NCBI RefSeq assembly: GCF_006345805.1
Contig: NC_042997.1
Location: forward strand, 32,984,001-33,048,000
Length of the DNA stretch: 64,000 nucleotides
Direction: 5' to 3'
Source of the DNA: Octopus sinensis
Lineage: Eukaryota
In this document: piece after piece, positions 1 to 64,000 of the stretch
Layout: every line of letters begins with the position of its first letter
Position numbering within the stretch: the first letter of the stretch is position 1
Notes under the pieces: model-generated
What the model saw: the letters and a program-made list of their open reading frames with translations, nothing else
Database searches by the model: none
Told to the model about the DNA's origin: nothing
Program-made: the position numbers and the translations under genes

Positions 1-171
1 ATATATACGACGGGCTTCTTTTCAGTTTCCGTCTACCAAATCCACTCACAAGGCTTTGGTCGGCCCAAGGCTATAGTAGAAGACACTTGCCCAAGGTGCC
101 ATGCAGTGGGACTGAACCCGGAACCATGTGGTTGGTAAACAAGTTACTTACCACACAGCCACTCCTGTGCC
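1..171 (-). mobile_element. tRNA-derived SINE family A, 5' half (runs off window start)
   Basis: Reverse complement gives the head caggagtggctgtgtggtaagta...ggttccgggttcagtccc with pol III A/B-box-like motifs. Same sequence recurs more than 10 times in the window. Confidence 0.85.
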
Positions 172-331
172 TATATATATAGATGTGCACACACACACAC
201 ATATATGTACACACAGGGTGATAGTACTAAGTAGTGATGTGTATAAACTTGTTACCAGTTCAAATATGAACTCATAAGGAAGTCATTCACTGTATTTTGT
301 CATGGAGAAAATTTTTTGCTATCGACAAACA

Positions 332-433
332 GGCATAGGAGTGGCTGTGTGGTAAGTAGCTTGCTTACGAACCACATGGTTCCGGGTTCAGTCCCACTGC
401 GTGGCACCTTGTGCAAGTGTCTTCTACTATAGG
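332..433 (+). mobile_element. SINE family A head fragment
   Basis: ggagtggctgtgtggtaagtagcttgcttacgaaccacatggttccgggttcagtccc matches other family A copies. Confidence 0.8.
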
Positions 434-664
434 TGGTGGTGGTGTTGGTGGTGATGATGATGATGCTGATGCTGCTGCTGTTGTTATCATCATCATCATT
501 ATTATTCAGGTCACTGACTGGAATCAAACTCGGAATCTTGGGGTTACTAGCCCGTGCTCTTAACCACTGGGGGGTATATCAGCCGAAACATTGTGTTAAC
601 AACAAACAAGATGAGGACGAATATCCGTCAAATGTAAATTAAAATGTGTTAAGGTGTTGTTCTA

Positions 665-1101
665 TTCTTTTTACTTGTTTCAGTCATTGGACTGCAGCCA
701 TGCTGGAGCACCACTTTGAAGGGTTTTAGTCAAACTAATCGACTCCAAGATTTATTTGTTTTAAAGCCTAGTACTTACTCTATTGGTCTTTTTTGCTGAA
801 CCACTAAGTTACAGGGATGTAAACAGACCAGCACCGGTTGTCAAGTGGCGATGAGGGAACCAACACAGACACACAAATAGATATCTGTCTCCCTACCTAC
901 CTACCTAACTACCTACCTACCTACCTCCCCCCCACACACACATGAGCTTCTTTCAGTTTCCTTCTACCAAATTCACTCACAGAGCTTTGGTTGGCCTGAC
1001 GCTATAGTAGAAGATACATGACCAAGGTACCACGCAGTGGGATTGAACCCGGAACCATGTGGTTAGGAAGCAAGCTTCTTACACACAGCCACACCTGCAC
1101 C
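665..1101 (-). mobile_element. SINE family A, full length, diverged
   Basis: Tail (tttacttgtttcagtcatt), central microsatellite and head all present in minus orientation. Confidence 0.8.
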
Positions 1102-1272
1102 TATGTGCAAAATATTTGACTTGTTTGATTTTTTCAATGAATATTGAATTAACTTTGATTTTTACATAGGTAACAAATATAATTGTTTCTCAAAGATATG
1201 TTTTGAATTTATTTAGAAACAGTACGAACAAAATTTCATTTATATATGTATACTTTTTTTTTCTTTTGCCAG

Positions 1273-1503
1273 GTTGTTTGTGAACACATTTTCATGGGCA
1301 AGTATTTCTTTATTGGACTTCTTAAGAAACCACCTATGAGACTGAAAGAACAACTTAACAACATTCTTAGAAGATGTGCCTTTCCTGTAACTTATAATAA
1401 TAACTCACTTGTGAAGTACTACAAAAGAAAAGTCTATTGGGAACTCTATCGTTTGCTTCAGCGAAGTATCGGAATTGGTGTACCAATGCCAACAGATCCT
1501 TAG
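1273..1503 (+). CDS. Probable terminal coding exon of an unidentified upstream gene (76 aa, VVCEHIFMGKYF...GVPMPTDP*)
   Basis: Strong acceptor ttttttttttcttttgccag at 1272, phase 0, open to TAG at 1501-1503. Non-repetitive protein-like composition. No family recognised. Confidence 0.55.
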   Translation, partial: VVCEHIFMGKYFFIGLLKKPPMRLKEQLNNILRRCAFPVTYNNNSLVKYYKRKVYWELYRLLQRSIGIGVPMPTDP

Positions 1504-1593
1504 TAAATGAAGTCGTTAGCTAAACACTAATTTCCGAATAGCTTTATTTAATTTACATTTTATTATTAATATTATTATTATTATTATTATTAT

Positions 1594-1801
1594 GGTGGTA
1601 AGCTGTTAGCATGGCAGGCAAAATGAATGCTTAGCGGCATTTTGTCTGCCCCTACATTCTGAGTTCAAATCCTGCTGAGGTTGACTTCGCCTTTCATCCT
1701 TTCGGGGGTCAATAAAATAAGCACCAGTTACGCAACTGGGGTTGATGTAATCAACTAGCCTCTTCCCCCAAATTTCAGGCCTTGTGCCTATAATAGAAAG
1801 G

Positions 1802-1839
<38 letters not shown>

Positions 1840-2530
1840 CATTATTATTATTATTAAGGTGGTGAGCCGACAGAATTGTTAGCATGCCAGGCAAAATGCT
1901 CAGCAGCGTTTCATCTGCCTTGATGTTCTGAGTTCACTTTCTGCTGAGGTCAACTTTGCCTTTCATCCTTTCAGGGTCGATAAATTAAGTAGCAGTGACA
2001 CACTGGGGTTGATGTAATCGACCAGTACCTTTTCCACCAAATTTCAGGCCTTGTGCCTCGAGTAGAAAAGATTATTATTGTGACTATTATTATTATTATT
2101 ATTAGTATCAAGAAGGCAGCAGGCTGGTAGAATTGTTAGCACACCAGGCAGAGTGCTTAACGGTATTTCATCTGTCTTCACATTCCAAGTTCAAATTCTG
2201 CCATGGTCAGCTTTACCCTTCATCCTATCAGGGTTGATAAAATAAGTACCAGTTGAGCACTGGGTTGATATAATCAGCTTAACTCCTCTCCAAACCTTGT
2301 ACCAGAATTTAAAATAATAAGGCAGCAAGCTGGCAGAATTGTTAGCACCCTGGGAAAAATGCTTAGTGGCATTTCAGCCATCCTTACATTCTAAGTTCAA
2401 ATTCTGCTGAGGTCGACTTTGCCTTTCATCCTTTCGGGGTCGTAAAATAAGTACCAGTTGATTACTGGGGGTTGATGTAATCAACTTACCCACTCCACAA
2501 ACCTGCTGCCCTTGTGCCAAATTTTGAAAC

Positions 2531-2581
<51 letters not shown>

Positions 2582-3271
2582 CATTATTATTATTATTAAG
2601 GTGGTGAGCCGACAGAATTGTTAGCATGCCAGGCAAAATGCTCAGCAGCGTTTCATCTGCCTTGATGTTCTGAGTTCACTTTCTGCTGAGGTCAACTTTG
2701 CCTTTCATCCTTTCAGGGTCGATAAATTAAGTAGCAGTGACACACTGGGGTTGATGTAATCGACCAGTACCTTTTCCACCAAATTTCAGGCCTTGTGCCT
2801 CGAGTAGAAAAGATTATTATTGTGACTATTATTATTATTATTATTAGTATCAAGAAGGCAGCAGGCTGGTAGAATTGTTAGCACACCAGGCAGAGTGCTT
2901 AACGGTATTTCATCTGTCTTCACATTCCAAGTTCAAATTCTGCCATGGTCAGCTTTACCCTTCATCCTATCAGGGTTGATAAAATAAGTACCAGTTGAGC
3001 ACTGGGTTGATATAATCAGCTTAACTCCTCTCCAACCTTGTACCAGAATTTAAAATAATAAGGCAGCAAGCTGGCAGAATTGTTAGCACTCTGGGAAAAA
3101 TGCTTAGTGGCATTTCAGCCATCCTTACATTCTAAGTTCAAATTCTGCTGAGGTCGACTTTGCCTTTCATCCTATCGGGGTCGTAAAATAAGTACCAGTT
3201 GATTACTGGGGGTTGATGTAATCAACTTACCCACTCCACAAACCTGCTGCCCTTGTGCCAAATTTTGAAAC

Positions 3272-3319
<48 letters not shown>

Positions 3320-4021
3320 CATTATTATTATTATTAAGGTGGTGAGCCGACAGAATTGTTAGCATGCCAGGCAAAATGCTCAGCAGCGTTTCATCTGCCT
3401 TGATGTTCTGAGTTCACTTTCTGCTGAGGTCAACTTTGCCTTTCATCCTTTCAGGGTCGATAAATTAAGTAGCAGTGACACACTGGGGTTGATGTAATCG
3501 ACCAGTACCTTTTCCACCAAATTTCAGGCCTTGTGCCTCGAGTAGAAAAGATTATTATTGTGACTATTATTATTATTATTATTAGTATCAAGAAGGCAGC
3601 AGGCTGGTAGAATTGTTAGCACACCAGGCAGAGTGCTTAACGGTATTTCATCTGTCTTCACATTCCAAGTTCAAATTCTGCCATGGTCAGCTTTACCCTT
3701 CATCCTATCAGGGTTGATAAAATAAGTACCAGTTGAGCACTGGGTTGATATAATCAGCTTAACTCCTCTCCAAACCTTGTACCAGAATTTAAAATAATAA
3801 GGCAGCAAGCTGGCAGAATTGTTAGCACTCTGGGAAAAATGCTTAGTGGCATTTCAGCCATCCTTACATTCTAAGTTCAAATTCTGCTGAGGTCGACTTT
3901 GCCTTTCATCCTTTCGGGGTCGTAAAATAAGTACCAGTTGATTACTGGGGGTTGATGTAATCAACTTACCCACTCCACAAACCTGCTGCCCTTGTGCCAA
4001 ATTTTGAAACCATTATTATTA

Positions 4022-4067
<46 letters not shown>

Positions 4068-4300
4068 GTTATTATTAAGGCAGCAAACTGGCAGAACCGT
4101 GAGCATGTTGGGCAAAAGGCTTCACAGCATTTAGTCCATCTCTACGTTCTGAGTTCAAATTTCACCAAAGTCGACTTTACCTTTCATGTTGTTTTTGGGG
4201 TTGATAAATTAATTATCAGTGAAACACTGGGGTCGATGTAATTGACTACTAGTCCTGTCCCTCAAAATTTCAGGCCTTTTGCCTTTATTAGAAAGGATTA
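1594..4300 (+). repeat. Head-to-tail array of 11 SINE family B copies separated by (ATT)n, including a ~740-bp three-SINE unit triplicated (1856-2597, 2598-3335, 3336-4077)
   Basis: Unit start aaggtggtgagccgacag at 1856, 2598 and 3336. Each SINE has tggcagaat (A-box-like) and gagttcaaatt (B-box-like) motifs. Confidence 0.9.
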
Positions 4301-4646
4301 TTATCATTATTATTATTATTATCATTATTATTATTATTATTATATTTTCTTTACAGTGTCTCACTATTTTATTCTAACTTTGGAAGTCTGCACATGAGTA
4401 ATTATTTATATGATTGACTACCCGACTACCTTTCTTATCACTAACCACTCTTTAAATTAGTAGTGATGTGCTGTAGGGCTATGTCAAACAGAGTTATGTA
4501 CCTTAGTAATCTATTAAGTATATGTAAACATACTTAGTCTTTGAAAATAGTGTTGGGTTAAAGTCGTAAAGCTCAAGCTGATATGTACACGATACCAGGA
4601 AGGGAATATCTTTCTAGACTCTTATCAGGTTTATTATACACAAATC

Positions 4647-5070
4647 GGATCTTTTCGGTTTGAACGGCAGTTTTTTCTAGCGGTGTCATATGAAATTGTC
4701 ACCAATAATTATGACCCTAGTATCGATCTATTGCATTTCAATATGTTTTAGGGTTACAGTTAGGGGTGGGGGAAGGGTACCTTTTTTTCTTCAGAAATGT
4801 AAATAAACCCAATCTGTTTCTTAAACGAGGGACATATTCATACGGCACAGAATGTTTTCACCTCAATAGACGTCATTGATTGGTTGAAATTGCAGAAATT
4901 GAAGAAAAAAAACAACAAATATCTTACAATCTTACAAACTATAGAATTTTCTCAATAAAGCCAAGAGAAAAAGATGTTTTATAAACACATTCTACCAGTA
5001 TACGAAGTTTAAAAGTGTTTAGTTATGTGGAAATTATTTTAAAAAACTGCCGGTCAAACCGAAAAGATCC
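4647..5070. mobile_element. Unclassified MITE with ~30-bp TIRs
   Basis: ggatcttttcggtttgaacggcagtttttt ... aaaaaactgccggtcaaaccgaaaagatcc. Flanks caaatc / taaatc. Confidence 0.8.
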
Positions 5071-5554
5071 TAAATCTGTCCATATTAGCACATTTCCATT
5101 AGTTCTTCCAATCTACATTATACATTAATTAATGAATCACTTCTCTGATATCATCCACAAAACCTTGGGAGTTGTGGGAATTGCCTAGGACTTGGCAGGC
5201 TGAGTTAGTATTATGTGGCTTCTACTAAAGGCCCAGTATATTTGGCTGCAAATAAAGTTAATATTGTTATGAAGGAGAGAATAAAGTTCTCACTAGTGTG
5301 ACAATAAGCTGTTCAATATTATAGTTTGGCAGGTAATCATGGGCAGCAAATGGAAGAATTAATCTGATAAATATAATTTAAAATGATACTATTTGAAATA
5401 CTATGATCTAGTTCTACCCTCATGCTTTCCGAAATCCGCCGAAACTACACAAATATACACATGTTCTTTGGGTTATTTCTTTATATTTGAAAGGAAGAAC
5501 ATTATCTGAATTTAATCAAACATGATTGTATTTATATCTCTAATTATTATCATT

Positions 5555-5770
5555 AAGGTGGCAAGCTGACAGAATCATTAGCACACTGGGCAAAATGCTT
5601 AGTGACAGTTCATCTATTGTTATGTTCTGAGTTCAAATTCCACTGAGGTCGATTTTGCCTTTCATCCTTCTGGGGTTAATAAAAACAAGTATCAGTTGAG
5701 CACTGGGGTCGATGTAATTGACTTATCCCTCCTCCAAAATTACTGGCCTTGTTTCAAAATTTTGAACCAT
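5555..5770 (+). mobile_element. SINE family B, (ATT)n-tailed variant
   Basis: Same head and core as the array copies. Confidence 0.8.
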
Positions 5771-5940
5771 TATTATTACTATTACTATTATTATTACTAT
5801 TATTATTACTGATTATTATTACTATTACCATTATTATTACTGATAGAATCTTTAGCACACTGGACAAAAATCACTGAGCAGCTTTTCATCCATCTTTACA
5901 TCCTGTGTTCAAATTCTGTTAAGGTCAACTTTGCCTTTAA

Positions 5941-6158
5941 CCCTTTTGTTACCGTACTTATTTTGAGATGCAGTGTTTCTTCAATTATTTTAAATATAAC
6001 AAAGAATTTAGTAAAATAACTTAATTATCATTCACCTAGTGTTAGGAACATAAATTGTGACAAAGGTTTGGTGGAAGATTTTAATTCAAAACTTACGAAA
6101 ACAAGACATTTGTACTACAGAGCTAGAGGTAGTTTCAGCCAGGTTGGTATCAAAAGGG
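5941..6158. mobile_element. piggyBac-like MITE family 1 inserted into a SINE B copy
   Basis: TTAA at 5937-40 and 6159-62. TIRs cccttttgttac / gtatcaaaaggg. SINE B sequence continues on both sides. Confidence 0.85.
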
Positions 6159-7060
6159 TTAATCCTTTTAGGGTTGAATTGACTTACCCCTTCCCTCAAA
6201 ATTTTAGGCCTCATGTTTGTCATAGACAGTATTATTATTACTATTAAGGCAGCAAGCTGGTAGAATTGTTAACACACCTGACAAAATTCTTAGTGGCATT
6301 TCATCTGTGAAAATGGACTGATAGAATAAGTACCAGACTTTACAAAAATTAGTACTGGGGTCGATAATTTTGACTAAAATACTTCTAGGCAGTGCCCCAG
6401 CATGGCCACAGTTTAATGATTGAAACAAGTAAAAGATATTAATGATTATAGCAGGAAAGTGAAGCTTACAGATATCTTAAAAATCATGGCCTGGGATGGA
6501 TCTAAAGAAATTCTTGGTCACATGCTTCCATGACCTTGTATTGTAATACAAACTAGTCTTTATGGCAAAACTAAGTATGTTTACATATACATCATAAGCT
6601 CTGTTGTATAAAGTTTAATTGATTGAACTTTAGAGTATAACCAATGGTTATCATTTCAGGAGAAATGTAGAATTCAGTGATCTGAAACACATTTTATCAT
6701 ATCATATATGGTTTCTTTTGAAATTTCTAATACATTTGAATTTCTAATAAATTATGCATTTATATTTATACGTTTGTGCATATACGTGTGTGTGTGTGTA
6801 AAAGATTTCTTTTAAAATTATCTATGAAACACTTTAAAACCTCCCAAATTGATTTAATTCTAAGGGTAAATATGAAGAAGAGTTTCATGTAAGTATTTTT
6901 GATTGATTGGTTCCTCAGATATTTGTCTGAAGAGCTAACCTCATATGAAAGTGCTTACACAAAAGTGTTCTACATATCTTGTTTTTGAGATTGATTTTTA
7001 GATAATTTTAAATTTTCATGTGATTTTCAAATATTGTACTTGTACCAAGATCTCATATAT

Positions 7061-7091
<31 letters not shown>

Positions 7092-7684
7092 GTGTGTATG
7101 TATATGAGTGTGTGTGTATATATATATATGTATGTATGTACAAACCTGTGTATGTTTGTGTATCTTATTTATTAATGACTGGATTTCCATTCAAATTGTA
7201 AAGTGTCCTGTTTTCTATGTAAATAAATAAAAATATCATGAACGTTGATTTAAAAGAAAAGAAGTTCAGTATTTAATATTTACACAAAACAGCTTTGTTG
7301 TCTTCTTTTTTATTTTTATGTTAAGCCTTAAATTTATTCATATATCCGTCATTGTCCGAGAATGTGTGCACTCATGTGCATGTTTGTGTTGGGAGATTGT
7401 GTATGCAGAATAGCTCATTACATAGTACATAAGTTGAATAAAAAAAATTGAATAAAATACATGTGAAAATATGTACAAACCATTTATTAAAGCAGATATA
7501 AGCTCTTAAATTTTTTAAAATATTTTTTCATTTTATGCCATTTTTCAAGTTAAGTTGCATATCTTGGAATCCATTACCAATGTAAATGTTCTTTATTTCC
7601 TGTTTAGTTATAAAACTGTGTTGCTCAAGACAATTACTAACCATGTTTTCAACAAAAAAAAGTTGATTTGTTTGACTAAAACTC

Positions 7685-8340
7685 TTTCACTGTCAGCAGT
7701 GATTTGCGTTGGACAAAGCATATCTCTAAAATTGTCAAGAAGGCCGAGGGTGTCTTGGCATCACTCAGCAAGACTTTTGTTAGCCACTCTCCAGCCATCT
7801 ATTTAAAACTGTATACAGCTATGGTACGACCACACTTGGAATTCGCATCATCAGTTTGGAACCCCTATCTTGCTCAGAACATTGACCTCCTGGAATCTGT
7901 TCAGAGACGTGCAACCAAACGCATACCCTCCATCAGACACCTACCATATTCTGAGCGACTTGTTTCCCTGGGCATAGATTCACTGAAGCTCCGGCGTCTG
8001 GCGACGGACTTGGTAAACGCCCACAAAGTTGTCAACCACCTCACCAATAACAACACTGAACACCTTTTTGATCTCCATGTGTCTAACACACGTGGACATG
8101 CCTACAAAGTCAGAAAACAACAAAGCTCCCATGACTTTCGGAAACATTTTTTCACACTCAGAGTTGCTGAAGCATGGAATAAACTGCCTGCGTCAGTTGT
8201 TGACTGCCATGACACTGCATCCTTTAAGGCCCTCATGCTTTCCGAAATCCGTCGAAACTACACCTGATTATATATACACTTTCGATGAGTTGTAGTGCAC
8301 CTGAGCACTGTACACAATGTTTATTATTATTATTATTATT
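7685..8340 (+). mobile_element. 5'-truncated CR1-clade LINE (RT C-terminus, short 3' UTR, (ATT)n tail)
   Basis: ORF 7704-8267 has LYTAMVRPHLEFASSVWNPY, LESVQRRATK, LKLRRLATDL, TRGH and FFTLRVAEAWNKLP, which are typical CR1 RT C-terminal motifs. Confidence 0.92.
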
Positions 8341-8420
8341 AAGATGGTGCTCAGCATGGCCACATGAAACACAAAAAAGATGAAAGATAGGTGCAGTTGT
8401 GGCTGTGTTGTAAAAAATTT

Positions 8421-8810
8421 GCAGGAGTGGCTGTGTGGTAAGTAGCTTGCTTACGAACCACATGGTTCCGGGTTCAGTCCTATTGTGTGGCACCTTGGGC
8501 AAGTGTCTTCTACTATAGCCTCGGGCTGACCAAAGCCTTGTGAGTGGATTTGGTAGACGGAAACTGAAAGAAGCCTGTCGTATATATGTATATATATATG
8601 TGTGTGTGTTTGTGTGTCTGTGTTTGAACCCCCAACATCGCTCGACAACCGATGCTGGTGTGTTTACGTCCCTGTAATGTAGCGGTTCGGCAAAAGAGAC
8701 CAATAGAATAAGTACTAGGCTTACAAAGAATAAGTCCTGGGGTAGATTTGCTCGACTAAAGGTGGTGCTCCAGTATGGCCACAGTCAAATGACTGAAACA
8801 AGTAAAAGAG
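8421..8810 (+). mobile_element. SINE family A, full length
   Basis: Head, (TA/TG)n core, tail ending gaaacaagtaaaagag. A second diverged copy follows at ~8815-9100. Confidence 0.88.
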
Positions 8811-9110
8811 TATCCCAACCACATGGTTCAAGGTTCAGTCCCACTGCATGGCACCTTGGGTGAGTGCCTTCTATAGCCTTGGGCCACTGCAGAGCCTTCC
8901 TGTGTGTCTGTTTTGTCCCCACCCTCAACCCCACTGACAACTGGTGTTGGTGTGGTTACATCCCTGTTTGGCAAAAGGAACTGATTGAATAAGTACCATG
9001 CTTTAAAATCATAAGTCCTGGGATCAATTCATTCCATCAAAATTCTTCAAGGTGGTGCTTCAGTATGGCTGCAGTCTAATGATTGAAACAAGAAAGAGAA
9101 TAAAAGTATA

Positions 9111-9343
9111 TATTTCTTTATTGCCCACAAGGGGCTAAACACAGAGAGGACAAATAAGGACAGACAAACAGATTAAGTCGATTACATCGACCCCAGTGCA
9201 TTACTGGTACTTAATTTATCGACCCCGAAAGGATGAAAGGCAAAGTCGACCTCAGCGGAATTTGAACTCAGAACGTAATGGCAGATGAAATATGGCTACG
9301 CATTTCGCCCGGTGTGCTAACGATTCTGCCAGCTCGCTGCCTT
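9111..9343 (-). mobile_element. Young SINE family B (gtgggcaataaagaaat-tailed variant)
   Basis: 17-bp TSD aagagaataaaagtata at 9094-9110 and 9344-9360. CpGs largely retained. Confidence 0.92.
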
Positions 9344-9362
9344 AAGAGAATAAAAGTATAGT

Positions 9363-9870
9363 TTTCAAGATGCTGCTCCTGGAGGAACAGGAAAAACCTT
9401 TTAAATGAACCTATTAGCTGCTAAAGTAAGAAAACAGGAAAATTTCAGTGGTAGTTACATCTTTAGGTATTTGTTACCATGTTACTACATACTACATGAA
9501 AGCAAAACAGGTCATAGTGCATTCACGCTGTCATTGAACCTCAGCAGTGATGATGTGGTGAAGTATAATGCTAACAAAGGAACAGGAGCAGCGGAAGAGC
9601 TAAGATAATGCTGGATAATAATTTGGATTGAGTGCCCTGTGCTTCACAAAGTCAATTTTGAGGTTTTCACCAACAAATGCTCCTTTTGCTGGAGTAACTG
9701 TAGTCTTAGCTGGTGACCTTCATTAAATATTCTTGTGGTTCTAAAGAGAAGTGTTGATCAAAACAATAGCTGCATACCACCACACTTGAGGCAACAAACA
9801 TGAAAGGTAACAATAACAAAGATCAACTCTTTACTGCTTTTAAAACTTGAAGAAAGGGTTGTACCAAATC
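9363..9870 (+). pseudogene. Decayed Helitron Rep/Hel PIF1-type helicase fragment
   Basis: Translates as FQDAAPGGTGKTF* (Walker A), CWIIIWIECP (Walker B position), FAGVTVVLAGDL and TNMK...LLKL, with stops and frameshifts. Confidence 0.75.
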
Positions 9871-9914
9871 AAACATTAGTTCTTTGACATCATCATCTCG
9901 GCTTGTATTCAAAC

Positions 9915-10187
9915 AGGCGCAGGAGAGGCTGTGTGGTAAGTAGCTTGTGTGGTAAGTAGTGGTTCAGTCCCACTGCGTGGCATCTTGGGCAAGTGTCTTC
10001 TGCTATAGCCTCGGGCCGACCAAAGCCTTGTTGGTGTGTTTACGTCCCCGTCACTTAGTGGTTCGGCAAAAGAGACCGATAGAATAAGTACTGGGCTTAC
10101 AAAGAATAAGTCCTGGGGTCGATTTGCTCGACTAAAGGCGGTGCTCCAGCATGGTCGCAGTCAAATGACTGTAACAAGTAAAAGAGA
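9915..10187 (+). mobile_element. SINE family A with internal deletion of the microsatellite core
   Basis: caaagccttg joined directly to ttggtgtgtttacg. Confidence 0.85.
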
Positions 10188-10569
10188 AAGTAAACCTTTT
10201 AGGTTACATACACACACACACACGAACCTCAGGGTTGGCTGTGGTTAAGATGTCTTCCCTTGTTCGGGCACCAGATGATGGTTGTAAATAATGTCACTGT
10301 TGTTTACATTCTTCTTTGAAAACATGTCCAGCTGCTGAGAAAATATTAGTTTGTTTGGAGACAAGTGATGGTTGGCAACCAAGTTTAGTTAAGGAAAATT
10401 CAGCTTCAATGAATTCTGTCTCAGCCATGCAAGCATGGGTAATGGACATTAAAGCATTCATTTATCAACTGCAGCACAACGAATTGTTAATTAGCTTGGT
10501 CCTTTGTCATCTCCAGCATTAAATAAAGCATTTTCATATCAGTTTTCATTACTTCCTTCCAATCTTTTC

Positions 10570-10800
10570 TAAGTCTCACTCTTCCACAACTTCCATTTCT
10601 TTATACAGCTGTCATCTTCCATACGTACCACATGCCCATAACAAAGCAATCGTCTTTCTTGCACATTACATCTGATTCCTCTCAGCTCATCAATTATTAG
10701 CTGTTTATATACATACTGAAGTTACACATCCCGAGAAGCATACCTGCATCAATTTTTCTCCCTAGTCTCTTCAAACTATTAGCTTTGAAGGAACATAATG
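10570..10800 (-). mobile_element. Decayed RTE-clade LINE RT C-terminal fragment
   Basis: Reverse translation GIRCNVQERRLLCYGHVVRMEDDSCIKK resembles the RTE at 48084. Confidence 0.65.
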
Positions 10801-10921
10801 CAAACGGAACAAGGGAGATAACTTCCTAGTCCTATTCTACTGGCTAGTCTTTTTCACACTACTTTGACTACCTGGATAATTTTCCAAACATCAGTATACA
10901 TACGTACATACATATATTATA

Positions 10922-11314
10922 CTAGCAGTATCGCCCGGCGTTGCTCGGGTTTGTAAGGGAAATAACTATATAAGCATTTTTAGAGAGTTATAGCCAAAAA
11001 TAGCAAAAAAATGCATTAAAAATGGAAAAAAATGATGGTAAATTTTTTTTAAATCGTTGACTCATCAGACATTTTTAGAGAGTTACTTCCCTTATATAAT
11101 AGCGAAAAAATGCATTAAAATGGAAAAAAATGATGGTAATTTTTTTTTTAAATCGTAGACTCATCGTAGAGGCGCTCTAATACCCAGAAGGGCTCGATAT
11201 GAATCACGACTATAAGATACCCGGTTTTGGTTAAACTGCACCGCAAAATGTGGGAGTAGTTAGGAATCTAAATCATAGGAGACAGACACACAACTTCACT
11301 TTTATATATAAAGA
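10922..11314 (-). mobile_element. Non-autonomous Helitron, copy 1
   Basis: Minus strand starts TC and ends CTAG preceded by hairpin cccg-agcaacgc-cggg. Inserted between A and T, no TSD. Internal ~105-bp duplication. Confidence 0.85.
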
Positions 11315-11805
11315 TATGTGTGTGTGTGTTAAACGCATATATCATCATCATTATTTAAGGTTTTTTTTTACCCAGCTGCCATGGGTTAGACAGTTTAACA
11401 GGATCCAGCAAGCTTCAGGAATACACTGAGTTCCAGTGCCAGCTTTGGCTAGGTTTCTACAGTTGGATGCCCTTCTCAATGCCAACCACTTTACAGTGTA
11501 CAGTAGCTGCTTTTTTCATTCCACCAACACTAGTGACACCACCAAGTAACTTGCAAGACAGAAAAGAACAGGAAAAAGCTCCCGTAACTAAGTGGAAAGG
11601 GTATTTGAGAGTGGGAAGTGGGTTTATTCTAGGTTTTGAGAGGCTAAAGTATGATGCAGGGACAAGCACTGGTGTCTTGTTATAGAGGAGCTCTATGACT
11701 ACTCCACATCGTATAAGAGTGGGTGGTAGTACTTGGGAAGCAGATAAAAATGGTAGTGATGGGGTGCCACAGCAAACTCTCAAGGTACAAGGTGAAAATA
11801 TATAT

Positions 11806-12170
11806 ATCATCATCATCATCGTTTAGCATCTGCTTTCCTTGCTAGCATGGGTTGGACGGTTCAACTGGGATCTGGGAAGCCAGAAGGCTGCACCAGGCTC
11901 CGGTCTTATCTGGCAATGTTTTTATGGCTGGATGCCCTTCCTAACGCCAACCACTCTGTGAGTGTAGTGGGTGCTTTTTACGTGTCACTGGCACAGGTAC
12001 CAGATGAGGCTGGCAATGGCCACAATCGGATGGTGCTTTTTACGTGCCACCGGCATGGAGGCCAGTCGGGGTGGCGCTGGCAATGGCCACATTTGGATGG
12101 TTCTCTTACGTGCCACCGGCACTGGTATCACAGCTACAATTTCCATTGATGTTGATCGATTTCGATTTTG
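11806..12170 (-). mobile_element. RTE LINE 3' UTR fragment with (GAT)n tail
   Basis: Matches the sequence downstream of the RTE ORF at 48084. A diverged copy lies at ~11340-11560. Confidence 0.85.
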
Positions 12171-12174
12171 ATTT

Positions 12175-12244
12175 ATATATATATACACATATATACACAT
12201 ATATATATATACATACATATATATATATATACATACATACATAT

Positions 12245-12330
<86 letters not shown>
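12175..12330. repeat. (TA)n/(TACA)n microsatellite
   Basis: Direct inspection. Confidence 0.95.
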
Positions 12331-12333
<3 letters not shown>

Positions 12334-13979
12334 CTTATATGTTTCTATCTTCATCATCATTTGATATACACTTTCAGTACTGACACAAGTTAGATATAGA
12401 CGGATTATTACAGTCGAAGCCAGCCCTTATTTGGAGATACTGCCTATCTAAACAGATCAAAAGACTGGATCTCTCTTTTTGACTTGGTTTCTATAACTGG
12501 ATGCCCTTTCGAACACCAACCATTGGACAAGGTGTACAGAGTGTACTTTATTCACAATACCAACACCAGTAAGGTTTTGATATTCTTGACAATGCTAACG
12601 TATCCTCTTAATGTCACATTTTGCAGAGTTATTGAGCATGTCTTATCATGGCAGCAGGATTAAAAATGTAGCCATGTCTTTGACAAGACTAAAGAATCCT
12701 CTTGATCCCCATGTCCTAGCTCACTTGTTGACCACTTTATGGAATATCCTGAGGGGATTTATTGTCACCAACAATAATGGGTTTGACACATACCTAAAAG
12801 ATTTGAGAGTTCCAGCCACCTCTATTAAGTATTCATTCACTTAGGGGCTACATAACTGAAGAGATGAATATAAAAGTGACAAAGATGATGGGAGAAGAAT
12901 TGGGATGCATGGGAGAAGGAACAAGAGAATGTTGGCAGAAACTGAATGAATAGGATAAAAGGATGGTGGAAGAGGGGATAGAGGGATGGATAGATGTGGA
13001 TAAATGGTAGGTGTGAAGGAGGGATCTCTTACAAGTTAGATGGTGTATAAAGGGGGCGATGATTGAATTGCTTCAGGATGGGTGGTAAAAGTAGAGTGAT
13101 TGGAATGAAGGGGAGACAGGTAAAGTGTTGGAGCAAAGGGGTCAAATAGGTCCAGTGACATCTCTAGTTACACTGGGAGTATGATGTGGTGAGAAATAGA
13201 AATCTACCTTTCTTTGTCTCACCAACAGCTTAGTACAATGTGAGTGAAAAGATGGGGAAGGAATAGAAAAATGACAGAATGACAGGTGATGGAGACATGA
13301 TCATCAAAGGTATGAGCAATGTAAAGTATGAACAGAAGAGGCACGGAAAATAGAAAAATGAGTGATAGAGGTATGAATGAGAGGAATGAGTGATAGGAAC
13401 ATGGATGACAGAGGAATGAGTGATAGAGGTACGTGTTGTAAAGGCATGAAAGAGAGAAATGAATGAAAGGTGATAAGGGGGATGTATATTAAAGAGGTGA
13501 ACGACAGGGTTACTCAGTATTTTAAGGTATATACTGCAAGACATGATCAAGAGGATAGAGCAATGACAGAGGAGCCAGGATAAGTGGTTGAAAAGAGAAA
13601 AACTATATTTACAAACATTGTAAGAATTGGGTGATGACTTGTGGTATGCAGAATATTAGGAACAATAGGTCAGGTGTAGTCTTTTACACAAAGATCTCAA
13701 GCTGGATGAGAGAAGCTGAGAAATGAGGATGGTAGTAGGGGACAAAAAGTGACTGTATCACACATCAACCATCAATATAGGAACAGCACAAATAATAGAG
13801 ATACGTGTTAGAGATAAGAGTGACAAAGTTATAAGTTATATATGAGGGAAATGAGTGATAGGGAGACAAGACAGTATCAAGCTGTAGAAGCAGCAGTGGT
13901 AGACTCAATAGTACATATACATACATACAAATGCATGTATTATGCCACTCAGTCTATACCACTATCATCATATTTGTAA

Positions 13980-14377
13980 CTAGCAGTATCGCCCGGCGTT
14001 GCTCGGGTTTGTAAGGGAAATAACTATATAAGCATTTTTAGAGAGTTATAGCCAAAAAATAGCAAAAAAATGCATTAAAAATGGGAAAAAAATGATGGTA
14101 AATTTTTTTTTAAATCGTTGACTCATCGTAGACATTTTTAGAGAGTTACTTCCCTTATATTATAGCGAAAAAAAGCATTAAAATGTAAAAAGATTATGGT
14201 AAATTTTTTTTTAAATCGTAGACACATCGTAGACGTGCGCTAATACCCAGAAGGGCTCGATATGAATCACGACTATAAAATACCCGGTTTTGGTTAAACT
14301 GCACCGCAAAATGTGGGAGTAGTTAGGAATCTAAATCGTAGGAGACAGACACACAACTTCACTTTTATATATAAAGA
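13980..14377 (-). mobile_element. Non-autonomous Helitron, copy 2
   Basis: Near-identical to 10922-11314, with the same TC...CTAG termini and hairpin. Confidence 0.85.
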
Positions 14378-15639
14378 TTTTCAATTCGGCATGCTTGTAC
14401 TGCTGGTTGGGTCTTTTTCATGGTTGCATCTCCAGCAGAATTGTGAATTACCAACAACAAAATCCTTTGCTATCTCCTTTATGAGATGCAACATTTTGAG
14501 ATCAGTCTTCCCTACGTTATCCCAAATCTTTCGTGGTGTTTCTCAATCTGGCTCCCTTAAGTGTTCCCTATCTCTCATCTTCCTAACACTCATCCCTTCA
14601 TCACTCTTCTAAGTATGACACTATTCAGCTGCTGTAATCTTATGTAAGCAGGATTTGCACATATTTCATCCTCTTTAGTGCTACCAGCTACCTCCTTTCA
14701 ACATCTGTCCCTCATTTTCAATCTCCAGCTCCATCTCTTTCTATCTTTGTCTGTCTCTCTGATTCTATCTCACCTTCCTCTCCTTACTTTTCCTACAGGG
14801 GTAGTCAAGTATCTCTTCTATAGTACAACTGAAGGGTCTTTGTCTTTCAAGTTATTTGACAACACCACTGGTGCTGGTGTCACATAAAAGGCACCTAGTA
14901 CACTCTGTAAAGTGGTTGGCATTAGGAAGGGCATCCAAACATAGAAACCATGGCAGAACAGAAAACAGAGCATGGTGTGGCTCCAAGCATTGCCAGCCTG
15001 TACCAGCATGAAAGATGGATGTTAAATAATGATGATCTCTTCCACATTTTTGTTTACTGATTTCTCCCTTTCAGTGCTACTAGTTATCTCTTACTCTCCT
15101 TTGAGTTACATCTTAAGACTACCATAACTCATCTTCAATATTCTCCCATATCTGCTACCATTCTAAATAGAAGACACTTGCTCAAGGTGCCACACAGCAG
15201 CTGGGAAGCAAACTTCTTACACACAACCACACATGTGCCTTACATATAAAACATCATCATTGAGATTTTATGTTTGCTTTCCATACAGACATTGGTTGGA
15301 CAGCTTGTCACGGTCCAAGCCAGTGCTTATTTGAAATTATTGCTTACCTAGATGTTTTGTGGACCATGTCTCTTCTGTTTAATTTTTTACTTAGTTTTTA
15401 TGCTGGATGCATAACACTGACTTTACAGTGTTTATTGAGTGCATTATATCATTGCACAAGATGTAGACGGGTTGTCCCCAGCAAGCCAAAAATTTCCTGG
15501 CATTTTTGCATTGTCTCTGTTCAATTATCAACCACTTCACACAACGACAGGCTGTATTTTATCTTGGCACTAGCACTAGTAAGGTTGGCCTGTGTTATGT
15601 AAGGCTAGTGTCCTCACTACTCAATGCTAAGTTCACACC

Positions 15640-16175
15640 TTCAAGGTAAAGACTCCCTTTGGTCATGAATGACCATGGGATTGCACCTAGAAAATTCCCC
15701 TCTGAAGCACAAATCCAGGCAAGGTTGTTTGACCCTTTCGTTACTGTATTTATTTTGAAATGCTCTGTTTCTTTCAATTACTTTTATTATAACAAAGAAT
15801 TTAGTAAAATAACTTAGTTGTCATTCAGCTAGTGTTAGGAACATAAATTGTGACTAAGGTTTGGTGGAAGATTTTAATTCAAAACTTATGAAAACTAGAC
15901 ATTTGTACTCAGAGCCAGAGCCGGGTTGGTAACGAAAGGGTTAAGGAAGACTAGCAGCCTCTCCTGTCCAAACCACTGATGTTATCCAAGGGAAAATAAA
16001 AAGCTGATACAGTTTGGTAACAGTGATGTCGCAACTCATTTTTTCTACAGCTGAGTGAATGGGAGCAACATGAAATGAAGTGTGGTGCTTAAGGACACAA
16101 TGCACAGCCCAGTCCAAAAATCAAACTCACTACCTCATGATTAGGAGCCTGACGCTCTAACCACTGAGCCATGCA
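15640..16175 (-). mobile_element. tRNA-derived SINE family E, interrupted by a MITE
   Basis: Head reverse complement tggctcagtggttagagcgtcaggctcc...ggtagtgagtttgatt. Body continues across the MITE at 15733-15940. Confidence 0.65.
15733..15940. mobile_element. piggyBac-like MITE family 1
   Basis: TIRs ccctttcgttac / gtaacgaaaggg. Flanks ttga (mutated) and ttaa. Confidence 0.85.
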
Positions 16176-16606
16176 TGGGTGAAGGTTGCAAGAGTGTGTG
16201 AGGAGGAGTGAGTGATTGATGAAAATACCAGGTGAGATGGTCAATGGTAAATAGGTGTGGAAGTAGTCAAAGGTAAGATTCAGAAATGGATGTCAAAAGA
16301 AAGCATCTCAGGGGAGATGGAATGATGGCTAGCAATACAAAAAGAAGTTATATGCAGTAATGTGATTTGCCTTCATTAAATACAGGGGCAGAATAAAACA
16401 GAAAATAGAGGAGAGAGTGAGAGGGGTGAGGCTGAATGGTGGGTACAACGATGAATGGTTAAGGGATAAGTGATAGGGAGATGAGGAAGTATCAAAGATA
16501 GTGATGGTGGGGTAAACATAGACTTCACAGATTCAGATGTGTGCATATATATAAAGACTTAGAGTGAGTTTGGTAGATGGAAACCGAAAAAACCTTTTCA
16601 TATATA

Positions 16607-17070
16607 TATCATCATCATCATCGTTTAACGTCCGTTTTCTGTGCTAGCATGGGTTGGACGGTTTGACCAGGGTCTGGGAAGCCAGGAGGTTGCACTAGGC
16701 TCTAGTCTGATCTGGCAGTGTTTCTACAGCTGGATGCCTTTCCTAACACCAACCACTCTGTGAGTGTAGTGGGGGCCTTTTATGTGCCAGGGGAGGCTGG
16801 CAGCTGCCACAATCGGTTGGTGCCTTTTACGTGCCACCGGCACAGAAGCCAGTCGAGGCGGTGCTGGTATTGGCCATGTACGGATGGTGCTTTTTACGTG
16901 CCACCGGCATAGGTATCACAACTACAATTTCCATTTGATATTTATTTTGATGTTGATGTACTTGACTCAATATGTCTCCTCAAGCACAGCAGGTCACGTG
17001 CCACCGGCACAGAAGCCAGTCAAGGCAGCGCTGGCATCGGCCACGTTCGGATGGTGCTTTTTACGTGATC
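16607..17070 (-). mobile_element. RTE LINE 3' UTR fragment(s)
   Basis: (CAT)n tail complement plus gtgccaccggcac modules. Confidence 0.8.
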
Positions 17071-17499
17071 ATCATTATTATTCATCATCTTCAATGTCCA
17101 CTGTTCCAAGCTTGCATGAGTCACATGAAATTTGTTGATGCAGATTTTCTATGGTTAAATATCATTCCTGTTGCCAACCCTCACCTGTTTTTAGGTAAGG
17201 TAATATTTCCCCATGGCCAGATGTGTTTTACATGGGAGACTGGGAACAAATAGCATTGCTTATATGATAGTGATACTCTTTTACAACCATCACATGATGT
17301 TAAAACAGGGATACACACGAACACATACATGGATTTCATAATACTAAAATATCCATAAAAACAGCAACAACAATTTGGAAAAGCTACTCCAATCATTTAT
17401 AATAGATAGATTATATAAAAACAGTAATGTTCATATGTGGAAGATGCACAGGATCAATAAAAACTACATGGACTCAAGAAATTGATTCTCTGAAATACT

Positions 17500-18705
17500 C
17501 TGGTGGCTTATTAGATGTAGTAGGGACCAAATTAGTAGTAGGTGGGGAGGATGCATGGAGAGTGTAAAAGCTAGAATAAGAATAGGATGGAGGAAATCAG
17601 TAAAACTTTTACCTCTTTTGGCCACAAAAGGTTTCTCCCACTGAGTGAAAGGCAGATTGTATGATGCAATTATATGATAGCAATTCTACATGGTAGTAAG
17701 ATATAGGTCTTCAATGCAGAAGACATGAGAAGATTAGAGAAGAATGAGGTTAGTATGCTCTGCTGGATGTGTAATGTAAGTGTACAAATTTGACAGAGTG
17801 CTTGGGTAATGACAGAGAAGTTAGGTGTAAGAGGAATTAGATACTGTGTGCAAGAGAGAAGACTGCACTGATTTGGTCGTGTGATGCAGATGGATGCTGA
17901 CAGTTCTATAAAATGCTGATCTTTTAAAGTAAATGGAACACGTGGAAGAGGGAAACTCAGGAAGACATGGGACAAAGTACTGAAGGACAACCTCAGGACA
18001 CTGGACCTTTTAGATGAGATGACAAAGGACCGAGTAGCCTGGCGCCTTGATGTACTCAAGAAAACTTGTACTCCACAGCAGAACTGTTAAGGCCGTACCC
18101 ACTGGTGAAAAGGATTGACTTGCAAGAGTCCTGTGCTGGTGTTACATGGGATGGAAGCACTCCGTCGGTTACGACGACGAGAATTCCGGTTGATCCGAAT
18201 CAATGGAACAGCCTGCTTGTGAAATTAACGTGTAAGTGGCTGAGCACTCCACAGACACGTGTACCCTTAACGTAGTTCTCGGGGATATTCAGCGTGACAC
18301 AGAGAGTGACAAGGCCGGCCCTTTGAAATACAGGTACAACAAAAACAGGAAGTAAGAGTGAGAGAAAGTTGTGGTGAAAGAGTGCAGCAGGGATCACCAC
18401 CATCCCCTGCCGGAGCCTCGTGGAGCTTTTAGGTGTTTTCACTCAATAAACAGAATAAACACTCACAACGCCCGGTCTGGGAATCGAAACCGCGATCCTA
18501 CGACCACGAGTCCGCTGCCCTAACCACTGGGCCATTGCGCCTCCACTCTGGTGTCACATAAATACACCTAGCACACTCTGTAAAGTGGTTGGCATCAGGA
18601 AAGGCATCCAACCATAGAGACCATGCTAAATCAGACTGGTGCAGCTCCTCAGCTGGCCAAACTGTGCAACCCATGCCAGTATGGGCAACAGGTGTTAAAT
18701 GATGT
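17500..18705 (+). mobile_element. Decayed RTE-clade LINE 3' end, interrupted by SINE D
   Basis: LGDQISS, ARIRIGW, VKGRLYDA, VQERRLH*FGRV and GRGKLRKTWDKVLKDNL motifs, then 3' UTR ggttggcatcaggaaaggcatcc. Confidence 0.8.
18148..18547 (-). mobile_element. Young tRNA-derived SINE family D
   Basis: Head gtggaggcgcaatggcccagtggttagggcagcggactcg...ggtttcgattccc, CpG-rich. 12-bp TSD ctggtgt(t/c)acat at 18136-47 and 18548-59. Confidence 0.85.
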
Positions 18706-19068
18706 TATATTTTACTTGAAATTACAAAATGAAATTAGTGTTCTTTATAATGGGTCATGAATTTTTTTTTTTTTTGGTCAACTTGTAATTTTATTCACTA
18801 ATAAGTGGTTGGGAAACTAGCTAAATATTTTAATATTTCACTTCAAACTGCAAACCTGTTGCAACCAAATCACAGCAATAAAATGAGGTAGATAATGAAT
18901 TTATAGATCTGGAAATTTCAAAACAGCTGAGGAAACCAAACTTTTGATGAAAATCAAAGAATTTGGTTATTAGCAATTCCAAAAGGAAATGGCTTACAGT
19001 AAATCTTCTAAATTTTCAATCATTTATTGAGTTTGATGTTTATTAAATTCCCCATATATATAATCTAG

Positions 19069-19218
19069 TTGTGTGGTAAGTAGCTTGTTTACCAACCACA
19101 TGGTTCCGGGTTCAGTCCTACTGCGTGGCACCTTGGGCAAGTGTCTTCTACTATAGCCTTGGGCTGACCAAAGCCTTGTGAGTGGATTTGGTAGACGGAA
19201 ACTGAAAGAAGCCTGTCG

Positions 19219-19249
<31 letters not shown>

Positions 19250-19449
19250 CTGTGTTTGTCCCCCTAGCATTGCTTGACGACCGATGCTGGTGTGTTTATG
19301 TCCCCGTAACTTAGCGGTTCGGCAAAAGAGACCGATAGAATAAGTACTGGGCTTACAAAGAATAAGTCCCGGGGTCGATTTGCTCGACTAAAGGCGGTGC
19401 TCCAGTATGGCCGCAGTCAAATGACTGAAACAAGTAAAAGAGTAAAGAG
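19069..19449 (+). mobile_element. SINE family A
   Basis: Near full-length match to other copies. Confidence 0.88.
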
Positions 19450-20888
19450 TTATAGACATAAATAGTATAACAAAACTGACTCAAGTAACATTTATTATTA
19501 AGATGGTATAAAGACCATAGGTAGCTTTCCAAACAGTTGGGGATCTTTATAAATTTACATGAGTTCCAGTTGATGTTGCAAATACTGTGTCAGTATTTCA
19601 GTAAGTCATCAATAGAAATAATCTTAAAAGTACCTACACAGCATCATCATTTTAATGTCCACTTTACCATACTTGCATAGGTAAGATAGAGATTTACTAC
19701 AGCCAGAAGCCATTCCTGTTACTAACATTCAACTATCTCCTCATTGGTAAACTAGGAACAAAGAACACTACTTGTGTGATGGTGACATTTGTCTTATGAC
19801 CATCACCTGACACCAAGACAGGAGTACACACTTTAAACAGTCGCACCAGATTAAAGTGATAATGTTACATTATTGTAAGGTGGCACGTCTCTGACATTTT
19901 CCAGTTCCTTAATTCTAAAAAATAAAATTAAATACATAAATTTATATAGTCAAAAATTAAGTTTATGCAGTTATAGAAATTGCAAGAGAATGGAAATATT
20001 TCAAATGAAACATTTAGTGATAGATCAAAGGTTCGATTCATTCAAGTTTGCCATTAAAATATTAAGGCAGGGGAAATCTGATGCTGTCAATCTTCTCCCT
20101 TCTCGTACACCATAAAATATAGAGCTGTTTCTAAAAGTCTTGCAGTTAATCATGTGATTGATACTTTTATTTCTTAGAGAAATCGATAGTAAATTTGTAA
20201 TCAGTGAAGAGTTGTTGATAACTGAACCATTAAAAAAACCACAACTGACCAAAATTTCTAAGACAATGTTAAAGACGGCTTCGATGAATCTGGTTTGTGT
20301 TCGAATAAGTTGGTAAGCATTAACAGAAATAGTATCTTCATTTATAAGAAAACATGGTATCCTCATGAAATCAGGACAAAACAGGATTTGAACTCAAAAC
20401 GCAAAGAACCAGAACAAATACTGCAAAGATACAGTTCGACTTTCTTACAGTGCCCTCTCCCCCAATCCACTGTTTTGGAATGGTGCCTTTTATTTTTGAT
20501 CGACCAGAAGAGGACTTAAGGCTAATCTTACCTCGGTGACATTTCAATTCAGGGTTTCTGAAGAAATACCACGAAACATTCTATCCGACACTCTAACGAC
20601 TCTACCAGTGTAAAATTAAATTCTATTTAAGTAATTTAAGTTTATCGTTATTATTTTTCCTTTTTCGATGTTTATGAGCGCGCACATACGTATTAATTAT
20701 ACATTTTTTAACGTTTGGAAATGTATAGATCGGAAATATAGAACTCTTAGCTAAAAAAAAAAAAAAGCGATAAAATACATTTCTCAGGCTTAAGATATTT
20801 TCCCGCCAGGGTAAACATTGCACTTCTTGTCAACATGACAATTGTTCGATGTATAGACATAGAATAGACAAAATTAATATATGTAGAG

Positions 20889-21089
20889 CAGTGCTTTTCA
20901 AACTTTTTGCTGGAGCGGAACCCCAAGGAAACATTCCACTCGCTCGAGGAACCCCTGTGCAATAATTTAATAGTCTTATGCACACATATCTGCACAGGAG
21001 AATTAAAAATTACTGCCGATTTTAGCAGTTTTGTAACTTCTTGCGGAACCCCTGGACTGTACTGGCGGAACCCTGGTTGAAAACCACTG
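20889..21089. mobile_element. hAT-type MITE (201 bp)
   Basis: TIRs cagtgcttttcaa / ttgaaaaccactg. Perfect 8-bp TSD atgtagag at 20881-88 and 21090-97. Confidence 0.9.
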
Positions 21090-21939
21090 ATGTAGAGTAT
21101 CCACAGAATGCCAAAAAACCCCCCAAAATAATGCCTTCAAATGTAACAGAAATAATCGAGTTCAGTTTTTTTAATAATATTTAATAATTCAACTAATTCT
21201 AATACATTAAAAGGTATCTCTAAGCCTACAATAGTCTTAAAAAACGTTGGAATTCGAAATAAGTAGGTTGCTCAAAATAACTGCGAATAAATTGGATGAG
21301 AAGCAAGAAAAATTAAAGGTAACGCAAAATGCCTATGCTTTTATCTTATACCTCCGAAATTCCAAGGAGGTGAATATCAACTAACAGCAAAGTGCGAAGT
21401 CTGTTACACCTAATTCTAAGTAATTTCACCAGTATTTAAGCTATAAAAACTTGTTTTCATCGTTAATTGCAAAAATTTGTTCTAAAACCGCGTATAAAGC
21501 ATATAAATTTAATTCAGCAAGCTATAAATATGTATTCGCAACCTTTGGAGATGACCAGAATAAATAAATAAAAAAATTAACTCTAAAAGTGCAAGAGATT
21601 CTGCCAAAGTTCAAGTGCACTTCTAGATAAATATATGCATTAGCGCAAAACTCGTGACGTAGTAAGCAGTCAATGAACGTCACCTTAGAAAAACATAAAA
21701 ATAAGAAAAATATAATTTAAAATAATGATATAAGAAAGTGTTTTAAATGAGAATAGATTTAAAATAATAATTGAATATAACATCGCAGGAGCTTCAAGGA
21801 AGGCAACGATCGCTTGTATCACCCCTGGTGTTTGACTGAATGACATTGGAAAATACATATGCACACATTTGCCATAATATAGGACGGCTTCGTATTAAAT
21901 TACATGTGCACTGACATAGTTTCATTCGTCTTTTCCCTC

Positions 21940-22510
21940 TTCTGTTTCCCTCCCTCACTCAACATATATCTTTCTTTCTTTCTCTCTCTTCTGCTTCCCT
22001 CCCTCACATAACACATTTCTTTCTTTCTTTTTTCTCTATCTTCTGCTTCCCTCCCTCACTCAACACATATCTTTCTTTCTCTCTCTCTGCTGCTTCCCTC
22101 CCTCACTCAACACATATCTTTCTTTCTCTCTCTCTCTCTCTTCTGCTTCCCTCCCTCACATAACACATATCTTTCTTTCTTTCTCTCTCTCCTGCCTCCC
22201 TCCCTCACTCAACACATATCTTTCTTTCTTTCTCTCACTTAACACATATCTTTCTCTCTCTCTCTCTCTTCTGCTTCCCTCCCTCACATAACACATATCT
22301 TTCTTTCTCTCTCTTCTGCTTCCCTCCCTCACTCAACACATATCTTTCTTTCTTTCTCTCTCTTTTGCTTCCTTCCCTCACTTAACACATATCTTTCTTT
22401 CTCTCTCTTCTGCTTCCTTCCCTCACTTAATACATCTTTCTTTCTCTCTCTCTCTCTCCTACTTTCTTCCCTCACTTAACACATACCTTTCTTTTCTCTC
22501 TCTCTCTCTT
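21940..22510. repeat. Polypyrimidine minisatellite, ~12 units of ~45-50 bp (ttctgcttccctccctcactcaacacatatctttctttctctc)
   Basis: Direct inspection. Units vary mainly in (CT)n/(CTTT)n length. Confidence 0.92.
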
Positions 22511-22549
22511 CACATACACAAGCACTTATACACGCATACATATAACTAC

Positions 22550-22784
22550 ATAAATACATGCGCACTTTAGTACATACATATACACACGCATTGACCTTCA
22601 TATCATTCAGAACGAGGCTTGTTCTTTACTAATGTGTTAGATTGTATAATGTCGCTCTTTCGTACACGTGTAGTTCATGTATAATTCGACACAGCGCTGT
22701 CTCGGTTTTTACCACTAATTAATAACCGCAGTATATATAAATATATACTTTGTTAAGTATCTCTGATACAAGAAGAAAACAAAG
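22550..22784 (+). promoter_or_regulatory. Putative AIFM1 proximal promoter / 5' UTR
   Basis: CpG-retaining. tacacgtgta E-box palindrome at 22663-72, catgcgca NRF1-like half site at ~22557-64, TA-rich box at ~22733-47. TSS not determinable. Confidence 0.35.
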
Positions 22785-23974
22785 ATGTATCGCTGTGTCG
22801 TCAGTTCTTGTCAAGGCAGGGTTCCTTTGCGGCGATTTTACGGTACAGGTTGCCATCTTCGACCTTCCCTATCGAAACAACCGTCCTCTACTTTTTTAAG
22901 GAATTTACGAAATAATGAACTACTTGGTGTTTGTCCTCAGGAAAATGCTTCTACTGCCAATATGACACTTGCTCGATGTATGTCTGGACATGGACACAAA
23001 ACGGATAAAGAAATCGATGTGCAACAGAAGAGTAGGATGGATGATCTACCTGTACCTCAGGGATCCTGGCAGGAATCATTCCATAACCTTAACCGCTCAA
23101 ACAACATCTTCTTAGCCGTAAGTTCCGCTTTTTTCGTGGTTACAGGGTTTACAATGTACAAGATGAATTGTTTCAAATGGAATTCAGGCCCGGACATTAA
23201 ATCTATTCCAATAAAGCCAGAAGCAATTGGTCTTGGTGCCGGTACTGCAGCCACTGTTGATAGCGCTGAAGCTGTTGTTGAAGAAAGTTCCGTTGGACCA
23301 GATTTGGATGTTGTTCCAGCAGAAGAACCGGTTACACCAACCCCTACTGCTGAAGAACCGGTCGCACCCACCCCTGCTGCAGAAGAACCGGTCGCAGAAG
23401 AATCGGCTGCACCTGCTGCCGAAGAACCAGCTGCACCTACCCCTGTGGCCGAAGAACCGGCTGCACCTACCCCTGTGGCCGAAGAACCGGCTGCACCTAC
23501 CCCTGTGGCCGAAGAACCGGCTGCACCTGCTGCCGAAGAACCAGCTGCACCTGCCCCTGTGGCCGAAGAACCGGCTGCACCTGCCCCTGTTGCCGAAGAA
23601 CCGGCTGCCCCTGCGGCCGAAGAACCGGTTGCACCTGCCCCTGCTGAAGAACCAGCTGCACCACCTCCCCCAGAAGACACACCACCACCACCTCCCCCAG
23701 AAGACACACCACCACCACCTCCCCCAGAAGACACACCACCTCCACCTCCCCCTGAAGAGACACCACCTCCACCTGCAGAAGACACTCCATCATCGCCACC
23801 AACTACAGCTGCCGAGCCAGAAACTCCGAAAGTTGAGGCTACCACCAGAACAGCCGAAAATGTTGCACCCGAATCGAAAGCGACTTCAATCGATTGGTCT
23901 CAAGTGCCCGCTATCCCTGCACACGTCCCTTATTTATTAATTGGGGCTGGTACTGCTTCATTTGCAGCATTTAG
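22785..23974 (+). CDS. AIFM1: AIFM1 exon 1: mitochondrial presequence, COX7B-like TM domain, acidic Pro-rich linker, start of FAD-binding domain
   Basis: Arg-rich acid-poor N-terminus. Ends PAHVPYLLIGAGTASFAAF-AG|GTATGG (phase 2). 1190 nt. Confidence 0.93.
23037..23192 (+). other. Deltameth_res/Prag01-type (COX7B-like) domain within exon 1, aa 85-136, TM ~aa 108-125
   Basis: MDDLPVPQGSWQESFHNLNRSNNIFLAVSSAFFVVTGFTMYKMNCFKWNSGP. The M-x-D-L-P-V-P-x-G-x-W signature, single TM and W-N-x-x-P end are recalled from this family. Confidence 0.8.
23319..23800 (+). repeat. Coding minisatellite: AEEPAAPTPV-type (24-30 nt) repeats, then PEDTPPPPP-type (27 nt) repeats
   Basis: gccgaagaaccggctgcacctacccctgtg and ccagaagacacaccaccaccacctccc arrays, all frame-preserving. 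Confidence 0.95.
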
Positions 23975-26900
23975 GTATGGTTTTGCCTAACTTTGTCTAT
24001 CGATTGTTTTTGGTCTTATATATATATTATATACATAGATTTGAATTCAATTTTCTTCGTAATCTTACTAATACACACATATTTCTTCAGCGTGATAGTC
24101 AATCAAGTATGCTAACACAATTGCGATAATTATATATATATATATATAGACACTAATTTACTATCTCTATCGCTGTTTTGGAACTCTTTACTTTTTATAA
24201 GTTTGACCTATAATCGATAAGGGGTGGGTTAGAATATTGAAATTATTATTGTCAATTGCTAATTTATCGAACATCTACAACATGTGGATTCATGTATTAA
24301 AATTTTAAACGCTAGTTTGACAGTACTGAAAATATTTCTTTGTCCCCTATAAAATCGTTGGGCGGATACTGACTGCTGAATATTATTATATTGATTAACA
24401 AGTCAACCTGGTGTTACTATCCTCACCTGAACTCGTTGCAATGCAAAGAGTAGCATGGAATTGTCGAAGCATTTGCTTGCTGTCACTGCCACTATATTAT
24501 GTATTACTGGTACATGATCTCAAACGAAATCAACTATTACAGCGTATATTAAGTTTATGAAACAGAATCGGTAATAGGAAATGATTTGTCGAATTGATTC
24601 CAACTTACAAGATGCTATATTTTTCTAATTCCATTGAATATCATTTCTTTTTTTTTTTTGTGATATGTTCACATCCCAATGTTGTCGACTTCACCTTTCA
24701 TCTCCCATAAAACTAAGCAGCCAGTCTATTACTGAAGTCGATTAAACCAGCTACCTCCTTAAGAAAAAAAAAAAAAAGCAAGAAATAAAAATAAAAGTCA
24801 CCTTGTGACAAAGCTAGAAATCCTTATTGTTAATATTTTGTTGAAATCTTACAAATTGGGTCCATTTTTTTCTGTAAATGTTTAAAAATCTTTTTGATAA
24901 TTTTGATATTTTAACATATGCACTTTTTGATATCTTTAAAATTTTACATCTGAATACTCTTCAATTACAAAAGAATAAAAAATTAAGAAGAAAATCGTAT
25001 ATTATTTTATCATGATAGAATACATTTGATATGTTATCTATTGTTGCATTGGTCAAATACACTGGCACCAATAGTGCTTGTATGTGGGTGGATGTTACTG
25101 GAATTGTCATATTTGACATTGTCACTATAAAATAATTTAGGAACTTTTATGAACTTATAAACTTCAAAAAATTTTTTGTGAAATAGATTAAGGTATGTGA
25201 CATTGGAATCACAGAAAGAAAAACTGGGAAACATTGTAAGGGAAAAAAAAGCAAAGAACATGAAAATTCTATGTCCAGTTTCTGATCATATGAAAGTGAA
25301 TATTTCTTGACTATTCAATTATTTAATTTAGGGAAAAATGATCAGGTTTTCCACTCATCCTCTTGTTTTTGCATTTTTCCCCCTAATTTTTGTGATTATT
25401 GGGTTTAATTCCCATTCTATTCTAGATTTTGCCACTTTGTAATTAAACGAGGGCACTTAGCTAATAAAGGTCATGAGAGTTGTTCTGTTATAAAATCCTT
25501 TAGAAATTGATACTCACCTAACCTGTAGTATGTCCCATCCTGAATTTTAAAATTTCAGATCAACCAACTGGCTTATGACATTCTCTAGATTTGATTGACT
25601 ACCTCTGTTCCAATCTCTGCACAACTAGAGCTGATCTGGGTAACTCAGTAACATTTAATTCAAAGAGATTTTCTTCTTTAAACTGAACTCGATTTGCTAA
25701 TTACAGCAACCCACTTTTATACGTTTCTATCATTCTAAATATTTGGGTCAGCAGAAGAGGTTTTAATCATATTACTTACATACAAATGAGATAAATTAAA
25801 AGAATAAGTTTGATAGCACAAAAATATTCTCTCCTGAATAAACATTTGTTAAATGTATGTATTTACACTGTTTAATTAGAATTGTGATTAATATCACTTA
25901 AATTTCGCATTAAACCCCTTTATATGTTTAATTCCTGTTAGCATGGTAAGTTAGTGAATTGGGAAAGTATATGTCAGTCATGTCCTGGTTGGCAAAACCT
26001 ATATTTGGTTGGCAATTTATGACAGTTGATAATTCTAATTTACAATGCTTATTCATATTCCAGCAGAAAAAAAATATCTAATATTCACTCCTTGTGCTCC
26101 ATCTTGCATTAACTGTTCAAGTAAATTCAAAATTCCAGTCTTTGAAACATCAGCATAAACAACAATGATAATGTTTGTGCATAGCATTAATTCATTAACT
26201 CCTCAAGGTCAGTCATATGTTTTCAGGAAATTGTTGCAGACAGTGTTTCAAGGCCTGATTTTTTAATCAATATGCCAAACCTATGCAGGCGAGATTGCTA
26301 CATTCAGAAATGCTGATCAAATTACCCAACTCACTAAAATACCTTTGTCCCATAGATTTTGTCAAGCAGCTGATTAGGATTATTACTTAGCCAGAATCAT
26401 CCTTCTGGTGATCATTGCTTTACTGTAGTCACAGGCAACCTGCAATTCACAGAGCTCTCTGATTGGTATACCTAATGAAAAATTACCTTTAATTTTTTTT
26501 TTTTAGTAGTGTGGCCTTGTCCTTTGTGACCTGCTTCTCGAAAATGGATGCCCTTGCCTGCTTAGATGTATATTTTCTCCTGCTGTTTATTCACTGTTGT
26601 CATTTCATCTCTATCTTTTTATAATTGTCAATTATATGAAATATACTATAGCGAAAAAGACAGCTTTTCATTGACATATGCTTTTATTGATTTCAATCAG
26701 TAACCAGACTGGGGCACCACTGTAGTTTCAATGTTTCAGGCATGCTTTTGTTTCTATTCTGTTATTACAGCCATTAACTCATGCTTTGGACACAGTTGTT
26801 AGCCTAAATTGTTTCATTCATACAGACATATGTAATGAGCAACAATAAAAAAGATAATTAAAAAAACCCTTTATATCAAATAACTATAAAATGACAAAAG

Positions 26901-27537
26901 ATATTGTATCATGATAAAGAATAATTGTATTAGGAATCTGAAGCTACCATATGTGTAAATTTAAAAATATTAAAGAAAGTTTTTATTTGTTAATTTACCT
27001 AATTAAATAGGTAGATTTTTAAAGCAAACCTGGAATAACTACCAGCATTATTTATTCTTCAGAATCATCTAAAGCCACTAGTTGCCAAGGGTGATTCTTT
27101 GTTTTGATAACTAAAACTAACAGAATGTTATATAGGGTCAACAATTAATGTAGGTTAGTTCAGTAGGTCATTATTATACTTAAGATTCAACTAGAGCTAC
27201 CTAAGCCAACAATGTTATCAGTTTACTTCCAATGAGGGAGCCTTTATGTAATCACTTTATGTTACTAGAAATAGTGGCTAAATCTCCCTTAAACCATCAC
27301 CTTACCACCTTAATAAATAACACAAAAAGCATTTGCTGTAGTTGTTAGTGTACAAACAGGTAGGAAAGTACCAGGTAATCATCTCATTGAATTTTCTTGG
27401 GATTAAATAACATTAACACCTTTAAAAAAAATGCCTATAAATGCTGGAATTAAAAGGGCATGGATTTGGTACAAATATTTAATTCTTAGTACTACTAAGC
27501 GCAGTTAAAATCTTTAAACAATTTTAAGATAATATAT

Positions 27538-27568
<31 letters not shown>

Positions 27569-27779
27569 ATGTAGACATATTCAAGCAGGCAGGTAATAAT
27601 AAATAGTTTGTAACAAATTTAAACTATGGGGTAAAATATGTGAATGACCTTGAAATTGTGGAAACTTACATCTTTGGAACTACAGGGTTTAAAGTTATAT
27701 TCTAAATGTACAGTATTGTTGAGTTAATGTCTACTGCTACAGCTGTAGACTGACAAATTGTAACAAACCTGTTGTACAC

Positions 27780-28215
27780 ACATCATCATCATCATCTAAC
27801 GTCCGCTTTTCATGCTGGCATGGGTTGGACGGTTCAACTGGGGTCTGGGAAGCCAGGAGGCTGCACCAGGCTCCAGTCTGATCTGGCAGTGTTTCTACAG
27901 CTGGATGCCCTCTCTAACGCCAACCACTCCATGAGTGTAGTGGGTGCTTTTTACATGCCACCGGCACAGGTGCCAGACGAGACTGGCAGACGGCCATGAT
28001 CGGATGGTGCTTTTTACGTGCCACCGGCACGGGGACCAGACGAAGCTGGCAACGGCCACGGTCGGATGGTACTTTTTACGTGCCACCGGCACGGAGGCCA
28101 GTCGGGGAGGCGCTGGCTACGGCCACATTCTGATGGTTCTCTTACGTGCCACCGGCACTGCTATCACAGCTACAAATTCCATTGATGTTGATAGATTACA
28201 ATTTTGATTTTCACT
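27780..28215 (-). mobile_element. RTE LINE 3' UTR fragment with four internal modules (intronic, antisense)
   Basis: Same family as 11806 and 49632. Confidence 0.85.
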
Positions 28216-28219
28216 TGCC

Positions 28220-28253
<34 letters not shown>

Positions 28254-28707
28254 GTGTGTGTATTTGTATTTTCCCTTTGACATTTCTACACTGATTAAAA
28301 GCTGTCACTATACATATAAATGGTGTCATTACGGTCTTCCATAAAAACTTACCCAGCTTTTGAGTCGGATATGTTTCATGTGACCATTGTTGTTGGAAGG
28401 ACTCAGGGAAATAATACCTTGTTACCAGTCAAGGGCTGGTAACAGGAAAAGCATAAAAGCATGCAGCTGCAGAATCTGCCTCAAAGAATTTCCTCAGAAA
28501 AGTGGATGTTAAAGCTATCATGGAGATGATAACCTTCCTACACTGAGAGGTGTATGTGTGTATGTATTTATGTATGTATGTATAGTTATAATAATACATA
28601 AAAATTGAGTATGTTAGTATGCTGTGTCAAAGGAGTTTAATGTTTGGGAAGTCTTATTTTACTGGGGTTTTTACATCTACTTTTTCAAGTTTGTGTCAGT
28701 GGTACAT

Positions 28708-28739
<32 letters not shown>

Positions 28740-29118
28740 TATTTTACTTGTTTCAGTCATTAAAGAGTTTTTTTAGTTGAAAAAATCAACCCCAGGACTT
28801 TTTTTTTTTTAAAGCCTAGTACTTATTCTATCAGCCTCTTTTGCTGAACTGCTAAGTTATGGGGACCTAAACACCAACACTGGTTGTCAAGCAATGATGG
28901 GGTGGAGGGCAGGACAAACACAGACATAAAAACATACATACATACATATATATATTTGATGGGCTTCTTTCAGTTTCCATCTACCAAATCCACTCACAAG
29001 GCATTGGTCAGTCTGAGGCTATAGTAGAAGGTACTTGCCCAAGGTGCTACACAGTGGGACTGAACCTTGAACCATGTGGTTGGTAAGCAAGCTACTTACC
29101 ACACAGCCACTCCTGTGC
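28740..29118 (-). mobile_element. SINE family A, diverged (intronic)
   Basis: Tail and head present. Confidence 0.8.
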
Positions 29119-30805
29119 CTATATATATATATATATATGAAATGGTTTACATTTGTGTTGACACACAAGAACTTCCAGTTGTGGTCTTTCATGATACAAA
29201 CTATTATATTTGTGCCATCAAAAATGATGGAAGTTTTATTAATCTTAGAGAATGCCATATCTATTTAGATGAAATAAAAGAAATTAATCCTTTTCTTACT
29301 TTGTAAAATATCATACTATGTGTATGTGTGTAAGACTAAACTTTAAATTCTTTTATTTTTGAAAGCATCTACTATACTCACATACTGTTTAGAACTAAAG
29401 TGAAAGTAAAATGAACAACTCGTCCTTTGACTGTTCATTTTCAAACTGTCACTGTGTGTCATTTGACATCCTCCTACTTTAATAGTACCCCAGTAGTATG
29501 ATAGCAAACAGTCATAGAAGCTATATGTGGATAGATGACCTGACAAAGAAGTCTCTAAGTGATTACTGGGCTTGCTAGAAATAACAGCCAAATCTTTAAA
29601 TCACATCCTGTTATCTTAAAAAAAAGGAAAGGACATAACAGAAAATGTAGTCCTTGACCTTCAGAACAAGAGGATGATCATAGGTGAACAACCAACCCAT
29701 CATTTGGATATAGGTCTGCAAAATATGGCTGACCTGTACAGATTGTTTAATTTAGCTCTAACTTTGATTCCATATATCTCACAGAAGGAACATTTATAAT
29801 AGTTAGCTCATAGTTTACTGCATGATTAGACTTTAATCAGTCTAGTAATCAGTTAATGTTTTTCACAAATGTCTGTCTTGTTTTTAACTAATTAGTTAGC
29901 AGACAAGTGTATTTACCCAATTTTAGATTGTAGCATTACACTTGATAGGAGATTCTTAAATATTGTTGTTTTTTAAATTATAGCTACCATCACTTACCAT
30001 CCCAAAATATTTAGGGAATGATTTCTCTGTGGTACCATGTTCAATGGATTAGAGCTACGTAATTCTTGCTGGTTATTCACTATAGTTATTAACTATAAGT
30101 TATGCATATTTAATTTTCCTGAGAGAAAAAAAAAGCACAAAAAAAAAAACACCCTTATGTGCAAAAGTCTGACATAATTTAGTGTCTGTTCATCATTAAA
30201 TTTCATATATAGTTGCTGCTCCAGTATGGCCTTGACTGTGAAAACTAAAACAAACTACAGAGCATGGGTTGAGATTAGTCTCATGGGCTTTTACTACCTG
30301 CTGTTTCAACACTCATCCATTCTGCCACAGAGTAGTAGTAGTCTGCAGGATACTGTGGCCAGTCAATTAAATTTCTTAGTAAACAGTGCAAAACAAATAG
30401 CTTTAGCTGTGGTAAGCTTTGACCTTGCTGTTTTGTGCTCAATATTAAGCATAGGTTTGCATCCATTAGCATGTGATCAGTAGAACTGCACTTACCTTAT
30501 TTAAAAGGACTGAAAATTTGAACAAGCTTTCAGATAATGTTTTAATTTTAAAAGCAGTTGAAGTTTGAAATCTTATAGCTGGATATCTGTTAAATTGAGA
30601 TTAATTATTTTAACAAAATAATGTTTGCTGCAAGTGTGGGAACTCAGTACTGAGAGTAGAGTCAAATTTATTGTAAGATTCATGTTGACTGGGACTTTGA
30701 GTTTCATATACATTTATACTTAGATTCTGCCCTTATCAGATCAGTTTAAAATGTCTTTCAATAGGAGTGTGATTAGTCTATTTATGGTCTGTAGAAGTAC
30801 CTTAA

Positions 30806-31251
30806 CCCTTTTGTTACTGTATTCATTTTGAGATGCTCTGTGTTTCTTTCAATAATTTTAAATATAACAAAGAATTTAATAAAATAACATTGTTATCATT
30901 CAGCTAGTATTAGGAACATAAATTGCGACTAAGATTTGGTGGAAGATTTGAATTAAAAACTTATGAAAACAAAACATTTATATTAAAGAACCAGAGCCAG
31001 TTTCAGCCGGGTTGGTAACGAAAGGGTTAACCCTTTCGTTACCAACCCGGCTGAAACCGGCTCTGGCTTTGTAGTACAAATGTCTTGTTTTCATAAGTTT
31101 TGAATTAAAATCTTCCACCAAACCTTGGTCACAAATACTGTTCCTAACACCAGCTTAATGATAACTAAGTTATTTTACTAAATTCTTTGTTACATCTAAA
31201 ATAATTGAAAGAAACACAGAGCATCTCAAAATAAATACAGTAACGAAAGGG
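30806..31251. mobile_element. Two piggyBac-like MITE family 1 copies in inverted orientation sharing a central TTAA
   Basis: TTAA at 30802-05, 31027-30 and 31252-55. Copy 1 is 30806-31026 and copy 2 is 31031-31251 (reverse). Confidence 0.92.
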
Positions 31252-32220
31252 TTAAGTACCTTTTCAATAAATACTTATGAATAATTAAAAAGAAACCTTG
31301 AATGTTTTTTTTCTAGAGCAAAATGACAATTGTGCATACTATTGAACATTAATCTTCCAATATCGAACAATAATCTTCCAAACTGTGTTTTTCCTTTATT
31401 TAATAGTTTTTATAGTATATATATATTTTACTCTGGTTGTCTTTTGATGTTTGGGGTATTTGTATGATTAGGACTGTGGTATAATTCTGAGCTATAATAC
31501 TCTTCTGTGAATTGAAGGCATGGCCTAGATTCACTTGCTTAAAACTCTTTCTCTGAAATCACTTTTGGGAGGAAAGCCTGAATATCACAACTTCTCATTT
31601 TCCTTTCTCTGTGTGTCAAATATCTATGTAATAAATCAGTATTTAATTTTCTTTGTGAAAAGTTTTTAGTTTCTTGGCATGTTCTTTTAACAAAGTTTGA
31701 CTGCAACTAATTAACTGATCACATTTTAAATGGATTTGTTTTGTGTTTTTTTTTTTTTTTAACATTAACATGTGAAAAACTGCTGGTGGTTTTGTGTTTT
31801 TCTTTGTTTATACTGATATATTATTTATAAGTGGATTTTCTGTTAAAATCGATTAGAAAAAGGATGAGTGGAAATATTAATGGGTTTATATCAACAGTGT
31901 TCATTTTGTAATGAATATTGCGAAAAGTTATTTATCTTACGTTTATTATAAACTATTCTTGAGTTTATCTGGAAAAAAATTTTTCCAAATCATTATCTGA
32001 GTTTACTAATCAGGGTAAAAAAAAGAACTCTTGCTTTTTTTACTTATTTAAACAATGTATTATTTTATGATATTGATTATAATTATATTTTAAAATAAAG
32101 AATAAAATGATTTTCTTATTTAAAGATTTAGGTTACAAGTAGAATAATGATGTAAACAATTTAAATTGTTTAAAAATACACCTAAACCTGCCTACATAAT
32201 ATACTCCACTTTAATTGTAG

Positions 32221-33604
32221 GTCAATCAGATCGGCTGATCCTAAGGCTCAGGTGCTTGTTGTTGGAGAGGAGAATTACATTCCTTATATGCGACCTCCCC
32301 TTTCTAAAGAACTCTGGTTCAGTGAGGATAAGTCAGCTGTTAAGAACTTGAAATTCAAGCAGTGGAATGGTAAAGAGAGAAGTATTTTCTTTGAGCCTGA
32401 AGCATTTTATGTAGAGCCCAAGAAATTACCATATCAAGAAAATGGTGGTGTTTCTGTTTTGTCTGGACGAAAAGTGGTGAAGCTTGATGCTAGCAAACGC
32501 CAAGCATATCTTGACAATGGTACTGTAATAAAATATGACAAATGTTTGATAGCTACAGGAGGAAAGCCCAAAAATTTACCAATATTGTCAAAAGCTGGCT
32601 CAGATGTAGCTGAGAAGACCACACTATTTAGAAATATTGATGATTTCCGTAGCTTGGACAAACATCTAGAAGAGGCCAAGTCAGTAGCCATTATTGGTGG
32701 GGGGTTCCTTGGCAGTGAGTTAGCCTGTGCTTTAGGGAAGAAATCTCAGTCACATGACTTGAAAGTCTATCAGCTTTTTCCTGAATCTGGAAACATGGGT
32801 AAAGTTCTTCCTGAATATCTTAGTTTGTGGACAACTTCAATGGTTAAAAGTGAAGGAGTTGATGTTCAACCTGGTGTGAGTGTCCAAACAGCTGTTCTGA
32901 AGGATAATAAAGTGTCTTTAGAATTGAATAATGGCACATCACTTGATGTTGACCATGTTGTTGTTGCTGTTGGTCTTGATCCCAATACTGAATTAGCTAA
33001 AACCTCTGGCCTTGAAGTAGATGATAAATTTGGAGGTTTTCGAGTAAACTCCGAGCTAGAAGCCCGATCTAATGTTTGGGTTGCTGGTGATGCTGCTTGC
33101 TTTTATGATATCAAACTTGGCCGGCGCCGAGTGGAACATCATGATCACGCTGTTGTTAGCGGACGTTTGGCCGGGCAAAATATGGCTGGTGCTGGAAAAG
33201 CTTATTGGCATCAGTCTATGTTCTGGTCAGATCTAGGACCAAATGTGGGTTATGAAGCAATTGGTATTGTAGATTCCAGTTTACCAACAGTTGGAGTTTT
33301 TGCTAAGGCCACTGAAAAAGATACTCCACAGGCTGTTGTAGAAGCCACAGGTGAAGGTCTTCGATCGGAAACTGAAGAGTCTGCTAAACCTTCCATGGTG
33401 CCAGCTGCTCAGCTTGCTACACCTGATGCTGATGAGAATTTTGGTAAAGGTGTAATTTTCTATTTGCGAGACAAAGTAGTGGTTGGAGTTCTTTTGTGGA
33501 ATGTTTTCAATAAGATGCCTATTGCTAGGAAAGTTCTAAAAGATGGAGTAGAAAGTGAAGATTTACACGAAGTAGCAAAATTATTCAACATACATGAGAC
33601 ATAA
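32221..33604 (+). CDS. AIFM1: AIFM1 exon 2: FAD/NADH pyridine-nucleotide oxidoreductase and AIF C-terminal domain
   Basis: [110 protein letters not shown]. Stop TAA at 33602-04. Confidence 0.98.
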
Positions 33605-34111
33605 CATTTGTGTGAATGGGAAAGTGTGTGGGGGGGAAAATATAGAAGTGACTTTAAAGAAATACCGACTTGAAAAAGTTTTACATGAATATTTTTGATA
33701 TATTTAAAATGTTTTGTGCATATGAATATGCAACCCTGCATTGAGTAGTGAACAAATCATGTTAAGTGATTTCTGGTGAAAAAAACACACACAAAAAAAA
33801 AAAAACAAAAACACAGACCAAACTAGACTGAATTGGTAGTATGAGATCAGATAGAATTCCTGTTTGTTCATACGCTCCTCTAAAATTTGGCAGTCCACAT
33901 CATTGTAAAATTAGTCCTCTGAACAGCTTTAACATTTAAAAAAAAAAATCATCCAAGTAAATCAATGCTCAAGAAATGAAAGGCACCATGACAGACATCA
34001 TTATTACAGGTTATGGAGTGAAGTTTGCCTTATTCAAAACTCCTGAACTATTTTTGTAGACTTCTTTTTATAACTAAGTTTTCAATGTCAATGAATGATA
34101 TGTATAGCTTA

Positions 34112-34117
34112 AATAAA
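34112..34117 (+). terminator. Candidate AIFM1 polyadenylation signal (alternative at 34775-34780)
   Basis: AATAAA ~510 nt after the stop, followed by U/GU-rich cattttgttg. Confidence 0.4.
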
Positions 34118-34844
34118 TACCATTTTGTTGAACATGTTCTACTTCAGTCTTTACATTTACCTGGCTGAGAGACTCTATTGTTTGCTTTTTCTTTGGCTCT
34201 AATTTTACCAAGGTTACTTCACCTTGAGCTACATCTTGAAATTGTACATTTAAATTTCTGTCTAATAATTGCTGGGACTGGGTAGGTTATAGTGGAATGG
34301 TACGTGACTAGATATGAACTATCGAAAGATTACTTACAACCTTCCAGTCCTAACATAAATTAAGTTGTAATAATTTTTTTTTTTTTTTAATGAAAACATG
34401 AAAAATTAAATTTGTTACAAAGAAATCCTGAGCAGACCACCTTGTTATTTCTTATTAATGTTAAATTCAAAACTGAATTTTAAAAATTTGAAATGGAATT
34501 AAAAAAAAAAACAAAAAACAAAATCTTTTCTGTCGTGAGTTTTTGTATTGCTGTTGTATATATATATATATGTTGTTTTTTTTTTAATAATTTTTTGCAT
34601 GCATTTTTCTTTTTTAAAGCTTTTCTTTCATATACTAACTAATTTTAGCAGATTTTTGATTTCAGGGATGGGCCAAATGATAACTTGATATTGTATTTAT
34701 TCTTTTGTGATCCTTGCTATAACAAATACCAAGTTTTAATTTTTCAGGTATTTTTTTAACCCCGCTTTTTATCCAATAAATCCCTAACTTTACTCATTCT
34801 AAAACAATCAAACAGATGAAAGGAAATTTAACCTTGGATAGTAT

Positions 34845-35242
34845 ACTCTTTTACTCTTTTCAGTCATTTGACTGCGGCCATGCTGGAGCACCGCCTTTAG
34901 TCGAGCAAATCGACCCCGGGACTTATTCTTTGTAAGCCCAGTACTTATTCTATCGGTCTCTTTTTGCCGAACCGCTAAGTGACGGGGACGTAAACACACC
35001 AGCATCGGTTGTCAAGCAATGCTAGGGGGACAAACACACATACACAAACACACACACATACACATATATATATATACATATATACGACAGGCTTCAGTTT
35101 CCATCTACCAAATCCACTCGCAAGGCATTGGTCGGCCCGGGGCTATAGCAGAAGACACTTGCCCAAGATGCCACGCAGTGGGACTGAACCCGGAACCATG
35201 TTGTTGGTTAGCAAGCTACTTACCACACAGCCACTCCTGCGC
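34845..35242 (-). mobile_element. SINE family A, young
   Basis: Full length, CpGs retained. Confidence 0.9.
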
Positions 35243-35517
35243 TAGCATTTTAAAGGTTATTTTCCTAGATATGCTTGATGTCTATTCTTAAGCTAGGTAC
35301 ACCGAGGCTTAGTATATAGCAGTATCTTGCAAAGTTAGTATAGCAAGATCAATATATCCAGTTAGTGAAATGGTTTGTCTAGTAACTGCTTTATTTGGAC
35401 ATCATGATGAATATGTGAACATGTCCAGTACAAATATTATGGTGGTTAGTGTGCATTCCATATGAATCCATTTACTGAACTGGTGTTAATTTTTCTTATT
35501 GTCTAAATCAAGTTTAA

Positions 35518-35834
35518 CCCTTTTAGCATTCAAATTATTCTGTCAAATGTACAGCATATTCATTCACTTCATTGTGAATTAATCACATTCTGTCTTGTAG
35601 CCTTAGAATTTCAGTGATGTAGCTCTCTCCTTTACTCTTTTACTTGTTTCAGTCATTTGACTGTGGCCATGCTGGAGCACCGCCTTTAGTCAAGCAAATC
35701 GACCCCGGGACTTATTCTTTGTAAGCCCAGTACTTATTCTATCGGTCTCTTTTTGCCAAACCGCTAAGTGACGGGGACGTAAATACACCAGCATCGGTTG
35801 TCAAGCAATCCTAGGGAGACAAACACACACACGC

Positions 35835-35865
<31 letters not shown>

Positions 35866-36141
35866 CAGATATACGACGGGCTTCTTTCAGTTTCCATCTA
35901 CCAAATCCACTCACAAGGCATTGGTTGGCCGAGGCTATAGCAGAAGACACTTGCCCAAGATGCCACGCAGTGGGACTGAACCCGGAACCATGTGGTTGGT
36001 TAGCAAGCTACTTACCACACAGCCACTCCTGCGTATTTTTAGAATGTCATTTGTAGAGTAGAAGTGAGGGGACCAGCATTGGCCATTTTGAACATAAAAC
36101 AGAATATTTTGGATGGATATGGCTGGTTAAATCCTAAATGG
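35518..36141. mobile_element. piggyBac-like MITE family 2 carrying a nested SINE A
   Basis: TTAA at 35514-17 and 36142-45. Halves match the reverse complement of 39001-39219. Confidence 0.7.
35628..36033 (-). mobile_element. SINE family A nested in MITE family 2
   Basis: Full-length match. Confidence 0.9.
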
Positions 36142-38260
36142 TTAAAAAAAATGTATCATTAATCCCAATTCACAGTGAATGATTGACATCAAAAATGGAA
36201 CCCAGCTATCAAATACTTATTCTAAGTTGTGATAAAACTGTTTAGATCCATCTACCTTCTAATTGTTGCTTGATATAAAGGACAAAACCTCTTGCAACCT
36301 ATTTGATATTTGGGATCCCATAGAAAGCTTAATCGATATTGTGAGATGTTCAACTGGGTTCTGATTCATTGGAAGATTGGATTTTGATACTGGAAGCTAA
36401 TGAAACTCTTGCATTGCTCCATTGTTTATGGCTGTGAACTGTAATCTCACTCAAGGACAGGAGTCTGCAACAGTATCTATAGTAACCTCATCCAAAGACA
36501 GAAGTTTGTTATATTTACAGAAGGATTAAATTTTCATTGTGTGAAGAAAGCAATGTTACAGAAGCTAAACTTTTTCAGAACCACAAGATTTTTGTAGCCA
36601 GGGATTATCCCTGTGTGTGTATTTTATTTATTTATTTTTAGCAATACATGATAAGACATAACCACTTCTGGATAGAATGCTAGTCTGTTTCAGGTAGATT
36701 AGAATTGAATTACCCATTGCAAACCAACCAATGAATTAACCACCTATGGCCTAAGTATCTTGGTTCTGGATATAGACATGGTGATATGATGCTTACAAGT
36801 CAGATGTGGAAGTAGATATATGGCATGTTGGTTAAATAACTATGTACAATCTACAAATTCTTTGCTTCAGCTATATCTTACTTTTACATAATTGAAGACC
36901 AAACTTTACTCTTTCATGTGTATTGTCTGGACATCTTCATAACTTCCCCACAATTTATTTTTTTTGTAGTTTATATAACATGTTTTCAAAGTGAATTCTA
37001 TCAAAACACCACAATTTTTCTTTTGCTGTATAAGCATGTTTCAGCAAAATTTGGAACAAATGAGGCTTTTAGTGTTGCAAAAACCAGTGATGTTCAGAGA
37101 ATTTGCACCACTGATTGCTTGACTTGGCCATCCATGTAGTCTTTGTTCTGTGTTACTAGAGCTGCAGAGCAACACTGAAATGCAATAGTGTATATTATGA
37201 AAGTCACAAGTGGGCAAGTAGAATAGGTTTTGATAGCTTATGGCTTAGTTGTTTGTATCCTCTTTGTTGAGCTGTTCTGTAGCCAAACTAGTGGCTTTCA
37301 ATGGGCCCTGTCCTACCACCCCTCTCTCTGGATCACTCTTATAAGCAACAATAAGCATTGTAAAAATTGTTGATGTTTTGTTGACTTGCAATGTTGTATT
37401 CCATTCCTCATATGTCTATATTGAAGTGGGATTCAATCCCACTGTTTAACTCTAAGTCAAATAAGGTTATGTCCCATTGATCGGGTATTTCTCTGGTTAA
37501 GAACTGACTCTATCATTTAACAAAATGTTGATCATCTGAGCTTCTCATGCTTTTTTAACTACTGCTTTTTCCATTTTGCTAATGCTTTCTCAATGCTTTC
37601 TTCATTTTAATATCATAACAGTATCAAGGATATAGTTCTGATATTAGTTTGACATGAGTGACTTCACACCTCTACTCTTCATGTGAATGCTATATAAGCA
37701 TAGGGGATATATATATTTGGTGTTGTATATTTATTCACATTTCAAAGTCTAACATTAAGAGTTGTTATCTGCCAGTGATATAAACACAAATACTTTAATA
37801 CACCACAAGTACATGCAAGAGTTCACAGTATCAAAATCAACAATGCAGTATTTTAACACAGTATCCACTTTAAGTGGAAGGTAGCTATTACCTATTGGTA
37901 TTAATAATGCTTCTGCCACTTATTTTTTAGTGCATTAAAACATTTTCGAAGTTAATATTTAAACAGGATGGACTAAAAAAAAACTACAGATGCATCTATT
38001 ATTTCCCTGTTCACTGCCCCTTTGATCCAAGTAACAACTATAAAGTTTTGTACTCCCATCCCTGAGGGGACGGTACCACTCAATTAGTGAAGTACTGATC
38101 TAAGACACCCCTATTCTGTTGCATTCAGCGACTTTCCAACTGATAGGTTAATTTCTGTTGCTGTGCAATATCTATGGCCAAAGTATCTAACTCTTAATGA
38201 GGGAGCTCCTTTATGTTGCTGTAAATAGATACAATAGAAAAGGGCAGTTTACCTCTTTAA

Positions 38261-38481
38261 CCCTTTCGTTACCAACCCGGCTGAAACCAGCTCTGGCTCT
38301 TTAGTACAAATGTCTGGTTTTCAAAAGTTCTGAATTAAAACCTTCCACCAAACCTTAGTCACAATTTATGTCCCTAACTCTAGCTTAATGATAACGATGT
38401 TATTTTACTTAATTCTTTGTTATATTTAAAATAATTGGAAGAAACACTGAGCATCTCAAAATAAATTCAGTAACGAAAGGG
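38261..38481. mobile_element. piggyBac-like MITE family 1 (221 bp)
   Basis: TTAA at 38257-60 and 38482-85. Perfect TIRs ccctttcgttac / gtaacgaaaggg. Confidence 0.92.
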
Positions 38482-39000
38482 TTAAGCAGCAAAATAATGA
38501 GTATTACATTTAAATGCATTCATGTATGAAACCCTTAAAACTGGCATCTTTTCCAGTGACTTATAATGGTTTCAAAATTTTGATACAAGGCTAGCATTTT
38601 CAGGGGAGTGGGGTATGTCAGTTACATCAACCTCAGTGTTTAACTGGTACTTTTTTTTATTGACCCAGAAAATATGAGAGCAAAGTCAGCCTTAGAAGAA
38701 TTTGCAGTCAGAACATAAAGATGGACGAAATGCTGCCAAGCGTTTAGCCTGGCATGCTAACAATTCTGCCAGCTAACATCCTTAGGGTGCATCTATATTA
38801 AGAACACTTGACATATTCAGTGTGTATCCTATAACCCATTTAGTCTTTGGAGCACTCATCTAATGTATCCAGAGCATAACATCCTGGCAGAACACACCTC
38901 TCTGCAATCTGCTCACAGGTTGAATTTAATTCAGAAGTGTAGATAATGAGTATATATCTGTATATTTGTTGGACTGTGCCATATTAAAGTCAAGCTTTAA

Positions 39001-39219
39001 CCCTTTAGCATTTAAACTGGCCATATCCGGCCAAAATATTTAATCTGTTCTATGTTCAAACTGACCAGATCCAGGCTCTCACACCTACCCTACAATGTTA
39101 TTCTACATTAAGTAATTACACCATCAAGATCTTGAAGATATGAGATAATGCATGATTAATTCAAATCAATGGGAATCAATAGGCATTATGTTTGATAGAA
39201 TAATCTGAATACTAAAGGG
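39001..39219. mobile_element. piggyBac-like MITE family 2
   Basis: TTAA at 38997-39000 and 39220-23. TIRs ccctttagcatt / aatactaaaggg. Confidence 0.82.
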
Positions 39220-41133
39220 TTAAACAATGGTGAAGAGACATAAATTGTAGAGACTGTTAATTTTGATGATTACAATTTTCTCTTGCTAATGGTAACTGAC
39301 AAAAAGTAAGATAAAATGCCCTGAGATCATCAGGCACATATGTGTTATATTTTACTCTTTAAGAAACTTAACTAAAAAAAAAAACTCAACGAATATATTT
39401 TAGTAGATGTTTATTCAAAGAAGAACATAGGTATTTATTGTATATTTGTTCAAATATAAGACAGAACAGGACAACTTGCATTTTCCTAATAAATATCATT
39501 TAAGAAATGTTTTCTGCTATGTTAAATGGTTTTTTATATATCATCTATATAAAATATGGTTTTGAGGAACAATTTAAAAAAATATTTTTACTTATATTTA
39601 AACATACATTATACATATTCTATAGATTTTATTACTTATGTAAGAACATTGTTTAGGTGTGAGGAATTAAGAATTAGTTGAAGCTCCAATTTAATCTGTA
39701 ACCAGATAACAAGGGTAAATTTTCAAATGTTTTTTAATTCGAAGCTGGCCAGATGTTCTGCATTTTTAAAAATATTTTTGCTACAAAACTTAGTTTAAAA
39801 ATCATTGATTGTTTCATGTTTGTTTTCTTTGTAGTTACTTTTATCTCAGAAAATGAAATGGAAATATTTGAACCATATCAAGTAGAAATTATTTCATCTC
39901 ATAGCAAAATCCATCATTGGATTTGATTTATATCGACTTTATATTTTATTTTATTTCATCTCTCAAGAGATAATACTTTTATTTCCGCAAAAGAATAAAA
40001 GCACTCTTTCATGAAATTGTCAATTGATTTATTTAAAAAAAAGATTAAAAAATGTTTGAAATGATGAAAACAATCAAAAGAAACATGTTCACATTTGTTA
40101 CAGATTGTAGATATTACAGTAAAATAATTAAATTTCAATTTTTTTAACAACTAAAGTAATTTATTTAACACTTGCATAAATTAAGTTAGATATCAACTGG
40201 TATAACTGTTCATTGTTTGCATATCAAATGGGTAGAAAATTTTGAAAAAAATCCTGTATCATATTTTAAAATTCAGAAGCAATTTACAGCAATCATTTGT
40301 GTAAAATTAACAATGTTTTAATTGCTTAATTGCAAATTTACAGTGTTGATACTCGAAAATTTGGAAGTAAAAGAAACAAAAAACAAAATTAAAACACAAC
40401 ACTTGAAGGGTTATAGATGTTACTATATCCTGTGATGGAGCCAAGAGGGAATTTACCAGAAATAGGGTGACAAAATTGAAATTTGAATTTTTACAAAATC
40501 TGATATATTTGATAATGCATCTTTTTTTAATTCAGATATCACCAAGATCAACTTTACTTTCCACTTTTTATTATTAAAATAGCTTCTTGTGATATACTGA
40601 GTTCAACTCAATACTTGATTCAATAATTACTTGTCACCTTGAAAAGATTTGAAGGTTCACACTGAGACAAAAGAAACAGTTATTGCAACTTGTTATACAA
40701 CTGGAAGAATCCATGTATTTCCAGATATCTGATATCTGTTAGTCTACTCATGTATTTAGATAAGTCACTATAGGAAGAAAAAAAATGTAGATGGTGATAA
40801 AAGAGAAACAAAATTTCCAGTATTTATAAGATAAATTACTTCAGGAGAATGGTTTATTTTTAATTTGGAATAAAAATATTTTAGATAGCTATCAAGGAAC
40901 ACACATATATGCATTTGTGATTATGTATATATGTGAATACATACGCATATCAATGTGTCTGTATACACATGCTTATGTATATATGTATGCATAGGCATGA
41001 CTTACATGCAGGCATGGCTGTGTGGTTGTGTATACACATATTATGCTCCATATACATACATGGGACATGTAGATGTCATGATATGAAAGCTACCAACATT
41101 TGCCATTACACAATATAATGTGCGTGTATGCAT

Positions 41134-41327
41134 ATCATCATCATCATCGTTTAACGTCCGTTCTCCATGCTAGCATGGTTGGACGGTTCGATCGGGGATC
41201 TGGGAAGCCAGAAGGCTGCACCAGGCTCCGGTCTTATCTGGCAACCTTCTGGCTTCCCAGATCCCCGGTCGAACCGTCCAACCCATGCTAGCATGGAGAA
41301 CGGACGTTAAACGATGATGATGATGAT
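41134..41327. repeat. Palindrome of two RTE 3' ends joined head-to-head (arms ~86 bp, 21-nt loop)
   Basis: Arms 41134-41219 and 41241-41327, with (ATC)n and (GAT)n tails at the outer ends. Confidence 0.92.
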
Positions 41328-44300
41328 CATCATCTATGTATATAAATGTATACATGTGTGTGTGTGTGTGTGTGTGTGTCTATTTCTTAATATTTGTGCT
41401 TGTCTGGAAATTTGCTTAGCTATGAGTGGTGATGTTGCTGTCTTTCCTCTGTCAATGATGTCCCGGTTTTGTGCCATTGAAGACATTGTAAAACAGTACC
41501 TCAATGATATATTCATCTAACCCATGCTAGCATGGAAAAAATGGACACACAAATAAATGAATGAATAACACATAGACACACATGTGCAAGTGTGTGCACA
41601 CACATCCCCAAAGATCAGTAAGAACATACCTTTATCATTCAGTGATAATCAACTTCTGAAGAAGCTGTGACTGTTTTATATTATTTGGTATTAACACATT
41701 TGAATGATCAGATGTTTCTTTTTCCATCTAAACTTTTGTGTAGTAACACAAATCTGAGTCAAAACATTAGTACACACTTACATTATGTAATGATAAATCT
41801 TGGTAGACACTTCTTATGCCCCATTATATATATATGACAGACCAGAAGTCTATTTAAGATATAATCAGTACTGAAAATGCAGAGCATTTGCCCAATAACA
41901 AACTTATTCCATTGCATGATGGATCAAGGCCTACCATGTCTTTGAATGAATATGAATGAGAAGAAATTTAAAATGCAAGGAAACAAAATAAACAAAAGTA
42001 TATACTGATTGCTATAGTTTATAGTTTATTTTTAATTAGAAGAAAATAAATTATAAAACATTTGCAACCACGAAAGGAATACAATAAAACTTACAATATA
42101 CATGTATATAAGTATTCTTTAAACCCATAAGTTGTTATCAAGGTCCAGTTTGTTGGTTTCCAAATTTAATGAATTGAAGGAGGATCAGAGGAAACAGAAG
42201 AAATTATTGTTATTATTATTATTATTATTATATTATTATTATCATTATTATTATTTAATTTGTTTCTGTTTAATTTTCGTGTTGAATTTAAAATAATCAA
42301 GTAAAAACAAAAAAAAAACAACTACAAACATACAGCAATCATAGAAAGCACAATCTTGAATGTCAAAAGTTTTGTTATTTTATTATTTTTTTTTTGTTAT
42401 AATTAATATTTTTCTTTATTTTATTATTAAAGTTTTATGAATGGGCTTTTGGGGAAAAATGGTTCTGAAGGATAAAATATTTACAGGTAGAAAATACGGG
42501 TAACTGTTTTTGATGGGGTGAGAGGGGAACAAAATCCAAAATCTCAAACACAAAGGAAAACAAAATTCTCTTAGAGTTACATGGATCTAGTGTTATTTAT
42601 CATAGTTGTCTATTAAAATAATGTTTTAGTTTTTTAACAAGAGATAAATTCAATATATTTATATTATTTGTCACCATCCATACCACTTCTAACAAATCCT
42701 TGAATATAAATCATTTAGTAGATAAAAATACATTCACGTCAAGCTTCTTTTATTAAAAATTATATTCATATTAATTTAAACATAATTGATAAACTAACTT
42801 AAATTATCTTAAAAATATCATAATTGAGTATTTTTTGAGTTGGTGCATATTGAAATTATTTGAACATGTGCTGCTTTTCTTACTGTGAAATTCAATATTT
42901 TCTTTAAAAAAATATTGCAAACATTTAAAATTAAATTTTTAAAATCTATTTTAAATATAAAATGTTGTTTTAAATTAATTTGTAAAATATTATTCAAAAT
43001 AGAAAAATTACTGTGAATTTATATTTTATGTTTGCATTAGATTCTCAACTTTAAATAATTAAAGATAAATGCTTTAGTTAAAAGAAACCGACTATTTTAA
43101 AACTTGAATATGAAATAGTTCAAAATTTTTTTTTTTTAAAGCGTAGACAAGGGAATTAATTCTAAATCCTTGGGTATCACGATCAGGTACGCAAAAAATT
43201 AACCCTCCCTTTCAAGGGAAATAACTGTAAAACACATCAAGGAGAAGAGATATGTAAAGGGAGGTAACTGTATCCGGTCATATTTAATAAATAGCTATTG
43301 ATTAATATCAAAAAAGTTTCAAGAACAATAAACATTAAAAAAAAAATAGAAAAATGTTTAAACTCAGTCCAATCTTTCTGCACGATGGATTGAATTTAAG
43401 CAAAAGCTCTTTAATTTCTCCTCTGCTCCTTATTGCATTATATTATTTAATTTGAACAGTCGTTCGTTGATATTTTCTTTTTTTGTTCTTGAAACTTTTT
43501 GGAATATTTTACTACCATACATTGACACAAACATCCGGATTACCACTTGATTTATATTTAGGCTACGAAATGTAGCAAAATTTCTTTAATGAATTCGAAA
43601 AATTCAAATAGTTAATATAATATTTTAAAATTTCTTTGTATATTTAGTTTCAAATTTGAAACTTCACATTACATTAATCTTCTACAAATTAATTTCATTT
43701 ATAGTAGAAGATTTCTATAAGAAAAATACATTTCTTTTATGAATTTCTCCAAAAGTACAATTCAATTTTCACAATGAAATAATATGTATATTTTTTAAAA
43801 AAATTATAGTACTTAAAAATTAATATGTAAAAAGCACTAAAAGTTATGGAAAATGATGAAAAAACAAAAAAAAAAAACTTGGCTGATGTGACTGAAAATT
43901 ATTTATTACACATTCAGCAGTTAACTGATAAAATTATCATCTATGACATAAAGAGTTTTTATTTCAGTTCTCTATTTAGGATTGTCTTATTATAGTGACA
44001 TATCTGTCACATGTGTATATGGAGGAGTAGAATTGCTCTCCCTGTGTGCATTTGTGTATATATGCAATGTGTCTAAATATTGCTTTCAATAAATAATATA
44101 GCTGTCTATATTGTAATGCTTAAATGAAAATGGTTTATTAGTCACATCAGTCCAAAATAATAATAATAATAAAAAATTACATTTGAAACCAAAAAATCAA
44201 ATTACAAGATTTATTAACAATATGGTGATTTAGTAAATAATTTTGATGTTAGAAAATCAATACTTCTGGGATTGGTAAAACATTATTAGAAGTAGTCATA

Positions 44301-44343
44301 TATATATATATATATATATATATTTTTATATATATATATATAC

Positions 44344-44385
<42 letters not shown>

Positions 44386-44645
44386 CAATGCATGAAAAAG
44401 TATGTTTTAGGGATGCACAGAAAATTCTTCAAACAAATATTAAATTTTACATTTTAATACCCATCGAAATTTAAGAATTAAAAACAGATTAATTTTGTAT
44501 AATTATATAAATTAATCATCAAAATTATTTTGTCTACTCCTAGGGCAGAATAGAGTAGTAGATACTTATGATGTAGACACAATGAATGTGTGTGTGTGAG
44601 TGTTTATATGTATATATATATGTATATATTTATATGTGTATATAG

Positions 44646-44707
<62 letters not shown>

Positions 44708-44923
44708 GATGCAGTTTAAATAAGTATCAGATTGCTGTTTTAAGGGACTTATATATTCATGCATGTGTACATACGCACACACAAACACACACACAAATTA
44801 TACACGCATGCATATATATATATATGTATATATAATATATGTATGTGTGTATGTGGAAAGTATTGATGTATAAGAAACTTCCCTTTAACTAAAAAAATTC
44901 TTGTTATTGTTTTTTCTTCTTAG

Positions 44924-45138
44924 TTGAAGAATTTAAATTCAGGGAAAGTGGAAAACAGCCGGTGCCACACGAAACAGGGGAACTGCATGAGTTTCCACAN
45001 NNNNNNNNNNNNNNNNNNNNNNNNNNNNNNNNNNNNNNNNNNNNNNNNNNNNNNNNNNNNNNNNNNNNNNNNNNNNNNNNNNNNNNNNNNNNNNNNNNNT
45101 GAAAAACTCAAAGGACGTGGGCTAGCATCATCGTGGAA
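44924..45138 (+). CDS. Candidate exon of unidentified gene Y, split by the N gap (EEFKFRESGKQPVPHETGELHEFP-H-EKLKGRGLASSW)
   Basis: Strong acceptor ttgttttttcttcttag. GNN-rich codons. Frame is continuous if the gap has zero length. Weak donor AA|GTAGAT, phase 2. Confidence 0.5.
45000..45099. other. Assembly gap (100 N)
   Basis: Run of 100 n. Confidence 0.99.
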
Positions 45139-45770
45139 GTAGATTTCAGATTGTAGTGTAGATCTGGAAAAGAAAAATCATTACAACTGTTAGAACCAAA
45201 TTGGTCAATTTTTGTTTTTTTAGAAAATAAAGATTGAAATAAATACATCTTAAAATTTTGTTATTTTTGGAATGCTATCTGAAGCTAATATCTAACAATT
45301 ATTTAACAAGTAGTTTAGTATGTGATTTTTCTTGGCTAGAAAACACCAATAAATATCTTTTGTGGTAGACAATTCTTTTTTAGATTGTAATATCAAAAAA
45401 GACTGTACTACTTGCTTGAGTTACCATTTGTAACTATTATAAGCTCATATGGTGTTTACTAACTTTTCTTTGCCAATCCCCAACTAATTTTTTTACTTTC
45501 TAACAATTGAAGAATGAGAAAAGTCAATTTCCTAATAGCTAATTAAGTTTTAAAACTTAAATTATACTACACAACGTGCAGGTAAACAAACTGAACTACA
45601 AAAATAATAAGATTTTGATGTTATATAAATTAATTGGAAAAAAAGGAAAAAAAAACTGTAAACGGTGATGATTGCAATAATGATTAAAAAATTAATTGAC
45701 TGCCTTGTTCCCACTTTATATTTCTGATTTTTTCAAAATGTGAAACTTTCTCACAGACTGCAATTTACAG

Positions 45771-45845
45771 GTCTACCCATGGTTTTGGGAAATTACTAGA
45801 TTATGCCTTGATTGTTGAAAGAGCATTGAATCTAGATTCGCACAA
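45771..45845 (+). CDS. Candidate gene Y exon (STHGFGKLLDYALIVERALNLDSH)
   Basis: tttacag acceptor, GTATAT donor, 75 nt, phase 2-2, compatible with the preceding exon. Confidence 0.5.
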
Positions 45846-45884
45846 GTATATCATTGCAAATGAAATGAGGATACAGTTCTTTGT

Positions 45885-46200
45885 CCATTGCCAGCCTCGC
45901 CTGGCCCCCGTGCCGGTGACACGTAGCACCATCCGTTTGTGGCCGTTGCCAGCCTCGCCTGGCCCCTGTGCCGGTGGCATGTAAAAGCACCATCCGTTCA
46001 TGGCTGTTAGCCAGCTCTGTCTGGCACGTAAAAAGTACCCACTACACTCATGGAGTGGTTGGCGTTAGGAAGGGCATCCAGCCGTAGAAACACTGCCAGA
46101 TCAGACTGGGCCTGATGCAGCCTTCTGGCTTCACAGACCCCAGTTAAACCGTCCAACCCATGCTAGCATGGAAAGCGGACGCTAAATGATGATGATGATG
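45885..46200 (+). mobile_element. RTE LINE 3' UTR fragment with (GAT)n tail
   Basis: Family match. Confidence 0.88.
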
Positions 46201-46275
46201 ATAATGAAGTAGAATAATAAAGTTCTTGGGTTTAATAGAATAAAGTTATTTCTAAGAGCTAATTAATGATTTTAG

Positions 46276-46468
46276 ATTATGAGCTCCCCAAGTTGGGATG
46301 TCCTGAGAAAGTAAGTGGAAATAAAAGTTTCAATTACTGCTAAAACAAGTTGAATGGTAAGGTTTAGGCTAACTACAGAATCAGCAGGACCTGAGAGAGG
46401 ATAACAGTTCAGAGCCCAAAACATTGGAGAAAAGTTTTGATGGTCTACGTTCCATGGGTTTAAGAGAG
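46276..46468 (+). CDS. Candidate exon pair 46276-46310 (YELPKLGCPEK) and 46380-46468 (NQQDLREDNSSEPKTLEKSFDGLRSMGLR) around a 69-nt intron
   Basis: Two perfect GTAAGT donors (46311, 46469). Phases 1-0 and 0-2 fit each other, but the entry phase does not fit exon 45771-45845. Confidence 0.4.
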
Positions 46469-46496
46469 TAAGTACATATATATTTGTATATCTATC

Positions 46497-46541
<45 letters not shown>

Positions 46542-46542
46542 G

Positions 46543-46866
46543 TTAAAGGCCTTTGATATGGAGGACACTGACTGGGAGAACAATGCCTGTCATCGCCACA
46601 GACGGAGGAGGCAGGTTAAGGAGGGGATCGACACTTTTGAGAGAGCACGTATCCAGCATGAAGAACTTAAGCGAGCTGGGCGAAAGCGCACGGCTCGTAT
46701 AGTGAATGGGGAAAGCTTGGTCTGCAATGTTTGCAGTCGTGTATACTTGTCAAGAGCAGGGCTCATTAGCCACCAACGGAGCTGCAAATGCAAAATATAA
46801 GTTAGTCCTAGAGCACACAATGTTCCTGAAGGTCAGCAATGGTCGTCCTCAGTCACGAGTGGACGA

Positions 46867-46873
<7 letters not shown>
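46543..46873 (+). mobile_element. RTE (BovB-like) LINE 3' end with C-terminal zinc finger
   Basis: WENNACHR...VKEGIDTFERARI...KRAGRK...CNVCSRVYLSRAGLISHQRSC*. Terminal stem ggtcgtcc / ggacgacc. Confidence 0.8.
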
Positions 46874-46917
<44 letters not shown>

Positions 46918-46939
46918 TATATATATATATATATATATA

Positions 46940-47150
46940 TACTTTGATACTTTGATACTTTGATAGGTTTCGGCCATTATTGGCCCAGGCCATGTCTAAC
47001 TTAATAGCACCACCTGGTGAAGTCTTTCAAGTCAGAATTTGGGCACTATGGCCCACTCAAGTAGAGAGTTATTGTTTACAGAGACATATCCGGGTGTAGG
47101 GGTTTATCCGGGATTTCTTGAAGGAATCTGTCCAAAGACTTCTTGAACCC
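46940..47150 (-). mobile_element. Second LINE family 3' end (CR1-like) with (TCAAAGTA)3 tail
   Basis: Reverse translation [17 protein letters not shown] / TPGYVSVNNNSLLEWA with one frameshift. An octamer tandem tail is typical of CR1-clade elements. Confidence 0.7.
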
Positions 47151-47165
47151 TATATATGTATATAT

Positions 47166-47213
<48 letters not shown>

Positions 47214-47242
47214 TATATATATATATATCTATATATATATAT

Positions 47243-47276
<34 letters not shown>

Positions 47277-47283
47277 ACATATG

Positions 47284-47317
<34 letters not shown>

Positions 47318-47348
47318 TATCTATATAATATATATATATATATAGATG

Positions 47349-47387
<39 letters not shown>

Positions 47388-47579
47388 TACATGTATATAT
47401 ATATATATATCTATATATATAATAATATATATATATATACATGTATCTATATATATATATACATGTATATATATATATAGATACATGTATATATATATAT
47501 ATATTATATATATATATAGATATATATATATATATATATAATACATGTATCTATATATATATAATGTATCTATATATAT

Positions 47580-47617
<38 letters not shown>

Positions 47618-48039
47618 CTATATATATATAAATGTATCTATATATATGTTATATATATATATATAATGTATATATATATATGTATCTATCTATATATATA
47701 TATATGCATCTATATATATGTATATATATATATGTATCTATGTATATGTATATATATATGTATCTATGTATATGTATATATATGTATATATATGTATCTA
47801 TATGTATATATATATATGTATCTATATATATGTATATTTATATATATGTACATATGTATATATATATATCTATGTATATATCTATGTATGTATATATATA
47901 TATATATCTATATATATATATATGATATATATATATATATATATGTATGTATGTGTGTGGTATATATATATATATATATATACGTATATATATATATATA
48001 TGTGTGTATATATATATATAAAACACTCACAATGCCCTG

Positions 48040-48072
<33 letters not shown>

Positions 48073-48083
48073 GGTATATATGT

Positions 48084-48830
48084 ATAGCTTGGGCAAAGTT
48101 CAGAGAGCTCTTACCTCTGCTGGTGACAAAGTGCCTCTCACTCAGAGTAAAATGTAGACTGTATGGCGCATGTGTACGAACAGCTATGCTACATAGCAAT
48201 GAAACATGGGCTGTGACTACTGAGGACATGTGTAAATTCACAAGGAATGAAGCCAGTATGCTCCGATGAATGTGTAATGTCAGTGTGCATACTCGACAGA
48301 GAGTAAGTACCTTGAGAGAAAAGTTGGACCTAAGAAGCATCAGATGTGGTGTGCAAGAGAGACGACTGCACTGGTATAGTCATGTGGCGAGAATGGATGA
48401 GGATAGCTGTGTGAAAAAGTGCCACACCCTAGTGTTTGAGGGAACCTGTGGAAGAGGTAGACCCAGGAAACCTGGGATGAGGTGATGAAGCATGACCTTC
48501 GAACAGTGGGCCTCACCAAGGCAATGACTAGTGACCGGGACCTTTGGAAATATGCTGTGCTTGTGAAGGCTCGGCAAGCCAAGTGAGACCATAAACTTGT
48601 GGCCTATGCCAGGGGTGTAACCAGCCCACTTTCCTTCATTGTACACCAAACTCTATTTGTGAAGATCTGTTGAGGTAAGTGAAATCAAAGTTGAAATCGA
48701 AATCAAATTCGATGACTGTCAACCGTGCTAGTGGAGCGCTAAGAGTACCATCCGAGCGTGATTGTTGCCAGAGTAACAAACTGGCTTCTGTGCTGGTGGC
48801 ATGTAAAAAGCACAATTGTGTGATGGCTAG
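48084..48830 (+). mobile_element. 5'-truncated RTE-clade LINE (RT C-terminus plus start of 3' UTR)
   Basis: [62 protein letters not shown]. One premature stop and one frameshift. Confidence 0.92.
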
Positions 48831-49035
48831 AATGTTCTTTTGTATACATATATATATATGTATATATATGTGAATATGTATATATGTACATATTCACATA
48901 TATATACATATATACATATATATATATATACATATACATATATACATTGATATATATACATACATATATATTTATGTATATATATATTTATGTATATATA
49001 TGTATATATATGTATGTTTATGTATATATATGTAT

Positions 49036-49459
49036 ATGTATATAAGAAATTAAAAAAGGAAAATATGCATACTTTACATAGTTTTAATATAATTTTTAAT
49101 ATATCAACTGGTTTTACTATCACTATTCATGATATTATGTTTTACTTATTTGAATATGTATTTTCTTAAGTAGAATATATATTCCCACCCAACCATTACT
49201 GAAAGCTGAATAGTTATCTCCCTTACCTACAGCAATAACAATAATAACGATAACCAATTACCTCCCCTTATTTTTCTACTTGTGAAGTCATTCACTCGTA
49301 AACACGACATGGACAAAATTTCTTCTTAAGAAAATACATATTCAAATAAGTAAAACATAATACCATGAATAGCGATAGTGAAACCGGTCGATATATTAAA
49401 AATTATATTGAAACTATGTGAAGTATGCGTATTTTCCTCTTTTAACTTCTTATATACAT
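49036..49459. mobile_element. Foldback MITE-like element, 139-bp inverted arms with ~145-bp spacer
   Basis: 49036-49174 aligns ungapped to the reverse complement of 49321-49459 with 11 mismatches. Confidence 0.88.
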
Positions 49460-49494
49460 TACAACTCACCATGTAAATATAGATATATATTTAC

Positions 49495-49529
<35 letters not shown>

Positions 49530-49582
49530 GTATATATATGTATATGTATACATGTATATATATTTGTATATGTATATATATA

Positions 49583-49631
<49 letters not shown>

Positions 49632-49633
<2 letters not shown>

Positions 49634-50234
49634 AGTCCACAACCCGTGGCCTTCTACATGGGATGGAGCCAGCCTACGTATGCATACCTTCCCTTCTTGG
49701 GACACAAACTCTACTTGTGAAGACGTGTTGAGGCAAGTGAGGATCAGAATCGAAATCGATCAATGGAAATTGCGGATGTGCTACCAGTGCCGGTGGCATG
49801 TCGAAACTCTGCTTGTGAAGACCCATTGAGGCAAGTGAGGATCAGAATCGAAATCGATCAATGGAAATTGCAGATGTGTTACCAGTGCCGGTGGCATGTA
49901 AGAGAACTTTCCGTTTCGCGACCGTTGCCAGCACCGCCCCGTTTCGTGTCCGTTGCCAGCCTCGCCTGGCCCTCGTGCCGGTGGCACATAAAAAGCACCA
50001 TCCGTTCGTGGCCGTTTGCCAGCTCTGTCTGGCACCAGTGCGGGTGGCACGTAAAAAGCACCCACTACACTCACGGAGTGGTTGGCGTTAGGAAGGGCAT
50101 CCAGCCGTAGAAACACTGCCAGATTTGACTGGGCCTGATGAAGCCTTCTGGCTTCACAGACCCCAGTAGAACCGTCCAACCCATGCTAGCATGGAAAACG
50201 GACGCTAAATGATGATGATGATGATGATGATGAT
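49632..50234 (+). mobile_element. Near-complete RTE 3' UTR with internal 98-bp duplication and (GAT)n tail
   Basis: Begins tgagtccacaacc, equivalent to the ORF stop region tgagaccataaac at ~48584. aaactct..ttgtgaag repeated at 49706 and 49804. Confidence 0.88.
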
Positions 50235-50254
50235 ATATGTATATGTATATTTTA

Positions 50255-50823
50255 TCCTTTTACTTGTTTCAGTCATTTGACTGCAGCCGTGCTTGAGCAT
50301 AGGTTTTGGTTGAGCAAATCAACCCCAGGACTTGCTCTTTGTAAACTTAGTACTATTAGTCTCTTTTTCCAAACTGCTAAGTTACAGGGATGCAAACACA
50401 CCAACATCGGTTCTCAAGTAGGGGTGGCTGTGTGGTAAGTAGCTTGCTTACGAACCACATGGTTCTGGGTTCAGTACCACTGCATGGCACCTTGGGCAAG
50501 TGTCTTCTGCTATAGCCTCGGGCCGACCAAAGCCTTGTGAGTGGATTTGGTAGACGGAAACTGAAAGAAGCCCATCGTATATATGTATATATATATGTAT
50601 GTGTGTGTGTGTGTTTTTGTGTCTGTGTTTGTCCCCCCCAACATCGCTTGACAACCGATGCTGGTGCGTTTACACCTCCCGTCACTTAGCGGTTTGGTAA
50701 AAGAGACCGATAGAATAAGTACTAGGCTTACAAAGAATAAGTCCTGGGGTCGACTTGCTTGACTAAAGGCGGTGCTCCAGCATGGCCACAGTCAAATGAC
50801 TGAAACAAGTAAAAGAGTAAAAG
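50255..50823. mobile_element. SINE A tail (minus, 50255-50418) abutting a full SINE A (plus, 50421-50823)
   Basis: Family match. The two tails are inverted repeats. Confidence 0.85.
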
Positions 50824-50839
50824 AATATATATATGTATA

Positions 50840-51055
50840 TAAGGGGTGCTGAAAAGTTTCTGGATTGAAAGGTATCGCAAAAGGCCTGGTTGGAGGCCTA
50901 ACCTGCCAAGTTCTTTTATAGGGCTCAGAAAAACTGAAGGACTGCTGCAACAAGTGTGTGAATCTGAGAGGGGAATATGTTGAATAAAATCATAATGAAC
51001 AGATCCTCCTGTGTTTTCTTTTACCCAAACCAAGAACTTTTCAGCTCCGCTTTGC
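50840..51055 (+). mobile_element. Mariner-type non-autonomous element
   Basis: TIR-like aggggtgctgaaaagtt / aacttttcagc. Internal FYRGSEKLKDCCNKCVNLRGEYVE* resembles a mariner transposase C-terminus. Confidence 0.7.
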
Positions 51056-52483
51056 ATACACCTCCTCACTGTTTTCATCTTTCACATTTTCAGCACTGTT
51101 TATAAGCTTAATATATAATCTTTCCTAAGCATGTAAAATGTTATTTGACTTTAATGATTATTGTAGCTGGTATTGATACAATCCCTCCAGCCATATGAAA
51201 TGTGATTTCAACCTTACCGTATTAAACAATTCTGCAAGTTTTCCTTTAATACTAACTTCACCATTCTGATGTTATTAGTCTATTAGTAGTGTTGTTCACA
51301 TGGGACTCCATAATCTATTATTTCTCTCTGGATTTCATAGTGATTAACGAATATGAAGCAATTTCTCCCCAACCTCTTTGACAGGATGCTTCTCTATTAC
51401 AAATAAGTTTTCCCATTGGTTGTATAGAACTCATAACTGGATCCAGTGAAACCCTCTCTCTCTTTTGGAGAGGCACTGAGCACCTACATGCACATATACA
51501 TACACGGCAGTAACTTCCGCCTACGGAATTCAATCACAAAGCTTCGGTCGACTCGGGGCTGTAGCGGAAGACACTTGCCCAAAGTGCCACGCAGTGGGAC
51601 TGAACCCGAAACCATGTAGCTAGGAAGCAAGCTCCCTAACCACACAGCCAACATACATTGATTTTTGCACTGTTATTATTTGTTACTCTAGACCAAGAAT
51701 GAAATGGTTGGGTAATCTCCTTAATTTCAGTTGTTCATGCTTGGGAATCCCGCCAGAAGGTCTAATGTTAGTTGTTTTTGACAGGACCCTATGGAGGAGG
51801 TGCCTTAGGTCTCTGCCCCCACGACCCCTCAGGAATATTGGGTAGAAAAGGTGGATAAATTAATGGATTATTGTTTAAAATGGTTAATTATGTTGCCATG
51901 ATCTATCAATGTATTATTATCTAATGAGAGGTAAGTGTTTTAGGTATGGAAACATTGCAATATTGATGCTGGGATATGAACCACGAATCTCTTGGCTATT
52001 TGTCAGCAACCCATTTGTTTTTTCGTCTTTTAGTCAAGAGGGAAGACAGTAGCCATCACTGGGCCTTTGGGATAAGTCACAGGGAGGAAGTTATCCTCAA
52101 ACCAGAGAGCTGATCTGAATGGCTGTAACAGAGGCAACTCTGCTAAAGATACCCAAAGTGTCAGGTGATGGTGTTAAACTGGATAACAGATTAAGTCCAT
52201 AATCAAATTAAGCTATGACGGAATTTGAATTTAGAACACAAAGAACTTTGATAAACACTGCAAAACATGTTGCTCAACACTCTAACAATATTGTTAATTC
52301 ACTGTCCTGGATTGGTACTGTTTTACCAAATTCAAAAGGATGAAAGGCAAAGTTGATCTTAGCAGTATTTGAACTCAGAGTGCAGACAAAACAAATACCA
52401 TAAGGCATTCTATGCAGCACATTAATAACTTTACCAATTCTCCTTGATATAAGAAAAAGTTTACAAAAAACCCTTCCTCTTTC

Positions 52484-52732
52484 ATCATCATCATCACCGT
52501 TTAGTGTCCGCTTTCCATGCTGGCATGGGTTGGACGGTGCAACTGGGGTCTGGGAAGCCAGAAGGCTGCACCAGGCCCAGTCTGATCTGGCAATGTTTCT
52601 ACGGCTGGATGCCCTTCCTAACGCCAACCACTCCATGAGTGTAGTGGGTGCTTTTTATGTGCCACCAGCACAGAGGCCAGGCGAGGCTGGCAACAGCCAC
52701 AATCGGATGGTGCTTTTTACGTGCCACTGGCC
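52484..52732 (-). mobile_element. RTE LINE 3' UTR fragment
   Basis: Family match. Confidence 0.85.
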
Positions 52733-52854
52733 TGATTATTAATTATATTGTATGGTATCTCTTTGATGTTGTAATGGGTAAGTGGAGGAATTATTGGGTT
52801 TCATGTATAAGAAGTTCATTGAGTATCTGTCGAAGACAGTTCTATATTTCTCAG

Positions 52855-52929
52855 TTCATTCAAGTCCTTGGAACAGATACCAAATACTGTGGAAATGTTA
52901 CTCACATTAGGCTGGCATTCCATCAAGGG
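52855..52929 (+). CDS. Candidate gene Y exon (SFKSLEQIPNTVEMLLTLGWHSIK)
   Basis: tatatttctcag acceptor, GTATAT donor, 75 nt, phase 2-2. Confidence 0.5.
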
Positions 52930-53135
52930 GTATATCTATGTGGTTTCATGTGAGCAAATCTAAGTACTAGCTCCAAACACTCTGCTCTACCCCTAGCTTA
53001 ACAGTACTGACTTTATGCCCTTCCCTTAGATTAACAGTTAATGAAATTATCTTTATCACTATGATAATCCTGAAAATGAAACAATGGTGTTTAAAATGTT
53101 CAATGATTTTGAAATTTCTTATTTACTGTACATAG

Positions 53136-53175
53136 GACCATTACAGTACATAGACCCTTATTGTACACAGACCCT
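53136..53175 (+). CDS. Candidate gene Y exon (TITVHRPLLYTDP)
   Basis: tttcttatttactgtacatag acceptor, GTAAGT donor, phase 2-0. Confidence 0.45.
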
Positions 53176-53419
53176 GTAAGTTGAATAAGTTAAGCCAAAA
53201 TTTAGATAAAATACAATCTGTTTTTAAAGCATATGACAGCATAGAGATACTAATATCATGAAAATTAATACCTGTATCAATAACATAATAGTAGCTTTAA
53301 TCTAAGATAAGATTTTAAAGAAGTTTTCAAAGATCCATAGGTTTACCAGGCCTTCCATAGGTTTACCAGGCCTTCAATCATATGGTGAGAGCCTAAAATA
53401 ATTTATGGTGCTTGACAAA

Positions 53420-53456
<37 letters not shown>

Positions 53457-55213
53457 GACATGGTCTAATATATATTCTTGGCCTGTAACTTTTAATTTTA
53501 TTTCCTTAGAAAATAAAAATATAACATTGGTTACATTGATTATATAAAAATGTTTGTTTCATTAATCAATTAAAAGATTGAAATAAAATAAAATAAAAAA
53601 ATAAAAAAAGTCAGTGATTAGTTAGTAACATGCTTTGTAACAATAGAAACGGTTTAGTCATCTTTATTGATTTTCACAAGAATACGTCATTTTAATAAGG
53701 AATAATTTGTGAGAAAACAGAAATATTTAAATGCAAAGCTGTTAATATTATCAAGTAGTAAACAGTTTTTTTTTAACACTAATAACCATTTCTTTGAACA
53801 ATGATAATTAGTAGCAGATAAACTCCCAGTGAATCATTTCAACAATCCTCTTTTGAGTTTCAGTATTTTTACCTTTTTTCTGTTTATTAATGTCTTTGAG
53901 AAAGCATAAGTTCTCATTTTCTCTACATTTAAAAATGTAGATTTCTTGCATGCCTTGGAAATGGCAATCGATAACCACTATATTAGTTACTCTGAAAGAA
54001 TTACTGTAATATATATTATGAAATGGTTATGTTTTTAAGGTAAAGAAAACTGTTTGCTATTTATAACTTAGTCAAAAATAACAGGAAATATTTGTCATTT
54101 TTCTTTTCACCAAATCTTTATTTGAAGCAAAAATAAAAGAGAAAAAAAAAAGGAGAACAAGAATAATTAGCAGGTTAATAATATCATGTAACACCAATAT
54201 AACAGCAGAATAACAATGGTACCGCAACAATAACATCAACAACTGCAAGAATAACAGATCTGTTGTCCTTAATAGGAACATGCATTTAGAAATGGAAAAC
54301 ATGCATTTAAATCATTTTACATGGTGTGTAACATGATGTAACAAATTAATTCAATAATTAAACACCTGATAATGAGAATTTTCTAATTAGTTTGCCTACA
54401 AATTGTAGATGGTTCTTCTATCAGATAAATAGGGAAAAAATGAGCGGGGATCAATGATTGACCTGAAAAATCCTTGATTTTGTATACTTAATTTTCAAAC
54501 TCTGTTATATTGAATATTTACAGAAGTATTTAGCAATTATTGATTCTTAAGATGTAATACACTACATCTGAGAGAGGCTAAGAATTCCAGTCACTAAAAT
54601 AATAATAAAAAAGACATTCATTTATTTCTATTAAAAGTTTCAAAAATTTTGGTGGTGAACCAGCTATTTTTATACAAATGGATGACCCTTCTACTACAGT
54701 TAATCCATTTTATGAAATAAGAATGGATGTAGTTTCTCTACAAAATAACTGAGGCAAGTAGAATCATATCCTTGTCTTTCAAAGAGTGTAACATAATAAC
54801 AACACATAACAACTAATATAACTTCATAGACATTGTACTTTAGGAATGGAACCATTGTACTTTACCAATAGAATCATTGTACTTTATGTACAGAGTGTCT
54901 GGCAAAATGAGTCTAATACACATTGCTATAAACACCCATTTCTTTCTCGTAAAACCTCAGCTTTCATATTTGATTTAAAAGATCCTAGACAATTCCTGCT
55001 GAATCTATAGATAGAAAATATCTGCAAGATGTTTGCAAGAATAAATCTTTGTAGGTGCAGAAGGAATCATGAAACATTTTGCAAACCCATAGTAGGACTT
55101 GAGTATAGCACTACAATCTAAAAAAGCAATCATTAATTACAGAGCACTCTCTTCTCATTTAAACTGTAAAATAGTAATAACATTTTTTTGTTTTTGTATT
55201 CTCCTACTTTTAG

Positions 55214-55234
55214 GAAAATGATGCAATAATAATG
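55214..55234 (+). CDS. Candidate 21-nt microexon (ENDAIIM)
   Basis: Long polypyrimidine tract ending ctacttttag, donor ATG|GTAAGA. Only phase 0-0 is open. Confidence 0.55.
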
Positions 55235-55486
55235 GTAAGATTTCAACATATGATAGTGTACCCATTAGTCCCAAATTTTAACTGTAGTCAGAAAATTCTC
55301 ATACAGCATTAATGTGCATACAATCAATGTTTATTATTTTAGTTGTTTTTTCTTTTTGCAAATGTTTATGTATTCCTATTTTCCATAGTCTGGACTTGGA
55401 GAGACGCCCAGCAGTTAACTTTTACATTCAATCATTTTACATCTACTTTTGATATACAAAGTCTAACCACGTATATGTCCAATATA

Positions 55487-56408
55487 CAGGGTGGACCAAA
55501 ATGATCTGACACACATTTGGAGGCTTAATAAAAGCACAAAATAAGAAATAATGAAAAGAATAATTTTATTTTCTGTATGTACATATAATGCCATTTTATT
55601 TCATTAAGTTTTAAAAATTAAATCAGCTAAATGCTTCCCATCATTGTCAACACACTTTTGGAGACGGTCATGAAAGTTATCGATAACTCTATGGATCATT
55701 TCTTCTGGAATGATGAAATGTGATTTCTTCTTGTGGGGATTTTTAAAATCAAAAGTATTCAGTCATCGCCCTCGATCTATTGAGGAATTAAAACGTGCAA
55801 TTTGTGTAGAAATAGCAACCATTCCAGAAGAAATGATCCATAGAGTTATTGCAAACTCCACCCATCTAACACCCGTGGACATATTTACAAAGTCAGAAAA
55901 CAGCACAGCTCCCATGACTTCAGGAAACATTTTTTCACGCTGAGAGTTGCTGAAGCATGGAACAAACTGCCGGCATCAGTTGTTAGTTGTCGGAGCACTG
56001 CATCCTTCAAAACTTCCATGATTCCTGAGATTCGCCAACACTACACCTGATTTTCTCCCCTCCATACACACACAAGCATGTATCTGACTCATACATTGTT
56101 CGCTTTCCAGACATTTCTACATTACTGCATGTACTTTATATGCACTTTCTGACAAGTTGTGGTGCACCTGAGCACTGTATACAATAATTTCATTATTATT
56201 ATTATTATTATTATTATAACTTTCATGACCGTCTCCAAAAGTGTGTTGACAATGATGGGAAGCATTTAGCTGATTTAAGTTTTAAAACTTAATGAAATAA
56301 AATGGCATTATAGGTAGATCCAGAAAATAAAATTTTTCTTTTCATTATTTCTTATTTTGTGCTTTTATTAAGCCTCCAAATGTGGTCAGATCACTTTGGT
56401 CCACCCTG
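55487..56408. mobile_element. Tc1/mariner-derived foldback element (226-bp arms) with nested CR1
   Basis: TA TSD at 55485-86 and 56409-10. Ends cagggtggaccaaa / tttggtccaccctg. Core encodes CDFFLWGFLKSKVF...IEELKRAI. Confidence 0.9.
55852..56215 (+). mobile_element. CR1 LINE 3' end inserted in the right arm of the Tc1 element
   Basis: Matches the 7685-8340 family (SNTRGH...FFTLRVAEAWNKLP). (ATT)n tail. Confidence 0.9.
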
Positions 56409-56634
56409 TATATTGCAGAAGTTAAAGCTGTTTCCTGAAAGACTATGAGTACGAGCATGAAAAAGACCTATAAGAATGTAATAATGGTGTTGAGACCAAA
56501 AGCAGTGATGATAATAATGATTATTATCATGATGGATGATGGTAAGGATAATGATGGTGATGAAAATAATACTGACAAGCTATCATCTGTGTAGCATAAA
56601 ACTGACCACCATCATTCAGCGAATAGTAATTTCT

Positions 56635-57053
56635 ATACTCTTTACTCTTTTACTTGTTTCAGTCATTTGACTGCGGCCATGCTGGAGCACCGCCTTTAGT
56701 CGAGCAAATCGACCCCGGGACTTATTCTTTGTAAGCCCAGTACTTATTCTATCGGTCTCTTTTGCCGAACCGCTAAGTGACGGGGACGTAAACACACGAG
56801 CATCGGTTGTCAAGCAATGCTAGGGGGACAAACACAGACACACAAACATATACACACACACTTATATATATATATATATATACATATATACGACAGGCTT
56901 CTTTCAGTTTTCCGTCTACCAAATCCACTCACAAGGCATTGGTCGGCCCGGGGCTATAGCAGAAGACACTTGCCCAAGATGCCATGCAGTGGGACTGAAC
57001 CCGGAACCATGTGGTTGATTAGCAAGCTACTTACCACACAGCCACTCCTGCGC
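56635..57053 (-). mobile_element. SINE family A, young
   Basis: Full-length match. Confidence 0.9.
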
Positions 57054-57297
57054 CTATTAAAATTTAATATTCAATAATCCTTGCACCATTCACAAACTCT
57101 CCAAAGACGGTCTTCCTTGCAAATGCATTATACTTATTTTTAATTGCCCATTTATGTGTCTGCCGCAAGCATTAAAAAAAATGACTTATTATACAATCTA
57201 GGGATACTAGGTTACTGTTTTGCACCATTCCATTTCATGTGTTAATGTTATGGATAAAGGTTCTCCCTTTTTATTCTCATTGTATGCGGCTATTCAG

Positions 57298-57340
57298 TCA
57301 GCATTTAATTTCATATATGAGCTGATCAAAGTGGTTTCAG
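57298..57340 (+). CDS. Candidate gene Y exon (SAFNFIYELIKVVS)
   Basis: Pyrimidine-rich acceptor, weak CAG|GTCTCT donor. Phase 0-1 bridges the microexon and exon 60554. Confidence 0.35.
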
Positions 57341-57554
57341 GTCTCTTATTAATGCATTAATAAAATATATTATGGGTATTTATAACAGCTTGTAAAAATG
57401 TAATTTACTAACAATGCATGAATTCATCAAGTGAAAATGTCATAACATATATATTCAGTGTGTTACATACATACATACATACATACACACATATATATAT
57501 ATATATTTACATATATACATACATGTGTGTGTATGTATGTGTAAGTCTGTGTGT

Positions 57555-57589
<35 letters not shown>

Positions 57590-57648
57590 AATGTGTGTGT
57601 GGATATATATGTATGTACATGTATGTATTTGTATACATGTACATGTTT

Positions 57649-57680
<32 letters not shown>

Positions 57681-58047
57681 CATATGTACATACATACATA
57701 CATATATATATATATATACACACACACATACATATATATATGTATATATACATATACATACATACATACATATATGTATATATATACATATATACTTGTA
57801 GTAATGAAATAAAACCAAATAGTGATATTTTGGAATCATTTAATATGTAAGTTTCAGGTTTCTTTAATACATAATAGGAAACGCATCCATTACATAAACC
57901 TACCTAACATTTCAAACTATAAAGAAATCGATGAAACAATTTCAATATATACGTGGTTAGAGTAGTAAGTCAGTTACTAAGTTGAGAGGAAGGCTTTTAA
58001 TCCAAAGTACTTTGACACCATATTTTCATGCCATATACTACTAATTC

Positions 58048-58281
58048 TAAAGGCGGTGAGCTGGCAGACATGTTAGCGTGCTAGGCAAAATGCTTAGTGG
58101 TATTTCGACTGTCGTTACGTTCTGAGTTCCAATTCCACCGAGGTCGACTTTGCCTTTCATCCTTTCGGGGTCGACAAATTAAGTACCAGTTACACACTGG
58201 GGTCAATATAATCGACTTAATCCATTTGTCTGTCCTTGTTTGTCCCCTCTGTGTTTAGCCCCTTGTGGGTAGTAAAGAAAT
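58048..58281 (+). mobile_element. SINE family B
   Basis: 15-bp TSD atatac(t/a)actaattc at 58033-47 and 58282-96. Confidence 0.9.
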
Positions 58282-58910
58282 ATATACAACTAATTCCATT
58301 CACTACAACTCTTAACCACACCCTGACACCTGGTTCATTCCATCCTCATCCTCTCCCCAAATTCTTCACCTCTATCTGCTACTTTTCATCAATTTTACTA
58401 AGATTTCTATGCAAATAAACAAAACCATTCCATTTTCTTTTAATACTATTCCCTCAAAAATCCTTCCTTCTCCCCACTATCCCATTTCACATATCCTCCT
58501 CTTCATTTTTCTCCCCACTTCTCTCCTCTCTACGTCTGTCTGTCTCTCTGTTTTTGTCTGTCTCTCTGTCTCTGTCTGTCTCTCTCTGAATACATGTCTA
58601 TCCTCCTAACTTACTAGCTGACTTAAAGCTCAAACCACATATATATATTGAAATTTTTCATTAATTTCTTTATATTTTGAAATGCTTTAACTGAAGAAAG
58701 TTCACGTAATGGACGCATTTCCTATTATACAGCATGCTAAACTGAAATGTGTGTATTAAATGATTTCAAAATATTACTATTTGGTTTGGCTTCATTATTA
58801 TAACTAATACAGCTTGATGCCAATACAAACTAGCCAGTCTTGACTCCACTTATGCAGATTTAGTTTGCTATATTTGGCTTGAGTAAAAAATTCTGGTACC
58901 ATGGACAGCT

Positions 58911-60490
<1,580 letters not shown>

Positions 60491-60553
60491 ATATTTTCCA
60501 ATTAAGTACTAATTAGACTATAAAGATTAATAGTATGTAAATTTTTTTTTTAG

Positions 60554-60612
60554 CAGAAAGTGTATTAGTAAAAGAATTAATCAAACAAGGAAAGTTTTCA
60601 ATAAGGGGGCAG
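60554..60612 (+). CDS. Gene Y exon (ESVLVKELIKQGKFSIRGQ)
   Basis: tttttttttttag acceptor, CAG|GTAAGG donor, phase 1-0. Confidence 0.6.
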
Positions 60613-61085
60613 GTAAGGTCGAAACATATTCAGTTGAAATAGTTTTACCTTTAGTATTTGGGACTCAGACATAAGTGGATCCTGTTCTGTAAAATTCAAT
60701 CACAATTTGAAAAGAAAAATATGATTTTTAAAGGAATTCTAGACAAGATTTGATTAAACGCTACCTATAATAATAATAATAATAATAATAAAATAATAAT
60801 AATAATAATGATAATGATAATAATAATAATATAGGCACAAGGCTAGTACAGAAATATTGAGGGGATGGAAGTAGTCAGTGACATCAACTTGATTGGTATC
60901 TTATTTTATGGACCCTGGAGGAATGAAAAGCAAAGTTTACCCCATCAGAAAATGGACACTGAATGAAAACAGCTGGAAGAAATACACAATGCATTTTATC
61001 CAATATTCTACTGTTTCTGCTTATCTACTACTGTAATAATAATCGTTTCTAGATCAGGCACAAAGCCTAAAATTTAGTTGATATC

Positions 61086-61316
61086 TGTTTCTTTATTACC
61101 CACAAGGGGCTGAACATAGAGGGGACAAACAAGGACAGACTAACGGATTGAGTCGATTACATCGACCCCAGTGCATAACTGGTACTTAATTTATCGACCC
61201 CGAAAGGATGAAAGGCAAAGTCGACCTCAGCAGGATTTGAACTCAGAACGTAACGGCAGACGAAATATGGCTACACATTTCGCCCGGCGTGCTAACGTTT
61301 CTGCCAGCTCGCCGCC
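61086..61316 (-). mobile_element. Young SINE B nested in an older SINE B
   Basis: 13-bp TSD tttagttgatatc at 61073-85 and 61317-29. Confidence 0.9.
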
Positions 61317-61777
61317 TTTAGTTGATATCATTGACCCAAGTACTTGACTAGTACTTTATTTTAAAGACCCTGAAAGGATGAAAGGCAAAGTTGACCTCAG
61401 TGAGGTTTGAAATCAAAACATAAAAAGCCAAACGAAATAAGCAAGAAGTATGTTGTTGTCAGACACTTTAACAATTCTGCCAATTTACTGCCCTCATCAT
61501 CATCATCATCATCATCTTTATCACCATCATCATCATCATCAGCATGATGATGATGATGGTAATGATGACATACAGTATAAAAGGTGACCCAGGGCAAAAG
61601 TATTTCTTAGAAATTTCCATGATATTTTTGATAAGCAAAGATTTGAGGTTTCTACTCAGTTACAGAATATGTGAAGCATAGTATACTAGCATACCTACCA
61701 TATACACACATACATACATACATACATACATACATACATACATACAACATACATACATACATACATACATAAACACA

Positions 61778-61810
<33 letters not shown>

Positions 61811-61817
61811 GTCTATA

Positions 61818-61848
<31 letters not shown>

Positions 61849-61893
61849 CTATCTATCTATCTACCTGTCTATATACATACATACATACATACA

Positions 61894-61924
<31 letters not shown>

Positions 61925-62517
61925 GTATGTATGTATCCTGGCATTTGACATTATCTCTCCTTGTAATCATTTCACCATTCCTGAATATATAGGTATCGCA
62001 TTACCATCTTCATATCTTTGTACATCTTGCTTACAGATAGCCATTAACACTATAATGTTGTGGAAGAATTGATGTGACTATAAATGTAAATTTGTTGCAA
62101 TGGAAATATTACTGCAATGTGTGTGTGTGCATGTGAGTGAGTGTGTGTGTGTGTGCTAGTATGTACATGCATGTATATGTGTATGTATGAATGCTGTGTT
62201 TGTATACCCTTATAGTTACATTTGCAAATACTTTTGCAATTTTATGGATTTCAAAATGTTTAGTTTCTACTGATCTCATTTAAAAATGTTACTGCCAGAG
62301 TAAAATATCATGATAAACATGCAGACATACACACACATACCCAAACACACACACCACACAACATGGTGATCACATATTTTGAGAATATTGGTAACAACTT
62401 CTCTTTTAACCATATATTATTAAAACACAAGTGTGCTCAGTTTTAGTATTTTCATAAAGGATTTTTCCTGTTTCTTTATTGCATCAATTCATTATGCTTG
62501 GATCAGTAAAATTTTAG

Positions 62518-62545
62518 GTTCCATCTCTCCTTTTGGAGTATCCAG
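62518..62545 (+). CDS. Gene Y exon (VPSLLLEYP)
   Basis: aattttag acceptor, CAG|GTATAA donor. Phase 0-1 fits both neighbours. Confidence 0.5.
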
Positions 62546-62621
62546 GTATAATCATAAAAGAACTCATTAGTCTCCCAGCTGTGTGAATGAAGGAAGATTA
62601 AAGTTCAGCAATGAAAGCTAA

Positions 62622-62822
62622 ATCCTTCAAAACTTCCATGCTTTCTGAGATTTGCCAACACTACACCTGATTTTCTCCCCTCCATACACACACAAGCATG
62701 TATCTGACTCATACATTGTTCACTTTCCAGACATTTGCACATTACTGCATACACTTTATATGCACTTTCTGACAAGTTGTGGTGCATCTGAGCACTGTAG
62801 ACAATAATTTCATTATTATTAT
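62622..62822 (+). mobile_element. CR1 LINE 3' end
   Basis: Near-identical to 56004-56215. Confidence 0.88.
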
Positions 62823-63061
62823 AAATAAACATTCATCATTATAAAATATTCTGCTACACCCATCATTAAGCTATATCACTTGCAGCATTTACAACCAGGT
62901 GAACTGAGTCAATTGAAAACTTAGTACAGTGGCTTTCAAACTCTGGCACTAATAGATATGCACACTTTTTGGTACACAAGGTTTACAAGAGCATTGAAAT
63001 CTTGAAGTAGTTACACGCAACTAAATGCAACTATGTGGAGATTCCTTCACCGTTTCTTATT

Positions 63062-63475
63062 TCTTTATTGCCCACAAGGGGCTAAACACAGAGGGGACAA
63101 ACAAGGACAGACAAACGGATTAAGTCGATTACATCGACCCCAGTGCGTATCTGGTACTTAATTTATCGACCCTGAAAAGATGAAAGGCAAAGTCGACCTC
63201 GACGGAATTTGAACTCAGAACGTAACGGCAGACGAAATACCTATTTCTTTATTACCCACAAGGGGCTAAACGTAAAGGGGACAAACAAGGACAGGCAAAC
63301 GGATTAAGTTGATTACATCGACCCCAGTGCGTAACTGGTACTTAATTTATCGACCCTGAAAAGATGAAAGGCAAAGACAACCTCGACGGAATTTGAACTC
63401 AGAACGTAACGGCAGACAAAATACCGCAAAGCATTTCGCCTGGCGAGCTAATGTTTCTGCCAGCTTGCTGCCTTC
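63062..63475 (-). mobile_element. Two tandem SINE B copies, one lacking its head
   Basis: tttctttatt(g/a)cccacaagggg repeated at ~63061 and ~63245. Confidence 0.88.
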
Positions 63476-63516
63476 ACTGTTTTTGTCCACTTATCATTGT
63501 GAACAATAGTTTCCAG

Positions 63517-63686
63517 CAATATTTGTAACCAAGAACAATTTAGTTCAAGACTATCAAAACAAAATGATGCAATGGATGTGCTTCTCTGAAACTGTTTCTA
63601 GCATAAAGTTACTTGTTCATTTCATTGATGGACAAGTTATTAAGTTACTTGAAAGGATAAGACATCTGACTTTGAATCAGAAGATT
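63517..63686 (+). CDS. Gene Y exon (IFVTKNNLVQDYQNKMMQWMCFSETVSSIKLLVHFIDGQVIKLLERIRHLTLNQKI); gene continues past the window
   Basis: Acceptor gtttccag (alternative same-phase acceptor giving start 63544), phase 1 in, strong GTGAGT donor at 63687. Confidence 0.6.
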
Positions 63687-64000
63687 GTGAGTTTGTATCT
63701 TGTTGTGGTCCCAAATTTTAATTTCATAGTTGCAGGAGTGGCTGTGTGGTAAGAAAAAGCTTGCTTCCTAACCACATAGTTCCGGTGTAGGATTTGTCAA
63801 TTATATAAACTAAGGTACTTTAACTGGTATTTTGTTTTATTGAGCTCAGAAGGATGAAAGGCAAAGTTGAACCAAGTTGAATTTGAACTTTTTGAATTGA
63901 TAGGAAATAATTCATGTCTATTGTCAGTTCTATTGTATCCAACCATTTTATACTATATTCTTCCCATGGTATATACCAACAGTGCTGAACACAGTGAAGG

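What the first reader, a model, noticed from the sequence alone, without database searches (positions are those of the whole stretch)
23217..23915. Very long acidic, Lys/Arg-free Pro/Ala/Glu tether encoded by an exonic minisatellite
Seen: no K or R between K144 and K349 (204 aa). The stretch is built from AEEPAAP(T/A)PV and PEDTPPPPP repeats, with all units multiples of 3 nt. Established: the human AIF TM-to-FAD spacer is only ~40 aa, and cytochrome c is strongly basic and binds acidic patches. Inference: an extended polyproline-II tether could let AIF roam the cristae lumen or concentrate cytochrome c between AIF (an NADH oxidoreductase) and complex IV. It is also a likely length-polymorphic coding VNTR and PEST-like protease target.
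Basis: partly seen in the sequence, partly recalled or inferred. Interest (0 to 1): 0.7.

Follow-up and report, generated by a model that had tools for sequence, protein, structure and literature searches.

The report
Long acidic tether in octopus AIF
The octopus version of the mitochondrial enzyme AIF carries a real, roughly 200-residue acidic, proline-rich, lysine/arginine-free flexible spacer made of short DNA repeats; fishes and crustaceans evolved very similar spacers independently, so it is a recurring but apparently undescribed design, with no evidence yet that it binds cytochrome c.

Summary
The window is Octopus sinensis, and the region is exon 1 of AIF1 (857 aa, 100% identical to the NCBI model). 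No K or R occurs between K144 and K349. Those 204 aa are 32% P, 24% A and 22% D+E, with net charge -45. They are built from 13 EEP(A/V)AP-type units of 15-30 nt and 5 E(D/E)TPPPP units of 12-27 nt.

The segment joins the inner-membrane helix to the FAD domain, and AlphaFold2 predicts it to be disordered. It is not an assembly or splicing artefact:
- O. vulgaris, O. bimaculoides and Sepia transcripts also carry it.
- Unit number differs between species (15, 13 and 9 EEP units).
- The NCBI 'isoforms' X2-X4 are repeat-unit deletions without splice sites.

The feature is not unique to octopus. Teleosts, malacostracan and branchiopod crustaceans and one sea urchin have 130-440-aa linkers of the same make-up at the same position, encoded by different exon structures. 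Across 191 AIFs, K+R stays near 7 whatever the linker length, while D+E, P and A each rise by about 0.24 per added residue.

My best reading is a slippage-grown, composition-constrained polyanionic spacer that lengthens AIF's reach across the intermembrane space. The cytochrome c and PEST ideas remain untested speculation.

The parts
22785..23974 (+). Coding exon 1 of Octopus sinensis AIF1 (residues 1-396 plus two bases of codon 397). It holds the presequence, membrane anchor, whole tether and the start of the FAD domain. The donor is AG|GTATGG.
   Evidence: Joining 22785-23974 to 32221-33603 gives an 857-aa protein 100% identical to XP_029632971.1.
23040..23192 (+). Membrane-anchor region (residues 86-136). 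The hydrophobic helix lies at about residues 106-125 (23100-23159).
   Evidence: Pfam Deltameth_res PF16020, E = 1.5e-10. Best 17-residue hydropathy window starts at residue 108. AF2 helix 95-126 with pLDDT 81-89.
23217..23828 (+). K/R/H-free acidic tether, residues 145-348 (204 aa, net charge -45).
   Evidence: AF2 pLDDT 29-40 with no secondary structure over residues 144-365.
23217..23321 (+). Non-repetitive acidic lead-in of the tether (residues 145-179, PEAIGLGAGTAATVDSAEAVVEESSVGPDLDVVPA).
   Evidence: Well conserved in O. bimaculoides (85% aa identity over residues 145-178).
23322..23672 (+). Array of 13 EEP(A/V)AP(T/A)P(V)A-type units (15, 24, 27 or 30 nt).
   Evidence: There are 15 units in O. 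vulgaris, 9 in O. bimaculoides, and 12, 10 and 9 in O. sinensis models X2-X4.
23673..23789 (+). Array of 5 E(D/E)TPPPP(PP) polyproline units (27, 27, 27, 24 and 12 nt).
   Evidence: The motif DEPPPPPPPEDTP is shared with the Sepia-like AIF.
23790..23933 (+). Non-repetitive C-terminal end of the linker (residues 336-383), holding K349, R355 and K365 and running into the FAD fold.
   Evidence: Nearly invariant between O. sinensis and O. bimaculoides (98% identity and dN/dS 0.11 over residues 349-396). Human AIF aligns from residue 367.
23934..23957 (+). Start of the FAD-binding Rossmann motif, LLIGAGTA (residues 384-391).
   Evidence: invariant G387, G389, T390.
23975..32220 (+). The only intron in the coding sequence (8246 nt, GT..AG, phase 2, splitting codon R397).
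   Evidence: O. bimaculoides has the same two-exon structure, and the same acceptor occurs in a cephalopod-like contig, L008.
32221..33603 (+). Coding exon 2: the rest of the FAD/NADH oxidoreductase and the AIF C-terminal domain (residues 397-857), stop TAA at 33601-33603.
   Evidence: Pfam Pyr_redox_2 (E = 9.6e-46) and AIF_C (E = 7.3e-56). E = 4e-217 to human AIF structures.
23057..23845 (-). 262-aa Gly/Ser/Ala-rich antisense ORF, with a 237-aa +2-frame ORF at 23227-23940. Both are stop-free by-products of the repeat, not genes.
   Evidence: Only frame 0 links the conserved anchor to the conserved FAD motif and matches orthologues.

Best explanation
The segment is an intrinsically disordered, polyanionic, polyproline-II-prone spacer. 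It joins the inner-membrane helix of octopus AIF to its FAD/NADH domain in the intermembrane space.

Shown:
- It is translated as part of AIF.
- It is made of 12-30-nt in-frame units that are near-identical at the DNA level, and their number changes between closely related octopuses. It therefore grows and shrinks by slippage or unequal exchange.
- Its composition, not its sequence or length, is what is kept. There is essentially no K or R, about a quarter acidic residues and about half Pro plus Ala.
- The same composition recurs in linkers that expanded independently in teleosts and crustaceans.

Inferred:
- Avoiding K/R and keeping a high negative charge keeps the chain expanded and soluble. 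It would also keep the chain from sticking to anionic cardiolipin-rich membranes and from resembling a positively charged import signal.
- The functional consequence is reach. The rms span between the membrane and the catalytic domain rises from about 4-6 nm (45-aa mammalian linker) to about 9-20 nm, comparable with the ~20 nm intermembrane gap.
- The AIF dimer, and the CHCHD4/MIA40 import chaperone that it anchors in animals, could then work far from the inner membrane and up to the outer membrane.
- Exact length is probably under weak selection.
For: - Identity and architecture.
- Disorder: AF2 pLDDT 29-40 with no secondary structure over residues 144-365, against 81-89 for the TM helix. On the charge-hydropathy plot, H = 0.437 lies below the boundary of 0.492.
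- Repeat anatomy and near-identity at synonymous sites.
- Copy number: 13 EEP units here, 15 in O. vulgaris, 9 in O. bimaculoides, all indels in frame. Models X2-X4 equal X1 minus 30 and/or 93 nt, and no placement gives GT-AG, GC-AG or AT-AC ends.
- Age: the Sepia-like AIF has a 194-aa linker of net charge -32 that shares DEPPPPPPPEDTP and is present in four independent transcriptome contigs.
- Recurrence: linkers of 130-440 aa, net -24 to -106, in teleosts, Penaeus, Oratosquilla, crabs, Daphnia and Lytechinus. Linkers are 46-87 aa and near neutral in gastropods, chiton, annelid, chelicerates, sharks, lungfish, coelacanth and tetrapods.
- Different exon structures: one exon in Octopus, two large exons in Oratosquilla, five small exons in sea bass.
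- Composition law: over 191 sequences the K+R slope is 0.003 per residue (r = 0.08), D+E 0.247 (r = 0.97), P 0.230 and A 0.245. With one sequence per species (n = 52) the K+R slope is 0.010, or 0.002 without two exceptions, and D+E is 0.242.
- About 10% of non-synonymous single-base changes from the octopus linker codons would create K or R (for example GAA to AAA), yet none is present.
- Reach estimates. The intermembrane gap is ~20 nm (PMC4625866).
- AIF is the inner-membrane anchor that elevates CHCHD4 toward the outer membrane, and yeast Mia40 has its own extended tether (PMC11832770).
- CHCHD4-contact residues Y347, W351, V507, F508, V564 and I610 are identical in octopus, and Y560 is F (alignment).
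Against: - No experiment bears on conformation, topology or function in octopus.
- Length is not conserved, and mammals, sharks and gastropods manage with about 45-85 aa, so a long reach is clearly not required for core AIF function.
- In yeast Mia40, part of the corresponding anchor (residues 211-283) is described as functionally irrelevant (PMC4951193).
- Lineus (27 K+R) and Procambarus (17 K+R) have long linkers that do contain basic residues.
- The bovine AIFM1 dimer is modelled sitting directly on complex IV next to its own TM helix (PMC8488679). A 259-aa tether is not needed for that geometry and might loosen it.
- The regressions include many teleost isoforms and related species, and the first search was biased towards similar low-complexity linkers.
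- TM positions come from a simple hydropathy window.
- The polymer dimensions are rough scaling estimates of my own.
Confidence: 0.55

Rival explanations
1. The segment is a nearly neutral by-product. A slippage-prone exonic minisatellite expanded in a region where almost any non-sticky, non-basic filler is tolerated. Its length has no functional consequence, and the composition reflects only what is not harmful.
For: - Length varies freely between sibling species and perhaps alleles.
- Units are homogenised, which indicates recent turnover.
- dN/dS of the lead-in is about 0.9, and 0.34 over the ambiguously aligned repeats, against 0.11 next to the FAD domain.
- Many animal groups have short linkers.
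- Part of the yeast Mia40 anchor is dispensable (PMC4951193).
- TolA domain II tolerates deletions until it becomes too short (PMC12204202).
Against: - The same narrow composition (about 25% D+E, 23% P, 25% A, about 1% K+R) was reached independently at least three times, in genomes of different base composition and with different exon architectures.
- The long state has persisted in both coleoid cephalopod branches sampled (Octopus and Sepia) and in every teleost listed.
- Pure neutrality would predict decay and loss as often as gain, and some E-to-K changes.
Confidence: 0.3
2. The polyanionic tether binds basic cytochrome c (or other cations or basic intermembrane-space proteins) and concentrates it near AIF and complex IV, much as the acidic hinge subunit of complex III assists cytochrome c docking.
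For: - Net charge is -45, with regularly spaced EE/ED pairs.
- The AIFM1 dimer binds monomeric cytochrome c oxidase with the cytochrome c site left accessible, so a ternary complex is possible (PMC8488679).
- There is precedent for an extremely acidic intermembrane-space subunit acting in cytochrome c1-to-c transfer (references to Van Loon 1984 and Kim 1987 listed in PMC9502982).
Against: - There is no direct evidence.
- The mammalian AIF-COX complex forms without any acidic tether.
- Weak, non-specific electrostatic binding at physiological ionic strength is expected for any polyanion.
- Lineus and Procambarus linkers are much less acidic.
Confidence: 0.08
3. The segment is a PEST-like or protease-accessible module that controls AIF turnover, or the release of soluble AIF from the membrane during cell death.
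For: - It meets the PESTfind compositional rules: flanked by K144 and K349, no K/R/H inside, DEPST 70% by mass, score +19.
- It is disordered and therefore accessible.
- From my own knowledge, not checked here: in mammals the release cleavage lies in the corresponding TM-to-FAD interval.
Against: - Any P/E/T-rich repeat scores high on this formula.
- PEST signals act through cytosolic and nuclear degradation machinery, not in the intermembrane space.
- Proline-rich, K/R-free sequence is a poor substrate for many proteases.
- No cleavage motif is conserved between Octopus, Sepia, fishes and crustaceans.
Confidence: 0.04
4. The segment is an artefact: the repeat is over-expanded by assembly, is not really coding, or is spliced out of the mature mRNA.
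For: - Repeats are hard to assemble.
- NCBI lists shorter 'isoforms' of 847, 826 and 816 aa.
Against: - Three independent Octopus genome assemblies carry the array in frame, with 9-15 units.
- Sepia-like transcriptome contigs from four separate sequencing runs encode the linker in one uninterrupted ORF.
- The frame runs unbroken from the conserved anchor to the conserved FAD motif.
- The shorter models remove only 10 and/or 31 residues and have no splice-site ends.
- There are no N bases in the gene.
Confidence: 0.02

Closest known systems
Human and mouse AIFM1 (for example PDB 4BUR, 1M6I, 8D3J)
   Same: The architecture is the same: presequence, single inner-membrane helix, linker, FAD/NADH oxidoreductase, AIF C-terminal domain. 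The match to human structures over residues 367-856 has E = 4e-217. The CHCHD4-contact residues are conserved.
   Different: The human linker is about 42 aa (TM 67-85, fold from 128; PMC8488679), contains lysines and is not repetitive. The octopus linker is about 259 aa with a 204-aa K/R-free acidic repeat. The octopus gene has 2 coding exons, against 17 in a limpet and about 21 in sea bass.
Long acidic linkers of teleost AIFM1 and crustacean AIF (Platichthys, Salmo, Dicentrarchus; Oratosquilla, Penaeus, Scylla, Daphnia)
   Same: They sit at the same position between TM helix and FAD motif and have the same make-up (about 20-25% D+E, 15-27% P, 12-32% A, K/R-free runs up to 284 aa, net charge to -106). 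Several contain internal repeats.
   Different: There is no alignable sequence. The genes are built differently: five small exons in sea bass, which fits the many predicted fish isoforms, and two large exons in the mantis shrimp. Related groups in between have short linkers, so the expansions are independent. I found no paper describing any of them.
Yeast Mia40 N-terminal membrane tether
   Same: It is an inner-membrane-anchored intermembrane-space protein whose extended N-terminal region lets the catalytic domain reach into the space. In animals AIF takes over the anchoring of CHCHD4/MIA40 (PMC11832770).
   Different: It is an unrelated protein and sequence. Residues 211-283 of the yeast anchor are reported as functionally irrelevant (PMC4951193). 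Its composition was not examined here.
TonB / TolA domain II proline-rich periplasm-spanning spacers
   Same: A single inner-membrane helix is followed by a Pro-X(1-4)-Pro region expected to form polyproline II, long enough to span the compartment that corresponds to the mitochondrial intermembrane space. Sequence and length are poorly conserved, and deletions are tolerated until the spacer is too short (PMC12204202; PMC4625866).
   Different: They are bacterial force transducers with no homology. E. coli TonB has both an acidic and a basic proline-rich segment, whereas the octopus tether is purely acidic. No motor or force transmission is implied for AIF.
Acidic hinge subunit of complex III (yeast Qcr6 / mammalian UQCRH)
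   Same: It is an extremely acidic intermembrane-space polypeptide linked to cytochrome c handling (references in PMC9502982).
   Different: It is a separate small subunit with a folded core. It is not a tether, not proline-rich and not related in sequence.

Membership tests
AIFM1 (apoptosis-inducing factor 1) orthologue | Pyridine nucleotide-disulphide oxidoreductase fold followed by the AIF C-terminal domain | tested here: met
   Pfam Pyr_redox_2 at residues 384-710 (E = 9.6e-46) and AIF_C at 714-838 (E = 7.3e-56), both far above their cut-offs.
AIFM1 (apoptosis-inducing factor 1) orthologue | Close, full-length similarity of the catalytic part to experimentally solved AIF | tested here: met
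   E = 4e-217 to human AIF chains over residues 367-856. The next family (rubredoxin and putidaredoxin reductases) scores E = 1e-29.
AIFM1 (apoptosis-inducing factor 1) orthologue | N-terminal presequence and a single hydrophobic anchor helix upstream of the FAD domain | tested here: met
   The N-terminus is Arg-rich. The hydrophobic window starts at residue 108 (score 2.0). AF2 gives a helix at 95-126 with pLDDT 81-89. Pfam Deltameth_res matches residues 86-136, as in other invertebrate AIFs. Localisation itself was not tested.
AIFM1 (apoptosis-inducing factor 1) orthologue | Residues that dock CHCHD4/MIA40 (human Y347, W351, V507, F508, Y560, V564, I610; PMC11832770) | tested here: met
   Read off the pairwise alignment, where chain index plus 76 gives human numbering. 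All are identical except Y560 to F. N602, a water-mediated contact, is H in octopus.
Coding minisatellite (VNTR) | Head-to-tail tandem units of about 10-100 bp inside a coding exon, all in frame | tested here: met
   18 units of 12-30 nt, all multiples of 3.
Coding minisatellite (VNTR) | Unit number varies between related genomes | tested here: met
   13+5 units in O. sinensis, 15+5 in O. vulgaris and 9+3 in O. bimaculoides.
Coding minisatellite (VNTR) | Unit number varies between individuals of one species | tested here: inconclusive
   O. sinensis models X2-X4 lack 30 and/or 93 nt at repeat junctions with no canonical intron ends. This fits shorter alleles in the RNA donors, but equally fits reverse-transcriptase template switching. 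No population data were available.
PEST sequence | PESTfind rules: at least 12 residues between K/R/H, none inside, with P, D/E and S/T present, and score above +5 | tested here: met
   My re-implementation of the formula gives DEPST 70.4% by mass, hydrophobicity index 39.3 and score +19.1.
PEST sequence | Confers rapid, regulated proteolysis | not testable with these tools
   This needs half-life or cleavage-site experiments. The intermembrane-space location argues against the classical mechanism.
Polyproline-II membrane-to-domain spacer (TonB-like in function) | Pro-X(1-4)-Pro periodicity over a long stretch next to a single membrane helix | tested here: met
   There are 65 Pro in 204 residues. 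The units EEPAAPAPVA and EDTPPPPPP place Pro every 1-4 residues. The definition is taken from PMC12204202.
Polyproline-II membrane-to-domain spacer (TonB-like in function) | Extended conformation long enough to span the compartment | not testable with these tools
   There are only estimates: a PPII contour of 63 nm and an rms span of 8-17 nm for 204 aa, against a ~20 nm gap (PMC4625866). AF2 gives low confidence and no structure.
Cytochrome c-binding acidic protein | Measured association with cytochrome c | not testable with these tools
   Only the charge (-45) is known.

The most novel reading that the evidence does not exclude
The tether may be a convergently evolved, length-tunable polyanionic 'ruler'. 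Coleoid cephalopods, crustaceans and ray-finned fishes each lengthened the AIF anchor with the same K/R-free Glu/Pro/Ala material. On this reading, doing so lets the NADH-activated AIF-CHCHD4 import platform (or AIF's redox domain, or bound cytochrome c) operate across the full ~20 nm intermembrane space rather than only at the inner-membrane surface. Tether length would then be an adaptive variable tied to mitochondrial ultrastructure or physiology.
Probability: 0.15. Interest if true: 0.6.

Novelty: new variant of a known kind. Interest (0 to 1): 0.35.

Why it matters
AIF is a much-studied disease and cell-death protein. Its current mechanistic picture (anchor for the CHCHD4/MIA40 import chaperone, partner of complex IV) was built on mammals, whose linker is short.

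Several large animal groups, including the genetically tractable zebrafish lineage, carry a 150-440-residue tether under a strict composition rule: no K/R and about a quarter each of acidic residues, Pro and Ala. Recognising this raises a concrete and testable question. Does the distance between AIF and the inner membrane matter for import, respiratory-complex assembly or AIF release?

It is also a clean natural example of convergent evolution of a low-complexity region by different genetic routes, an exonic minisatellite in one lineage and multiple small exons in another. For the octopus locus itself the practical messages are modest. The gene model is sound, the NCBI 'isoforms' X2-X4 are probably repeat-length variants or cDNA artefacts rather than splice forms, and the array is a candidate polymorphic marker.

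Tried and rejected
- Splicing of the repeat. I enumerated every 30-nt and 93-nt deletion of exon 1 that reproduces models X2 and X3 (18 and 6 placements). None has GT-AG, GC-AG or AT-AC ends, so these are not ordinary introns.
- Other reading frames. The 262-aa antisense ORF and the 237-aa +2-frame ORF are stop-free consequences of the repeat and have no support from homology.
- Assembly artefact. Rejected on three Octopus assemblies and the Sepia-like transcript contigs.
- Exon 1 in a second cephalopod-like genomic contig (L008). It was not within the 10 kb upstream that could be fetched.
- Gene look-up for Platichthys isoform P0063. It is not on record because only the longest product of a gene is indexed, so I used sea bass P0029 instead. 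Plain tblastn missed the small fish linker exons, and an exact k-mer walk found them.
- Literature. Searches for an octopus AIF study, for a description of a long or proline-rich AIF linker, and for aifm1 low-complexity regions in teleosts found nothing relevant. PMC13240079 had nothing on Mia40 linkers.
- Rfam. There are no RNA families anywhere in the window.
- The 1120-aa Holothuria 'AIF' looked like a giant linker, but it is an internally duplicated gene model, so I excluded it.
- Octopus CHCHD4. I did not search for it. A search seeded with the human protein would list only its 120 best hits, which would very probably all be vertebrate.
Full report
**What is in the sequence**

The window is AT-rich (35% G+C), repeat-laden animal DNA. 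An ATG at 22785 opens a 401-codon frame that ends just past a GT donor. Joining 22785-23974 to 32221-33603 across a GT..AG intron gives an 857-aa protein. It is 100% identical to 'apoptosis-inducing factor 1, mitochondrial isoform X1' of Octopus sinensis, XP_029632971.1.

- Pfam finds Deltameth_res on the anchor (residues 86-136), Pyr_redox_2 (384-710) and AIF_C (714-838).
- Human AIF structures align from residue 367 to the end with E = 4e-217.

The finding therefore lies in the interval between the inner-membrane helix (about residues 106-125) and the FAD Rossmann motif LLIGAGTA (384-391).

**Checking the observation**

No K, R or H occurs between K144 and K349. The 204 residues are P65 A49 E38 T17 V15 D7 S6 G4 L2 I1, net charge -45.

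- In nucleotides the K/R-free run is 23217-23828. The finding's end at 23915 also covers K349, R355 and K365.
- Tandem Repeats Finder and the repeat finder show a 24-30-nt-period array and a 27-nt array.
- Parsed by codon there are 13 EEP(A/V)AP-type units (15-30 nt, 23322-23672) and 5 E(D/E)TPPPP units (23673-23789). All lengths are multiples of three, and adjacent units are identical even at synonymous positions.
- A K/R-free run this long would have P about 5e-12 for independent residues. That overstates the case, because one K/R-free unit was amplified. The non-repetitive lead-in (residues 145-178) is also K/R-free (P = 0.013).
- The G/S/A-rich antisense ORF and the +2-frame ORF are stop-free shadows of the repeat.

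**Is it real and is it expressed?**

- Independent assemblies of O. vulgaris (875 aa) and O. bimaculoides (826 aa) carry the same array in frame.
- A Sepia-like AIF of 797 aa, which clusters with Acanthosepion pharaonis AIFM1, is encoded without interruption in about 3-kb transcript contigs from four separate sequencing runs. It has a 194-aa linker of net charge -32 that shares DEPPPPPPPEDTP with Octopus. The tether is thus present in both coleoid branches sampled and is in mature mRNA.
- EEP-unit counts are 13 (O. sinensis), 15 (O. vulgaris) and 9 (O. bimaculoides). Polyproline units number 5, 5 and 3.
- All indels between O. sinensis and O. bimaculoides are in frame.
- NCBI's O. sinensis isoforms X2, X3 and X4 equal X1 minus 30 nt, 93 nt, or both. 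None of the 18 and 6 possible placements has canonical intron ends. These are repeat-unit deletions: either shorter alleles in the animals that supplied the RNA, or reverse-transcriptase template switching. They are not alternative splicing.

**Disorder**

AlphaFold2, run with a 32-sequence alignment, gives pLDDT 29-40 and no secondary structure for residues 144-365. The anchor helix scores 81-89 and most of the catalytic domain scores above 80. The charge-hydropathy position is on the disordered side. With Pro every 1-4 residues and four PPPPPP runs, polyproline-II character is expected but was not measured.

**The wider pattern**

The first homology search was enriched for long AIFs, because the low-complexity part contributed to the score. 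I repeated it with the tether removed. I then measured the interval between the best hydrophobic window and the FAD motif in every hit.

| Group | Linker length (aa) | Net charge |
|---|---|---|
| Coleoid cephalopods | 194-277 | -30 to -47 |
| Teleosts | about 140-308 | K/R-free runs up to 284 aa |
| Bowfin (intermediate) | 134 | -14 |
| Malacostracan and branchiopod crustaceans (Oratosquilla 437, Penaeus about 400, crabs, Daphnia) | up to 437 | Oratosquilla -106 |
| Sea urchin Lytechinus | 138 | -25 |
| Gastropods, chiton, annelid, priapulid, horseshoe crab, scorpion, barnacles, other echinoderms, hemichordates, sharks and rays, lungfish, coelacanth, tetrapods | 46-87 | about +6 to -9 |

- Exon structures differ. 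The whole tether is in exon 1 in Octopus. Oratosquilla uses two large exons. Sea bass uses five small exons, which fits the swarm of predicted fish isoforms.
- The phylogenetic distribution and these architectures indicate at least three independent expansions.
- Over 191 sequences K+R does not rise with linker length (slope 0.003 per residue, r = 0.08, intercept 7). D+E, P and A rise by 0.247, 0.230 and 0.245 per residue (r = 0.92-0.97).
- With one sequence per species (n = 52) the picture is the same.
- In the cores of the 21 long linkers K+R is 1.7% (1.0% without Lineus and Procambarus), against 11.9% in the rest of octopus AIF.
- About 10% of non-synonymous single-base changes from the octopus linker codons would create K or R. 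Their absence across lineages points to purifying selection on composition.
- Lineus and Procambarus are exceptions: their long linkers contain basic residues.

**How it most likely works**

Shown: this is a disordered, acidic, Pro/Ala-rich spacer of AIF. It changes length by unit gain and loss, and its composition is constrained while its sequence and length are not.

Inferred:
- The polyanionic, proline-stiffened chain stays expanded.
- It does not adhere to anionic membranes and does not resemble a positively charged targeting signal.
- Its effect is to enlarge the volume the catalytic domain can explore.

My scaling estimates give an rms span of 9-20 nm for the 259-residue linker, against 4-6.5 nm for a 45-residue one. 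The gap between the outer and inner boundary membranes is ~20 nm (PMC4625866).

In animals the NADH-bound AIF dimer is the inner-membrane anchor of the import chaperone CHCHD4/MIA40, and is modelled as elevating it toward the outer membrane. Yeast Mia40 has an extended tether of its own (PMC11832770). The CHCHD4-contact residues of AIF are conserved in octopus. A longer tether would let that platform work closer to the outer membrane. This last step is inference.

Against a strict length requirement:
- Many groups have short linkers.
- Part of the yeast Mia40 anchor is described as functionally irrelevant (PMC4951193).
- TolA tolerates deletions until it is too short (PMC12204202).

**Rivals**

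- Near-neutral filler is the main alternative. It explains the length turnover but not the repeated convergence on one composition.
There is no evidence for it here, and the mammalian complex needs no acidic tether.
- The PEST reading rests only on a compositional score (+19) that any P/E/T repeat would obtain.
- Artefact and splicing are excluded as above.

**Comparison and novelty**

The protein is an unambiguous AIFM1 orthologue and is already annotated as such. The tether is a variant feature: the same part as the mammalian 42-residue linker, but six times longer, repetitive and polyanionic. Functionally it resembles periplasm-spanning proline-rich spacers such as TonB domain II, without being related to them. 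I found no publication that describes the long acidic AIF linkers of cephalopods, fishes or crustaceans, though my literature access is limited to open-access text.

I rate it a new variant of a known kind, of moderate interest. The octopus case alone is an ordinary low-complexity expansion. The cross-phylum composition rule is the more notable result.

**Caveats**

- The TM helix was located with a simple hydropathy window.
- Alignments inside repeats are ambiguous, so the linker dN/dS (0.34) is rough.
- The sequence sets contain related species and isoforms.
- pLDDT is only a proxy for disorder.
- The dimensions are order-of-magnitude estimates.

Noticed in passing
window 22785-23974, 23975-32220, 32221-33603; loci L001, L006, L007, L008, L009: The octopus AIF coding sequence has only two exons. 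The limpet Patella has 17, sea bass about 21 and the mantis shrimp at least 11. The single octopus intron (FAAFR|SIRS) is not at the nearest Patella intron position (DPTAK|ILV, 9 codons downstream). This looks like wholesale intron loss or a retrogene-derived copy in cephalopods. The same acceptor (TTGTAG|GTCAATCAG) and a single-ORF exon 2 occur in a cephalopod-like contig, L008.
   Followed up: partly
window 23317-23363 and 23414-23511: NCBI 'isoforms' X2-X4 of O. sinensis AIF1 are exact deletions of 30 and/or 93 nt between direct repeats without splice-site ends. They are probably length alleles or cDNA template-switch artefacts that were annotated as splice variants.
   Followed up: yes
window 22000-22511: A TC-rich tandem array (period 47-49 nt, about 5-6 copies, with higher-order 79- and 94-nt periods) lies less than 300 nt upstream of the AIF start codon, in the presumed promoter or 5' UTR region.
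   Followed up: no
window 23040-23192 (residues 86-136): The membrane-anchor region matches Pfam 'Deltamethrin resistance' (PF16020, E = 1.5e-10). So do most invertebrate AIFs in the hit lists, whereas many vertebrate AIFs carry PF14962 (which I recall as AIF-MLS) instead.
   Followed up: no
protein P0003 (Holothuria leucospilota 'AIF1', 1120 aa): This gene model contains the anchor, linker and first half of the enzyme twice, and also the second half twice. It is an internal duplication or assembly artefact, not a giant linker.
   Followed up: partly
locus L008 (ENA metagenome assembly ERZ21867824, contig of 245 kb): A contig in a metagenome assembly encodes an AIF exon 2 that is 79% identical to octopus, with the cephalopod intron position. 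Host (cephalopod-like) DNA is therefore present in that metagenome.
   Followed up: no
window 45000-45099: There is a 100-N assembly gap.
   Followed up: no
window 7704-8267 and about 55844-56047; about 28.9, 35.0, 35.8, 51.5, 56.8 kb; 47.0-49.7 and 57.4-61.9 kb: Transposon debris and simple repeats: a LINE-type reverse-transcriptase tail ORF with a second copy, a dispersed SINE-like element (translating as ...GIGRPGAIAEDTCPRCHAVGLNPEPCGW) in at least five places, and kilobase-scale TA/CA microsatellite tracts. No Rfam family was found anywhere in the window.
   Followed up: no
proteins P0025/P0021/P0023 (Lineus longissimus) and P0105 (Procambarus clarkii): These two long AIF linkers break the K/R-free rule. 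Lineus has about 45-aa repeats containing lysines (27 K+R, net -8), and Procambarus has 17 K+R.
   Followed up: no
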